In this document: piece after piece, positions 1 through 64,000 of the stretch
Position numbering within the stretch: the first letter of the stretch is position 1
Layout of the letters: every line of letters begins with the position of its first letter
Assembly: GCA_001600695.1 (NCBI GenBank)
Contig: BCKQ01000004.1
Location: forward strand, 209,708-273,707
DNA length: 64,000 nt
From: Ascoidea asiatica JCM 7603
Lineage: Eukaryota; Fungi; Ascomycota
Reading direction: 5' to 3'
Program-made: the position numbers and the translations under genes
Notes under the pieces: model-generated
What the model was told of the DNA's origin: nothing
Databases searched by the model: none
The model's input: the letters and a program-made list of their open reading frames with translations, nothing else

Positions 1-95
<95 letters not shown>
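1..95. repeat. (TAT)n microsatellite encoding poly-Asn in RGA1
   Basis: Perfect trinucleotide run of about 31 units. Confidence 0.95.
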
Positions 96-1840
96 GTGCT
101 TGTATTAGTAGTAGTGTTACTACTACTACTACTGCCACTACTATTGTTTGAAGTAATGAATGATTGTCGAGAGACTTCATCTGGAGTTATTGAACGTGAA
201 ATTGGTTTCTTCTTGGGTGGTTGACTAAGATTAAAATTCAGAGGTACCATTCTATTATTATTATTGATATTACTGATATTATTATTATCAGATGAAATGG
301 ATAGAACTTGATTTGAGATTTTATCAGATCTTATGGAACTTTTTGCAGTTAATTGAGAATTACCACTTGAAGATCTTGAAGGAAGAAGTTGAATATTATC
401 TCTTTCTATTTGAAAAGGAGGAGCTAGTTCAGTTGGAGAAGTGATTGAATTAGCATCATCATTTTTTTGTTGAGCCTGTTTCTTTGAAGGTAATAAATCA
501 TCCATTAATATTGGAATATCAATTTTTGGTGGAGGAGATTTTGAATTTGATCTTAAACTATTAGAACTATAATTAGAATTTTTTAATAAAAATAAAGAAT
601 TTCTTTTTTTGGAGTTAATATTTGAATTTGTTGGTATTGTTGCAGAAGTTGGAGTATTAATTGTATAATTTGAGATATAATTTGAATTGGAAGTAAAAGA
701 TTGAATATGAGATTGAGGTTGTGACTGAGATTGTGTTGGTTGTTGTTGTTGAGATTGAGAAATTAATTGAGATGTAGGATTATACAGACTATGAGGTTGA
801 GAATGTGGTTGATAGAGAGAATTTTGTTGAATTGGAGTTTGATTAGAATTTGGATTTGAGTTTAAATTTAAATTTGAATTCATTCTTGGAGTATTATTAG
901 TAGTTTGAGATTGAGTTGGTAAATTATTTTCAGGAGGAATTGCAGGAAGAGATTTATTTCTAAATTGTTGCTGTTGTTGTTGTTGTTGTAAAGATTGTAA
1001 TTTTTTAGCAACATCTCTTGCTTTCCTTTCAGCTTCATGTTTCCTTCTTTTAGCTAATAATTTTTCATGACATTCCATACAAAATAAACCTTTTGAAGTT
1101 CTTGCATATCTATAAACTTCAATTCTTTTTTTACAATTTCTACAACAAAAACAATTTGAGCAATAAGCTTCATCACCAGTTAATATAGCTAAATCACTTA
1201 TTTTTTTATGACAAGCTTTACAATAATAAGTACAATCTTCACAAACTAAAGCACCAGTACCTAACACTAAAAATTCAGAATCAATACCTAATTGTTTTGA
1301 ACAATTTGAACAACTAAAACAATCCATATGCCATCTATCATCACCTAATTCGAAAGCATGACCTTCAATTATTGGTAATAAACAACGTTTACATAATTGA
1401 TTTTTAGATTCATCTTCATTTATTTTATCATCATTATTGATATCATTTTGATTAGAATTGGTAATATTATTATCAGTATTATTAATTGAATTTGATATGG
1501 CGGTTGAAGTTAAGTTATTATCAGTATTTAACTCAAGATTGATATCTATGTCATTGAGGTTTGAGTTATTAGTAGATTGGTTATGCACCTGAGCATGATT
1601 GTGATCATTATCATTAACATTAAGATTATCATTGTTATTATCGTTATTATTTGTAGTAGTATAATCAATAGATGTATAATAATCATTTTGATTATTTTTG
1701 TTGTTATAATCTATATTATTTGAATTGATATTTTTATTAATGATTGAAGAATTAAAATCTTCATTATCATTAATATCAGATATTTGATCATTTCCTATAT
1801 ATGGAGTTGAAGAACTATGAGATATTTGAACTGAAGTCAT
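1..1840 (-). CDS. RGA1: LIM-domain Rho GTPase-activating protein (Rga1/Rga2 family), N-terminal part; runs off the window start
   Basis: Hand translation from ATG at 1840 (MTSVQISHSS...) gives tandem LIM domains: CKRCLLPIIEGHAFELGDDRWHMDCFSCSNC...CEDC...CKACHKKISDLAILTGDEAYCSNCFCCRNCKKRIEVYRYARTSKGLFCMECH. Absent from the ORF track because there is no stop in the window. The GAP domain lies outside the window. Confidence 0.85.
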
Positions 1841-2718
1841 TAATTATAAGAGTGAGAGTTTTGTGATTTGAGGTATAAATTGATATATGATGGATATAGG
1901 ATTGATATAATTGTAGTGTTAAATATTTAAAGATTAAAAGATTGAATATTATAAGTTAATATTGGTGATATATTAAAGAATAAAGAATAGAAAATAGAAA
2001 ATAAAAAATAGAAAATAGAGAATAAAGAATAAAGAATAAAGAATAAAGAATAAAGAGTAAAGAATTGAATGAAAAATAGATAACAGATACTGTAATAAAA
2101 ATTCAAGATAAAGATTAAGAGTAAAGAATAAAACAAAAGAGAGTGAAAGTAATTGTTCTTTGAAATAAATTGTGGTTTTTGATTTAACCAATGATTTTTT
2201 AGTATCAGTATTATTTCTATTTTATTATTTTACAAAAGATTGAGAGTGAATTAGTTGTAGATGGAATGTGAAATATAATTTGATACAGGAGTTGAACAAT
2301 ACAATAAGCTGTAAATAGTGTTTAAGCTTGAGTTTGAAAGTGGATTGAATTTGACTTGAGCATGCAAACAAATAATAAATAATAATTAAAGATAATAAAT
2401 AAATAAATATAAATGCAAATAAATAAGAAATGATATAAGAAGTTAAAGGACTTACGTCAAAAGTAAATAAAATAGAATAGAATAGAGTAAAGTAAATTAG
2501 AATAGAAATAGATATAAAAATAAAGATAGAAATAAATATGATAAATAAGATAAATATGATAAATATGGTTAACAGTGCAAATGTTACGAAGATTTGGATA
2601 TTTGGGATATCTGGATACTTGGATATTTGCTCTAGAGTACAGTAAGTAGTTTTGGTAACAGAAAGTTAACTTCACCACCAAAAACTGAGTGTTAAAGAAA
2701 GAGTGATAATTAATACTG

Positions 2719-2819
2719 CTACTACTACCACCACTACTACCACTACTACCACTACTACCACTACTACCACTACTACCACTACTACCACTACTACCACTAC
2801 TACCACTACTACCACTACT
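2719..2819. repeat. (CCACTACTA)n 9-bp tandem repeat, about 10-11 copies
   Basis: Directly visible; explains the spurious poly-Thr and SSG ORFs. Confidence 0.95.
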
Positions 2820-2954
2820 GCTCTGCTCTGCTTCAGGATTCATTCTTCATTCTCGTGGATCTTCGCAGGTCTCCACGCGGTGGAAATCTGGCTCAGAATT
2901 CCCGCTTCCAGACACAGCGCCAGTAAAGGCCAAGACAAGGACAAAGACAGCGGA

Positions 2955-2999
2955 GGTACCAGCAAAGGTACCAGCAATGGTACCAGCAAAGGTACCAGC
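2955..2999. repeat. 12-bp tandem repeat GGTACCAGCAAW, about 3.7 copies
   Basis: Directly visible in the GC-rich island upstream of RGA1. Confidence 0.85.
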
Positions 3000-3290
3000 C
3001 ATCCAAGTTCCGCCACGTACTGAGCCACTTGATCCGCTCCTTGATCCGCTGTTTGTGCCTGCGTTTGTTTTGGCATGCAATTGATTCTTCTCACTTGGGA
3101 ATTTGCACTGCTGCTTTTACAACACTTCAACAATTAACGGCCATCGAAGGCTGAGCAGTTCTGCTTGCGGAATGAGAACACTTTGTGGCGAAGCTGCTGA
3201 AACAATAATACTCTACAGTTACTGTTACAAGAATATAGTGATGTAATATTGAATATTAAATATTGAGTAAAAAAAATAAAGTAATCCAAT

Positions 3291-4805
3291 TTAAGGAAGT
3301 TCACCAGGAACAGGATACTGACTAACCCAATCACTAACTTCTTTAGATAATTGTTTGATTTCTGGATCTTTATCAGCTTCAATTTTAAAATTCATTAATA
3401 AAGATTTTGGAGAATCACCTTGAACTTTTGATTTAATTTTAACAGCTAATTCAACAGCTTTATTAATATATTCAGAAACTTTTTCAAATTCATTTTCTTC
3501 AAAACCTCTTGTAGTCATTGCAGGTGTTCCAACTCTTAAACCATTTGGAAATAAAGCAGATTTATCACCAGGAATTGTATTTTTATTTGCAGCAATTTGA
3601 ATCCTTTCAAGAATTGCTTCAACTCTTGCACCATCAATATTTTTATTTTTTAAATCAATTAAAATTAAATGAGTATCTGTACCATTTGAAACTAATTTAA
3701 AATTTTTATTAATTAAAGAATTTGCAAAAAATTTTGCATTTTTAATTATTTTTTTTTGATATTCTTTAAATTCTATAGTTTGAACTTGTTTTAAAGCGAC
3801 AGCTAAAGCAGAAATTGTATGATTATGTGGACCACCTTGATGACCAGGAAATACAGAAAAATTTATTTTTTTATCTAAATCATAATAAATTTCTTTACCT
3901 TTTTTAGTAATTTTTTTAATACCTTTTCTATAAAAAATCATTGCACCTCTTGGACCTCTAAGAGATTTATGAGTTGTAGTTGTAACAATATCAGAATATG
4001 GAAATGGAGAATCTGTTACATTTGCAGAAACTAAACCAGAAATATGAGCCATATCAGACATAATATATGCACCAACTTTATCACCAATTTCTTTCATTTT
4101 TTTATAATTAATAATTCTTGAATAAGCAGAAGCACCTGCAACAATAATTTTTGGTCTAAATAATATTGCAGATTTTTCTAAAGCATCATAATCAATTAAA
4201 CCAGTTTCTTCATTTAATCTATATGGCATTGTTTGAAAATATTTTGAAACATAAGAAATTTTTGTTGAATTTGTTTGATAACCATGAGATAAATGTCCAC
4301 CATGTGGTAAATCTAAACCCATTAATCTATCACCAACATTTAAAATTGCAGAATATGTATAAAGATTTGCAGGTGCACCAGATAAAGATTGTACATTAAC
4401 ACCCCATTTTTCAGGATCTAAATTAAAAGCTTCTAAAGCTCTTTTTTGACAAAGAGATTCTGCTTTATCAATAAATTCATTACCACCATAATATCTTTCA
4501 CCAGGATAACCTTCAGAATATTTATTTTGCATTTGAGATCCTAATAAATCCATTACAGATTGGGATGTGAAATTTTCTGAAGGTATTAAAGTAATTGAAT
4601 TTTTTTGTCTTTTTTTTTCATTATTTAAAATTTCAAACATTTCTGGATCAATTTCATCAACATGTTTAGAAATTAAATTTTGTTCATTCAATGATAAAGA
4701 ATATGAACGATAAGATATTAAATTTGAATAATTATAACTTTTTTTAGCTAAAGTTATAGATTTTGAAGAATTTTTCAAAATATTTTTTGAAATGGAATTA
4801 AACAT
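3291..4805 (-). CDS. SHM1: Mitochondrial serine hydroxymethyltransferase
   Basis: [22 protein letters not shown] and PLP-lysine motif [12 protein letters not shown]; basic/Ser-rich N-terminal presequence. Confidence 0.95.
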
Positions 4806-5159
4806 GATGATTTTTTTTTTATTTACTACTACTACTATTACTACTACTACAACAACTAATTTAATTTTTTCTTGGTTTTGTTTTCCTTTTTATTCGTCTT
4901 TTTCCTCTTATTCTTCTATGAGATTAACCTCTTTAAAAGTAGTTTACTTTACTTTACTTTACTTATTATATTACATTATCCATCCTATCAATCTATTATT
5001 CAATCAAGCATCCAGTAATAAAAAAGTTATTCACTTCGATTCTGCCTTAGCTTAGAACCATTATGGGTCCACAACAAAATCCAAGGTCAAAATTCTCGAG
5101 AATATTTTCAAAGATGTAAGTCAAAATAATGTAAGAAACCATAGATCTGGAAGTGGCAA

Positions 5160-5184
5160 ATGACTCACAAACACAAGCCACGTG
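5160..5184. promoter_or_regulatory. Gcn4/Bas1 site ATGACTCA (5160-5167) plus E-box CACGTG (5179-5184) upstream of SHM1
   Basis: Exact consensus matches about 355-380 bp upstream of the SHM1 ATG. Confidence 0.6.
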
Positions 5185-5476
5185 CGATGTCAGCTGACCT
5201 TGCACAATCTTAAAAAAACAAATCTTCAAATTTGGAAATTTCACTGAGTTCACTTTGCGACAAGTGACTTTGCCGAACGTTACAACCGAGAACATCGTCG
5301 GACTCTTTCCAGTTTCAGGTTCAGAACTCTTTAACGTTACTGGCCGAGGATAACTCACAGGTCGAGACCTCTCCCAGAGAAAGATCTGCCCACCAAAGGT
5401 TGCTTACCTAACTGAAGGAGGTGAGGCATGGTTTCTGCGTGTCTTTTTGCGTGGCTCCTGGAGGCTTTATTGTGGC

Positions 5477-5518
5477 TCCAGCGTAATTCCAGCGTAATTC
5501 CAGCGTAATTCCAGCGTA
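5477..5518. repeat. 11-bp tandem repeat TCCAGCGTAAT, about 4 copies
   Basis: Directly visible in the SHM1/AFI1 divergent promoter. Confidence 0.9.
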
Positions 5519-6890
5519 TTTTCAGTGGGTGCTCAGTGTCCAAACAGAGTCCCATACCCATAGTAGTGGTCAGTCTGTCCTCACGGTGTCCTCACGGTGT
5601 CCTCAGGTTGGACACTCAACACGCGTCCGAACAAGAGAACACCTCACTTTTCTTCTCTTCTCACCGGTGGCCATTCTTTCAGTTACGGTTCACTGTACAA
5701 AAATGGCCTATTATTTCCCTGATGGCTATTATTTCTCATTTCATTGTTCTGAGTTGGCGAGCTCACCCGCTCTGCTCCACTCAACTCTGCCTTTATCATA
5801 AAGTATTATCCTTCTAAAATGATACTATTTACCTTTACTACTTTTGCTTTCTTCACTTGAAGATCACGAGAAATACCTCTCAATAGTAGAACAGCTACGC
5901 TTTTAATTCTCGACTTCATCCCTTTATTCAGACAACTTTCTGTCTTGAGACTGTGATGTGACACACCTGTTCTAGCCATAACCTCTGCTCCACAGTGCTG
6001 AATCCGTACTTTAATTATTATTTTCGTTTTCTTTCTAACATAAAACATTCAAATTTCACATATAAAAACTGAAAAACCTGAAAAAATTACAAAATTACAA
6101 AATATATTAAAAAAACACATAAAAAAAACACCTAAATTATATAAAAATACACAATACATTTAAAGTGATAAAATGTTAAAAACTTAAAGATAACAATAGA
6201 AATTTAATAAAAAAAAAACGTTGTAACTAAAATAAAAAATAACTTGTTCAAGTTATTTATTTTGGTCCATTAAAACTTATATTTCATAACATTTATAATC
6301 TCTTACATCTTCATAACATTTTTCATCTGATTTTTACCTAATTTCAACTAAATTAATAATAATTATATCATAATATCATATTAATAATAATAAAATAACA
6401 AATAAATCTCAATTCCAATTTCAATTCTAATTTCATATTCAATAAATCTCAATTTCATTAAATCTCAATCTCAGTCTCAATCTCAATATTCATCTTCATC
6501 TCAATTTCTAAAATATAAATATTTTTTTCAATCTAAAATTTATTATATTATTCCCTTTTCTTAATATTATTTGTTTTACATTAATACAATATAATACAAT
6601 ACAATAATTCATTCAATCACAATTCAAAATCATATCTTTCTTCTAAAAAAAATTGTATGTCTATGGTATAACTTTCTATTAATATTCCTTAATTACTAAA
6701 TACTATATTTCTCACAAATAAATAAAAAGTGTATAATTTATATACTTATGTATATATAATTTATTTATATATATATATATATATATAAAGTATATATTTA
6801 TACTCTATATTCCTATAAAAATAATGAAAAATATAGATATATAATATAGAATAATATAATATAATATAATATAATATAAGATATAAAAAA

Positions 6891-9731
6891 ATGTTCTCGA
6901 ATAATAAAGCAATAAAATACTTAATATCATCAGAATTTGATATAAATTTAGGTCCAACAATTAATCATCAATATCCAACTAAAATTCCTGGTGATTTACC
7001 TTATTTTCCTGAATTATTATTACCTGATCAAATTCATACTAGATCTCAAGATTGGACAATAATTATTTTACATAAACATAAAAATTCAAATTCTTATAAA
7101 TATTTCATCGATAATAATAATAATAATCATAATAATAATAATAATGAAAATAATAATAATGAAAATGAAAATAACTTTGATAATGATTATAATGATTTTC
7201 AAAATAATAATAGCAATAAATTCGAATATGATGATGATATTTTATTCATATTAAATGTCGTTAATACTAGATTCAATCAAAATGTTCATAGAAATACAAT
7301 CATTAAAGGTTTAGCTTTAGCAACAAATTATCATTTTTTTCAAATTTTTAAACCTTTATTATTAATAACTTTAGATAAATTATTTGAAATTCAGATACAT
7401 TCAAAAAATTTAAATTCAAATTCAAATTTAAATCAATCTCAATTAATACTTAAAAATCTTTATGATACTTTAAATAATTTACCAATTTTAAATAATTTAC
7501 CTTCAATAAATTTCGAAAAAAATTTATTAATTAATTCAATTTTAAATTTTCCAATTGATAATCATATAAATTATTTATTATCTTTATTTAATACAAATAA
7601 AAATAAAAATAATACTAATTTTACTTTAATTATTAAAAATAATATTAATAATAATATTAAAAATAATTCTTTAAATATTAAAAATAATCATATTGAAATT
7701 TTTTTAAATTATTTAAATTTTAAAATTCCTTTAAGAATTCCTTTATTACAATTACCTCAATCAATTGATGATTCTTCAATAAAATTATTTTTTAATCAAT
7801 TTTTAAATTCAACTTTAATTTATTCTAATTTTTATCCCGAATTAACAATTTATGGTAAATCAACTCCAACAATAATTGTTTTAATTAATGCATTTTTAAC
7901 TCATAAAAAAATTTTTTATCTTGGTAATAAAAAACCTGCTAATGAAATTTGTCAATATATTTTTTCAACTATAAATTTAATTTCTGGTGGTGGTATATTA
8001 TCTGGTATATTAAATAAAACTTTTCCATATATTGATTTATCAAAATATGATTTAATTGAATCTTTAGATTGGTTTTTTGCTGGAACTGCAAATCCAACTT
8101 TTAAATTACATGATGAATTATGGGATGTATTATATGATATGGAAACAAATGAATTATTTTTATCAACTTCTTCTGTTTCAAATCCAAATATTCTTTCTTC
8201 TCAAGCTCAAAATCAGGCTCAATATAATAATATCCTTCCTCCTCCTTCTCGTTCACATTCAATCTCTAATCAATCAACTCAATTATACCATTCAATCACT
8301 AAATCTTTTTCAATTAAAAGTTTTAATAATAATAACAATAATAATAGTACAAATAGTAGAGCTAGTTGTTATACAAGTGCTTCGTCTGTTGATTCAAGTT
8401 TTAAAGGAAATAGCACAAAAAGTTTGTCAAACTCAACTCCCTATTCAAGTTATTATGCTTCAAGTCAATATTATAATGATGATGATATTAATACTACTGG
8501 AAATGAATCTTTGAATCCAGTTGCTTCTTTATACTCTGGAAATAATATCACTACAAATCCTAATGGGTCAATCATAAATAATAATATTAATGCAAATCTG
8601 AGCTTCACTAATACATGTACCCCATTGACAACAATAAATAGCTACGAATCTGATTTTTTGAACCCTAATGAGCTTCAACATATAAACACTTCATTTATGA
8701 ATAATAAAATAAGAAATCAAGAAAATCCAATAATTTTAGAAGATGCTAATTTCTTATCAAAACTACAATCGATGATTTATCTAAAACAAGATGATCAAAC
8801 GATTTTATTAACTTTCAGACAACATATAAATCAAATATTAAGAATATTTCAAAGTGAGAAGGACAATGATTTTTTTTCAGAGGAAATTTCTAATAAATTT
8901 CGAAATGCAAATTCCATTAATAGCCCATTTAGCATTAACATGTTTGGTTCGAGATCTAGAAAATCCAGTAATTCTGACAGTCTTTCTTTCATTCCTGGTT
9001 CTTCATATAATAGAAGTCCATATATAATCCCTGGTTCTGGGTACTACTGGTCTTCAAAAACGGATCGCGCAAACGATCTTCGGACATATTATATTGTCTA
9101 TAAGAATAGTAAAATTTTAGCCAGTAAAAACTATGAAAGAACATTATTCTATTATTTCGATAAACAAAACATATTAAATAATCTTGGCTTATGGGTGGAT
9201 GTACCCTATCATTTATTATCCCTTTCAAGAAATCCAAATTTATCTCTGATTAAAATCAATGAAATTTATTCTTCTTTCTTGAAGTACTTAACCTCAGCAA
9301 GAATGGCGGAAATCTTTTTGTTAAACGTTTACCTATTACCTTCGTATTCCTTAAATGATACAAATTCTGATAAACTTGATTCTTTTGATCAAAATGATGG
9401 TATAGAATTGTTGTCAATGAATTTATTTCATCCAGATTCAAAGGTGAAAAAAAATGTTTTAGAATTATTGTTAGAAATTGAAAAAAATCTAATTGGTAAT
9501 ATTATTGTTAAAAAAGGAATGAATCCGTTCATAAAAATAGCTTTTAATACAATTAAAAAGTCTTATAAAGAGAAAATGAAGCTTAAAGAAAAAAAGAAAC
9601 AAAGGCCAAAGATCAGAGTTACGCCCAGTCAAACATTTGATCAAAAAAATTTATTCTCAATACCATCTTTGCCAGAATATCCAGAGTATTCTTTGCCAAC
9701 ACCAAGAAGGGGATCTCTAAGGGACTTTTGA
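6891..9731 (+). CDS. AFI1: Arf3-interacting polarity protein Afi1 (Afi1 + SPA domains)
   Basis: N-terminal YLISSEFDINLGPTINHQYP...PELLLPDQIH; central FPYIDLSK...FFAGTANPTF...WDVLYD. Confidence 0.85.
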   Translation: MFSNNKAIKYLISSEFDINLGPTINHQYPTKIPGDLPYFPELLLPDQIHTRSQDWTIIILHKHKNSNSYKYFIDNNNNNHNNNNNENNNNENENNFDNDYNDFQNNNSNKFEYDDDILFILNVVNTRFNQNVHRNTIIKGLALATNYHFFQIFKPLLLITLDKLFEIQIHSKNLNSNSNLNQSQLILKNLYDTLNNLPILNNLPSINFEKNLLINSILNFPIDNHINYLLSLFNTNKNKNNTNFTLIIKNNINNNIKNNSLNIKNNHIEIFLNYLNFKIPLRIPLLQLPQSIDDSSIKLFFNQFLNSTLIYSNFYPELTIYGKSTPTIIVLINAFLTHKKIFYLGNKKPANEICQYIFSTINLISGGGILSGILNKTFPYIDLSKYDLIESLDWFFAGTANPTFKLHDELWDVLYDMETNELFLSTSSVSNPNILSSQAQNQAQYNNILPPPSRSHSISNQSTQLYHSITKSFSIKSFNNNNNNNSTNSRASCYTSASSVDSSFKGNSTKSLSNSTPYSSYYASSQYYNDDDINTTGNESLNPVASLYSGNNITTNPNGSIINNNINANLSFTNTCTPLTTINSYESDFLNPNELQHINTSFMNNKIRNQENPIILEDANFLSKLQSMIYLKQDDQTILLTFRQHINQILRIFQSEKDNDFFSEEISNKFRNANSINSPFSINMFGSRSRKSSNSDSLSFIPGSSYNRSPYIIPGSGYYWSSKTDRANDLRTYYIVYKNSKILASKNYERTLFYYFDKQNILNNLGLWVDVPYHLLSLSRNPNLSLIKINEIYSSFLKYLTSARMAEIFLLNVYLLPSYSLNDTNSDKLDSFDQNDGIELLSMNLFHPDSKVKKNVLELLLEIEKNLIGNIIVKKGMNPFIKIAFNTIKKSYKEKMKLKEKKKQRPKIRVTPSQTFDQKNLFSIPSLPEYPEYSLPTPRRGSLRDF

Positions 9732-10308
9732 ATAAACTAGCTTTAAGTATGCTAAGCTACTTTTGTCTCCTTTGAATTTTTTATTTTTTTTTACTAAAAC
9801 TAAAAAAACTAAGTCTTAATTTCAATTCCACTTTTCTATTTCCATTCCACTTTTCTATTTCCATTTGTTTTTATCATTTGTTTCTCTTTTCTTTAATTCT
9901 CTTCAAATGTATTAAAATTACTTATTTTACCTGTTCTTTGCTACTTTTCTTTTTTTTATAGGTTTTTAATGATTTAGATTTTTGTTTTAAAATAACTTTT
10001 TTATTAAAATTCGATTATCAATCTATATATTTAATTTTACTCAATATTTTCTTAGTTACTTATGTGGCAGAAATCATATTTAACGCGAGCTGAACATATA
10101 TCTGACATTAGATAAAATTTTTCCTTTAAAAACTTTAATACATTAAAAAAAATAATATAATGATAATAAAACTAATTTTACAAATTCTATTTTGCATTGC
10201 CATTTTTGACAATTCAAAATTGATGTCAACTTTGAATAGCAAGTTAGTAAAATACAAAGAAACCAACTGAAATTTGATTTAATTTGGTAAGCAAATTAAA
10301 TTAAATGA

Positions 10309-13300
10309 TCAAAATCTCATTCTTGTGCCAAAGTTACTAGAGATACTAGCGATATCATCTTCAATATTTTTCCCACTGGAATATCTTCCTTCATAAGAGT
10401 TATTATTATTGAGCTGTTCTAGCTTTGCACTGAAATCAGTTTGGACCTTACCAGAAGAATTATAAAAAGCAGCTTGATTGGAATTTCTAAGCTCATTTAT
10501 TTCACGAGATCCAGCCTGGTTAAAACCAGTATTGAAAGTATCAAATGAGTTTAAACTTTCTGGAATATAGGAAACTAGCGAAGAGGTATCAAAATCGTTA
10601 ACAGTGGAGGCCATGTCTGCAGTTGATGCTGCAAAATTGTTATTCTCGTTATATGGTCTATAAGTTTGATAGGAAGGAGTTTTTCTATTATTCAATTGCA
10701 CAGTACAAAGTTGCAAATTATCAAGAGGACCTTCAACTAAACATCCCTTTTCTCTAAAATGGGTCAATAAATTATTCCACAATGAATTCTTAGCTAAAGA
10801 TCTTGGATTACCCAAAATGATCAATCCGTATTTAGCTCTTGTAAGTGCAACATTAAGTCTTCTAGGGTCTGAAAGAAAACCTATTATTTTTCCTTCATTA
10901 GCACGGACACACGAAAGAATAATAAAATCCTTTTCTCGACCTTGAAAAGCATCAACACTAGCAACTTCAACATCCATATAAAGATCATTACTCAAAGAGC
11001 CATTATGCGTCATATATTGAGTTATATAAGCTCTTTGTCCTTCATAAGGGGTAATAATTCCAATTTGATTCGACTTAACACCATCATTAAATAATCTAGT
11101 TACAATTTTCTCAACATTAATGGCTTCTACACGATTCAAATAGGACGTTCCGGAAGCAGAAATTTCTTCTCTACCATAATTAGCCCAAAACATCATAGGA
11201 ATAGACAGAATTGGCCAAGGAAACAATGAGTTAGGAACTAATCTATCATCTGTAGTAACTCCATTTTGTAATGATCCTTCATAAAATACATTTGATGGAA
11301 ATTCAGAAAGGAACGGATTCATTCTGTATTGCACCTCTAACCTAATAGGAATGTGTCCGAGAAGAACTAGTCTTTCAAATAAAGACTGCTTTAAGCCAGC
11401 ATCACCTGCCTTTTTATCAAGAATTACTGGACCAAGCTGTTGATGGTCACCAACAAGAATCACCTGTTTGGCACCTTTTATTATTGGAATAAGACACTCA
11501 GGTTCAGAGGCTTGTGTACTTTCATCAATAAGAACAGTTCTAAATTTAGAGGTTGCTAATCTTTTATCACCTGCACCAACACAAGTACAACAAACTACAT
11601 CACAAGAACTTAGCAACTTATTTTCAGCTCTTCTTATTAATTTTAGATATTTTTTAGAATCATTAGATGACAATTCCCCAACTTCTTCTTTTAACTTCAT
11701 TAATTTTTTGAGTTCCCCTTTAAGATTTGATTTAACAAGAGAATGCAAAGAAAGATGAGAAACAGAACTTTCAACATCCTCACGAGATCTAGCAGTAAGC
11801 CTGATGATTCTCAACCCTAAGGAAGAAAGTTTAGAGGCTAAATGATCAACTGCAACATTTGAAGGAGCACAAACCAATATTCTTTCTTTATTAATTTTAG
11901 AAAGGTGATAAACAATTGTTGCAGATGTTACAGTTTTACCAGTACCTGGTGGACCTTGAATTAAAGATAATGGACGTTGTAAAACAGCCTTTACAGCATT
12001 AGCTTGAGATATATTCAAATCGGTTAATTGTGGAAGAGAAAACTTTTGAGGTAATTTTACATCAAATTCGATTTCGGGTACATCATGACCTAATAATCTA
12101 TGATAAATATAACCAGAAACAGATTCTTTATCAACAGCAAATATTTTCATTGCAGTTTGCATTCTATCATATGAAGTACCTTTCCAAACAAAATCAGCTG
12201 TAAAACTGTTAGTTAAAGATACAGGTGGAGGGTTTCTTTGATTACATAATTCCAAAGTAAATTCTTCTTGATAAGCAGAAGGTAATTTTACAATAAAACC
12301 ATTACATTCCCAAGGTTCATGTTCAGTTCCGGAATATCTTAATACCATTTCATCACCAACTGCAACTTTTAATTCATTCGATTCAAAAGTTGATAAAGCG
12401 AAAGAAGCAAGATGACGATTATTTAAACCAAGAGACCATTTTACAGATATATGCTCTAAACCTTGAGATTCTTTTAAATGTTTATCATAATCAGCTTCTA
12501 ATTTAACAAGAGGACCAAAAGATCTTTGATATTCATAAGCATCTTTGTAACGCATAAGAATTGGAAATATTTCTTCTTCTTCAGCAGTTGTTTTTTCAAT
12601 ATCTTCTAAAGTTGCATTTTTATTTAACCTCCATTGAGCTTCAAGTTTTGAAATTTGAGAAGGAGTTATTAAACGAGCATGAAGTTGATCCTCATCAGAA
12701 GGAACAGCAGCTATCCAAGATAAAAGCTGTCTATTTTCAATTAATGGTTGCCATTGCTCCGTATCCCAATTAACATCTTTTGACTGAGCACAAGGTAATC
12801 TACATAAAATAACTACAACAGATTCAGATTTAGCAGAAACATAACCTAAAATAAAAATATTTTTACTTCCACAATTATAACATTCTAAAGTTGTTTCACC
12901 AAGATCACAATCTGGATGTAACGATATAGAATTATGATGAGATATAACAAGATGTGTTATAATATGCGAACCAGAAGTTGATTGTTTTGAATTACAAAAC
13001 CATTTTTTACAAACTTCACATTTTGCAACACATGAGGTCGAATGAACCCCACAATAAACGCAAGCATGTAAGGGTAGTTCCTGAGGTTGATTTCCATCAG
13101 AATTGTTTTCTTCTATATCATCAATAATCTCATCAAATCTATCATTATCTTGAGCCGTAAGATTAAGATTTTGATTATTATTATGATTCTTATTATGATC
13201 GTGACTTGGAATTTGATTATTATTTTTATTTTCAGGAAAATCGCCTATTAAAGAAAGAGAATCATTGTCGCCAATAGTTGAAGGGACAAAATTACTATTG

Positions 13301-13374
13301 ATACTTTCATTATCTGAATCAGATTCAGCTTTTGAGTTCAGGTTATTAAATAAAATATTTTGACCAATATCCAT
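10309..13374 (-). CDS. NAM7: NMD RNA helicase Upf1
   Basis: CH zinc domain (HACVYCG...CKKWFCN...LECYNCG); SF1 motifs GPPGTGKT, DESTQ, GDHQQLGP, QYRM, VDAFQGREKD, NVALTRAK. Confidence 0.97.
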   Translation of the reverse strand: MDIGQNILFNNLNSKAESDSDNESINSNFVPSTIGDNDSLSLIGDFPENKNNNQIPSHDHNKNHNNNQNLNLTAQDNDRFDEIIDDIEENNSDGNQPQELPLHACVYCGVHSTSCVAKCEVCKKWFCNSKQSTSGSHIITHLVISHHNSISLHPDCDLGETTLECYNCGSKNIFILGYVSAKSESVVVILCRLPCAQSKDVNWDTEQWQPLIENRQLLSWIAAVPSDEDQLHARLITPSQISKLEAQWRLNKNATLEDIEKTTAEEEEIFPILMRYKDAYEYQRSFGPLVKLEADYDKHLKESQGLEHISVKWSLGLNNRHLASFALSTFESNELKVAVGDEMVLRYSGTEHEPWECNGFIVKLPSAYQEEFTLELCNQRNPPPVSLTNSFTADFVWKGTSYDRMQTAMKIFAVDKESVSGYIYHRLLGHDVPEIEFDVKLPQKFSLPQLTDLNISQANAVKAVLQRPLSLIQGPPGTGKTVTSATIVYHLSKINKERILVCAPSNVAVDHLASKLSSLGLRIIRLTARSREDVESSVSHLSLHSLVKSNLKGELKKLMKLKEEVGELSSNDSKKYLKLIRRAENKLLSSCDVVCCTCVGAGDKRLATSKFRTVLIDESTQASEPECLIPIIKGAKQVILVGDHQQLGPVILDKKAGDAGLKQSLFERLVLLGHIPIRLEVQYRMNPFLSEFPSNVFYEGSLQNGVTTDDRLVPNSLFPWPILSIPMMFWANYGREEISASGTSYLNRVEAINVEKIVTRLFNDGVKSNQIGIITPYEGQRAYITQYMTHNGSLSNDLYMDVEVASVDAFQGREKDFIILSCVRANEGKIIGFLSDPRRLNVALTRAKYGLIILGNPRSLAKNSLWNNLLTHFREKGCLVEGPLDNLQLCTVQLNNRKTPSYQTYRPYNENNNFAASTADMASTVNDFDTSSLVSYIPESLNSFDTFNTGFNQAGSREINELRNSNQAAFYNSSGKVQTDFSAKLEQLNNNNSYEGRYSSGKNIEDDIASISSNFGTRMRF

Positions 13375-15141
13375 TTTTCATTTCCTTTTGATATTTAGGA
13401 TCTATTTCATTAATAATATAGTATACACACAAAGTTCAAATCTTTGGATTTTAATATTCAAAAAGTGGACAACCAAACAAATAGCATCAACAAAATAAAC
13501 AATAAAAGTTTCTGAAAAGTGTATAAGTAACTTTGCTTCAAGTTTGTAATAAAATCTCTACTGCAAAAAACTAGAGTTACTTCATTTTAGGAAATTGAAT
13601 AAATAAAAATCTCTGATAAAGATTCAAAACTCCAAATTTCCAAAAAACTCCTGCAGGGTAAGAATCACCTAAAAAAAACAGAAAAAGGCTGAAAACAAGA
13701 AAAACAACACCACGTGAGTTTATTTAAGGTCACATGGTAGTTTTGAAAGAAGAACCATAAATATGGCGATTAAAAATATGTATAGAAATTGATCCAATTT
13801 TTAATGAATATTGCAAAACACGAATAAACGATTTTCAAGAGAGAAAAACTGAACCTTTTAATAATTTTCAAAGTAGAAAATTATTTCATGAAACTTAAAC
13901 TGATAAAATGTTATTTTGTACTAGTAAAGAGCATTTTTCATTGGTCTTTAAGGAAAATTTTAGTGTAGAAATATATTTGGAGATTCCTTTGAACAAATAG
14001 TGTAACGTTATATAAAACTTTTAAATATTTATTTATAATGAAATAAAGAATAACTCGAAAGAGAATCTTTTGGTTTGAGCGAAAATAATTTCTTCTTTTC
14101 TGAGATTTTTTTAAACCATTTTGAGTTGAAGCTATTGATTCTTTACAATTGTTTCCATTCAAATTAGGTATTAAATTATTTTTTAGTCATAGTTAAGATA
14201 AAATCGGCCAATAGGAAAATCACTTTGTTCCAGAAAAAAATTATACAATTATTATAATCTTACTTTTCTTTTAGGATCTGCTTTAAAAAAAATTACGATT
14301 TTATTAAATTTGATGTACTCTATATCAATCACATTTGTTATAAATCAACTCATTTCAAGATAAATGTATCGTAGTTAATAGGAAAAAAGAGATTACGCCA
14401 ATTAAAAAAACTATATCACTCTAAACTTCAAATAAACAACTGAAATAAAAAACCAAAAGAAAAAAATGCATCACGAAAAAAACAAAAAAGACCAAAATTA
14501 TGACCGAAAAGCAAATATATAAAAAAGGATCTTGTAGTAATACCAATTATGTACTAATAATCAAATTCATTTAAATCATGCTAATCTAATCGAAATAACT
14601 TTTATCATCAAAAATTTATTTCCTTGTCGCTTCGGGGATCAATGAATTCATTTACTTACTGGCACTTTCACCAAAGTCTTCAAGAACAATTAAGTTCATT
14701 CATAAATTTAGAGTGGCTAAGCTCAGTTTTCCGGATATAGGCATTATTATCAAAATAATTTTCGGCTTTTCGAAATATATATTTATTGAATAAACAAAAT
14801 TTAATATTACTTCATTTATTTGTGTACATTTATAATTGCTATTTGAGCATAATAAATTAATAACTATAAGGTCATATTTTCAATCTTATCTTACTTTATT
14901 ATATTTAGCTCTTCTTCTATTTCTTTTTTGCTATATTACTTTTAAATATTTGCTTAATTTCATACATAATTTCTATCATTATTACTCTTTATGTAAGTAA
15001 AAGTTCCAGAAGGACGAAAAAAATTTCAATTTATCCTTAGTCCGAATAGTTCAGTTTTTACCCTTTTGTTTCATTTGTCAGTTCAACAATTGGGTAGCTA
15101 GATTTTTCACTTCTGCCCCTCAATCAAAATTTGGATTGAAA

Positions 15142-16255
15142 TTAATTTCCATTTTTCCCGTTCAAATTTACATTAGATTGAGTACTATTAGGTCTTGGAA
15201 TCATATTTGATAATTGCTGTAGAGGTACCTGGGGTGTTGCAATTATGTTTCTCTGAATAGGAGACTGAATTGGGAGATTCATAGGAACATTGGCATTTAT
15301 ACCAATAGGAACTTGCATAATAACAGGGGAATTGACAGGCATCTGAATAGCTTGAGCTTGTGCCTGAGCTTGAGCATGAGCTTGAGCTTGAGCTTGTGCC
15401 TGAGCTTGAGCTTGAGCTTGAGCTTGTGCCTGCAATTGTAGTTGTAATTGATGCTGAGCCTGAAATTGGGGACTATTTTGAATTTGAGGATTTGAAACCA
15501 TTCCATCATTATAAACACCTTTAGAGTAAGCATTTAAAAACTGCATGATAAACTGATTTTTTTGTTGCTGACTGCAAGCCAAATTATTTATCGAGGCTAT
15601 TTTTTGAGCAGCTGCAGGTGGTAAACCTGAAAGATTAAATTTCATAGGAAGGGGAGGATTCACTTTTAAATTGTCAGCCCGAGCTACCTGATTTATTGGA
15701 TTGGGATTGATAGTAGGCGTTCTTGGTAGATTATTCTTACCAATTCCATTGTTGTTAATATTATTATTAGGCAAATTATTGTTATTAGACATATTGGAAA
15801 TGTGATTGTTATTATTAGATATATTGGACATGTTATTGTTGTTATTGGATATATTGGACATGTTATTGTTGTTATTAGATATATTATTATTTCCACCACT
15901 ACTAACACGATTATGGCCTAAATTTGGGTTAGAGTTACTTTTTGGTATACTTAATTTTTGTGATTTTGGATGCTGTCTATTTATCATAGCTATAGTTAAT
16001 TTCTTGATTTCTTCTTGAGGCAATGTAGGATTTTGTTTTTGAATTTGTTGAATTATATGAGATAAATGATCTCGTCGAATAGTGTTATTAGCTGAACTCT
16101 CATCTCCATTAGGTAACTGGATGTTAACATTATTGGGTTGATTGATAGGACTACCGGAACCAATAGAAGACTGCTGTTGTTGCTGTGATTGTTGAAAACG
16201 AAACTGTTGTTGTTGAAGTTGTAATTGCTGCTGTTGATGTTGTTGTTGTTGTTGC

Positions 16256-16303
<48 letters not shown>

Positions 16304-19300
16304 TGCTGTTGTTGTTGCTGCTGACGTTGCTGCAATAAAGCCTTTTTTTTTTGAAAAATAATTTGCTGAAACTCTTCAGTAGTATATTGATGATTTGGCA
16401 CAGACTGCCCATCCAATGGCCTAGAACTAACAGTTTGCTGTAAACGAGAACCATTTCTTGCAGGAGAATTAGCACCTGGTATTGGAGAAGAAATATTCTT
16501 GGAGATAGAAGAGGATCTAGAAAGTTGTGAGGCACCTAAGTTTTGTTGACCTTGATTAACCTGTTGAGCTTGCTGAACCTGAGCTTGTTGAACTTGAACT
16601 TGTGCTCGGGCTTGCAACTGTTGTTGTGGCTGTTGTTGTTGTTGTTGCTGTTGTTGTTGCTGTTGTTGTTGCTGTTGTTGTTGTTGCTGTTGTTGTTGTT
16701 GCTTTTGTTGTTGCTTTTGTTGTTGTTGTTGCTGAGCTAGAAAAGCTGCTTGGGTTTTTGGATGCATAGATGCAATAACTTGCCCGAGCTGCGGTTGTGA
16801 TAATAGCTGTCTTTGGGCACCTGTAGCTTTTCTCAAGTCTGTTTCGTATTTCATTTTTGACAATTCAAGAGGTGTTCTTGGAGGTGCCTGATTTATATCG
16901 CTACCTTGGGCATATTTTCTGATAGAGCTAGACTTGGGTTTAGGCTTACTTTCTCGGCGTTTCATACATTTTTTGATCGCTTCAAACATACTAGCCCAGC
17001 GTAATTTACGGTGTCCTCTCTGAATTGATTCAACACCAACCCCTAAAGACATTACTCTTAACTTTGTTGAGTTCTGCAATTTACTAATCTGTTCTATCCA
17101 AGATATTGTAGCCTGGGCGTACGGTCCCCTTAGATCATTTAACTGGAATTTATCTGTGCTAAGTTGAAAAAATCGTTCAAAGCATTGCCAGGCAGTTCTT
17201 CTTTCTATTGCACTCACGTATGAGAAATGACCTGAGTTAGCACTCAAGCAAGAAGAAATCAAGCTCCAGTTGTTTTGATACTTTTCGAACAAACTTTTTA
17301 AATCTTTATCCTCCTTGGGAGTCCAGATAGAAGGAGCCTTATGAGAAGTTGCCTTTGCAGATGGTGGCTTTGGTGGAGATAAATAAACTGATAGTTGCTT
17401 TTTATCATAAGAAAATAATCCATTTTTCGATTTTTCCCTTTTTCGAGAAAAAACATGGCTTTCCAAGCTTTCTTTTCTTTTGTCTTTCAAGGAAATTTTA
17501 AACCAATCTTGAGACTCTTCATAGGGAACTAAAAGTTTTGAAACTGGAACAATAGGAATCTTTTTAAACTCATCCCCGATTATTTTAAGTGTCTCATGAC
17601 TTTTGTCTCTTAAAGCTTTTTTCTTTCTTAATTGTGATGGAGTCAAAAATTCATTTTCAAGAAAAGACATATCAAATTCATTGAATGCAGAATACAAAGG
17701 TAAATCCTCAACTATAGATTTGTTTATTGGATGAAGATTTTGGAAGGACAATGATAGCTTAAAAGGTGATATAATTTTTTCAGGGGCATTTATGCTTTCC
17801 TTTCCTGATTGTTTTTGAATAGCTTTCAAAGGATTAGTTTCAACTAAATCATCTTTTGTTTGCAATTCTGAGGTATTTTGTTTTTCAATAAGCTTAGATA
17901 CATCCAAGCTTTTTGTCAAATTGTCAGATATATCATTTAATGTGCTAGACTTTAAAGAAGTCAATTTTTTAAGCTTAGACTGAGAAGGTCTCACTTTTAT
18001 ACAACAAGCTTGTTTTCCATAAGTCCAGAAGTCCTGAATACTTTTTGAGATGTAAAGACAAGAGGCAATTTTATATTTCCTTCCTTCTTTAAAATCAGTT
18101 GACATCCAACTCATTTCACTCAATAAATAATCCCATTGGGAATAATTGATTTTGACATTCCCTCTTAAGTTTCCACCTCTCATAGAGCCCATAACCTCAC
18201 CACTTTTGAATATGAAAGGGTCTTGATATCGTTCTGGTTGTCTGAAAGACCATTTTTCGGAATGTTTTAGTTCTTCAATTCTTGAGTGAACAGTAGAAAT
18301 TTTTCCTTCTAGTAAAGCCACCTTATATACCTCACTGGAAAGAACTTTATGAGATTTGAGTATCAATTTATATATAGGTAAGGCTCTGGTAAAATAGCAT
18401 AGCTCAGCTAATGAAGATGATTTAATAAAAGCAAGAGGATACGACTCAGATGTTATTAATAATAAAAGTTTTGAGAGTTCTTTCTCCTTTAAGCCAAATT
18501 CTTTTTGAAAATTTTTGACAGCCTGAAGCTGTTTTAAATGGTCAGTTGGCAAAGTTTCAGGTACCAAAAGTTTGGGATCAAATTTTTCTAAAAGGGACTG
18601 AATTGTTTGGTTATCTTGTTCAACTTTATTGTTGTCTTTAATTGAATATTGATTTTTAATTGTTTTACTATCCTTCTCTAAATTTTCAACAGGCTTGTTC
18701 TCTTTATTATTCTGGGGTTTAGATTCAATTTTTTTTGAAATCAATAGCATGCTTGGTTTGGAGTTTATAACTTCCTTAGTTAAACCATTGGCCCGACCTT
18801 CTAACTGAGACTCCGAATTATTTTTATTTGGTATTTTAGAAGATTTAATTTTATTATTAATTTCTTCCAATTTGGAATTTTGAGTGGAAATTTTTGAATC
18901 TTTTTGGTTTTCTGTTGTTTTTTCCTTTAGATTATTTTGAGGCAAAGGTGGAATACTATTTTCAATTTTATTTTCAAGAACTTTAGTACTATCAATAGTA
19001 GGCTTGATGTTAGAATCCTTTATTGATATTTTATCTTTATGCTTTAAAAAGTTAGGAATAGCAGCGGTATTTGTTATAGATGCTTTTATATTATTTAATT
19101 TTTGCATTTTAGTTGGTCTTGGTGTGAAATTATTATCATCTGTTTCATTTTTATGATCAATAGAAACAATTTGTTTGATATTATTATTTGTATTTGTATT
19201 TGTAACCATTGGTTTGACATTGTTATTAATATTTGAGATAATCGGACTGGCATTACTGCTATTATTATTTGAAGTAATTGATTTGACGTTATTATTATTA

Positions 19301-20090
19301 TTATAGATAGTAGTTGGTTTGATATTATTAACAGTAGGCGTATTAAGTTGATTAATTTTGCCATGTAAGTTATATTGATCATTAATTTTGGAAGAAATTG
19401 CCTTATTTATATTTGTATTATTATTAGGGTTGAGAGTATTATTATTTATGTTTATACTTTTATTACTATTGTTGTTATTATTGTTGTTAATATTATTGTT
19501 AATATTATTGTTAATATTATTGTTAATATTATTGTTATTATTATTGTTATTATTATTGTTACTATTATTATTACTATGGGCGTTATTATTATCAATAAGT
19601 TGTTTAGCAATTGGAGATTGAGATTTAGTCTGAGCTTGATAAGATGAAGAATTATCAGTTTTAGAATCTATATTCGAATAATTACTTTGAGAAGTTGGAG
19701 ATAAATAAGTTGATAATTTGTTATTGAAATCATTTTTTTCAAGACTTTTGAATAATTTATTATTTAAAGTAGTACTTAAAGTATTATTTGAAGGTGTATT
19801 CTTAGAATTCGAAGGTGATAATAAATTAGAAGACGAATTATTCAAACCTTTGAATTGTTTTCCTATAAGTTGATTTCTGAATTTTTGTTGAGCAATGTGA
19901 AGATTTGCCTTGACACTACTTGTTATTTTTGGATTGTTATTATGTATAGAAGAAGACCGATTAGAAATGGAAGAATTGGTGCCTATAAAATTTAAATTAC
20001 TATAAGTACTATTATTGTTATTATTGTTATGATTATTGCTATTATTGATGTTATTAATGTTACCAATGTTACTACTACTGTTAGTTTTAC

Positions 20091-20121
<31 letters not shown>

Positions 20122-20750
20122 ATTATTAATATTATTATTATTATTATTATTATTTATGTTGTTTATATTGTTATTACTAAGATTAGAATTTGAATTATTT
20201 GGACTGAAATTGTTATTAGTATTCTTATTAATACTGTTATTAGTGTTATGAGAGTTGGAACTAGTATGAGAAGCTGATTTATAGGAATTGAGAACAGAAC
20301 CAGAAGATGAACCAGAACTAGAGCCAGAAGAAGAAGGAGGAGAAGAAGAAATAGATTGTTTTTGATGAGAAATTTTAGTTATATTATCACTTTTATTATT
20401 ACATTTATTATTCTTGATATTATTTATATCTTCTAAAACTTTTTCATTGAATAATAAATTTTTTTCTAGATCTGCTTTTTGTAATAACTTTTCAATAAAT
20501 GGAGAATAAGAAATTACATCATTTTCAGTTAGATTACTATAAGGATTTTGATATAAACAAAATAATTGAGCTAATTTTTTATTTCTTTGTTTGATGATCT
20601 CTTTTTGAGTTTTTCGACGTCTTTGAATTGCTTCATTTCGTAAGTTTTCCTTTTCCAAAATTAGAAATAATAAATTTAAAAATAAATGTTAATAATGAAC
20701 TCTTGAAATAAAAACAAAAGAAATATAAAAAAGTAGAAAATACTTACCAT
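15142..20750 (-). CDS. EAF1: NuA4 scaffold Eaf1/Vid21; join(20748..20750, 15142..20649), about 1836 aa
   Basis: HSA region (KWSFRQP...WDYLLSEMSWMSTDF), SANT/Myb (WTPKEDKDL...NWSLIS...RTAWQCFERF), SIQRGHRKLRWASMFEA. The track's start is TTG; an upstream ATG|GTAAGT supplies an in-frame Met. Confidence 0.88.
20650..20747 (-). other. Spliceosomal intron (98 nt) right after the EAF1 start codon
   Basis: ATG|GTAAGTA, TATTAAC branch-like site, first downstream AG (AAG|GAA) restores frame: M-ENLRNEA. Confidence 0.75.
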
Positions 20751-21408
20751 CTCGGAAAAGCAGCTAAACTGAGATTTGTTTGTGAAACAATGTAGTCTAA
20801 ACTATTTAATTGGTTTATTAAACTTTTAAAAAGATTTGAAGTGGTCAAGGATGGTTAGAGGGATCTCTATTGAAAGCACTCTTCTTTTATGCTTCTTTTA
20901 CTATTAAAACAGCTACAAATACTTCACAGTTTATAAAAATATATTGGTTGAATCTCAGTTAACCAGAATAGAAAAATAATAAAATAGAGTAATACTAAAA
21001 TAGAGTAATACTAAAATCCTGAGAATCAAACTTATACCAAATTTATAATAAATACAAAATTAAGACAAAATATATACAAAATAAATTTGAAATAAATACA
21101 ATAGATAAAATAAAATAAAATAAAATAGAATAAATGGCAGTTGCGCTGCTTTTTCCCAGTTCCGCAAAGCTGAGCCGGAACTGGCTACAGGAGAAATGGG
21201 GCAGAACACGGTAAAAAGTAGGATATTCTCTAGGGCGAGCGCCGGTTTTAGGACAGCGAGTTTTGGCAAATTTGAATTTATTTGAACATAAGACAATAGA
21301 TCATCTGTATTGAAATATCTTTTTTTGTTATTTTTGAATAGATATTTATACTCAGATATATATATATATATGTATATATACATAATTAAATTAGCGAGTA
21401 TACATGTC

Positions 21409-23085
21409 ATGCAAACAGGTTTGCTTTCAGGTTATTCTTCTTCTTCAGATTCAGAAAGGAGTACTATCAATGACAATGGTTCAACAGATAACCCAATGAT
21501 TGGAGCAGATTCTTTGATCTCTTTGTCTACTGATAACAATATAAATTCAGTTAATAAATTAAATCAAGAAAAATATTGGAATTCATTAGCTACTCGGAAT
21601 ATACAGGCTACATCTTCATCTTCATCTAATTTTCGAAAGACTTTAACTGGTACGATTGAAATACAAGCTGTTGATGATGCTGCATTCACTATTCAATCCA
21701 AAAATGAAATAAATCTGTTGAAAAATCGAAACTTCAGTAAAACATCTGAAAAGAGAAATATTTCTATTCCTATTTCCAAAAAGCAATTGTCAAAAAACTT
21801 GAAAACTAAAAGAAGAAAGAAAGATTCGGCTTCTAAGCTAAATGATATAAATAATTATCAAGGTCCTTGGGCAACATACTCAAGTGAATCTTCTGATTCA
21901 ATTTCTACGCCATCTTCTGATAAGAAAAAACAAAGTAGTAAAATAAATGAAGATTCTCTTTTGTTTTCACATTCAACTACTACCGGAATAGAGAATGAAC
22001 CTGTTTATACTAAATTTTATGGATCAGAAGAATTAGATTATCAAGGAAGAACATATATGCATATTCCTCAAGATTTACCAATAAATTTAAAAAAGCCTAC
22101 GGGATCTCAAGAATCTTTTGTTCCAAAAAAACATATATTTACTTATAAAGGTCATTATAAAGGTGTTACTTCTTTGAAATTATTTCCTTCTTCAGGTCAT
22201 TTAATATTATCTGGTGGTAATGATAATAAAATATATTTATGGGATTCATATCATAAAAAAGATTTATTAAGAGGCTATTTTGCTCATACAAGACCTATAA
22301 AATCATTAGCATTTAATGGTGAAGATAGCGATTATTCATTTTCAACTGATGACCCAGATAAAGGAACAAAATTTTTAAGTGGTGGATTCGATAAAATTGT
22401 AAATATATGGGATACAGAATATGGTAAAGTTTTAGATACTATTAATTTAAATGCTGTGCCGAATTGTAGTAAATTTATCCCTTCAAATTCAAATGAAATT
22501 CTTATTGGTTTAAGTAATAATAATATTGAACATTATGATATCCGAATACCTTCAGCTGAAAGCAATTTAGTTCAGACATATGACCATCATTTAGGTGCTA
22601 TTAATTCAATATCTTTTGTCGATTCAAATGAAAAGTTTTTAACAACTTCAGATGATCGATCAATTAGAATTTGGGATTTTGGTATAAATATTCCTTTAAA
22701 ATATATTTCTGATCCAACTCAGTATTCAATGCCAAGAACTAAAACACATCCCAATGGAAAATTTTTCGCAGCACAATCTATGGATAATTCGATTCTTATT
22801 TATCATGCATATGGAAAATTTAGATTAAATAAAAAGAAAAAATTTACTGGACATCAATGTTCTGGATTTGCAATAGGTTTAGATTTTAGCCCTGATGGAA
22901 AAATTCTAATGAGTGGTGACAGTCAAGGACGATCCTTTTTTTGGGATTGGAAAACAGGACAATTGATAAAAAAAATCCAGGTTGATAGTGAAGAAAATTC
23001 AATAACTTGTATAGCATCACATCCACAAGAAAAAAGTAGAGTCATTATGGGAGGTTCTAGCGGTTCTATATTTGTATATGATTAA
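21409..23085 (+). CDS. CDC40: Splicing factor Prp17/Cdc40 (WD40), about 558 aa
   Basis: MQTGLLSGYSSSSDSE start; YQGPWA, FYGSEELDYQGRTYMH, WD repeats (YDHHLGAIN...IRIWD, FAAQSMDN). Start moved from TTG 21310 to ATG 21409. Confidence 0.92.
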   Translation: MQTGLLSGYSSSSDSERSTINDNGSTDNPMIGADSLISLSTDNNINSVNKLNQEKYWNSLATRNIQATSSSSSNFRKTLTGTIEIQAVDDAAFTIQSKNEINLLKNRNFSKTSEKRNISIPISKKQLSKNLKTKRRKKDSASKLNDINNYQGPWATYSSESSDSISTPSSDKKKQSSKINEDSLLFSHSTTTGIENEPVYTKFYGSEELDYQGRTYMHIPQDLPINLKKPTGSQESFVPKKHIFTYKGHYKGVTSLKLFPSSGHLILSGGNDNKIYLWDSYHKKDLLRGYFAHTRPIKSLAFNGEDSDYSFSTDDPDKGTKFLSGGFDKIVNIWDTEYGKVLDTINLNAVPNCSKFIPSNSNEILIGLSNNNIEHYDIRIPSAESNLVQTYDHHLGAINSISFVDSNEKFLTTSDDRSIRIWDFGINIPLKYISDPTQYSMPRTKTHPNGKFFAAQSMDNSILIYHAYGKFRLNKKKKFTGHQCSGFAIGLDFSPDGKILMSGDSQGRSFFWDWKTGQLIKKIQVDSEENSITCIASHPQEKSRVIMGGSSGSIFVYD

Positions 23086-23234
23086 ATAATCGTTATTTGT
23101 TTTCAAAAGCAAATATATTATTCCGAAAGCAAATTTTTAAGAATCGGATTTTTCTTATTTCAGTTTACAGCCATATACATATTTTTGTACTTTCTCTATA
23201 TTATATTTCTTTAATTCCTTAATATATGTTTTTA

Positions 23235-26200
23235 TTAATAGTTATTTTTTATCCTAGACTTTTGAGGTATACTTTCTTTTTTCAAATCATTATACTTTTC
23301 TCTCTGCAATATTGCTTTTTTATATTGATTTTTCATTCTTACAATTGCAAGAACTGCAAGTGCTACACTCTTGAATGTCTTTTTTTTCTTTTGTAAAAGT
23401 GAATAATCAGGAAATATCCCTGCCTCTGCTAATTTTGTAATATCTTCAGAAATCATATTGTTGGAAGACTTAATTGATCGAATCATAAAAGAATTTATGA
23501 ACTTCAAATCTTTTGTGACATAAATTTGTTCATGAAATTTACTTCGGTAATATTTTAGTTGATTATTCAATATAGTTAATTTACTTTTGTAAAAATCTAT
23601 CAACTGCTTATTTTGTTCTAGTCTTTTCTCTGATTCCAAAGATTTATCCTTTTTTAAAGTTGTTAATTTTTCTTTTAACTCCTCTACTGTTCCTTGTAAA
23701 TTTTTTTTAGAATAATACAAATCTTTAAGTTTTTGTACCATATCTTCCTTAAAGGACTCGTATTCTTTATTAACTATTTCAATTTTTTTCTGTAATGATT
23801 CATTTTCTTTATTTATTTCTTTTATTTTTTGAGACTTCTGTTCTGAAGTTCTATCTTTATCCTCGGAATCCTCTTTTAACCTCAGATTTAATTTCTTAAT
23901 ATCAATTTTTCTTTCTTCTAATTCTTCTTGCAATTTCTGACAAAGTTTATCTGTTGTTTTTTGTTGACTTTCTAATTCTTGATATTCAATTTCTTTAGCA
24001 GATAACTTATCACTCAATTGTTCTTTGATATTTTGCAAGTCATTTAATTGTTGCTTAAAAGAATCTTGTATATTGTTTGTTTGTGAAGATGTTTTATTCA
24101 TAATTAAGTTTACTTCATTTTTATGCTCGGATTTAAGATTATCTATTGTACTATTCAAGATTCTAACTTGACTTTCAGTTGACTGTAATTTAGAGGTTAA
24201 TTCTAATAGTTCATTCTCTTTTGAATTTAGTTTACTTTTAAATTTTTGTCTATAATCTCCTATTTTATTTTCCAACAATTCAATTTTTTCTTCTTTTTCT
24301 TCTATAGAATCTTTTAAAGCAGTTAAATTTTTTTGATTTTTTTTTTCAAGATCCTCATAGTTATCATTTTGATCTTTTATAAGAGATTCTAACTCATTAT
24401 TTTTATTTAAAAGTCTTTTAATTTCTAATTTTTCATAACTTTCATTATTATCATTTATATTTAAAGTTTTAAATGATTCAAGATTATTATTATTTATATT
24501 ACTAAGTTTTTCATATTCTAAATCATTTCTCAATTTGGTTATAGTTAATTTTAATTGACTTATTTCAGCTAATAATGAACTATTTTCATTATTAATATTA
24601 TTTGAATTAATTTGTAATTGTCTTTGTAAATTTTGTAATTGGTTTTCTAAATCAATAATTATATTATCAGATTTTAATTGTTGATTTTTCAAAGAATCAT
24701 TTTCAAGTTTATACGAATTTAAATCTTTTTCTATATCATCAATATGCGATTCATATAGTTTTATATCATCTAATAATTGATTTCTTTCTTCTTCTAACAG
24801 TTCAACTTCAGAATAAAAAGTAGAGTTATTTGCTTCTTTAAATACATTATCTTGTTCATTGATTATTTCTCTTAATTGTTGAATTGTTGATAATCTATTA
24901 GTATTTTCATTTGTAAGAGATTCTTCGATATTTCTTAATCTATCAATTTCATTTTTTAAATTTGAAATTAATTCCGAATTATTATTATAATTATTATTTG
25001 ATTTTAATTGGGAATTTAAAGTTGAGTTTAAATTTGTAATTTGATTTGTTAAAGTTTGAATTTTTGAATTCAAAAAATTTCTTTCATTATTACCTTCTTC
25101 TAATCTTGATTTAAAATTATTTAATTCATTATTTAAAATTTTTAAATCATTATTTTTTAAAGATAATTTTTCTTTTAATTTTGTAATATTCATATCATTA
25201 ATATTTTTATTTGAATTATTTAAATTTGAAGATTTTAAATTTAACTTTAAATTTAAAGATTTAATTTGATCATCTTTTGAATTTAGATCATTATTCAATG
25301 AATTAATATCATTTTTTAAATTATTTAAATCTTTTTTTAAATTTGAAATAAGTTGATTAAGTTGATTAATGTGAGAATTTGATTGAATATTTTGATTTTC
25401 AAAATCTGAATTTTTTTTTTTTAAAATTTTGATTTGATTATTATAATCAGATTGAATTTTTTTTAGAATTGAATCATTTTCATTTTTTTTTAAATTTTGT
25501 TTTTCAATTTCTTTATTTAATTGAGTAGATAACTTTTCATTTAACTTTTCACTTAATTGTTGATTCAATTTTTTTTCAAATTCATTTTTATATTTTAATT
25601 CAATTTTTTTTTCGATTTTTTTTTCAATTTTTTTTTCAATTTCTTTTTCAATTTCTTTTTCTTTTTCTTTAATATTGATATTATTATTATTAGCGGTACT
25701 AGTATTAATGGTATTAATATTATTTTGTAGAGTAATAAATTTTGAACTTAATTCATTAAATTGATTATTTTTTTCAATTAAACTTTTTTTAAAGGAATTT
25801 AAATCAACTTTTAAAGTTGAATTTTCAAGAATTAAATTTTTAACTTCTAAAGTTGTTGAATTATTTAAATAATTTGATAAATATTTAATTTTTAATTTTA
25901 AACCATAATTATCGGCTTTTAACTGATTATTTTCTTGTTGTTGAAATTTTAAAGAATTTAATTTATTATTACCATTTGAATCAATATTTGTATTTAAGTC
26001 CATATCCATATCCAAATCCATATCTATATTATCCAGATCAATTGAAGAATCAGGAGTCAGATTATAATTATAATTATTATTATTATGATTTGAATTTGAA
26101 TTTGAATTTGAAATTTTATTAGAATTACTTTTTCTTGAATTCGTAATTAATGGAGTTGAAGTGGATAAAGAATCAAAAGTATCAGTATCATCGAATTGAT

Positions 26201-26414
26201 TATCAGAATTTGATTTAGAATTCAATTTAAACTTTGATTTTCTTGATTGTTTAGTATTTTTAGTAAAATTATTATTGTCATTATCATTATCAAGTATATC
26301 AATTATATTATCATTACCAATTGGAGTAAATTCATAATCTTTTATTTTTTTATTATTTAAATTAATATTTTTTGAATTTGGAGGAGTTCCAAATAAAGTT
26401 TTTGCCATAAACAT
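23235..26414 (-). CDS. SPC110: Spindle pole body component Spc110/Pcp1 (pericentrin-like)
   Basis: N-terminal EFTPIG motif, CM1-like LKADNYGLKLKIKYL, long coiled coil, C-terminal calmodulin-binding KKTFKSVALAVLAIVRMK; next to TRP4 as in S. cerevisiae. Confidence 0.88.
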   Translation of the reverse strand: MFMAKTLFGTPPNSKNINLNNKKIKDYEFTPIGNDNIIDILDNDNDNNNFTKNTKQSRKSKFKLNSKSNSDNQFDDTDTFDSLSTSTPLITNSRKSNSNKISNSNSNSNHNNNNYNYNLTPDSSIDLDNIDMDLDMDMDLNTNIDSNGNNKLNSLKFQQQENNQLKADNYGLKLKIKYLSNYLNNSTTLEVKNLILENSTLKVDLNSFKKSLIEKNNQFNELSSKFITLQNNINTINTSTANNNNINIKEKEKEIEKEIEKKIEKKIEKKIELKYKNEFEKKLNQQLSEKLNEKLSTQLNKEIEKQNLKKNENDSILKKIQSDYNNQIKILKKKNSDFENQNIQSNSHINQLNQLISNLKKDLNNLKNDINSLNNDLNSKDDQIKSLNLKLNLKSSNLNNSNKNINDMNITKLKEKLSLKNNDLKILNNELNNFKSRLEEGNNERNFLNSKIQTLTNQITNLNSTLNSQLKSNNNYNNNSELISNLKNEIDRLRNIEESLTNENTNRLSTIQQLREIINEQDNVFKEANNSTFYSEVELLEEERNQLLDDIKLYESHIDDIEKDLNSYKLENDSLKNQQLKSDNIIIDLENQLQNLQRQLQINSNNINNENSSLLAEISQLKLTITKLRNDLEYEKLSNINNNNLESFKTLNINDNNESYEKLEIKRLLNKNNELESLIKDQNDNYEDLEKKNQKNLTALKDSIEEKEEKIELLENKIGDYRQKFKSKLNSKENELLELTSKLQSTESQVRILNSTIDNLKSEHKNEVNLIMNKTSSQTNNIQDSFKQQLNDLQNIKEQLSDKLSAKEIEYQELESQQKTTDKLCQKLQEELEERKIDIKKLNLRLKEDSEDKDRTSEQKSQKIKEINKENESLQKKIEIVNKEYESFKEDMVQKLKDLYYSKKNLQGTVEELKEKLTTLKKDKSLESEKRLEQNKQLIDFYKSKLTILNNQLKYYRSKFHEQIYVTKDLKFINSFMIRSIKSSNNMISEDITKLAEAGIFPDYSLLQKKKKTFKSVALAVLAIVRMKNQYKKAILQREKYNDLKKESIPQKSRIKNNY

Positions 26415-26774
26415 TTTAGATAAGATTAATAATATATAGAATAATTGTATAGATAATTAAATAGAATAATTGAGAAGGATAAGTTAGCTAAATAATGTAT
26501 CATCTATTAATAATTTGAAAATAATATAAATATATAATATAAGGATATAATTGGATAATTGAGATTATGAGAAGATAAGATAAGTATTTGGGATGAATTG
26601 AATGATTCAGTCGAATAAGAACAAAATAACTTCTTCAGTAGCTAGGTCCTTTATTATATTCTATCTTATTACTTTAATCTTTATTTAATTCTATATTCAA
26701 TTATTATTTTAACTCTTTATTCTTTGATATTTATTCAATTCTTTTATTTTACTTGTTTTGATATTCGATGAAAT

Positions 26775-26821
26775 GTAAACAAAAAAAAGGTTTAAATCAA
26801 AAGTAAACAGAGCCACGTGAC
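26775..26821. promoter_or_regulatory. Two forkhead sites GTAAACA (26775, 26803) and Cbf1-type CACGTGAC (26814) upstream of SPC110
   Basis: Exact motif matches; SPC110 is a forkhead (Hcm1) target in S. cerevisiae. Confidence 0.55.
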
Positions 26822-26990
26822 GGAAATTACACAAAAAAAAAGAACCGCAAAAGTGGACTCGTCTCGAGAAGATATTTTATTTTATATTTATCATAAACTT
26901 GAAATATTATGATTATGATAATGATTATATTATACGATTATGTTATATGATTATATTATATGATTATATTAAATGATTATTATATGATTA

Positions 26991-28235
26991 TTATAATTTA
27001 ATATCATTATTAAGACAATGAACTAGACTATTTAAAGAATTCAAAGCAGATCCATTTCTAATTGATTCTTTTGCAAGTTGAACACCATGTTTCCAATTAC
27101 GAGGACCATCAGTTAAACCAGATATTACAGCTAATGCAGAAGTATTCATTAATATATAATCAACAATTGGATTATTTGAATCTAAATCAATTTCATTATT
27201 TAAAATTTTTTTTAAAAAATTGGCATTTTCAATTGGAGTACCAGATTTAACAGAATCTATTGAATGAATTGGTAAACCAAAATCACTTGGTTGTAAATAA
27301 AATTCATTTATATTATCATTAAAATTTTTTGTTAACCAAATTTTTGTTTTACCAATTGGAGAAATTTCATCTAAACCAATTTCACCCCAAACAATCATTG
27401 TTTTTGAATTTAAATTATTATTAAATTTATCAATTTGTTTACAAGCATTTGAAAAAACTTTACCTAAAGATTCCGAATGAACTCCAATAATTCTTGAATT
27501 TATTAATGATGGATTTAATAAAGGTCCTAAAATATTAAAAATTGTTGGAATTTTTAAATTTGATCTAATTTTTGAAATTTTTTTTAAAGCAGGATGAAAA
27601 TTTGGTGCAAATAAAAATAAAAAATTAATATTATTATTATCATTAATTATTAAATTATTATTTAATATTGAATTATAAGATAATTTTGAAATATCAATAC
27701 CTAAATGAGTTATTAAATCACCAGATCCAACTGAAGAACTTGAAGCTTTACCACCATGTTTTAAAACTTTAATTTTTTTATTATCTTTATCTTTAGAAGA
27801 AATTCCACTTAAAATTATTGCACTTGAAGTTGAAACATTGAAAGTATTTTTACCATCACCACCAGTACCAACAATATCAATAAATTTATAATTCTCTAAA
27901 ATTTTTTTTGAAAAATTAAAAATATTTGAATATTCTAGAATTGTTTTAACAGCTGCAGAAATAAATTCAGGTTTTTGATCAAGACCTCTAATTCTTAAAG
28001 CTGTTAAAAATGAAGCAATTTGAATATCATTTGTATAATCATTAATAATAATTCTTAAAACAACAGATAAATCTGCTGGTGTTAAATTTGGAGGATCAAG
28101 TAATAAACTTTTAATATATGGAGTTAGTAAGAAATTTTTGTCATTTGAATTGGAATTGGAATTGGAATCAACTAATGTTGTTTCACTTGTTGTTTCACTC
28201 ATTGTGGTATCTTCATTCCTTGTTTCTTCACCCAT
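26991..28235 (-). CDS. TRP4: Anthranilate phosphoribosyltransferase
   Basis: DIVGTGGDGKNTFNVSTS, KHGGKA, PTIFNILGPLLNP, GLDEISP. Confidence 0.96.
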   Translation of the reverse strand: MGEETRNEDTTMSETTSETTLVDSNSNSNSNDKNFLLTPYIKSLLLDPPNLTPADLSVVLRIIINDYTNDIQIASFLTALRIRGLDQKPEFISAAVKTILEYSNIFNFSKKILENYKFIDIVGTGGDGKNTFNVSTSSAIILSGISSKDKDNKKIKVLKHGGKASSSSVGSGDLITHLGIDISKLSYNSILNNNLIINDNNNINFLFLFAPNFHPALKKISKIRSNLKIPTIFNILGPLLNPSLINSRIIGVHSESLGKVFSNACKQIDKFNNNLNSKTMIVWGEIGLDEISPIGKTKIWLTKNFNDNINEFYLQPSDFGLPIHSIDSVKSGTPIENANFLKKILNNEIDLDSNNPIVDYILMNTSALAVISGLTDGPRNWKHGVQLAKESIRNGSALNSLNSLVHCLNNDIKL

Positions 28236-29052
28236 CTTTAAATATATTTAATATTGAAATCAAAATCCAATTTAATCCACAACTATAAAACTTCTAAAAT
28301 GTATCTATGTTTGAAATATCTATGAAATATTTCAGTCATAACTGTATCAATGGTTATCGTTAACATTACTATCATTAACATTACTTACAGTGGTGACATT
28401 AATAATTAGCACTTACCGGTTCAGGTATTCCGGTCGTTATTTTTACTTCCGACCTGTGGATTTATTTTTAAAGCAGTGCTCTGCATACAAACACATGTTA
28501 AACGCATAACCTAAAATACCTCCTCATGTTTTGCGCTGCATCACTTGCCACATATTACTAGCCCTACTAACTTGCCACATTCCTTTTGGTATCCTTTTGA
28601 CTAAGCCACACACACCCCCACTACCAATACTCTTGTCCTAACACCTGTCCTAGCTCAAGTGCTCCTTTAAAATATATTGACAGTCTGTTACAGTGTTTAT
28701 TTACTACGTACGTAGCATACTTCTGAAAATTCACTTATTAACTAATCTCTGACCATTATTTCGTCTTTTATTTCACCAATCTTTCAATACTCTTTCTTTT
28801 TTAATATACTTCTTAACCCTTATTTTAATACTCCTCATTTTGTTTTAGATTTATTTCAAATTTATTCCAAATTTAATTCAAATTTAATTCAAATTAAATT
28901 TATATTCAGTTTAGATTCAATTCAATTTCAATTCAATACTTATTCAGTCATCTGAATCTTTTAATTTATCTCAATTGATCATACTTCAAATCTGTCAATT
29001 TTTCCATCCATCAACCAATCAATCAATTATCTTATTCAATTAATCAATTAAA

Positions 29053-30210
29053 ATGTCAACTGAATTAACTTATAATGAACCTGTTGGTATTGTTAATTTA
29101 CCAACTCAAAGGTATAAAATTGTTTCAAAAAAAGGTGCAACTTTTACTTTAATGGTTGCTGGTGAATCTGGTTTAGGTAAAACAACTTTTATTAATACTT
29201 TATTTCAATCTTCTTTAAAAAATCATATTGATAATAATAATCGTCATAAAAAAGGTATTCATGCAACTGTTGAAATTGATATTGTTAGAGCTGAATTAGA
29301 AGAAAGAAATTTTAAAATTAGATTAAATGTTATTGATACTCCTGGTTTTGGTGATAATATCAATAATAAAAATTCTTATCAATCTTTAATAGATTTTATT
29401 GATGATCAACATGATAGTTATATGAAACAAGAACAACAACCTTCAAGAAAAAATATTCATGATTTAAGAGTTCATGCTTGTCTTTATTTTATTAGACCAA
29501 CTGGTCATTCTTTAAAACCTTTAGATATTGAGTGTATGAAAAAATTATGTACAAGAGTTAATTTAATTCCAGTAATTTCAAAAGCTGATACTTTATCTCC
29601 AAAAGAAATGATTCAATTTAAACAAAGAATAAGATCTGTAATTGAAGCTCAAGATATTAGAATTTATTCTCCTCCAATTGATTTAGATGATCAAATTGCT
29701 TCTGATCATTCAAAAGAATTAATTGAATCAATGCCTTTTGCAATTATTGGTTCTGAATCTTTAGTTAAAAATTCAAAAGGTGATTTAATTATTGGTAGAC
29801 AATTTCCTTGGGGTATTGCAGAAGTTGAAAATCCTGATCATTGTGATTTTTTAAAATTAAGATCTTTATTATTAAGAACAAATATGTTAGATTTAATTTT
29901 ATCAACTGAAGAATTACATTATGAATCTTATAGAGCTTTCAAATTAGATGAAAAACAATCAACTTCTTCAAATAATAATAATTCTTCTCTTAATAGAAGA
30001 TTACAAAATAATCCTCAATTCAAAAAAGATGAAGAACAATTGAAAAATTATTTCACTGAAAAAGTTAAAAGTGAAGAAGGTAGATTTAGACAATGGGAAC
30101 AAAATATTGTTAATGAAAGAAATAGATTAAATAGTGATTTAGAAATAGTTCAACAACAAATCAAAGAATTACAAGATCAAATTAAAGAATTATCTGTTAA
30201 AAAGAAATAG
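29053..30210 (+). CDS. CDC12: Septin Cdc12
   Basis: PVGIVNLPTQRYKIV N-terminus typical of Cdc12; GESGLGKT, DTPGFGD, KAD, C-terminal coiled coil with FRQWEQ. Confidence 0.92.
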   Translation: MSTELTYNEPVGIVNLPTQRYKIVSKKGATFTLMVAGESGLGKTTFINTLFQSSLKNHIDNNNRHKKGIHATVEIDIVRAELEERNFKIRLNVIDTPGFGDNINNKNSYQSLIDFIDDQHDSYMKQEQQPSRKNIHDLRVHACLYFIRPTGHSLKPLDIECMKKLCTRVNLIPVISKADTLSPKEMIQFKQRIRSVIEAQDIRIYSPPIDLDDQIASDHSKELIESMPFAIIGSESLVKNSKGDLIIGRQFPWGIAEVENPDHCDFLKLRSLLLRTNMLDLILSTEELHYESYRAFKLDEKQSTSSNNNNSSLNRRLQNNPQFKKDEEQLKNYFTEKVKSEEGRFRQWEQNIVNERNRLNSDLEIVQQQIKELQDQIKELSVKKK

Positions 30211-30967
30211 TCCTTTTTTATCTTGTTTTATTTTTTTTTTTTCTTTATTTAATTCTTTCTTTATTTATTCAATTATTTAATTCTGGCTTTATTTAATTTT
30301 CCTCAATGCTCAACTTCATGCCTTTGATATTCCAAAATATATCTTTCCATTTTAATTTCATTGTTTATCCAGTTCATAAATCTTTTTTTTTTCTCTTTAG
30401 TTTTTATTCCTTTTAATAACACAAATTGTTTTTATTGTTTCTAGTGTTTCTAGTATTTTTTACTATTTTATGACTCAATCAATTTTTAAATTTAAATCCA
30501 TTATAGCTTATAGCTTATAAAATTGAATTGCTTTTTTATGGTTAGTACTTTTTGTTTATTTAATTAAAAGACTCCTACTCTTTGTTAATTTTAAAAATTA
30601 TTTTTTTTTGTTAATTTGTGTTTGTTTTTTTGAAAGTCTAGTTTTTTGTTCTTTTTTTATATCTTTTTAAATCATATTAAAACTTAATACTCTTTTTACT
30701 GATATTTTTTATTATTCATTTTATATAGTTATTTAATAACTTTGCAGTAATTCAGAATCCAATAATAACTTAGATAATAGTTTCTAAAATAATAACCAAG
30801 AATGAAAATTTGTTATAAAAATTTATTAAGTTTGAAAAAATTTAGATTAATTTAAATTGAATTGAATTAAATTAAAATTCTAGCTATATACTGTATATCT
30901 ATATTGAATTTGAGAAAAAAAAAAAATTTCTTTTGTGAAAATATTATAATTTACACTTAATTAATAT

Positions 30968-33031
30968 TTATTTTTTAAAATTAAAAAATTGATTATCAAC
31001 AGCAGTAATAATTTCATCAACAGTATCTGGATTACTTAAAGTTGAAGTATCACCAATTTGATCAACTTCTTTACTAACAATTTTTCTTAAAATTCTTCTC
31101 ATTATTTTCCCAGATCTTGTTTTTGGTAAATCAGGTACAACAATAACAGTTTTTGGAGCAGCAAATGGACCAATTTCACCTCTAATTTTAACTCTTAAAT
31201 CAGTTCTTAAATTTGTTAAAGTTATATGATCATCAGTTAAATTTGAATTTGAATCTGAATTTTTTTCAATTAAATAACCATCTTTTAAACCAACAAAAGC
31301 AATAATAGCTTGACCAGTTAAATCATCATGAATACCAACAACAGCAGCTTCATTAACACCAATATGATCTAAAAGAGCAGATTCAATTTCTGCAGTTGAT
31401 AATCTATGACCAGAAACATTAACAACATCATCAACTCTACCTCTGATCCAATAATAACCATCATTATCTCTACCAGCACCATCACCAGTAAAATAATAAC
31501 CAGGATATGGTTTTAAATAAGTTTCAATAAATCTATCATGATTTTTATAAACAGTTCTTGCCATTGAAGGCCAAGAATCTTTAATTGCAAGTACACCAGC
31601 AACATCATTACCTTCAAGTTCTTTACCAGATACAGGATCAATAATTGCAGCATTAATACCAAAAAATGGTAAAGTTGCAGAACCTGGTTTTGTTGGAGTT
31701 ACACCAGCTAATGGAGCAATCATATGACTACCAGATTCAGTTTGCCAATAAGTATCAGAAATATGACAATTATTATTACCAATATTAATATTATACCAAT
31801 CCCATAAATCTGGAGAAATTGGTTCACCAACAGAACCTAAAGTTCTTAAACTACTAATATCATATTTTTTAATTTCATTTTCACCTAATTGTTTAATTAA
31901 TCTTAAAGCAGTTGGAGCAACATAAAAATGAGTTACTTTATTACGATTAATTATTCTCCAATATCTACCAATATCTGGATAAGTTGGAGTACTTTCAAAA
32001 ATGATTGAAGTAGAACCTAACATTAAAGGACCATAACAAGCATAAGTATGACCAGTAATCCAACCAACATCACCGGCAGTGAAAAGAACATCATTTTCAT
32101 GAATATCAAAAATATAACGAGTTGTTAAAGCAGCACCTAATAAATAACCTGCAGTTGAATGAACTATACCTTTTGGAGAACCTGTTGAACCAGAAGTATA
32201 TAATAAAAATAAAGTATCTTCAGAATCTACAGAAACTGGAGGAAAATAATTTCTAAATTTTTTAACTTCATCATGCCACCAATAATCTCTATTTTTTTTC
32301 ATTAAAATATTATTATTACCAGTTCTTTGAAATACTAAAACTTTTTCAATAAAATTTAAATCATTTATAGCTAAATCTACAATTTTTTTTGAATTAATAG
32401 TTTTTGAAGCTCTTTTACCTTCATCAGAAGTAATAATAATTTTAGCATTTGAATCAATAATTCTTTCTTTTAAAGAAGTTGCTGAAAAACCAGCAAAAAC
32501 AATTGAATGAATTGCACCTAATCTAACAATAGCTAACATTGCAATAATTGCAGCAGGAATCATTGGTAAATAAATTACAACAATATCACCTTTTTTAACA
32601 CCCCAAGATTGTAAAAGATAAGATAATTGAGATACTTGAGATAATAATTGAGAATAAGTTATTTTAATTGGATTATTTAATTCATCATCAGCTTCATAAA
32701 TTAAAGCAATTTTATTTGGATTTTTAAAAGCATGACGATCAATACAATTATAGGAAGCATTTAATTTACCATTTAAAAACCAAGAATAATCAGCATTTTT
32801 TAAATTACCATTTTTAACTTTATTAAAAGGTTTATCCCAAGATATTAAATCATTTGCAAAATTTTTAAAAAATAATTCAGGATTATCTATAGATTTTTTA
32901 TATAAATTTTTATATTGTTCAAGATTTAAACAATATGATTTTTCAGGTTGTTTTTTAAAAAAATCTGAAGGAGTTTCATGAGTTTTAACATTATTAGCTT
33001 CATGAACTATTTGATGTGTTGTCATTGTCAT
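30968..33031 (-). CDS. ACS2: Acetyl-CoA synthetase 2
   Basis: YTSGSTGSPKG, DTYWQTE, LPKTRSGKIMRR; short HQIVHEANNVK N-terminus of Acs2 type. Confidence 0.92.
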   Translation of the reverse strand: MTMTTHQIVHEANNVKTHETPSDFFKKQPEKSYCLNLEQYKNLYKKSIDNPELFFKNFANDLISWDKPFNKVKNGNLKNADYSWFLNGKLNASYNCIDRHAFKNPNKIALIYEADDELNNPIKITYSQLLSQVSQLSYLLQSWGVKKGDIVVIYLPMIPAAIIAMLAIVRLGAIHSIVFAGFSATSLKERIIDSNAKIIITSDEGKRASKTINSKKIVDLAINDLNFIEKVLVFQRTGNNNILMKKNRDYWWHDEVKKFRNYFPPVSVDSEDTLFLLYTSGSTGSPKGIVHSTAGYLLGAALTTRYIFDIHENDVLFTAGDVGWITGHTYACYGPLMLGSTSIIFESTPTYPDIGRYWRIINRNKVTHFYVAPTALRLIKQLGENEIKKYDISSLRTLGSVGEPISPDLWDWYNINIGNNNCHISDTYWQTESGSHMIAPLAGVTPTKPGSATLPFFGINAAIIDPVSGKELEGNDVAGVLAIKDSWPSMARTVYKNHDRFIETYLKPYPGYYFTGDGAGRDNDGYYWIRGRVDDVVNVSGHRLSTAEIESALLDHIGVNEAAVVGIHDDLTGQAIIAFVGLKDGYLIEKNSDSNSNLTDDHITLTNLRTDLRVKIRGEIGPFAAPKTVIVVPDLPKTRSGKIMRRILRKIVSKEVDQIGDTSTLSNPDTVDEIITAVDNQFFNFKK

Positions 33032-33329
33032 CTAAGTTAAGATAGAATAGTTAGTTAGTATTTAATTGTTTAAAATTTGATATTACTTATATTTGATAAT
33101 ATTATATTATGTATTATTATATTATAATAAGATGAAATCTAAACTTTTCACTGCGGTAATATTAAATAAGATGAATGATAAGTGAGTAAGTATTTGATTA
33201 GTTTGAAAGAATATTCATTTACATATTTCTTGGATATTTCTTGAACATTTTCTTGGATATATATTATTATATTATTACTCATTATTCATTGATTATCAGT
33301 TATGGAAATTGCAATGGAAGAGAACATAC
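33032..33329 (-). other. 5'UTR spliceosomal intron (298 nt) ending directly before the ACS2 ATG
   Basis: AAAG|GTATGT at 33329, TACTAAC at 33060-33054, TTAG|ATG; no ATG seen in the upstream exon. Confidence 0.8.
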
Positions 33330-33599
33330 CTTTTGATAGAATTAGATATACAGGACTATTGAATGAATATTGAAGATAGATGGTAGATAGAAAGAATAAG
33401 AAATAGAATAGAAAGATATGACAATTAATTACAAGATGATGAAGATGGAATTGAATTGAATTGGATTGAAGATTAAAAAAACAAAAATTAAAATAAATAA
33501 AATAGCAAAATAACAAAATAAAGCAAAATAAAGCAAATTCCTAATCCAGATCGAGAGACTGAAAATGTTAGCGAAATTCGACAAGATTTATAACAGCAG

Positions 33600-33900
33600 A
33601 AGCACGCTGCCCGGGCACACGAGCTGCCACGTGACCGGTTCTATTTTAAACGAGCGTACGGCGTCTGTTGGAGCTCACGCAGCCGGCTCTTGATTTGCCA
33701 GTTTCCAGCGCTCTTTCCAGCGCTCTGTCCTGTCTGTCTGTCCTGTCTGTCTGCCCTATCTGTCCCCGTCCGCTCTTCCTGCTCGCACCGGCCCGCTGCC
33801 TCCTCCGTGGACGGCCGGCGTTACTCCTTGCGTCCGGGTTACTACCGTCGCTCGGATCGCGTTTTTCTTCTTTTTCCTCGTTTTCATTTCCTCCTCGGAC
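33600..33900. promoter_or_regulatory. GC-rich ACS2 upstream region with Cbf1 site CACGTGAC (33628-33635) and dense CGG/CCG triplets
   Basis: Sharp GC contrast with flanks; motif match. Confidence 0.55.
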
Positions 33901-33948
33901 AAAATGAAAATGCTCCAAATTTAAACTTTAGATCTCTGTTCGATTTCC

Positions 33949-34509
33949 TCACCTGGACTTTTCGGTATTTAAAAACCCATTGATTATTTTTAAAGTTCCC
34001 TTTGAAATTTCAATTCCATCTAAAATTATTTCATCCAATTCTAAAATTCTTTCTCTTTCATCTTCAATTTCTATTCTTTTAATCTCTTCAATATCTTTAT
34101 CTTTCTTATCTTTCTTATCTTTCTTATCTTTCTTATCTTCTCTTTTATTCTCCTTTTTAATCTTTTTTCCAAATCTAATTCCATATCTATTTCCACTAAT
34201 CTTCTTCTTCTTCTCCTTTTCTTTTTCTTTTTCTTTTTCCTTATCTTTTTTATCAATTGAATAATCAAAAAATTTTAATAATCCAATTCCACTAATATTA
34301 TTATTTGATAAATTTAAAACTCTTAATTTCTTTAAAATTAATTTATTTTTATTTAATTTTCTCATTAATTTTAATTTATTTTTAAAAATTTCCAAAGTTA
34401 TATCATTAATTAAATTATTATTATCATTTAAATATAATTCTTTTAAATTTAAAACATTTAAAATAAATTCTTCAAATTTAAAATTATCTTCTCCTTCTAT
34501 TATTCTTAA

Positions 34510-34545
<36 letters not shown>

Positions 34546-36531
34546 GTTTAAAAATCTATTATTCTCAAATTTTAATCTATAACAATTTCCTAAATTTAAT
34601 TTATTCAAATATTTTCCATTATTCTTTAAAAAATTATTTAATGATTTAAAATTTATTGAACTACCATATAAATTTAAATATCTTAATCTATTAAAACTTT
34701 TATCTTTATCAAAATATTCACAAATCTCATTATTCACTTCATTACTTACTTCATTTCCATTATTTATAATATTATTATTCTCTTTAATAACTAATTCTTC
34801 TAATTTAAATATAAATTTCTTATTTCCATTTCCATTTTCATTTCCATTTTCATTTCCATTTTCATTTCCATTTTCATCTCTATCCTCTTCATTTTCTTTT
34901 AATAATTTTAAACTATTTAAAATATTTAAAAAATTTATACCTTTACAATTCTCAATATTTAAAATTTTTAAATTTTTAAAATTTATTAATTTTAAAAAAA
35001 ATTCATTTCTATAAATTTTAATAAAATTTAAATTTATTCCATTTAAATAAAATTCTTTTAAATTTGGTATTTCAATTTCTTTATTCTCAATTAATAATTT
35101 AAATGGTATTAAATTATTAAAATATTTATATCCTTCAATTTCATAAATTCCATAAATTCCTAAAATTTTTAAATTTTTATATACTTTTCTTATATTTTTA
35201 TTATTATTATAATATTTTAAACATTCATGTTTATAAACATCTTCTAATTTAATTTCTTTATTCTCATTCATTATTATAATCTTTAAACTTTCAAGATTTG
35301 GAAATATTTTTAAAAATTTTTCTTCAATTAATGGTATTAAATTTATTTTAATTTTTAAAAATCTTAAATTTAAAAAAAACTCATTATTATCATTATATTT
35401 TAAAATTTCAAAAAATTTAAATAAATTAATTTCAATTAAAATCATTTCAATTTCTTTAATACTTATATTCCTATTCATAAATTTTTTAAAAATTAAATTT
35501 TTTAAAATTAAAATTTCTTCATTATTTTTAATTCTATTGAATTTCATTAATTCAAGATTAATTCCATTTGGAATTTTTCTAATAAATCTAATAAAATTTA
35601 TAAATTCTTTAAAATTTAAATTTTTCTTAAATTCAATTTTTTTAAATATTGATGAAATTTTTAAAATTTTAAAATTCCATAATTTTGATATATTTAAACA
35701 ATTTAAAATTATAAATTTATAATCAATTTCTTTAAATATTATTTCAATAATCTCATTTGGTAATCTAATCATTGGATCCATTGATTTATTCATACAATCA
35801 TTAATCTCTTTTAATGTTATCAATGATTTTTCTATTCTTCTTTGTTTTATTTTATCATTATTAATATATTCAATTAAATTTGATTGATATTTTCTTTTAC
35901 TATTACTATTATTATTATTACTATTACTATTACTATTACTATTACTATTTATTATACCTTTTAATTTTAAATCATGATCTTTTTTTTCTTCTTTAATTTT
36001 TAAAAATAATAAATTTTTTTGTTCAATTAATGTTTTAAAATAATTTTCATTAACCTCAATATCATATTTTTTTTTATAAAATTCAATTTTTTTTATACCA
36101 TTTGTAAAAATTTGATATGCTTTAATATTATTATTTAATAATTTTAACATTTTACCACATTTTAAATATCCTCTACAACTAAATGGTTCAATTTCAATCA
36201 TTTTTAATGAATCTATATATGCTTTATCAAAATATTTTAATTTTTCATAAATTGAAGATTTAAAATAATATAATGTTAATAATTTTGGATGAACTAAATC
36301 TCCAAAATCAGGTGTTGCTTTTAATCCATTATTAATTCTTATTGAAATTATAATTTCTTGTGGTAATGTTTTAATTAAATTTATAGCATTTGAGAAATTT
36401 TTCAATGATTCTCTATAATTTTCTTTTTTAAAATTTTCTTTACCTTTTATAATCAAATTATTAATTAATAAATTATTTTTATCATGTAATGATAATTTTT
36501 TCTCATCTTCTATATTTAGTTTCAATGACAT
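33949..36531 (-). CDS. DIA2: TPR/F-box/LRR protein Dia2 (SCF substrate adaptor)
   Basis: N-terminal TPRs (GKENFKKENYRESL...MIEIEPFSCRGYLKCGKML), F-box DPMIRLPNEIIEIIF...ISKLW, LRRs (LRVLNLSNNNIS). Confidence 0.82.
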
Positions 36532-36735
36532 TTATATTATTACTTGAGCTGAATTGAATTGAGTTGAATTGAATTGAGTTGAATTGAGTTGAATTGAACT
36601 AAATTGAATTGAATTGACCATTTATAAATGAAATTAAAGGATATAAGCAAAAAATATAATTGAAATATATTTAAAGAATGTGTAACAGTTTTATATTCTA
36701 ATTTTTTGCATTGTTTTTTATTATTATTCCAAATT

Positions 36736-36913
36736 ACGCGTAATAAAATTAAAGTTTGGCGTTGTTAAAGAAGAGCCGTGATTCTGGCGTCAAAAAAAAT
36801 TTAGAAATACCACAAAACTGGCGTCAATTAAAGAAGTACCGTGATATTGGAGTCAATAAAAGAGCATCCGTTAAAGTGGCGTCAAACTACAGTACCCAGA
36901 TAATTGGTCTCAA
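36736..36913. promoter_or_regulatory. MCB element ACGCGT (36736) followed by a phased array of CCR-N6-TGGCGTCAA units
   Basis: TGG cores at 36757, 36785, 36819, 36848, 36877, 36905. Confidence 0.65.
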
Positions 36914-37277
36914 TATTTATTAGAGACCATTATTTGGGATCTTTTAATCATGTGATTTGTACCCCGTGACTGCTCTTTAAAATATTGATATTTTCTTTAA
37001 TCAATCACCAGAAAGTTAATCTTAATTAACGATAGTGAGAAAATAGTGTGAAAATAGTGTGAAAAGAGTGAAAACGATATAATTTCATTGATGATACTTC
37101 ATAATTGAAAGAAGGTATCTAAATCAGAAGATTGAAAAGTTTATAGATTTTAAACCTTGGAATTAAAGAAGCCAGAGAAGCTAAAAACCAAATAAAAAGG
37201 GTGAATTATATATTTAGAAATATTTCTTTTCTGAATATAAATATAAACGATCTTTTTTTTTTTTTTCAGGTAGTCAA

Positions 37278-38171
37278 ATGAGTTCTTTCACATCTTTAAA
37301 AAATGTGTTTCAAATGAAAAGTACATTAATTCCATCAATGATTTCACCATTGATTCCAACAATAAGATCATCTTCCTTTTTATTTTCAATAGGAACTAGA
37401 ACTTTCACATCAACAAATATTTCACAAGGTAAAAAAGCTCAAGCTCGTTTATTAAAATCAAGAAGAAAAGCAGAAATAAATAAATTAAAACGTCATAAAT
37501 TTGCAAAATCTGGTGATAGAACAGATCCTGTTTTAGGTAAATCAAATAATAGATTTGTTAATAGAATTACAGCTGCTGTTCAAGAACCTTATATTTTATC
37601 TCATGGTTATGAAAAAGATGATGTTGATAAATTACTTTATGGGGTTGAAGAATATTTATTAGGTGTTAATAATGCTTCTGGTATTCAAGGTCTTATTTCA
37701 CAAGAAGAATCATCAAAAAGAGAAATTGTTTCAAGAATTTTAAATATTAAAAATTCTTCTGAATTTGAAAAAAGAAAAATTGCAATTAAACTTGCAAGAG
37801 AAGAATTCCAAAGATTTCCTGGTGATACAGGTTCAAGTGAAGTTCAAGCTGCTATAATGTCAATAAAAATTAATTATTTATTTAATCATATCAAAGAACA
37901 TAAAAAAGATTTTGCAAATATAAGAAAATTAAGAATGTTAGTACAACAAAGACAATCAATATTAAAATATTTAAAAAAAGATAATCCAAAAAAATATTTT
38001 TGGGCTATAGCTAAACTTGGTTTAACAGATATTGCTGTAACAAAAGAATTCAATATGGATAAACAATATATGCAAGATTTCAAAGTTTATGGTGATAGAA
38101 TCTTAGTTAGAGAAAGTAAAAAAGTTACAGCTATGAAACGTAAAGAAGCTCGTAAACAGAAAAAACTTTGA
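37278..38171 (+). CDS. MRPS28: Mitochondrial ribosomal protein uS15m
   Basis: S15 signature FQRFPGDTGSSEVQAA...HKKD...RKLRMLVQQRQSILKYL; presequence. Confidence 0.93.
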   Translation: MSSFTSLKNVFQMKSTLIPSMISPLIPTIRSSSFLFSIGTRTFTSTNISQGKKAQARLLKSRRKAEINKLKRHKFAKSGDRTDPVLGKSNNRFVNRITAAVQEPYILSHGYEKDDVDKLLYGVEEYLLGVNNASGIQGLISQEESSKREIVSRILNIKNSSEFEKRKIAIKLAREEFQRFPGDTGSSEVQAAIMSIKINYLFNHIKEHKKDFANIRKLRMLVQQRQSILKYLKKDNPKKYFWAIAKLGLTDIAVTKEFNMDKQYMQDFKVYGDRILVRESKKVTAMKRKEARKQKKL

Positions 38172-38330
38172 ATAAATTTATTATAATCATAAATACCTTC
38201 AACTTTACATTACTTCTTCCATAGTTAAATACTTGTATATATAAAAATAATTTATAGATAAATTTATTTCCAATCCGGAGAATACTGGATTGAAGAGCTA
38301 AATTACTTTTCCATTCCTTCTACGGAAGTT

Positions 38331-38910
38331 GTTTTGTGTTTTGTGTTTTATGTTTTGTGTTTGATGCTCTGCGTTCTGCGTTCTGCGTTCTGCGTTCTTA
38401 CTTCTATTTTGCGTTGCATTATAAACTATTTGCGCTTTAGTTTCGCCAATTGGTTTTGTGTTATGCTTTTGCGTTAAGCTTATAGATTTTGTGTTTCGCA
38501 GAAGAACCGCAATTGAGCAGCTTTTTATTTCGGCGTTACTATTTTTGTGGTATACATTTTGCGTTATACGTTTTCTATCATGCATTTTGCTTTTAGCTTT
38601 CCGCGATGGGCGGAATGCGTTTTTAATTTATTTATGCGTTCTTAATTTTGCGCGTTTCTCTTATTGTTCGAAGTTCAGCGTTGGTCATATGAAGCTCCGC
38701 ATTTCGCACACATAGTTTTGGAGATCAATCATTATGTGTTTTGTTCTTGTTTTGCGTTTGGTTTGCAATTCTAATTCTGCGTTTACATTTGCGGGATGCG
38801 TTTTGCGTTACGCGTCTTTAGCATGCGCATTCAGTATTGCGTTGTTAAATGTGCGCTCTATATTTTGCGTTATTCATTCCATTTTTTCCCGCGGTCTGGG
38901 TTTTGCGTAT
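38331..38910 (-). promoter_or_regulatory. Homotypic cluster of about 16 CRCAAA (MSE-like) motifs plus (TCTGCGT)4 repeat upstream of ERG11
   Basis: TTTGYG counted 16 times on the + strand; none seen in the opposite orientation. Confidence 0.65.
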
Positions 38911-38912
38911 AC

Positions 38913-38943
38913 TCGTATGGAGGTGTGGCTGGGTTGGATACGA
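38913..38943. promoter_or_regulatory. Inverted pair of Upc2 SRE-like cores (TCGTAT 38913, ATACGA 38938)
   Basis: 6/7 match to TCGTATA, 230-260 bp upstream of ERG11. Confidence 0.5.
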
Positions 38944-39112
38944 GAAGAATACGTACGATTTGATATCGGTCTTTACTAATTGGAGCTTTATCTGCTGATT
39001 CTGAAATTTATTAACGATTTCCTTCTTTTAATATTTTATTTTCATATCTTTATTTCTTATTTTTTTTCTTTACTTTTTATAAAAAAAAAATAAAAGAATT
39101 CTAATCAATTGA

Positions 39113-40774
<1,662 letters not shown>

Positions 40775-41217
40775 TAAATAAAATTTCAACACATTTATTC
40801 ATTTTTTAAATATTCTGTCATTCCCAATTATATAACAATAAAACATATATTCATCGTGTAAAATACTTTTCTAAATCCAATATGGTTCTATTATCATTTT
40901 TGATAATTGATATTATAAAATGATTTGAATATCTGATTTTATATAATTATTGTAGTTCAACCATAGGTAACATTATAAAAATCCGAAAGTTTACCGTAAA
41001 TGCTTAACTTTCTCTGCAAATAGCCAATCACTTTATTCCAGTCGCAAAAGGCTAATTTTACAACAAACAATAACAAAGCCAAAATTCACGAGTGATTCAA
41101 AGTTTGTAGAGAACAAGAAGAATAAAAATAAGAATATCATTTAAAACAGAATAAAACAATTGACAAAGAGAAGTTGTCATTAAAGAGTTATTATATTCTC
41201 TTATTCATATATTAACA

Positions 41218-41899
41218 ATGAGTGGCATTGGAATCAAACTTTTTTCTGTTTTGTTGAGGCAAATATCCAAGCCTATGGCAGTAAGTTTAAAATCTGATTG
41301 TTTTTTTTTGTTATATAATATATAGAAGAGAATATTTTATACTAATAACTTTGAAATTGTGGTTAATATAGAATAATTTAAAAGCAGCAGCTTTTAAAAG
41401 TGATAAATTCAAAAGAGTTTGTATAAGCATTGCTCAAAAAGTTCATTCAACAGACGTTAAATTAAGAATGAGATTATTAGGAGAAAAACATAGAGTTGAT
41501 ATGACACCAAGTAAAATAAGACCATTAAATGAAGCAAAAGCTCTTGAGAATGCAGCCTATTTTCTTTCAGAAGGATTTGTATTTAGTGTTGCAGGATCAA
41601 TAATTTTATTTGAAGGATATAGATCAAGAATGAAAGAATTAGATAGAAGAGAAAATATTTCCGATGATATAAAAGCACTTCAAGATGAAATAAATTATAT
41701 TAAGAATAAATTAGATGAATATAATGTTAAATTAGATGATTATAAATTACCTGAAGAATTAAGACCTGCAATATTGAAATTTAATGATATCAAACTTGAA
41801 GAAGTTAGAGATAAAAATAAAATTGATAAAGAAATGAAAATTGATAAAGATGAAAATAAGAATGATAAAGCAATATTAGTATCAAAGAAAGTAAATTGA
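41218..41899 (+). CDS. OPA3-family mitochondrial protein; join(41218..41280, 41372..41899), about 196 aa
   Basis: Spliced N-terminus MSGIGIKLFSVLLRQISKPMA-NNLKAAA...FKRVCISIAQ, then IRPLNEAKALENAAYFLSEGFVFSVAG and a coiled coil. Confidence 0.85.
41281..41371 (+). other. Spliceosomal intron (91 nt)
   Basis: GTAAGT...TACTAAT...TAG; phase 0, joins in frame. Confidence 0.88.
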
Positions 41900-42278
41900 A
41901 TGAATGAATCAGTGAGGTATTAGAATAAATGGATCAGCTTATGAGTTTAGATTGAATTCGAAATTCAATTTAAAGTCAACGATAATAATGTAAATTGATA
42001 CTTTTTTTTTTTAACTAAAAAAAAAAGTTAAAATAGTAATTAATGTAAATAATTAAAAGTTAGAGAAAGCAAAGGCAAAAAAATGTGTATTTTTGAAATT
42101 TATAAAATGAGATAAGATTATTAAATTATAGAGTTATAGAATTTAGAGTTTTTGAAATAAAAGAAAATAAAAGAAAATAAAAGAGAATGAATTAGAATAG
42201 AATGAATATAAACAAAGAGAATCGAAAATTAAAACGTAAAAAGTGAAACATAATATATACAATTTTTTTTTTTTCCAT

Positions 42279-43280
42279 CTATAAAACAAAGATATTTTCA
42301 TCATTTAAACCATAATCTAATAAAGAAGTTTTTACAAGATTATTAAAATCCTTTGGACCAGCAATTAATAATTTTATATTATTTTTTGAAAAATCATTTA
42401 AATATTGATCTAATAAAGGTTTAATAGTTGAATAATTAAATAAACCGATAGAATAATTAACATTTAAATTATTTCTTAAATTTTGTACATGATCAATTTC
42501 AGATTTTAAATATATATCTTTTTCAGAATTTGAGAAAGTAATTAAAGATAAATTTAAAGATATTGGAGATTCTAATATTACTCTTAACATTGGAGTTATT
42601 CCAGAACCACCAGAAATCATTAATAAATGACTTTTTTCAATAAAATCAGCATTATCAAAAACGGAAGGTAAGAAATTTGAAGGTAATCTACCAACAGGAC
42701 CTTTAAAATGAACCATTTGATGAATTGGTAAAGAAGCAAAAGTTCTTGAAACTGAACCTTGAGGATAAGATTTTATTAACAAATCAAATTTACCCTTTTC
42801 ATATTTTGAAGATATTGGAGTATAATAACGTATAACTTCTTCAGTTTCTAAATTTGAAATTTTGCTAAAAATTATATCCTTTTCAGATTCATTTGCTTTG
42901 ATTAATTGATTTTGTAAACTTATGAAAGTTGAATTATCTTTTGGTAATAACATTTTACATGCTAAATGATGACCCAAAGGAATTTTTATAGACTCATTTT
43001 TATTATGTAATTTAAATTTATAGATAGCAGTATCTTTTGTAATTATAGTTTTTTCAATTAATTCGAACTTTCTGAAGACTTTTGAAGATAAAGATTCATC
43101 TTTTTTGAAATAAATTTTTAAAAATCTATAAGATAAAAGAGCAAGAACTAAAGATACACCTCCTGCAAATACTTTTAGATCATATGACAAAGCAGAACCA
43201 AAAAGAATAAAAAAAGAAGGTATGAATATTCCATGAAGAGGAGTATTTTCCACTTTATCTCTTTTTCCAAGACTGCTCAT
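42279..43280 (-). CDS. PGA3: NADH-cytochrome b5 reductase-like protein (Pga3/Aim33 type)
   Basis: N-terminal PLHGIFIP plus TM segments; FAD motif RYYTPIS, IKSYPQG, NAD motif GGSGITPM. Confidence 0.75.
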   Translation of the reverse strand: MSSLGKRDKVENTPLHGIFIPSFFILFGSALSYDLKVFAGGVSLVLALLSYRFLKIYFKKDESLSSKVFRKFELIEKTIITKDTAIYKFKLHNKNESIKIPLGHHLACKMLLPKDNSTFISLQNQLIKANESEKDIIFSKISNLETEEVIRYYTPISSKYEKGKFDLLIKSYPQGSVSRTFASLPIHQMVHFKGPVGRLPSNFLPSVFDNADFIEKSHLLMISGGSGITPMLRVILESPISLNLSLITFSNSEKDIYLKSEIDHVQNLRNNLNVNYSIGLFNYSTIKPLLDQYLNDFSKNNIKLLIAGPKDFNNLVKTSLLDYGLNDENIFVL

Positions 43281-43787
43281 CTTTGTTAGATTGTAGTTAT
43301 GATTATGAGTATGATTATGACTGATATTATTGTCTATTGATTATTGAATATAAAGCACTGATGAAATAAACTAAACTAAGATAAACAAAGATAAACTAAA
43401 ATAAACTAGAATAGAGCGTACTTATACCAATTCTAAAAGCATTTCAAAACATCCGTGAAAAAGTCTGCTCGTTTCCAGAGCGTGTTTTAGAATCCACGGC
43501 GAGAGAAGTGCAGCGGATGCAAATCTGGCGCTGTTTGAGTGGCCAAAGCGAAAGAGAAAAGAAGGTCCAAGGAAGAAGATATAAAAGAAGCTACAAGATA
43601 GAAGAGAAAAAAGAGGAAGAAGAAAGTATAAATACACATCAAAGATACTCCAATTGAAGAGGTGCCAGTCTAGTTAGAGTATTCTGGTTTTGCTTCATTT
43701 CCGATTGATACTTTCTCTGTTTGCTGAAAAAGAAGAAATTGCTAGTCTGGGATTTGTTTTTTTCATTCAATCCATCATCTACAGAAG

Positions 43788-46373
43788 ATGTCTTTTAGGA
43801 ATAAAAATGTTGCAAATGTTGCAAATACTCCCATGAAAGATAAAATAAGAGTCTGGATCAAGAGAAATAATGAATCTCCAACTTCGGTTTTGATAGATCA
43901 ATATGCTTTGATAGATGATTTGAAATTTCTCATAATTCAAAGATTTCCAAATACTTTAGGTAGAAATTGTGATACTTCGCAATTGAATATATATTACAAT
44001 TCAAATCTAATCAATCAATCTCAAGCTCAATCACCATCTCAATCTCAGTTTCATAGTCATAATCAAGATAATACTCCTGAGAATTATTTTAATACTCTTT
44101 CTTCAAGTACAACAATTCCAAATACCACTACTTCTAATACTATTAATCAATTACCACATAAGCCTGAATCACGTAGATCTTCAACGTTTTTATCAAAAAT
44201 TTCAAGTCATTTAACTTTTCATTCAAAATTAAATAATTTATTATCATCTGATTTACAATTATTATCTCCGGATACAAATATTTTTAATTTTATCAAAGAA
44301 AATTTCTCTTTTCAAATGCAACCCAAAGATGCTTTCATAATTACAATTTCTCCTTCATCTACTTCATCTTCTTCAACAACTCAATTTGATAATAAATCTT
44401 CTTATTTTTCAACTTCAAATATTGAAAATGATAAATATGATAAACCTGATATAAATAGTATAAGTAATATAAATATCATAAATAATAAATTTGATAAAAA
44501 TGATCAAAATTTATTAAAACCAAATTTTAGTTTCAAAAATCAGCAATCAAATAATTCTCAAAGATCTTCTGTAATTATATCAAATGACTCTTCATTATTT
44601 CATTCAAATTCTTTAGATCAAAAAGATACTTCATTATTATCTCAGTCAATTGAAACTCCTTTAAAAAAATCAAAATCTTTATTAAGAAGTAGAAATAAAT
44701 TTAAAAAAGATAAAAATAAAGAAAAAGAAGATAAAGAAGATAAAGATAAAAATAGAGAAATTGAAAGAGATAAAGAAAAGGAGAGAGAAAAAGAAATACA
44801 AAAACAAAATGAGATACAAAATGAAAAGGATAAAGAAAGAGAAAGAGAAAGAGAGAAACGAAAACATAGAAATTCATTCCATGAGAAAATTGTAAAATTT
44901 GATTCTCCAAATAATTTTTTATTAACTTCTGATAAAAAAAGCAATAAAAACCTAAACAAATTTAAAGAATTATCTACTGAATTTAAAAAAATCAAAGAAA
45001 TCAAGTTTGATAAAAATAATACTAATAAAGAACCCTCTAATTCAATTTCAAAAAATGATGAAAAATTAAAAAATTTTGCAAATAATGATTTATCTTTACA
45101 ATCATGTATTTCCAATCGTTCCTCTGTTACCTCTAATGAAAATTCATTAACAAAGACTCAATCTTCAAATACTATAATTTCTTCTTCTTCAATAAATAAT
45201 CCTCCAAATAATAATAATCAATCAATTAATAAACTTTCAAGAATATCAACTAATAGTTCAACAATAAAAAAAAGGCCAAGAGTTAAAACAAGAGGTTCAA
45301 TAGTTGATACATATCCTTCTTTTCATTCTCCAACTGATTATCATTTAAGAACAATGAGTGTTGATGAAAATCTGGATAGAAATCACTCTTCTCCAATTTC
45401 TTATCATCATTCAAAAAATCTGTCAAGTCCTTCTATAGCCTTGGGTTCTAGACCGAACTTAAGATTTAAAAAAAACTCAATAAGTAGTACTCATTCAAAT
45501 AATACAGGAAATTCTGACTTTTTAATTAATTCAAATCCAATAAATCCAAATCCAAATCCAAATAAACCAATTTCTTTGAATAATTCTTCTGAAAAACTGT
45601 CAACAACAGATGTAACAGTTATTCCATCTACTTCTTCATCATTAGAACAAAAATCTAGTCATGAAGGAAAGTTAAAAAAAAATTATAAAATTTCTATTAA
45701 TAAACCATTTAAAAAAGTTTATTTTTATAATCCTGCTGTAAAAGTTGTTCCAAGAATGAAAGTTTTATTAGTTGAAGATAATATTGTTAATATGACTATT
45801 CTTAGAAAGTATTTCGAAGCAAATGAAATACCTCATCAATTTGTTTCTAATGGTAGAGAAGCTGTTCATGAATTTCGAAAAGGTGGTTATCAAATAATTT
45901 TTATGGATTTACAATTACCTAAAATTAGTGGGGTTTCTGCAACCAAAAGAATTAGAAGATTAGAAGAACTTAATGGTATAACATATCTTTCAAAAAATAA
46001 ATTCAATGAACAACAAAAAGAGAAACAAAAACAAAAAGAAGGAAAAAAAGAGGAAAAAAGTACAAGTAAAGTTAAAACAAAATCAGGTAAAGAAAAAGCC
46101 GATTTTTATAAATTAGATAAATCTAAATTTCATAGCCCAGTTGTTATTGTTGCTCTTACGGCTAATTCAAGTACAGATGATAGAAAAGAGGCATTAAATG
46201 CAGGATGTAATGATTATCTATTAAAACCAGTAAATTTTCAATGGCTAACAAATAAATTAGTTGAATGGGGTTGTATGCAAAGTTTAATAAATTTTGATAG
46301 TTGGAAAGATGAAGATTCTAATGGTAGAATATGTTTTAATACACCAGTATTTCAAATTGGTAATAAAAGGTAA
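43788..46373 (+). CDS. SSK1: Two-component response regulator Ssk1 (HOG pathway)
   Basis: RVWIKR...IDDLK...RFPNTL N-domain; receiver VLLVEDN...IFMDLQLP...IVALTA...GCNDYLLKP...EWGCMQSLINF. Confidence 0.93.
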   Translation: MSFRNKNVANVANTPMKDKIRVWIKRNNESPTSVLIDQYALIDDLKFLIIQRFPNTLGRNCDTSQLNIYYNSNLINQSQAQSPSQSQFHSHNQDNTPENYFNTLSSSTTIPNTTTSNTINQLPHKPESRRSSTFLSKISSHLTFHSKLNNLLSSDLQLLSPDTNIFNFIKENFSFQMQPKDAFIITISPSSTSSSSTTQFDNKSSYFSTSNIENDKYDKPDINSISNINIINNKFDKNDQNLLKPNFSFKNQQSNNSQRSSVIISNDSSLFHSNSLDQKDTSLLSQSIETPLKKSKSLLRSRNKFKKDKNKEKEDKEDKDKNREIERDKEKEREKEIQKQNEIQNEKDKEREREREKRKHRNSFHEKIVKFDSPNNFLLTSDKKSNKNLNKFKELSTEFKKIKEIKFDKNNTNKEPSNSISKNDEKLKNFANNDLSLQSCISNRSSVTSNENSLTKTQSSNTIISSSSINNPPNNNNQSINKLSRISTNSSTIKKRPRVKTRGSIVDTYPSFHSPTDYHLRTMSVDENLDRNHSSPISYHHSKNLSSPSIALGSRPNLRFKKNSISSTHSNNTGNSDFLINSNPINPNPNPNKPISLNNSSEKLSTTDVTVIPSTSSSLEQKSSHEGKLKKNYKISINKPFKKVYFYNPAVKVVPRMKVLLVEDNIVNMTILRKYFEANEIPHQFVSNGREAVHEFRKGGYQIIFMDLQLPKISGVSATKRIRRLEELNGITYLSKNKFNEQQKEKQKQKEGKKEEKSTSKVKTKSGKEKADFYKLDKSKFHSPVVIVALTANSSTDDRKEALNAGCNDYLLKPVNFQWLTNKLVEWGCMQSLINFDSWKDEDSNGRICFNTPVFQIGNKR

Positions 46374-46832
46374 AAGAATCCTCCTTTTTTTTTTTTTACT
46401 TCTCTTTTTCGTTTTATTTTAATGAAATTATAATATAATTTTCAAATAAATATTTATAGTCAATATATATCAGGTGTTGTGATGGCAGATAATAGATAAG
46501 ATAAAAGTAAATAATTTTTTCATGAAATATATATTTATATATTGTATCTGTATGGTGTATCTATTTATATACATAATATATAAATATAAATTTACCTGTT
46601 GATTTCAAAAAAGGAGTAAAATAAAACATAAAATTAAAGTCGAAATAAAAAATTAGCTAAAAAATTGTTCCCAAGATAAGTTAAGTGAAAGCCCCTATGT
46701 AATCGTTAGTAGAAAGTAATCATTAGTATAAAATCAAAACAAAAACAAAAAACAAATAAAACAAAAAAAACAAGTAAACAAAAATAAAAGGGTATAAAAG
46801 GTTATAAAAAGATATGAAAATTAAAAGAAGAG

Positions 46833-47858
46833 TTAAATTACACAATATAAACTTGCATAACTAACACTACTTTCATTTGGATTCATAACTTGAGAACTTT
46901 GAGAATAACCTATGAAATTGAAAAGATTATTTTTTTTACAATTTTCATAATTATCATAATCTTCATCATCTTCATCGCTATCATAATTTTCATCATTTAT
47001 AATATTTTCATTTTTATAGGATTGAATAGATAATAAAAGTAATTCAATTGGTTTTTGACCACAAATTGTATTACCAGTTTCTTCAATATAATTTTTCCAA
47101 AGAATTGGATTACCATTATTTAGGACTTTTATTGCAACATTATCAAGATATTGAATAGATTTATAAATTGGTAAAGAATAATTATTATAATTTTTTGAAG
47201 TAATATTTATAATATCATCAAGTGAATAATTTTTTAAATAAGTAATATAATTGAATCTTTTACCCCAATGACAAAAATCAGAACTTATAATAAAAGCAAA
47301 AGATTTATCATTTAAATAATTAGATAAAATTTTTGAAATTTTCATTAAGATATTATCAGATAAATGAGAAATCATTAATGGTATAATTTCAGGTAAATCT
47401 ATATTATTTTTTTTTGAAAATTTATAAATAAAAGGTAAATGTAATTCAAAAGAATGTTCATTTTTATCATCATTTGAATTCATTAATTCGAAATGATTTT
47501 TTGTTGAATTATTTTTAATTAAATTATTGATTAAGATTTTATCAGTTTTTAAATTACCAATTGGAGTATTATAATAATCATAATTTGTTGTTAAAATTTT
47601 ATCTTTAAAATAAATATGATGAGAAGGACCTAAAATAAAGATTTTTTTAATATTTTTTAAATCTAAAGTTGAATAAGATTGTGCTAAAACTTTACCAGAA
47701 TAATCATAACCAGCATGAGGACCAATAATACATCTTGCATTTTTAACTGAATTTTTAATATTTGCAGAATTTATAAAAAAATCTAGTTGAGAATTTAAAG
47801 AATCTTTTGAACCTGGATACCAAGTACCAGCATGAGTAGCAGGACGAGATAAAACCAT
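46833..47858 (-). CDS. MHO1: Memo-family protein
   Basis: RPATHAGTWY, PHAGY, LGPSHH, EHSFE, SSDFCHWG, NTICG, SSVSYAS. Confidence 0.95.
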   Translation of the reverse strand: MVLSRPATHAGTWYPGSKDSLNSQLDFFINSANIKNSVKNARCIIGPHAGYDYSGKVLAQSYSTLDLKNIKKIFILGPSHHIYFKDKILTTNYDYYNTPIGNLKTDKILINNLIKNNSTKNHFELMNSNDDKNEHSFELHLPFIYKFSKKNNIDLPEIIPLMISHLSDNILMKISKILSNYLNDKSFAFIISSDFCHWGKRFNYITYLKNYSLDDIINITSKNYNNYSLPIYKSIQYLDNVAIKVLNNGNPILWKNYIEETGNTICGQKPIELLLLSIQSYKNENIINDENYDSDEDDEDYDNYENCKKNNLFNFIGYSQSSQVMNPNESSVSYASLYCVI

Positions 47859-48314
47859 TTCTTTAACAAATAAGTTAATAAGATAAAAAAAGAAACTAAA
47901 TATAAAAAAAAAGGAGAATAAAAAGAGTAGAAAAATTTATATTATTTCGTAATGTTTATATGATTTGTAAGATTTAAAAGAAGCAAAAACAACAAAACAA
48001 GGAGAAACTTCGGTAAAAATAATTGTATTTTATTCTAATTTATTCTAATTTATTTTAAATCACCAGAAATTTCACCAGCGATAAGAAAAGAAGATAAGAA
48101 AATAAAAAGCCAGGTGATCAGCCCGGAAATCTGTCGGCTTTCAGCTGAATAAATTGCCTTTTTAATATAATTTTTGTGGTGGTGGCTTCAAACGTAAGTT
48201 TGTGTTTTTTGGGGGTGAGCGAGGTGATTTCAATTACTAGACTGGGTATGTAAAGCTAACGTTAGGGGTTATGTAATATTAGATACTACACTACTACAAT
48301 ATTTATTAGGATAT

Positions 48315-49223
48315 TTACTCTTCATCAGAATCTTCATCACCAGACACTTCCTGAGCTCTTTTTTCTTCATTTTCCATTAAAGCTTCTAATTCAGCATCAT
48401 CATTAGCAGTAACAGCTTTTGGACTCATTTTAATTCTACATTCTCCATCGAATTTTTCAATTTCTTCTTTAATAGTTTGAATTGCTTCTTCTAATAAATG
48501 AATACCTTTTTCTTTATCAAGACTTTGAGTTGATAAAACATATAAAGGTGCAGCAATTAATTTTGCTTTAATTTCAATATGAGGAATTGAAACAGATTCA
48601 CCAGCTCTTAAAGCCTTTTTTATTGCTTCAACACCTTGAATATGAAAACAAGAAACTTCAATATCTGCTCTAATTTTTGTTGCTTGTGGTGTTAATCTTC
48701 TTGCAACATAAGTTTTTAATTCTTCTAATAAATCATTTGAAGGAGATTTAATATCTTCAAATACTTCTGGATTTGTAATTGAAGATTTAAAAGCATCATA
48801 TGCATTACCATATTTTCGACTTAATGGCCATCCAATTGATTTATATAAAGTTTCTAAAGGTACATTAAATTTTTCAGCACAATGACGTAAAATTGAATGA
48901 ACTGCTTTACCTTTTGAATATCTTTCTTCACATTTTCTAGCATCTTCTTGTGATACATTACTTTTACTTAAATCAATATATCCTTTTTCTTTATCAACTC
49001 TTAAAACTGCTAAAACTTCATTTTTACCAACTCTGATTAATTTTTGAATAGATCTAATACGACGTCTTGTTAATTCTGATAATAATACCATACCTTCTAA
49101 ATTATCATATTCTAATAATTTAACATATGCTCCCATTTCTTCAATTTGTTGTACATTTACCATTACAATCTCTCCAATTTCTGGAAATTTATTTTCATAA
49201 AATCTACAATTTGTTGTACTCAT
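48315..49223 (-). CDS. SUI2: Translation initiation factor eIF2-alpha
   Basis: CRFYENKFPE, MGAYVKLLEY, SELTRRRIRSI, KGYIDLS, acidic C-terminal tail; adjacent to MHO1 as in S. cerevisiae. Confidence 0.97.
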   Translation of the reverse strand: MSTTNCRFYENKFPEIGEIVMVNVQQIEEMGAYVKLLEYDNLEGMVLLSELTRRRIRSIQKLIRVGKNEVLAVLRVDKEKGYIDLSKSNVSQEDARKCEERYSKGKAVHSILRHCAEKFNVPLETLYKSIGWPLSRKYGNAYDAFKSSITNPEVFEDIKSPSNDLLEELKTYVARRLTPQATKIRADIEVSCFHIQGVEAIKKALRAGESVSIPHIEIKAKLIAAPLYVLSTQSLDKEKGIHLLEEAIQTIKEEIEKFDGECRIKMSPKAVTANDDAELEALMENEEKRAQEVSGDEDSDEE

Positions 49224-49824
49224 TTTGATATTGGATATTTGATATTTTATATTTGATATTTTATATTTGATATTTGATATTTGATATTTGATCTGTTTCT
49301 TTTCTATTATGATTGCTATAGTATTTATGGTATTCTAGTATACTAACACTATCCTATTGTTATCCCAATAATATATCTAATCGCTATCTAAATACTATTT
49401 CAATAAAATGATCTCCAGACTGCTCTTCTTCTTCTTCTTCTTCTGTTTCTCCTTCTGTTTCTCCTTCGTCTTCTCTCTGAGATTATTTGTCATTTACAAA
49501 ACTGAACTTTTCAAGCAAATTTTTTCTGAGCGGATTCAAAACACACACTTAGGGCAGAAGGGACTATGTTAAGGTATATCCAGGACATTCTAGCCCCATT
49601 TCACGTGCGTCGCCGGTTGTGTGGTTCTTCTTTGTCCCGACACCGCTGGAGTTCATTTTCCTCGCTGTGATTTTGAACGATGGTGAAATCAGCGACAGAA
49701 ATAAAACAACGATGATAAAGATAATAGAGAAAATAGAAATAGTTTTGAAATGGTAATTGAAATACAACTGAAATAATAACTAAATATCAATTATATTCAT
49801 ATTCATCTCTTCAATATATCTTCA

Positions 49825-50748
49825 ATGGCTGGTCTAAGTTTTGAAAACTATCAGAGAAATCAATATCTTTCTGATAAAGGGTTTGCAACTCCAAAGGCAA
49901 CTTCTACTGGTACTACAATCGTAGGATGTATGTTCGACGGTGGCGTTGTTGTAAGTATAATATTATTCATTATTCAATTAATCATTAATCAATTAATCAA
50001 CTAATTAGTTTATAATTCTAACATTCAATTATTCTTTTTCAATTTAATAAAGATTGCAGCTGATACAAGAGCAACTGCTGGTCCAATAGTTGCTGATAAA
50101 AATTGTGAAAAATTACATAGAATATCACCTCATATTTGGTGTGCAGGTGCTGGAACTGCAGCTGATACTGAAATGGTAACTCAATTAATTAGTTCAAATA
50201 TTGAATTACATTCTTTATATACAAATAGACAACCAAGAGTTATAACAACTTTAACTTTAACAAAACAACATTTATTTAAATATCAAGGTCATATTGGTGC
50301 TTATTTAATTGTTGCAGGTACTGATCCAACTGGTGCTCATTTATATTCAATTCAAGCTCATGGTTCAACTGATTTAGGTTATTATCAATCTTTAGGTTCT
50401 GGTTCACTTGCTGCAATGGCTGTTTTAGAAACAAAATGGAAAAAAAATTTAACTAAAAATGAAGCAATGGATTTATGTTCTGAAGCAATTCAATCTGGTA
50501 TTTGGAATGATTTAGGTTCTGGTTCAAATGTTGATATTTGTGTAATGGAAATTGATAAAGATGCTGTTTTATATAGAAATTATTTAACTCCAAATATTAG
50601 AGAAGAAAAAGTTAAAAGTTATAAATTTAAAAGAGGTGCAACTCAATATTTAAAAGAATCAACAATTTATAATTCTTGTGATCTTATATCTGAAGAAGAA
50701 TTTATAAATACTTCTTCAATTCCAGAACCTATGGAAGTTGATACTTAA
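49825..50748 (+). CDS. PUP1: 20S proteasome beta2 subunit; join(49825..49950, 50053..50748), about 273 aa
   Basis: MAGLSFENYQRN propeptide, catalytic G|TTIVG, spliced to IAADTRATAGPIVADKNCEKLH; SLGSGSLAA. Confidence 0.96.
49951..50052 (+). other. Spliceosomal intron (102 nt)
   Basis: GTAAGT...TTCTAAC...AAG; restores the conserved GVV|IAADTR. Confidence 0.92.
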
Positions 50749-50830
50749 TGATCATTATTATCTATTATTTTATATATATACAGTATATATATATATATAT
50801 TATTAATTAAAAAATTTTAAATTTTAAATC

Positions 50831-52222
50831 TTAATTGGAAATTTTTGATTGAAAATAATTAAATTGTTCTAAAATTTGATCTCTAATTTGAGAACTACTT
50901 AATTTATCATTAAATATATCAAAATTTTTATTTTTTTTAATTTTTGTTTCATTTTCAATATCACTAATTACATTAATTATATGAATTTTTAATGGATTTA
51001 AATTTTTTTTAATTCTTTCATTATTAACTAAAATCCCACCTTTAAAAGTTTCTTTAGTTACAATTATTGATTGAATATTATTATTTAAAGCAGGACCAAT
51101 TGGATCATTTAATTCAGTAATTTTAATAATTAAATTATGTTTTAAATTTGATTTTAATTTATTTAAAAATTTTAAAATATTTTTTTTTCTTAAATTAAAA
51201 GATTGTAAAAAAATTAAATTTTTTTTCTTAATTAATAAACCTGGTCCAACTAAACCAATATATAAAATTTTTGAAGTTATAAAAGAACATGTTGATAATA
51301 AAATTTTATGACCATCATGTAAATGATCAAAAGTTCCACCAACTGATGATATTTCATAAAAATCTTTACCAATATTGTTTGAATCTGAATCATAATTAAG
51401 ACTATCACTATTTTTCAAAGTTTCTGAATCTTCATTTGAATCACTTGAATCGGAAACAGAATCATTTAAATCTTCACTGAAATTTTCAATAGAATTACTT
51501 CTTGAATTACTTTTTGAATTACTTTTTGAATTATTATCTAGTTCATTCATTGAATCTTGAATTAAATCACTATTTGAATAATTCAAATCATCTAAATTAT
51601 CATTTGAATCATTTAAAGGAAATATTTTTAAATTTTTTTTATTAAATTTCAAAGAAGATAAATTTAAAAATTTATTAATTATTGAAAATTTATTTGAAAT
51701 TATTAAATTATAATTATAAAAATTTAAGTTATTATTATTAATATTAAAATCTAAATTACTTAAATTAAATAAAATTTGAGTGAAAATATTTGGATTAATA
51801 AATATTAAATTTTGTTTATTACTATTAACAAATTTTTTTTTTAAAATAAATAATTTTTTATTAATAATTTTTCTTGAGAAATTATAAAAAAAAGTTAAAA
51901 TTTTTTCTAAATCATTTGAATTTTTAATGATTGGTAATAAATAAAAATCTAAATATTTTTTATTATTAATTAAAATTTTTGAATCATTTAAAAATTGATT
52001 AAAATAATTAAATTTTTCATCAGATTTTGATAAATTATTAAAATTAATTAAAAATTTTTTAAAAATTGAATTATTTTTATCGATTAAATAAGTATCCAAA
52101 GGATTTGATAATAAAAGATCAATTGAATTTTCAATAATTGATTTATATTTATAAGGATTTTTAAAATCAGAAATTATAATTGCAATTGAGTTTATATTCT
52201 TAGATGAATTAGATTCTGACAT
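50831..52222 (-). CDS. CAB4: Phosphopantetheine adenylyltransferase
   Basis: VGGTFDHLHDGHKILL, LNDPIGP, IIVTKET, KLSSS. Confidence 0.88.
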   Translation of the reverse strand: MSESNSSKNINSIAIIISDFKNPYKYKSIIENSIDLLLSNPLDTYLIDKNNSIFKKFLINFNNLSKSDEKFNYFNQFLNDSKILINNKKYLDFYLLPIIKNSNDLEKILTFFYNFSRKIINKKLFILKKKFVNSNKQNLIFINPNIFTQILFNLSNLDFNINNNNLNFYNYNLIISNKFSIINKFLNLSSLKFNKKNLKIFPLNDSNDNLDDLNYSNSDLIQDSMNELDNNSKSNSKSNSRSNSIENFSEDLNDSVSDSSDSNEDSETLKNSDSLNYDSDSNNIGKDFYEISSVGGTFDHLHDGHKILLSTCSFITSKILYIGLVGPGLLIKKKNLIFLQSFNLRKKNILKFLNKLKSNLKHNLIIKITELNDPIGPALNNNIQSIIVTKETFKGGILVNNERIKKNLNPLKIHIINVISDIENETKIKKNKNFDIFNDKLSSSQIRDQILEQFNYFQSKISN

Positions 52223-52569
52223 TTTATTTATATTAAACGAATTCCAAAAAGGATAAATAAGTCAGTCAGTATGAGATATTGATAATAAGATATATTCATC
52301 TGAATTAAATAAATCAAGGAAAGAGTATATAAAAGAATAAATAAATAAAAAAGAAAAGAAAAGAAAAGATATCAGATAAGAAGAACAAGATAAAAAGAAG
52401 TAATTAGTTATCAGTATTTCTTCTAGCTTTGGTTTATAAATCAAACCTTTATTTTATAACATGTCTTGATTTTTATCTCGAGCTCTGCTTAAAAGCAGTA
52501 TTTACTGATGTTTACTGATGTTTATTGATGTTTATGTGATTTGGTGAGTCTCGGTCGAAACTCGACACA

Positions 52570-52648
52570 GCGATGAGAAAAGAGCACGTGGGCAGAGGAG
52601 ACCAGGGTAGCGGGTGGTTTAGTCAAGTCATGTGATACGTTCGATGAG
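52570..52648. promoter_or_regulatory. PAC motifs (GCGATGAG 52570, CGATGAG 52642) and E-boxes (52585, 52629) upstream of CAB4
   Basis: Exact motif matches. Confidence 0.5.
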
Positions 52649-52800
52649 ACCATTTGTTTGGGTCTTTTTATTTTTTAAAATATATTCAGCTTATTTTTAT
52701 TATTATTATTTAATTTACTTATTTATTTATGAGATAGTTTATGGATTATATATACTGGATAATAGATTAGAATATATTAAAAAGGAGAAAATAAAATGAA

Positions 52801-53616
52801 TTAATCGAGAGCTAATATTTTTTTAATTTCAGCTATTGCTTTACCAGGATTTAAACCTTTTGGACAAGTTCTTGTACAATTTAAAATAGTATGACATCTA
52901 TAAAGGGACATTGAATTTTGTAACATTTCTTTTCTAAAATTAGTTGCTTCATCTCTTGAATCTATTAACCATCTATAAGCTTGCATTAAGACAGCAGGAC
53001 CAAGATATTCTTGTTGATTCCACCAATATGAAGGACAAGAAGTTGAACAACATGCACATAATATACATTCATATAAACCATCTAATTTTTTTCTATCTTG
53101 TATAGATTGTAAATTTTCTTTACCATCAACAGGAATTTCTTTTTTTTTTTGTAAATATGGTTGAATTGATTTATATTGTTTATAAAAATGAGTTAAATCA
53201 GGTACTAAATCTCTTACAACAAACATATGTGGTAATGGATAAATTTTTGTTGGATTTGAAACATTTTTATCAATTCTACAAAGACAAGCTAAAGTATTTT
53301 TACCTTCAATATTCATTGCACATGAACCACAAATACCTTCTCTACAAGATCTTCTAAAAGTTAAAGTTGAATCTTGTTCATTTTTAATTTTTAATATAGC
53401 ATCTAAAATCATTGGACCACATTGATTTAAATCAACTTTATATTCTTTTAATTGAGGTTTAATTTCAGGAGTATCTGGAGACCATCTATAAATTTTAAAA
53501 GTTTTAATTAAAGCAGGTTTTGTTGCAGTTGTTGCTAAATTTCTTGAAAAACTTTGATTTATAATAACACTGTTATTAATATAAGAAGTTGATTTAAGAA
53601 TTGAATTTTTAAACAT
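52801..53616 (-). CDS. SDH2: Succinate dehydrogenase iron-sulfur subunit
   Basis: [36 protein letters not shown]. Confidence 0.98.
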
Positions 53617-53985
53617 ATTGATTATTGTAGTTATAAATATATGATAATGAATATGATACTGAATTAAATGAAAAGAATATCAATATTAATATTGATTTGA
53701 TATTAATACGAATAATAACGATAGTAGAATAGAATACAACAGGAATATAGAAATAGAAATAGAAATAGAAATATAATACAGTGATGATTATGATTATAAT
53801 TATGATTATGATTATGATTATGATAATAATAAACCCAATCAATCAATCACACAGTCAGCACTTCAGCTTACGCAGTAAATAAGTAAATATCGACAAAATC
53901 CAGTACTGAACAATTTCAATCTCAATTCGAACAGCTCTAATTTGATATTGTTGGAACATTTGATATTGATCTCAGTTGTATGGAG

Positions 53986-54024
53986 TCTTAACTATGCACT
54001 CTTAACTATGCACTCTTAACTATG
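53986..54024. repeat. 14-bp tandem repeat TCTTAACTATGCAC, about 2.8 copies
   Basis: Directly visible in the SDH2 promoter. Confidence 0.85.
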
Positions 54025-54685
54025 GAGATCCAATTCTCTCCTGGTTTGGAGACTCAACTGCTTTTCTGTCTGTCAGCAGCTTTTCCCGCGGCGTCATTGG
54101 CTCTTCTTTCCCAGGCTCCAGTCCTCCACGCGCTGTTTGCCCTGGGTTGTTCGGCCTCGCTCCCGATCACAGTCCAAGAATTCCAAGGATTCCAACGTTG
54201 AATAACAGCGCGCTTCCCTTCTTCCGCCGACGCGCTGACTAATATCCATCCCCCGGGTAGCTCCAGGAAAAGTGGCGTATACTAGCCACCGTGGCTAAAT
54301 ATTAAATGTCAGGTGACAATTCAGGATCCCAATACATGGTACTGCTCTTGCCACCACCAGCCATACGTGCCACCACCCCGTGCCACCACCCCGTGCCACC
54401 CCGTGCCGCAGCTCTGACAGCCGTTTCGCTTTATTTTACTTCATTCCATACAAAATGCCAATCCAAGAGAAAAGAGTATCACTTTCCAGTTATCAGTTGA
54501 TTCTTCTTCCTTTTCTTTTACTCTTCTTTTTTTATATCTTCTTTTCTTTTCTTTTCTTTTCTTATATTTGATTATTTCTTTCTATTATTATTATTAAATT
54601 ATATCCAAAACTTAATATTCAATCAATTATCAATATTATAATCAAACATCTTTCTTTATAATCTAATAATCTCTTTAAAACTTCT

Positions 54686-54830
54686 ATGGAATCTGATCAA
54701 AAACAAAAATCTCTGTCTTCAAAAAAATTTCAAATTAAATCAAAATTAAAATCTCAATTGAATTCTTCAATCAAAAAAAATAATAATAATAACAATAACA
54801 ACAATAACCACACCCACAACCACAACCACA

Positions 54831-54864
<34 letters not shown>

Positions 54865-57265
54865 CTCAATAACCTCTTTAAAATATGATAACAATATAAC
54901 AACCGATCATAATAATAAAGAAGATAACTCAAAATTAATATCTTTAATATTCCCAGATATTAGAGCTTTTAATCATATCAAATCTTTATTTCCTTCAAAT
55001 TTTATTTATTCTTTTAAAAAAATTCAATTAATTGGTTTTGAATCTTATTTAGTACAACAATGGATATATTTAAGAAAAATTGGTACTTTAATAACTTCAT
55101 ATACTGGAAATTCAAATGATAAACTTATTGCTTATTTATTTCAATTCACTTCTTTAACCGCCGACACTTCATTAACCGCCAATAATAATAATAATACCAC
55201 CAATAATAATACTACCACTAATAATACTACCACTAATAATAATGATAAAAAAAATTCTCAATTCTTAAATAACTTATCAAATATACCTTCATCTTTAAAA
55301 TCTTATCTTAATGAATTAATTTATTTTCAAAAAACTAAAAAATTTTATTATAAAAATTTTGCTTATATCTTCATAACTAATTTATCTTTTTTTTATAATT
55401 TAAATGATGATTTATCTCTTAATTTATTAAAAATTAATAATAACTCAATTAATAATAATTTAGATATAAATTCATTATATTCTCAATTTATTATAAATTT
55501 TAATTTAAAAAAATTAAATTGTGGTTCAAGATCTGCTTTAATTTTTAATAATCCTTCAAATTTATCAATTAATAAATTTTATTCAATGTTTAAAATTAAT
55601 TTTAATAATAATTCTAATAATAATTCAAATTTATCATATTCTTTAAAACATTTAATTATTTATTTACAAATTTCTTTATATTATTTTAATTTATTACCTT
55701 CAAATTATATAAATGATGGTTTAATTTGTGAAAAAACTATAAATTCAATAAAAAAATTTTGGTCTTATTTTGGTTTTAATTTTTTTAAATTAAATTTAAT
55801 TAAAAAAAATTTAAATTCAAAAAATTTATTTAATAATTTATTTTTTTTAAAAATTTCAATTTCTGCAATTTTAAGTTCAATTATAAATTTATATTTAAGA
55901 TTATTATTTATAATTCCAAATGAAATTAATGTTAAAAAAGATCCTTTTGATATTTTAAATTTTTTAAATATCATTTTTCAATTTAAAAAAATTTATAAAA
56001 TTACTAACAACTATAATAATACTAGTAATAATATTACTAATAATAATTATTATTATTCATTTCTTGACTTAAAAACTATAGATTTAATTATAAATTTGAG
56101 TAATAATAAATTTAAAGATAATGAACTAAAATTTAAAAAATTTATTAAAAATCATTTAATTTTAAATAAATGGGATTTAAATTATATTGATTTAACTAAA
56201 AAAAATTTTAATAAATTAAAAAATAATATCACTGTCAATTCTTCAAATTCAGATATTCAATTTAATTCAAATATTATTGATAATAATAGTGATAATATTA
56301 TTATTAATGACAATAATATTAAAAATACTAATAATTCAAAAGAAAAGTCTACTTCTAATAATAATTCAATTGATAATAATATTAATATAAATGATAATAT
56401 TATCATGAAAAATAATGATAATGATAACGACAACATTAATATTAATAATAATAATAATAATGATGACAATGATAATGATAATGATAATGATAATACCAAT
56501 ACTACTACTACAAATAGTAATAGTAATAAAATATCTTTCAACATTAATGATATAAAATCATTTGACGATTTAAAAACTTTAGATATTGAAGAATTTATTT
56601 TAATGATTCAAGGTAAAAAATTAAAACATTTATGGTTTGGAATTGGTCAAGAAGTTGAATTTAATCCAAATGTTTTTAATTATTTAAATGATTTAAATTC
56701 AAACATTTCAAAATTAAACAATATAAATAATATTAATAATAATAATAATATTAATGATATTAATAATGATAATATTCCAAACAATATTACAAATAATAAT
56801 ATCACTAAAGATAATAATTGTAACTATAATTATAATTGTAATTTTCAATCTGATACAATTTCAAATGATGATAATCCCAATAGTCCAAGTTCTTTAAATA
56901 ATAATAATAATAAAAATGATAATTATAATTGTGAATATAATAATAATTCAATAGGAAATTCATCAAATTCAAAATCAAATAAACATAATTATTCTCAAAG
57001 TTTTGGCAATGCAATTTTTACAACTGCAATGGAAGGTAGTTCAAATTTAAATCTAAATTTAAATACAATTAAATCAAAAGGTAAAAAATTTCGTAATAAA
57101 TTTCATACAAAAACAAAATCTATTATAAATATTGATAATAATTCAAATTTAAATTCAAATATTGATTTAATTAATAATAATAGTAATGAAAATGAAATTG
57201 AATATAATTTAAAAAAAAATCATCGTTTGAATTCGAATTTTAATATAAACAATAAAAGTAATAGT

Positions 57266-57313
<48 letters not shown>

Positions 57314-57991
57314 AGCAGTGAAACAAGTAAAGTTGAATCAATTGTAACAACTGAAACTAGTTCATTATGCTCAGATTCCGATATTAATAATATTAGTAAA
57401 CTAAATATCAATATTAATAAAAATTTAAATAGAAGATCTTCATTTCCATTTATTAAAGAAGAAATAAATTTAAATAAACTTAATTATGATCATCCATATT
57501 TAGACAATCTATATTCTTTCAATAAAAATTATGATATTAATAATTCAGATGTCAAATCATTCAATGAAATTGAAGAAAACTTATCCAATTTTAAAATTAA
57601 ATATCCTTTTACTTTAACTTCAGAATATATAAGTAAATTAATTATAAAAAATAAAATTCTAAAAATAAATTCAAAAATTGAAAAAAAGAAGTATGAATAT
57701 TATGAGTTCAAAATTAATGATTTATTTTCAAAAATTATTTATAAGACTTTAGAAGTGAGTGAAATGATTAAAAATTTAAATACAGAAGTAAATTATAATT
57801 ATAAATTAAAAAATTCAAAACTTAAATCTAAATTAGCTGATTTACAATCACTTTATTTCAAATTAAAATATGAATTAAGAGTTTTAAAAATTAGAGTTAG
57901 AGATGTTGAAGTATCAACAGATGAATTTGATGATAAAATTAAATACTTTGAACAATATATCAATAAATATTTGCAACAACAGCCAAAATAA
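54686..57991 (+). CDS. Stb2/Stb6-family (Sin3-binding) protein, Asn-expanded
   Basis: LIFPD, GFESYLVQQW...ITSYTG, NLKKLNCGSRS, LQISLYYF...DGLICEKT, ETL-like KTLDI, LKHLW, C-terminal LKYELRVL...VRDVE; near FET3 as STB2 is in S. cerevisiae. Confidence 0.78.
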
Positions 57992-59400
57992 ATCAAAAAG
58001 ATATTGGAATGTTAGTTGAATAATTTTTTTTTCTGCCATTCACGCTGCTTTATATTTTTTTACTACTTTTAAATGACAGTAAGACGATGATATCATAGCC
58101 CGAGAACTATTTTTTTTACAATACCTTTGACATTATCTTTTACAATTTAAGGTGATTTTTTTTTCCTTTCTTTTTTTTTTTTTTATGAGTTATCATCTCA
58201 TAATAGAGCATTAGACTTGTTTTCCTCGGAAAAGAGCATCATTTCATATATCAATTAGAGCATCGTTCAGTAACACATAGAATTTACAAATTGAATTTTG
58301 TAAAATACATTTATTTTAGAAAACAAAAATCCAAAATTCTGTAGAACTTTAAAGTTGAAAATCTAGGAGCAACGAGTCCTATTTTCTGCATCTCGACGCA
58401 TGACAAATCACCTAAATCTTATTTCTTATCAAATGAAAACAACATCTAAAAATTGAAAATAAAAACACTTTGATTGTACAGTATTTGATACATAATCTTC
58501 AAAAAATGGAGTATAATATACTTTAAATTTAGATATTCAAAGAATAAGGAAATGAACAAACTTTGAATCTATTTTTTTTCTCATATAGACATTGCAACTA
58601 CTACCAATAGAAAATCGATAAATACTCAAATAAAAATCCAAATTGCTAGTTCTCAATTGTTCTATTAAGTTACTTATGAAGGATGTAAGAATCAGTATCT
58701 TTTGAAAAGACGAGATTTATATTAGACAATATGGTTTTCTTTTTTTTACTTCCTGAATGTATATTGTTATCGGAAGCTCTTCAATCTCAATATCACTTTA
58801 ATCCAGTCATGACCAATCACACCAGTGCCATTATCAAATGAGCCATCAATCTCATCTCTTGCTCTTCCTTCTCTTCACAACTTTCCTTTCTTCTTTCTTC
58901 TTTCTTCTTTCTTCTTTCTTCTTTCTTCTGATGAAATTTATAAATTTGCTCTTTCAAACTTTGTTTTTGTGCTCTGCCCTCGGATTTCGTGCAAAGCCCG
59001 AGAATTGAGATTTCCGGTGTATATTACTTCCATAAATAGCAGATTATTATAGTTGATAACCGGTGTTTCCGGTTGGTAGTGTGATTTATGGGAACTGAAC
59101 TGAGATTAACGTTGAATCAATGGATTCTGAGCAATGTTTTTGTTTTTATTCACAGGCCTTTGATTCGAATTAGATTTGAGAATAGTTTGAGAATAGTTTG
59201 AGAATATTCAATTACACTGAATCAAAGAATTAGAATTAAATTGCAACTTCAATTTCAATTTTGTTTGAGATCTAGATTTAGATTTGGTGAAATTTTTATG
59301 TGATTTACATCCTTTGGCTGAACTTTTAAACTTTCAAACGAAACAAATTATAATATTTAATTAAAATTTAATCAATAATTTACAGAATTTACTTGGAATA

Positions 59401-59969
59401 ATGTCTGGCTTACCTTCAAGTTTTGACAATAGAGAGGCTACCCTCGAGTAAGTTTATAAATACAGTATATATATTGACAGCAATTAACACAATCAAGATT
59501 ATATCCAACTAACAATGTCTTTATTATTCTTGTTTTTTTTTTCAAATTTAATTTTAGGGAGATGCCCTTTATAGAGCGTGTGAAATTTCATCTTAAGAGA
59601 GAACCTCTTGTTCCTTTAGGAACACTTTTAACTTGTGGTGCTGTATATTATGCTGCTCAAGCAATAAGAACTGGTAATAAACAAGGTGCTCAAAAATATT
59701 TCAGATATAGAGTTGGTTTTCAAGCTGCAACTATTGTTGCTTTAGTTGTTGGTGGTTTAATTTATGGTAATGAAAGTGTTGAAGCTAAAAAACAGAAAGA
59801 AGATTTACTAAGAGAAAAAGCAAAACTTAGAGAACAATTATGGATTGAAGAATTAGAAAGAAGAGATGAAGAATCAAAATTAAAAGTTAAAAGAGCAGAA
59901 ATAATGAAAGCTGCAAAATTAGCTAGAATTAATAAAGAAAAAGAATTAGAAAAACAAGATAAAAATTAA
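59401..59969 (+). CDS. RCF1: Respiratory supercomplex factor Rcf1 (HIG1 domain); join(59401..59447, 59558..59969), about 152 aa
   Basis: Spliced MSGLPSSFD...EEMPFIERV...[34 protein letters not shown]. Confidence 0.93.
59448..59557 (+). other. Spliceosomal intron (110 nt)
   Basis: GTAAGT...AACTAAC...TTTAG; phase 2, in frame. Confidence 0.9.
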
Positions 59970-60349
59970 ATAATTATCAAATTTATCTTATCTATTCGTA
60001 CTCAATCCGAAATCTATAAATATTTTTAATCTTAACAATCAACCTTACCTTTTATGTTATGTCTGTTTTCTATATTACTATTATTATGATGAATATTTAC
60101 AATTTTTTTTTATATTCGGTAAAAGAAACGAAATTAGAAACAAAGATAGAAACGAAAATTATTATTATTAAAATTTAGTCTGAATGAAATTAATGAAAAC
60201 AATATAAAATTATATATAGACATTGAAGAGAGTTTATATGATAAAAAGAAAAGAAAAATTTAGAAAAGTAAACTGAAAAAAAAAAATAGATTTGAGTTAA
60301 TTTTTTTTTTTTAAAAATTAAGCCAAAAAAATTTATGTTTTTATTTTTT

Positions 60350-62221
60350 TCAAGCCGTTTTATTTTCACCATTTACATAAGATGAAGATTCTTCAGTTTC
60401 ATCACTATTTAAAACAAAATCAACATCAAGATCTCTTGCAATTTTTTCTTCAACATTTTTAATATCTGTAACACCATAAAGACCAATTGCAAAAAGACCT
60501 AAGAAAGCTGCAATACATGAAAATACTAAAGCAACAATACCTCTTGCTGTAAATCCAGAAGGTAAAGGTTTATGTTGTTTATGTTCACCAGTTAAATCTA
60601 AATAATCTTCACTATTTGCAGCTGCATTACCTTCTGTTGGAATTCCAGCAGCTTCACATAAACTTAAATAATTTTCTGTTAATTGTTGACTTTCATTTGC
60701 TTGTAATTGTAATGGAGCTTCAACAATTGTAATTGCCAAACCTTGACTTAAATGCCATTCAATATGACAATGGAAGAACCAAACACCAGGATTATCTGCT
60801 CTAAATCTAACAACAAAATATGATTGTGGTCTAACATAAAGTGTATCTCTTCTCATTGGATATTCTGGCCAATCACCATGATCACTTTCATTATAAGCAA
60901 CAGGTACATCAGAATCTGTAAAATCTTCAGCTCTTTCAAGTACTTGAAATACATGACCATGAAGATGGAATGGATGTTTACCAGTATCTTGATTATTTAA
61001 AACAATTTCAACAACTTCATTATGTTGTAGTACAAAAGCATTAGTATTTGTACCATAAACAAGTGGATTTGTTGCATCATCACCAGCACTCATTGCAGTT
61101 ACTAATGTTGGAACTTTTGGTGCAACATATGTTAAATTATTAAAAAATGCATAATTAACACCATCACCAAGATTATCCATAGCAACATCAACTGTAATTG
61201 AATAATCAGCTTCTTCAAAAAGTTCTTCTTTTGTTAAAGGTTGTAAATAAAAATCATCAAGAAAATCAAGAATATCAGGTACAAAATATTCACTTGGTAA
61301 ATCAGCATCTTCATCATAAACGATATAATTTGTTGAATTTAAAATTAAATCACTTGGTAAAGTATCTAACATATCATCATCAATTTTTTGCATAAAAGCA
61401 TAATTTTTATCAGTTGAATTTTTTGTTGTAATTAAACATGAATAACGTTGAGCAACAGTTATATATAAAATATCAGTTACATTTTTTTCAACATAAATAC
61501 CATCAACAGCAACAACAGTAAATGAATGATCTTCCATATATAAATATTGAGAAACAAAAGCACCAATATTAACAATATGAGCTAAATATGTTTTACCAGG
61601 TTCAACAATCCATGAATTATTTCTTGTGTCATTAAAAAGAGAATTTTGTGGAATTGGTTCAGCACCAGTTGGATTATATCTATTTAAAAAGGCATTATCT
61701 AAAGTTGTTGAATCTTTATGATACCATTCTGCAACAGTTAAAACAATTTCTTCATCATAATCATATGGAAAATCAGGATCATGAATTATAAAAGAACTTC
61801 TCATACCATCACCATATTGACCTTTTGTATGAGAATGATACCAATAAGCACCAACTTGATCAGCAACAGTAAAATTATATAACATTGTTTTACCAGGAAC
61901 TATTGGCATTTGAGTTACCATTTCAGGACCATCCATTTGATTTGAACCATTTTGAAAAAGTCCATGAAAATGTAAAGAAGTATTTTTATCAGGTAAACCA
62001 TTTGTTAAATAAAGGTTAACAGTATCACCTTTATTAACTTGAAGTTTTGGTAATGGCCAAGTATTATTCCAACCAACAACAGTTCTATTAAAAGTACCAT
62101 CTGGATTTGCATCAACATAAGTTACATTATAATACCAAGTATGAGTTGTAGCATTAACATAATTTGAGAAAAAAGTTAATAACAAACATAAAGATATAAA
62201 AGACTTAGATATTGGATTCAT
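60350..62221 (-). CDS. FET3: Multicopper ferroxidase Fet3
   Basis: Signal peptide; Cu motifs HFHG, WYHSH, HPFHLHGH, HCHIEWH; iron-binding GAEP, MLD, NQDTG; C-terminal TM helix GFTARGIVALVFSC. Confidence 0.95.
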   Translation of the reverse strand: MNPISKSFISLCLLLTFFSNYVNATTHTWYYNVTYVDANPDGTFNRTVVGWNNTWPLPKLQVNKGDTVNLYLTNGLPDKNTSLHFHGLFQNGSNQMDGPEMVTQMPIVPGKTMLYNFTVADQVGAYWYHSHTKGQYGDGMRSSFIIHDPDFPYDYDEEIVLTVAEWYHKDSTTLDNAFLNRYNPTGAEPIPQNSLFNDTRNNSWIVEPGKTYLAHIVNIGAFVSQYLYMEDHSFTVVAVDGIYVEKNVTDILYITVAQRYSCLITTKNSTDKNYAFMQKIDDDMLDTLPSDLILNSTNYIVYDEDADLPSEYFVPDILDFLDDFYLQPLTKEELFEEADYSITVDVAMDNLGDGVNYAFFNNLTYVAPKVPTLVTAMSAGDDATNPLVYGTNTNAFVLQHNEVVEIVLNNQDTGKHPFHLHGHVFQVLERAEDFTDSDVPVAYNESDHGDWPEYPMRRDTLYVRPQSYFVVRFRADNPGVWFFHCHIEWHLSQGLAITIVEAPLQLQANESQQLTENYLSLCEAAGIPTEGNAAANSEDYLDLTGEHKQHKPLPSGFTARGIVALVFSCIAAFLGLFAIGLYGVTDIKNVEEKIARDLDVDFVLNSDETEESSSYVNGENKTA

Positions 62222-62946
62222 TTTTTTTTAATTTATTCTTATTTTATTTTTATTATTTCTTATTAAATCTTATTATTAGTTTATTCTTTTAGGGAAAAAA
62301 AAGAAAGTAAATGAAATAAAAGAATATAATAAAGCCAAGATATTCTCTTATTGAGTTAATTGAGCCTAAATTAGCTTAATTAGAAGAAGAATAATAATAA
62401 TAATAAAAAAAAGAAATAATATACACAATTATTATTAGAATATAGGTATATAAAAATATAATAGAATATAATAAAATAAATAATTAAAAAGAGCAAATTA
62501 TTCTTTTTTGAAAATAGAGAAAACCAATTAACTTATATATGAAGAAAAATTAGATATAAAGAAGTGAAAAGGGAGGAAAAAAAATCAAAAAAATCAAAAA
62601 AATCAAAAAATTTACGAAAGAAATGAATGGAAACAAAATACAAAACTAATTATACAGTAGGTAAAAATAATTGATAATTGACAATTGAAGGAATAAAAAG
62701 AATTGAAAGAATCATAAAATGGAGTTAATAGGAACTAACTGATCGAATTGATTGAATTTAAAATAATTAATAAGGAAAAAAACAAAATTTTTGTAAAATT
62801 GTTAGTTAAAAAGTGACTGCATTTAAACGTAATACGGATTAAAAGACTTAAAATGAAAATTGCAGAGAAGAGAGAGAAGTGAGATACAGCAATTATTGGA
62901 AGGTTAAAAGCAGTGAATATGAAAAATGAGACGATTAAAAAGGCTG

Positions 62947-62954
62947 TTTGCTCA
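62947..62954. promoter_or_regulatory. Mac1 copper-response element TTTGCTCA (second, inverted core GAGCAAA at 62491)
   Basis: Exact consensus upstream of FET3. Confidence 0.4.
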
Positions 62955-64000
62955 TTCCAATGAGGTTTCAATTGGTTTATATTCGGTGAAAGGATTATGA
63001 AATATGAGTTTTTATATTGTTTCAGTCCAGTTTCTTTCATTATTTCAATGTATTTCTATCACTTTTTCCTTTATATTTTCAATATTTCAATTTTATTTGA
63101 TATATATTTTTTTTTCTTGTCTTCAGTGAATAGATTCATGAGGATTTTTGGGTGTTTTTGGAATTTGGCAGAAAAGAAAAAAAATCCCGAAAAAAAAAGG
63201 GAATTGATTGAAAAGATAAAAGCAGCAGGCGCGTGCTGTGATTGGCCCAGCGGTGAGGACCCAGAAAACAGATTTTTTGCAACGGCGCTGGGAAAAGTCC
63301 ACGGTGCAGGTAAATGCAGCGCCGCAGCAAACAGGGGGTCTGGCTTGATGATGGTCATGCGCTATACCTTGATATATGCGACTATAATTTATTATTCACG
63401 AGGGCTCTGTGCAGTTAAAATGTGTTTTTAGAGGGGGTTGTCCCCTGTGCAGACAGAACAGTATGCGCTTTCCTCGGAAGATCTCTCCCCAGGAGCCCAG
63501 CCTGCCCAGAATCGCATTTTCCCAAATGATTCACATTCAAGCTTTTGGGCCTGAAGAAATCAGGGCTTTTGGGCCACAAAATGGATTTTTGGCTTCACTT
63601 GAAGCGACAACAATTTCTTACACAAAAGAGTGATTGTATTTCATTTGGTAATAAATGAATAACTGGTAAGTGGCATGACAGTGACAGAAGGGAAAATAAT
63701 AGTGAAAATAGCAGAAAGAGTACAAGTAGAAAACAAAAACACAGAAAATAGACAGTGGACAGTGGACAGTAGAAAATAGAAAAAGGTGTGTCTTTAAACC
63801 CTCTGCAAGCTCGATGTTTTCTTGCAAAAAAAACCCTTATGCTTTAGGCCTTTAAAACCGACGAGCATGCTCAATAATCGTAACTTACCAAGATCATTTA
63901 ATTAGCACCCATTGTCAATTGTCGGTTTTTGCAAAAGAAATAAGAGGGTCTCCAATTTTGATTCCAAAAGATTATCATTGCAACCGTTTTCAACTTTCAC

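Follow-up and report, generated by a model that had tools for sequence, protein, structure and literature searches.

The Ser51 phospho-switch has its canonical form in Sui2 of S. cerevisiae and human eIF2S1, which are among the closest known counterparts of the protein analysed here, and Gcn- alleles of eIF2-alpha are reported at residues 84-89. Phosphorylated Ser51 of eIF2-alpha is not read directly by eIF2B; it is held by salt bridges to Arg63 and Lys86 of the same molecule, and changing both of these residues to Ala abolishes the phosphorylation-dependent gain in affinity (bioRxiv 10.1101/503540, Kashiwagi et al.). The KGYID motif is the docking site of the eIF2-alpha kinases and of eIF2B-alpha (PMC6513899). 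The residue equivalent to Arg88 lies near eIF2B-alpha, and Arg88 of S. pombe cross-links to both the alpha and the beta subunit of eIF2B (PMC6513899 supplement). The Ascoidea protein resembles S. cerevisiae Sui2 and human eIF2S1 in its full-length orthology, in its S1 and EIF_2_alpha domains, in the identical LLSEL-x-RRRIRSIQKLIRVG loop and KGYIDLSK segment, in the retention of Arg63 and Lys86 and in its partners, namely Gcn2, Gcn1, the alpha, beta and delta subunits of eIF2B and a GCN4 gene bearing uORFs. It differs from both in having Thr as the acceptor residue and Ser-Asn in place of Arg87-Arg88 and, relative to canonical yeast Sui2, in carrying about 20 lineage changes at positions conserved among budding yeasts.

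A natural Thr at the position of Ser51 has been described in trypanosomatids, where the residue of eIF2-alpha that becomes phosphorylated is Thr169, which corresponds to Ser51; this phosphorylation controls translation and in T. cruzi occurs under nutrient stress (PMC3218062). The same paper described the serine as invariable in every other eukaryote examined by then. Ascoidea has in common with trypanosomatids the natural Thr, the basic residues that follow it and the KGYID motif. However, the trypanosomatid proteins have a long N-terminal extension and a more diverged sequence and are served by several eIF2 kinases, whereas in Ascoidea the protein is in other respects an ordinary yeast Sui2, with Gcn2 as its sole kinase. 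A further point of comparison is an engineered allele: S. cerevisiae eIF2-alpha S51T, the subject of work by Lu et al. in 1999, was reportedly a substrate of GCN2, PKR and HRI and sustained the control of GCN4. This laboratory allele places the identical substitution in a yeast Sui2; it retains Arg87 and Arg88, whereas the Ascoidea allele is natural, fixed and devoid of both arginines.

A literature search combining Ascoidea with eIF2-alpha variants found no paper. Ascoidea is a budding-yeast genus with a natural, fixed Thr51 in which the Gcn2-eIF2B-GCN4 components are present, at a site that, trypanosomatids apart, is usually described as an invariant Ser51. On the strength of sequence comparisons, we propose that its eIF2-alpha is most likely a working phospho-Thr switch that has undergone a conservative lineage-specific change.

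The SUI2 gene of Ascoidea asiatica

The window, a stretch of 64,000 nucleotides from Ascoidea asiatica JCM 7603, carries the gene for eIF2-alpha (SUI2) on its minus strand at 48315..49223. Identified by the ORF list, Pfam and a structure match, the gene consists of a single exon of 302 codons plus stop. The ORF has no intron; residues 1-298 of the product align to S. cerevisiae eIF2-alpha (PDB 3jap_j) with an E value of 1e-130, and Pfam assigns to it an S1 (PF00575) and an EIF_2_alpha (PF07541) domain. Three departures from the usual protein had been read from the DNA in a first-pass annotation and all are present. Codon 52 (49068..49070, minus strand), which corresponds to the phospho-acceptor Ser51 (mature numbering) found in all model organisms, is ACA and places Thr in the context LLSEL-T-RRRIRS. 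Codons 88-89 (48957..48962, minus strand) are AGT AAT, so that Ser87-Asn88 directly follow KGYIDLSK where Arg87-Arg88 stand in the yeast and human proteins. Codon 28 (49140..49142, minus strand) is GAA and turns the usual IAEMG into IEEMG (A27E).

Position 51 of the Ascoidea protein is thus occupied by a phosphorylatable hydroxyl residue, and the elements needed around it are those of S. cerevisiae. In the alignment, the Arg-rich loop RRRIRS after the acceptor (49050..49067), the phosphate-clamp residues Arg63 (codon 64, 49032..49034) and Lys86 (codon 87, 48963..48965; roles per bioRxiv 10.1101/503540) and the KGYID docking motif (codons 80-84, 48972..48986; role per PMC6513899), all on the minus strand, are identical in the two proteins. 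Residues 87 and 88 are next to Lys86, and Arg88 is close to eIF2B-alpha and cross-linked to eIF2B; they therefore belong to a positively charged surface facing eIF2B, and their earlier placement in a regulatory surface, one recognised by eIF2B and the kinases, was correct.

The closest database protein is the eIF2-alpha of Ascoidea rubescens DSM 1968 (88% identity), which has Thr51, Ser87-Ser88 and IEDMG, with the same Glu27. Both species encode Thr51 by ACA and Ser87 by AGT, while position 88 is AAT in the window and AGT in A. rubescens. The values of dN (0.073) and dS (1.07) for this pair, which give a dN/dS of about 0.07, indicate deeply diverged orthologs under strong purifying selection. 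Gene order in A. rubescens is Slu7-SUI2-Memo, and in the window, too, a Memo-like ORF adjoins SUI2. Thr51 and the replacement of residues 87/88 are fixed in the Ascoidea lineage, as seen in these two deeply diverged species.

Unusual residues might also stem from faulty sequencing or assembly, from a pseudogene or from a divergent paralog lying beside a canonical copy. SUI2, however, has one genomic match in the 20.3-Mb genome; the second match (22% identity, E 1e-4) comes from an S1-domain frame that is unrelated, and the existence of another, canonical SUI2 copy is thereby ruled out. Logan contigs from three public runs belonging to two studies span 48000-49285, the Thr51 and Ser-Asn codons included, with no other letters and no gaps, at a word depth of 40-50, the runs being possibly the source data of the assembly itself. 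Furthermore, the same Thr51 and Ser87 are found in the independently sequenced A. rubescens, at the orthologous position beside a Memo-family gene, and the low dN/dS is that of a gene under constraint. Nothing was found that speaks for an artefact, an explanation to which we attach practically no weight. A miscall is ruled out, as the contigs are identical and the A. rubescens ortholog shares Thr51 and Ser87; the first-pass annotation had already argued that a single miscall could not account for both sites.

Two features were noted at the borders of the gene. Positions 49224-49292, directly against the SUI2 start codon and hence in the 5' leader or core promoter, hold a 7-base unit repeated in tandem about 10 times (plus strand TTTGATA, gene strand TATCAAA). 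The Logan contigs break at this repeat, where word depth jumps from about 50 to more than 1000; the unit must therefore recur at many other genomic sites. Directly downstream of SUI2 lies the Memo-family (MHO1-like) gene (46833-47858, minus strand), whose product ends in an acidic, Asn-rich tail of low complexity.

Residues 51, 87 and 88 in yeasts and other eukaryotes

Among the best 120 database homologs, almost all of them from budding yeasts, position 51 is Ser in 113 and Thr in A. rubescens only. Arg-Arg occupies positions 87/88 in 112 of the same 120; the exceptions comprise two KV proteins (K87, V88), one of them from Candida dubliniensis (P0021), two RK and one RA. In Saccharomycopsis crataegensis, a member of the sister genus, eIF2-alpha has Ser51 and Arg-Arg at 87/88 and already reads IEEMG. 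Since this species keeps Ser and Arg-Arg at the regulatory sites, Thr51 and the loss of both arginines arose on the Ascoidea stem. Glu27, found together with Ser51 in Saccharomycopsis, is older; A27E thus predates the other changes and is unrelated to them.

A broader survey covered 145 diverse eukaryotic sequences, made up of representatives of 50%-identity clusters and the two Ascoidea proteins. Position 51 is Ser in 122 of them, Thr in 16 (14 if the Ascoidea pair is set aside) and Q, V, H or P in seven. Of the Thr-bearing clusters that were looked up, one represents the gregarine Selenidium serpulae and the other nine environmental eukaryotes. A quick and poorly resolved tree calls for many changes of state at position 51, which argues for a repeated origin of Thr51; this quick survey suggests that, across diverse eukaryotes, roughly one eIF2-alpha cluster in ten carries Thr here. 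The seven representatives with a non-phosphorylatable residue 51 (P0185, H; P0209, Q; P0225, Q; P0238, P; P0240, Q; P0250, V; P0258, V) are candidate lineages truly lacking the Ser51 control. A basic residue, Arg or Lys, occupies position 87 in 130 of the 145 sequences, and position 88 is Arg in 96. Arg88 therefore does not qualify as near-invariant, being Val in the Candida dubliniensis protein and Arg in no more than those 96 sequences.

With two positive charges gone, and with residue 87 basic in most of the sequences surveyed, some effect on the affinity for eIF2B or for the kinase is plausible. One could suppose that Thr51 is phosphorylated but that phospho-Thr and the missing arginines alter the gain or the kinetics of the response, whether through kinase efficiency, the rate of dephosphorylation or affinity for eIF2B, with compensating changes in the alpha, beta or delta subunit of eIF2B. 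The proximity of Arg88 to eIF2B-alpha in the inhibited complex, its cross-links to alpha and beta in S. pombe and the role of the neighbouring Lys86 in the phosphate clamp are all in keeping with this idea. So is the raw association between Thr51 and a non-basic residue 87, found in 5 of 14 Thr51 lineages versus 8 of 117 Ser51 lineages (Fisher p 0.005; p 0.035 when matched for divergence). A test on phylogenetically independent pairs, however, returned p of about 1 from five supported pairs and has no power; the association is a lead and not an established result. Furthermore, the two KV proteins, including that of Candida dubliniensis, have V at position 88.

The distribution of changes along the protein also weighs against a retuned response. 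In a comparison with 113 other yeast eIF2-alpha sequences, 183 positions were at least 90% conserved, and 20 of these bear changes common to both Ascoidea, spread over the whole protein (9 of 81 conserved sites in the S1 domain and 11 of 102 in the remainder). The regulatory stretches, defined as mature residues 48-63 and 79-89, contain 27 conserved positions with 3 changes observed and 2.95 expected (hypergeometric P = 0.59); a clustering of changes in the regulatory surface was thus ruled out. At 24 of the 183 positions each of the two Ascoidea proteins departs from the consensus of yeasts, as opposed to a median of 3 and a 95th percentile of 9.4 in the other yeasts, and eIF2-alpha is therefore fast-evolving overall in this genus. 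By these counts, the regulatory surface is not singled out for change. The argument of the first-pass annotation that two changes in one surface point to co-evolution is left without statistical support. Among the other changes are I41L and V71A, at sites invariant in the 113 other yeasts, and H139N/S and Y194I, at near-invariant sites.

The kinase, eIF2B and GCN4 in Ascoidea

Ascoidea asiatica has a GCN2 gene for a protein of 1645 aa (G000 contig 4, L009:853-5790, minus strand) in which RWD, pseudokinase, kinase, HisRS-like and C-terminal domains are all present and which aligns end to end to a solved full-length Gcn2. A comparison with 114 fungal Gcn2 sequences showed that the kinase domain of both Ascoidea keeps HRDLKP, DFG and the Leu after it, the LT..GT threonines of the activation loop and the helix alpha-G sequence T.MER..LR, the part of Gcn2 that docks eIF2-alpha. 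An adaptation of the active site to Thr was considered and rejected, the Leu after DFG being kept and the activation loop and alpha-G helix unchanged. Lineage changes in Gcn2 (R814K, R817S/T, A822G, G830N and V891I/S) give no clear signal. A search of the genome for a second kinase of the eIF2-alpha type found none, the next kinases having E values of about 1e-20. GCN1 is present as an open frame of 2867 aa.

The IF-2B family has four members in the genome: the alpha, beta and delta subunits of eIF2B and MRI1, the latter recognised by reading its N-terminus. The eIF2B-alpha gene (L005:1402-2403, G000 contig 18) encodes a protein whose N-terminus is about 18 residues longer than that of the S. 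cerevisiae subunit. Contact residues were compared with the S. cerevisiae chains of 6i3m, with roles taken from PMC6572841 and PMC6513899. In eIF2B-alpha, T41, E44, R75 and Y304 are kept and H82 is Asn; in eIF2B-delta, E377 is kept and Val replaces L381; in eIF2B-beta, I118-S119 reads Phe-Thr (I118F, S119T), and both are sites of known Gcn- alleles (PMC6572841). In both Ascoidea, eIF2B-alpha moreover carries S42Q and S43A in helix 3, flanked by the contact residues T41 and E44, and the Glu at 297, which is 99% conserved among yeasts, has become Asp in the window species and His in A. rubescens. The residues kept speak for an ordinary switch, and the changes (among them alpha H82N, beta I118F/S119T and delta L381V) against it.

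Taken as possible compensations, the eIF2B-alpha changes S42Q, S43A and E297D/H would favour a retuned response, as would the two beta substitutions at Gcn- allele sites. Several of these positions vary, however, in model species: residues 42/43 are Ala-Ala in S. cerevisiae, and the human counterpart of H82 is Leu81 (PMC4787765). Moreover, the two Ascoidea share only 65% identity in eIF2B-alpha, which is hardly closer to that of A. rubescens than to those of other yeast families and contrasts with the 88% of eIF2-alpha, so that many changes in this subunit are expected anyway. Given these points, together with the even spread of changes along a fast-evolving eIF2-alpha, we regard a change in gain or kinetics as unlikely, although it deserves consideration.

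The GCN4 ortholog lies on contig 3 (L012:1465-2691, minus strand) and ends with a canonical bZIP module of basic region and zipper. Five ATGs, and no more, occur in the final 600 nt of its leader, each in the context AAAATG and each opening a uORF of 2-5 codons; no further ATG occurs in the last 690 nt. In order, the uORFs have 3, 2, 3, 5 and 2 codons and start at -561, -520, -385, -247 and -176 (contig 3, L018 reverse strand). Two pairs among them have a common start context and stop (ATCAAAATGT...TAAAT).

This inventory bears on the view that control has been given up, that is, that Thr51 is no phospho-acceptor, or that phospho-Thr51 no longer inhibits eIF2B, with amino-acid control uncoupled. 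Such an outcome might be read from the three substitutions themselves, and some eukaryotic lineages do lack a phosphorylatable residue 51. Ascoidea is different in that its two species, although their synonymous divergence is saturated, both still have a hydroxyl residue at the site, with KGYID, Arg63 and Lys86 retained as well. GCN2, GCN1, a GCN3-type eIF2B-alpha and a GCN4 leader with five uORFs are intact, and no role is known for these components in the absence of eIF2-alpha phosphorylation. GCN3 in particular is dispensable except for the sensing of phospho-eIF2, and its retention argues for a live switch. A loss of control is, on these grounds, very improbable. The first-pass annotation had spoken of altered, co-evolved or lost control by Gcn2 and eIF2B. 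Of these, loss runs against the presence of GCN2, GCN1, GCN3, GCD7, GCD2 and the GCN4 uORFs, and a retuning keeps a minor probability. Thr51 and the changes at 87/88 do not by themselves indicate a rewired stress response.

Consequences for the phosphorylation switch

Four considerations favour a working phospho-Thr switch. Thr is the only other residue used by Ser/Thr kinases; Thr51 has been held while synonymous sites reached saturation; Ascoidea has kept Gcn2 and Gcn1, the regulatory subunits of eIF2B and a GCN4 under uORF control, all of which have a known purpose that depends on phosphorylation; and lineages that have truly abandoned the site carry Q, V, H or P there. The trypanosomatid precedent and the 14 other Thr-bearing eukaryotic clusters point the same way. 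The following sequence of events can be envisaged. On the Ascoidea stem, Ser51 was replaced by Thr, the other phosphorylatable hydroxyl residue, and Arg87-Arg88 by small polar residues. Gcn2, activated via Gcn1, would dock on KGYID and phosphorylate Thr51, and the phosphate would be clamped by Arg63 and Lys86. The Arg-rich loop would then insert between the alpha and delta subunits of eIF2B and block nucleotide exchange; with the ensuing drop in ternary complex, ribosomes would bypass the short uORFs and GCN4 would be translated. We infer both the phosphorylation of Thr51 and the inhibition of eIF2B by eIF2 bearing phospho-Thr51.

On a practical level, antibodies against phospho-Ser51 may fail in organisms with Thr51. 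Ascoidea also offers a natural allele with which to probe the effects of phospho-Thr and of the 87/88 arginines on the switch.

A bolder proposal, and in our judgement a rather doubtful one, is that Thr51 has become co-adapted with the absence of Arg87/Arg88, the two together altering the gain of the switch or the kinetics of its reset. There would be less positive charge beside the clamp, and phospho-Thr would be handled differently by kinases and phosphatases; hence the altered gain or reset. If this were so, S42Q and E297D/H of eIF2B-alpha would match, and the raw association of Thr51 with a non-basic residue 87 in eukaryotes at large would reflect a general structural rule. A blunter or faster-resetting stress response could then benefit a genus known, as Ascoidea is, for ambiguous CUG decoding.

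A separate observation was made on position 51 among the best 120 homologs. Five of them (P0058, P0094, P0111, P0114 and P0117) read "L" there, and P0110 reads LLLELLRRR, with L at position 51 and again three residues earlier. The "L51" proteins are probably from yeasts of the CUG-Ser clade, in which the regulatory serine would be encoded by a reassigned CTG codon. If CTG does encode Ser51 in these yeasts, any misincorporation of Leu would yield a non-phosphorylatable eIF2-alpha.
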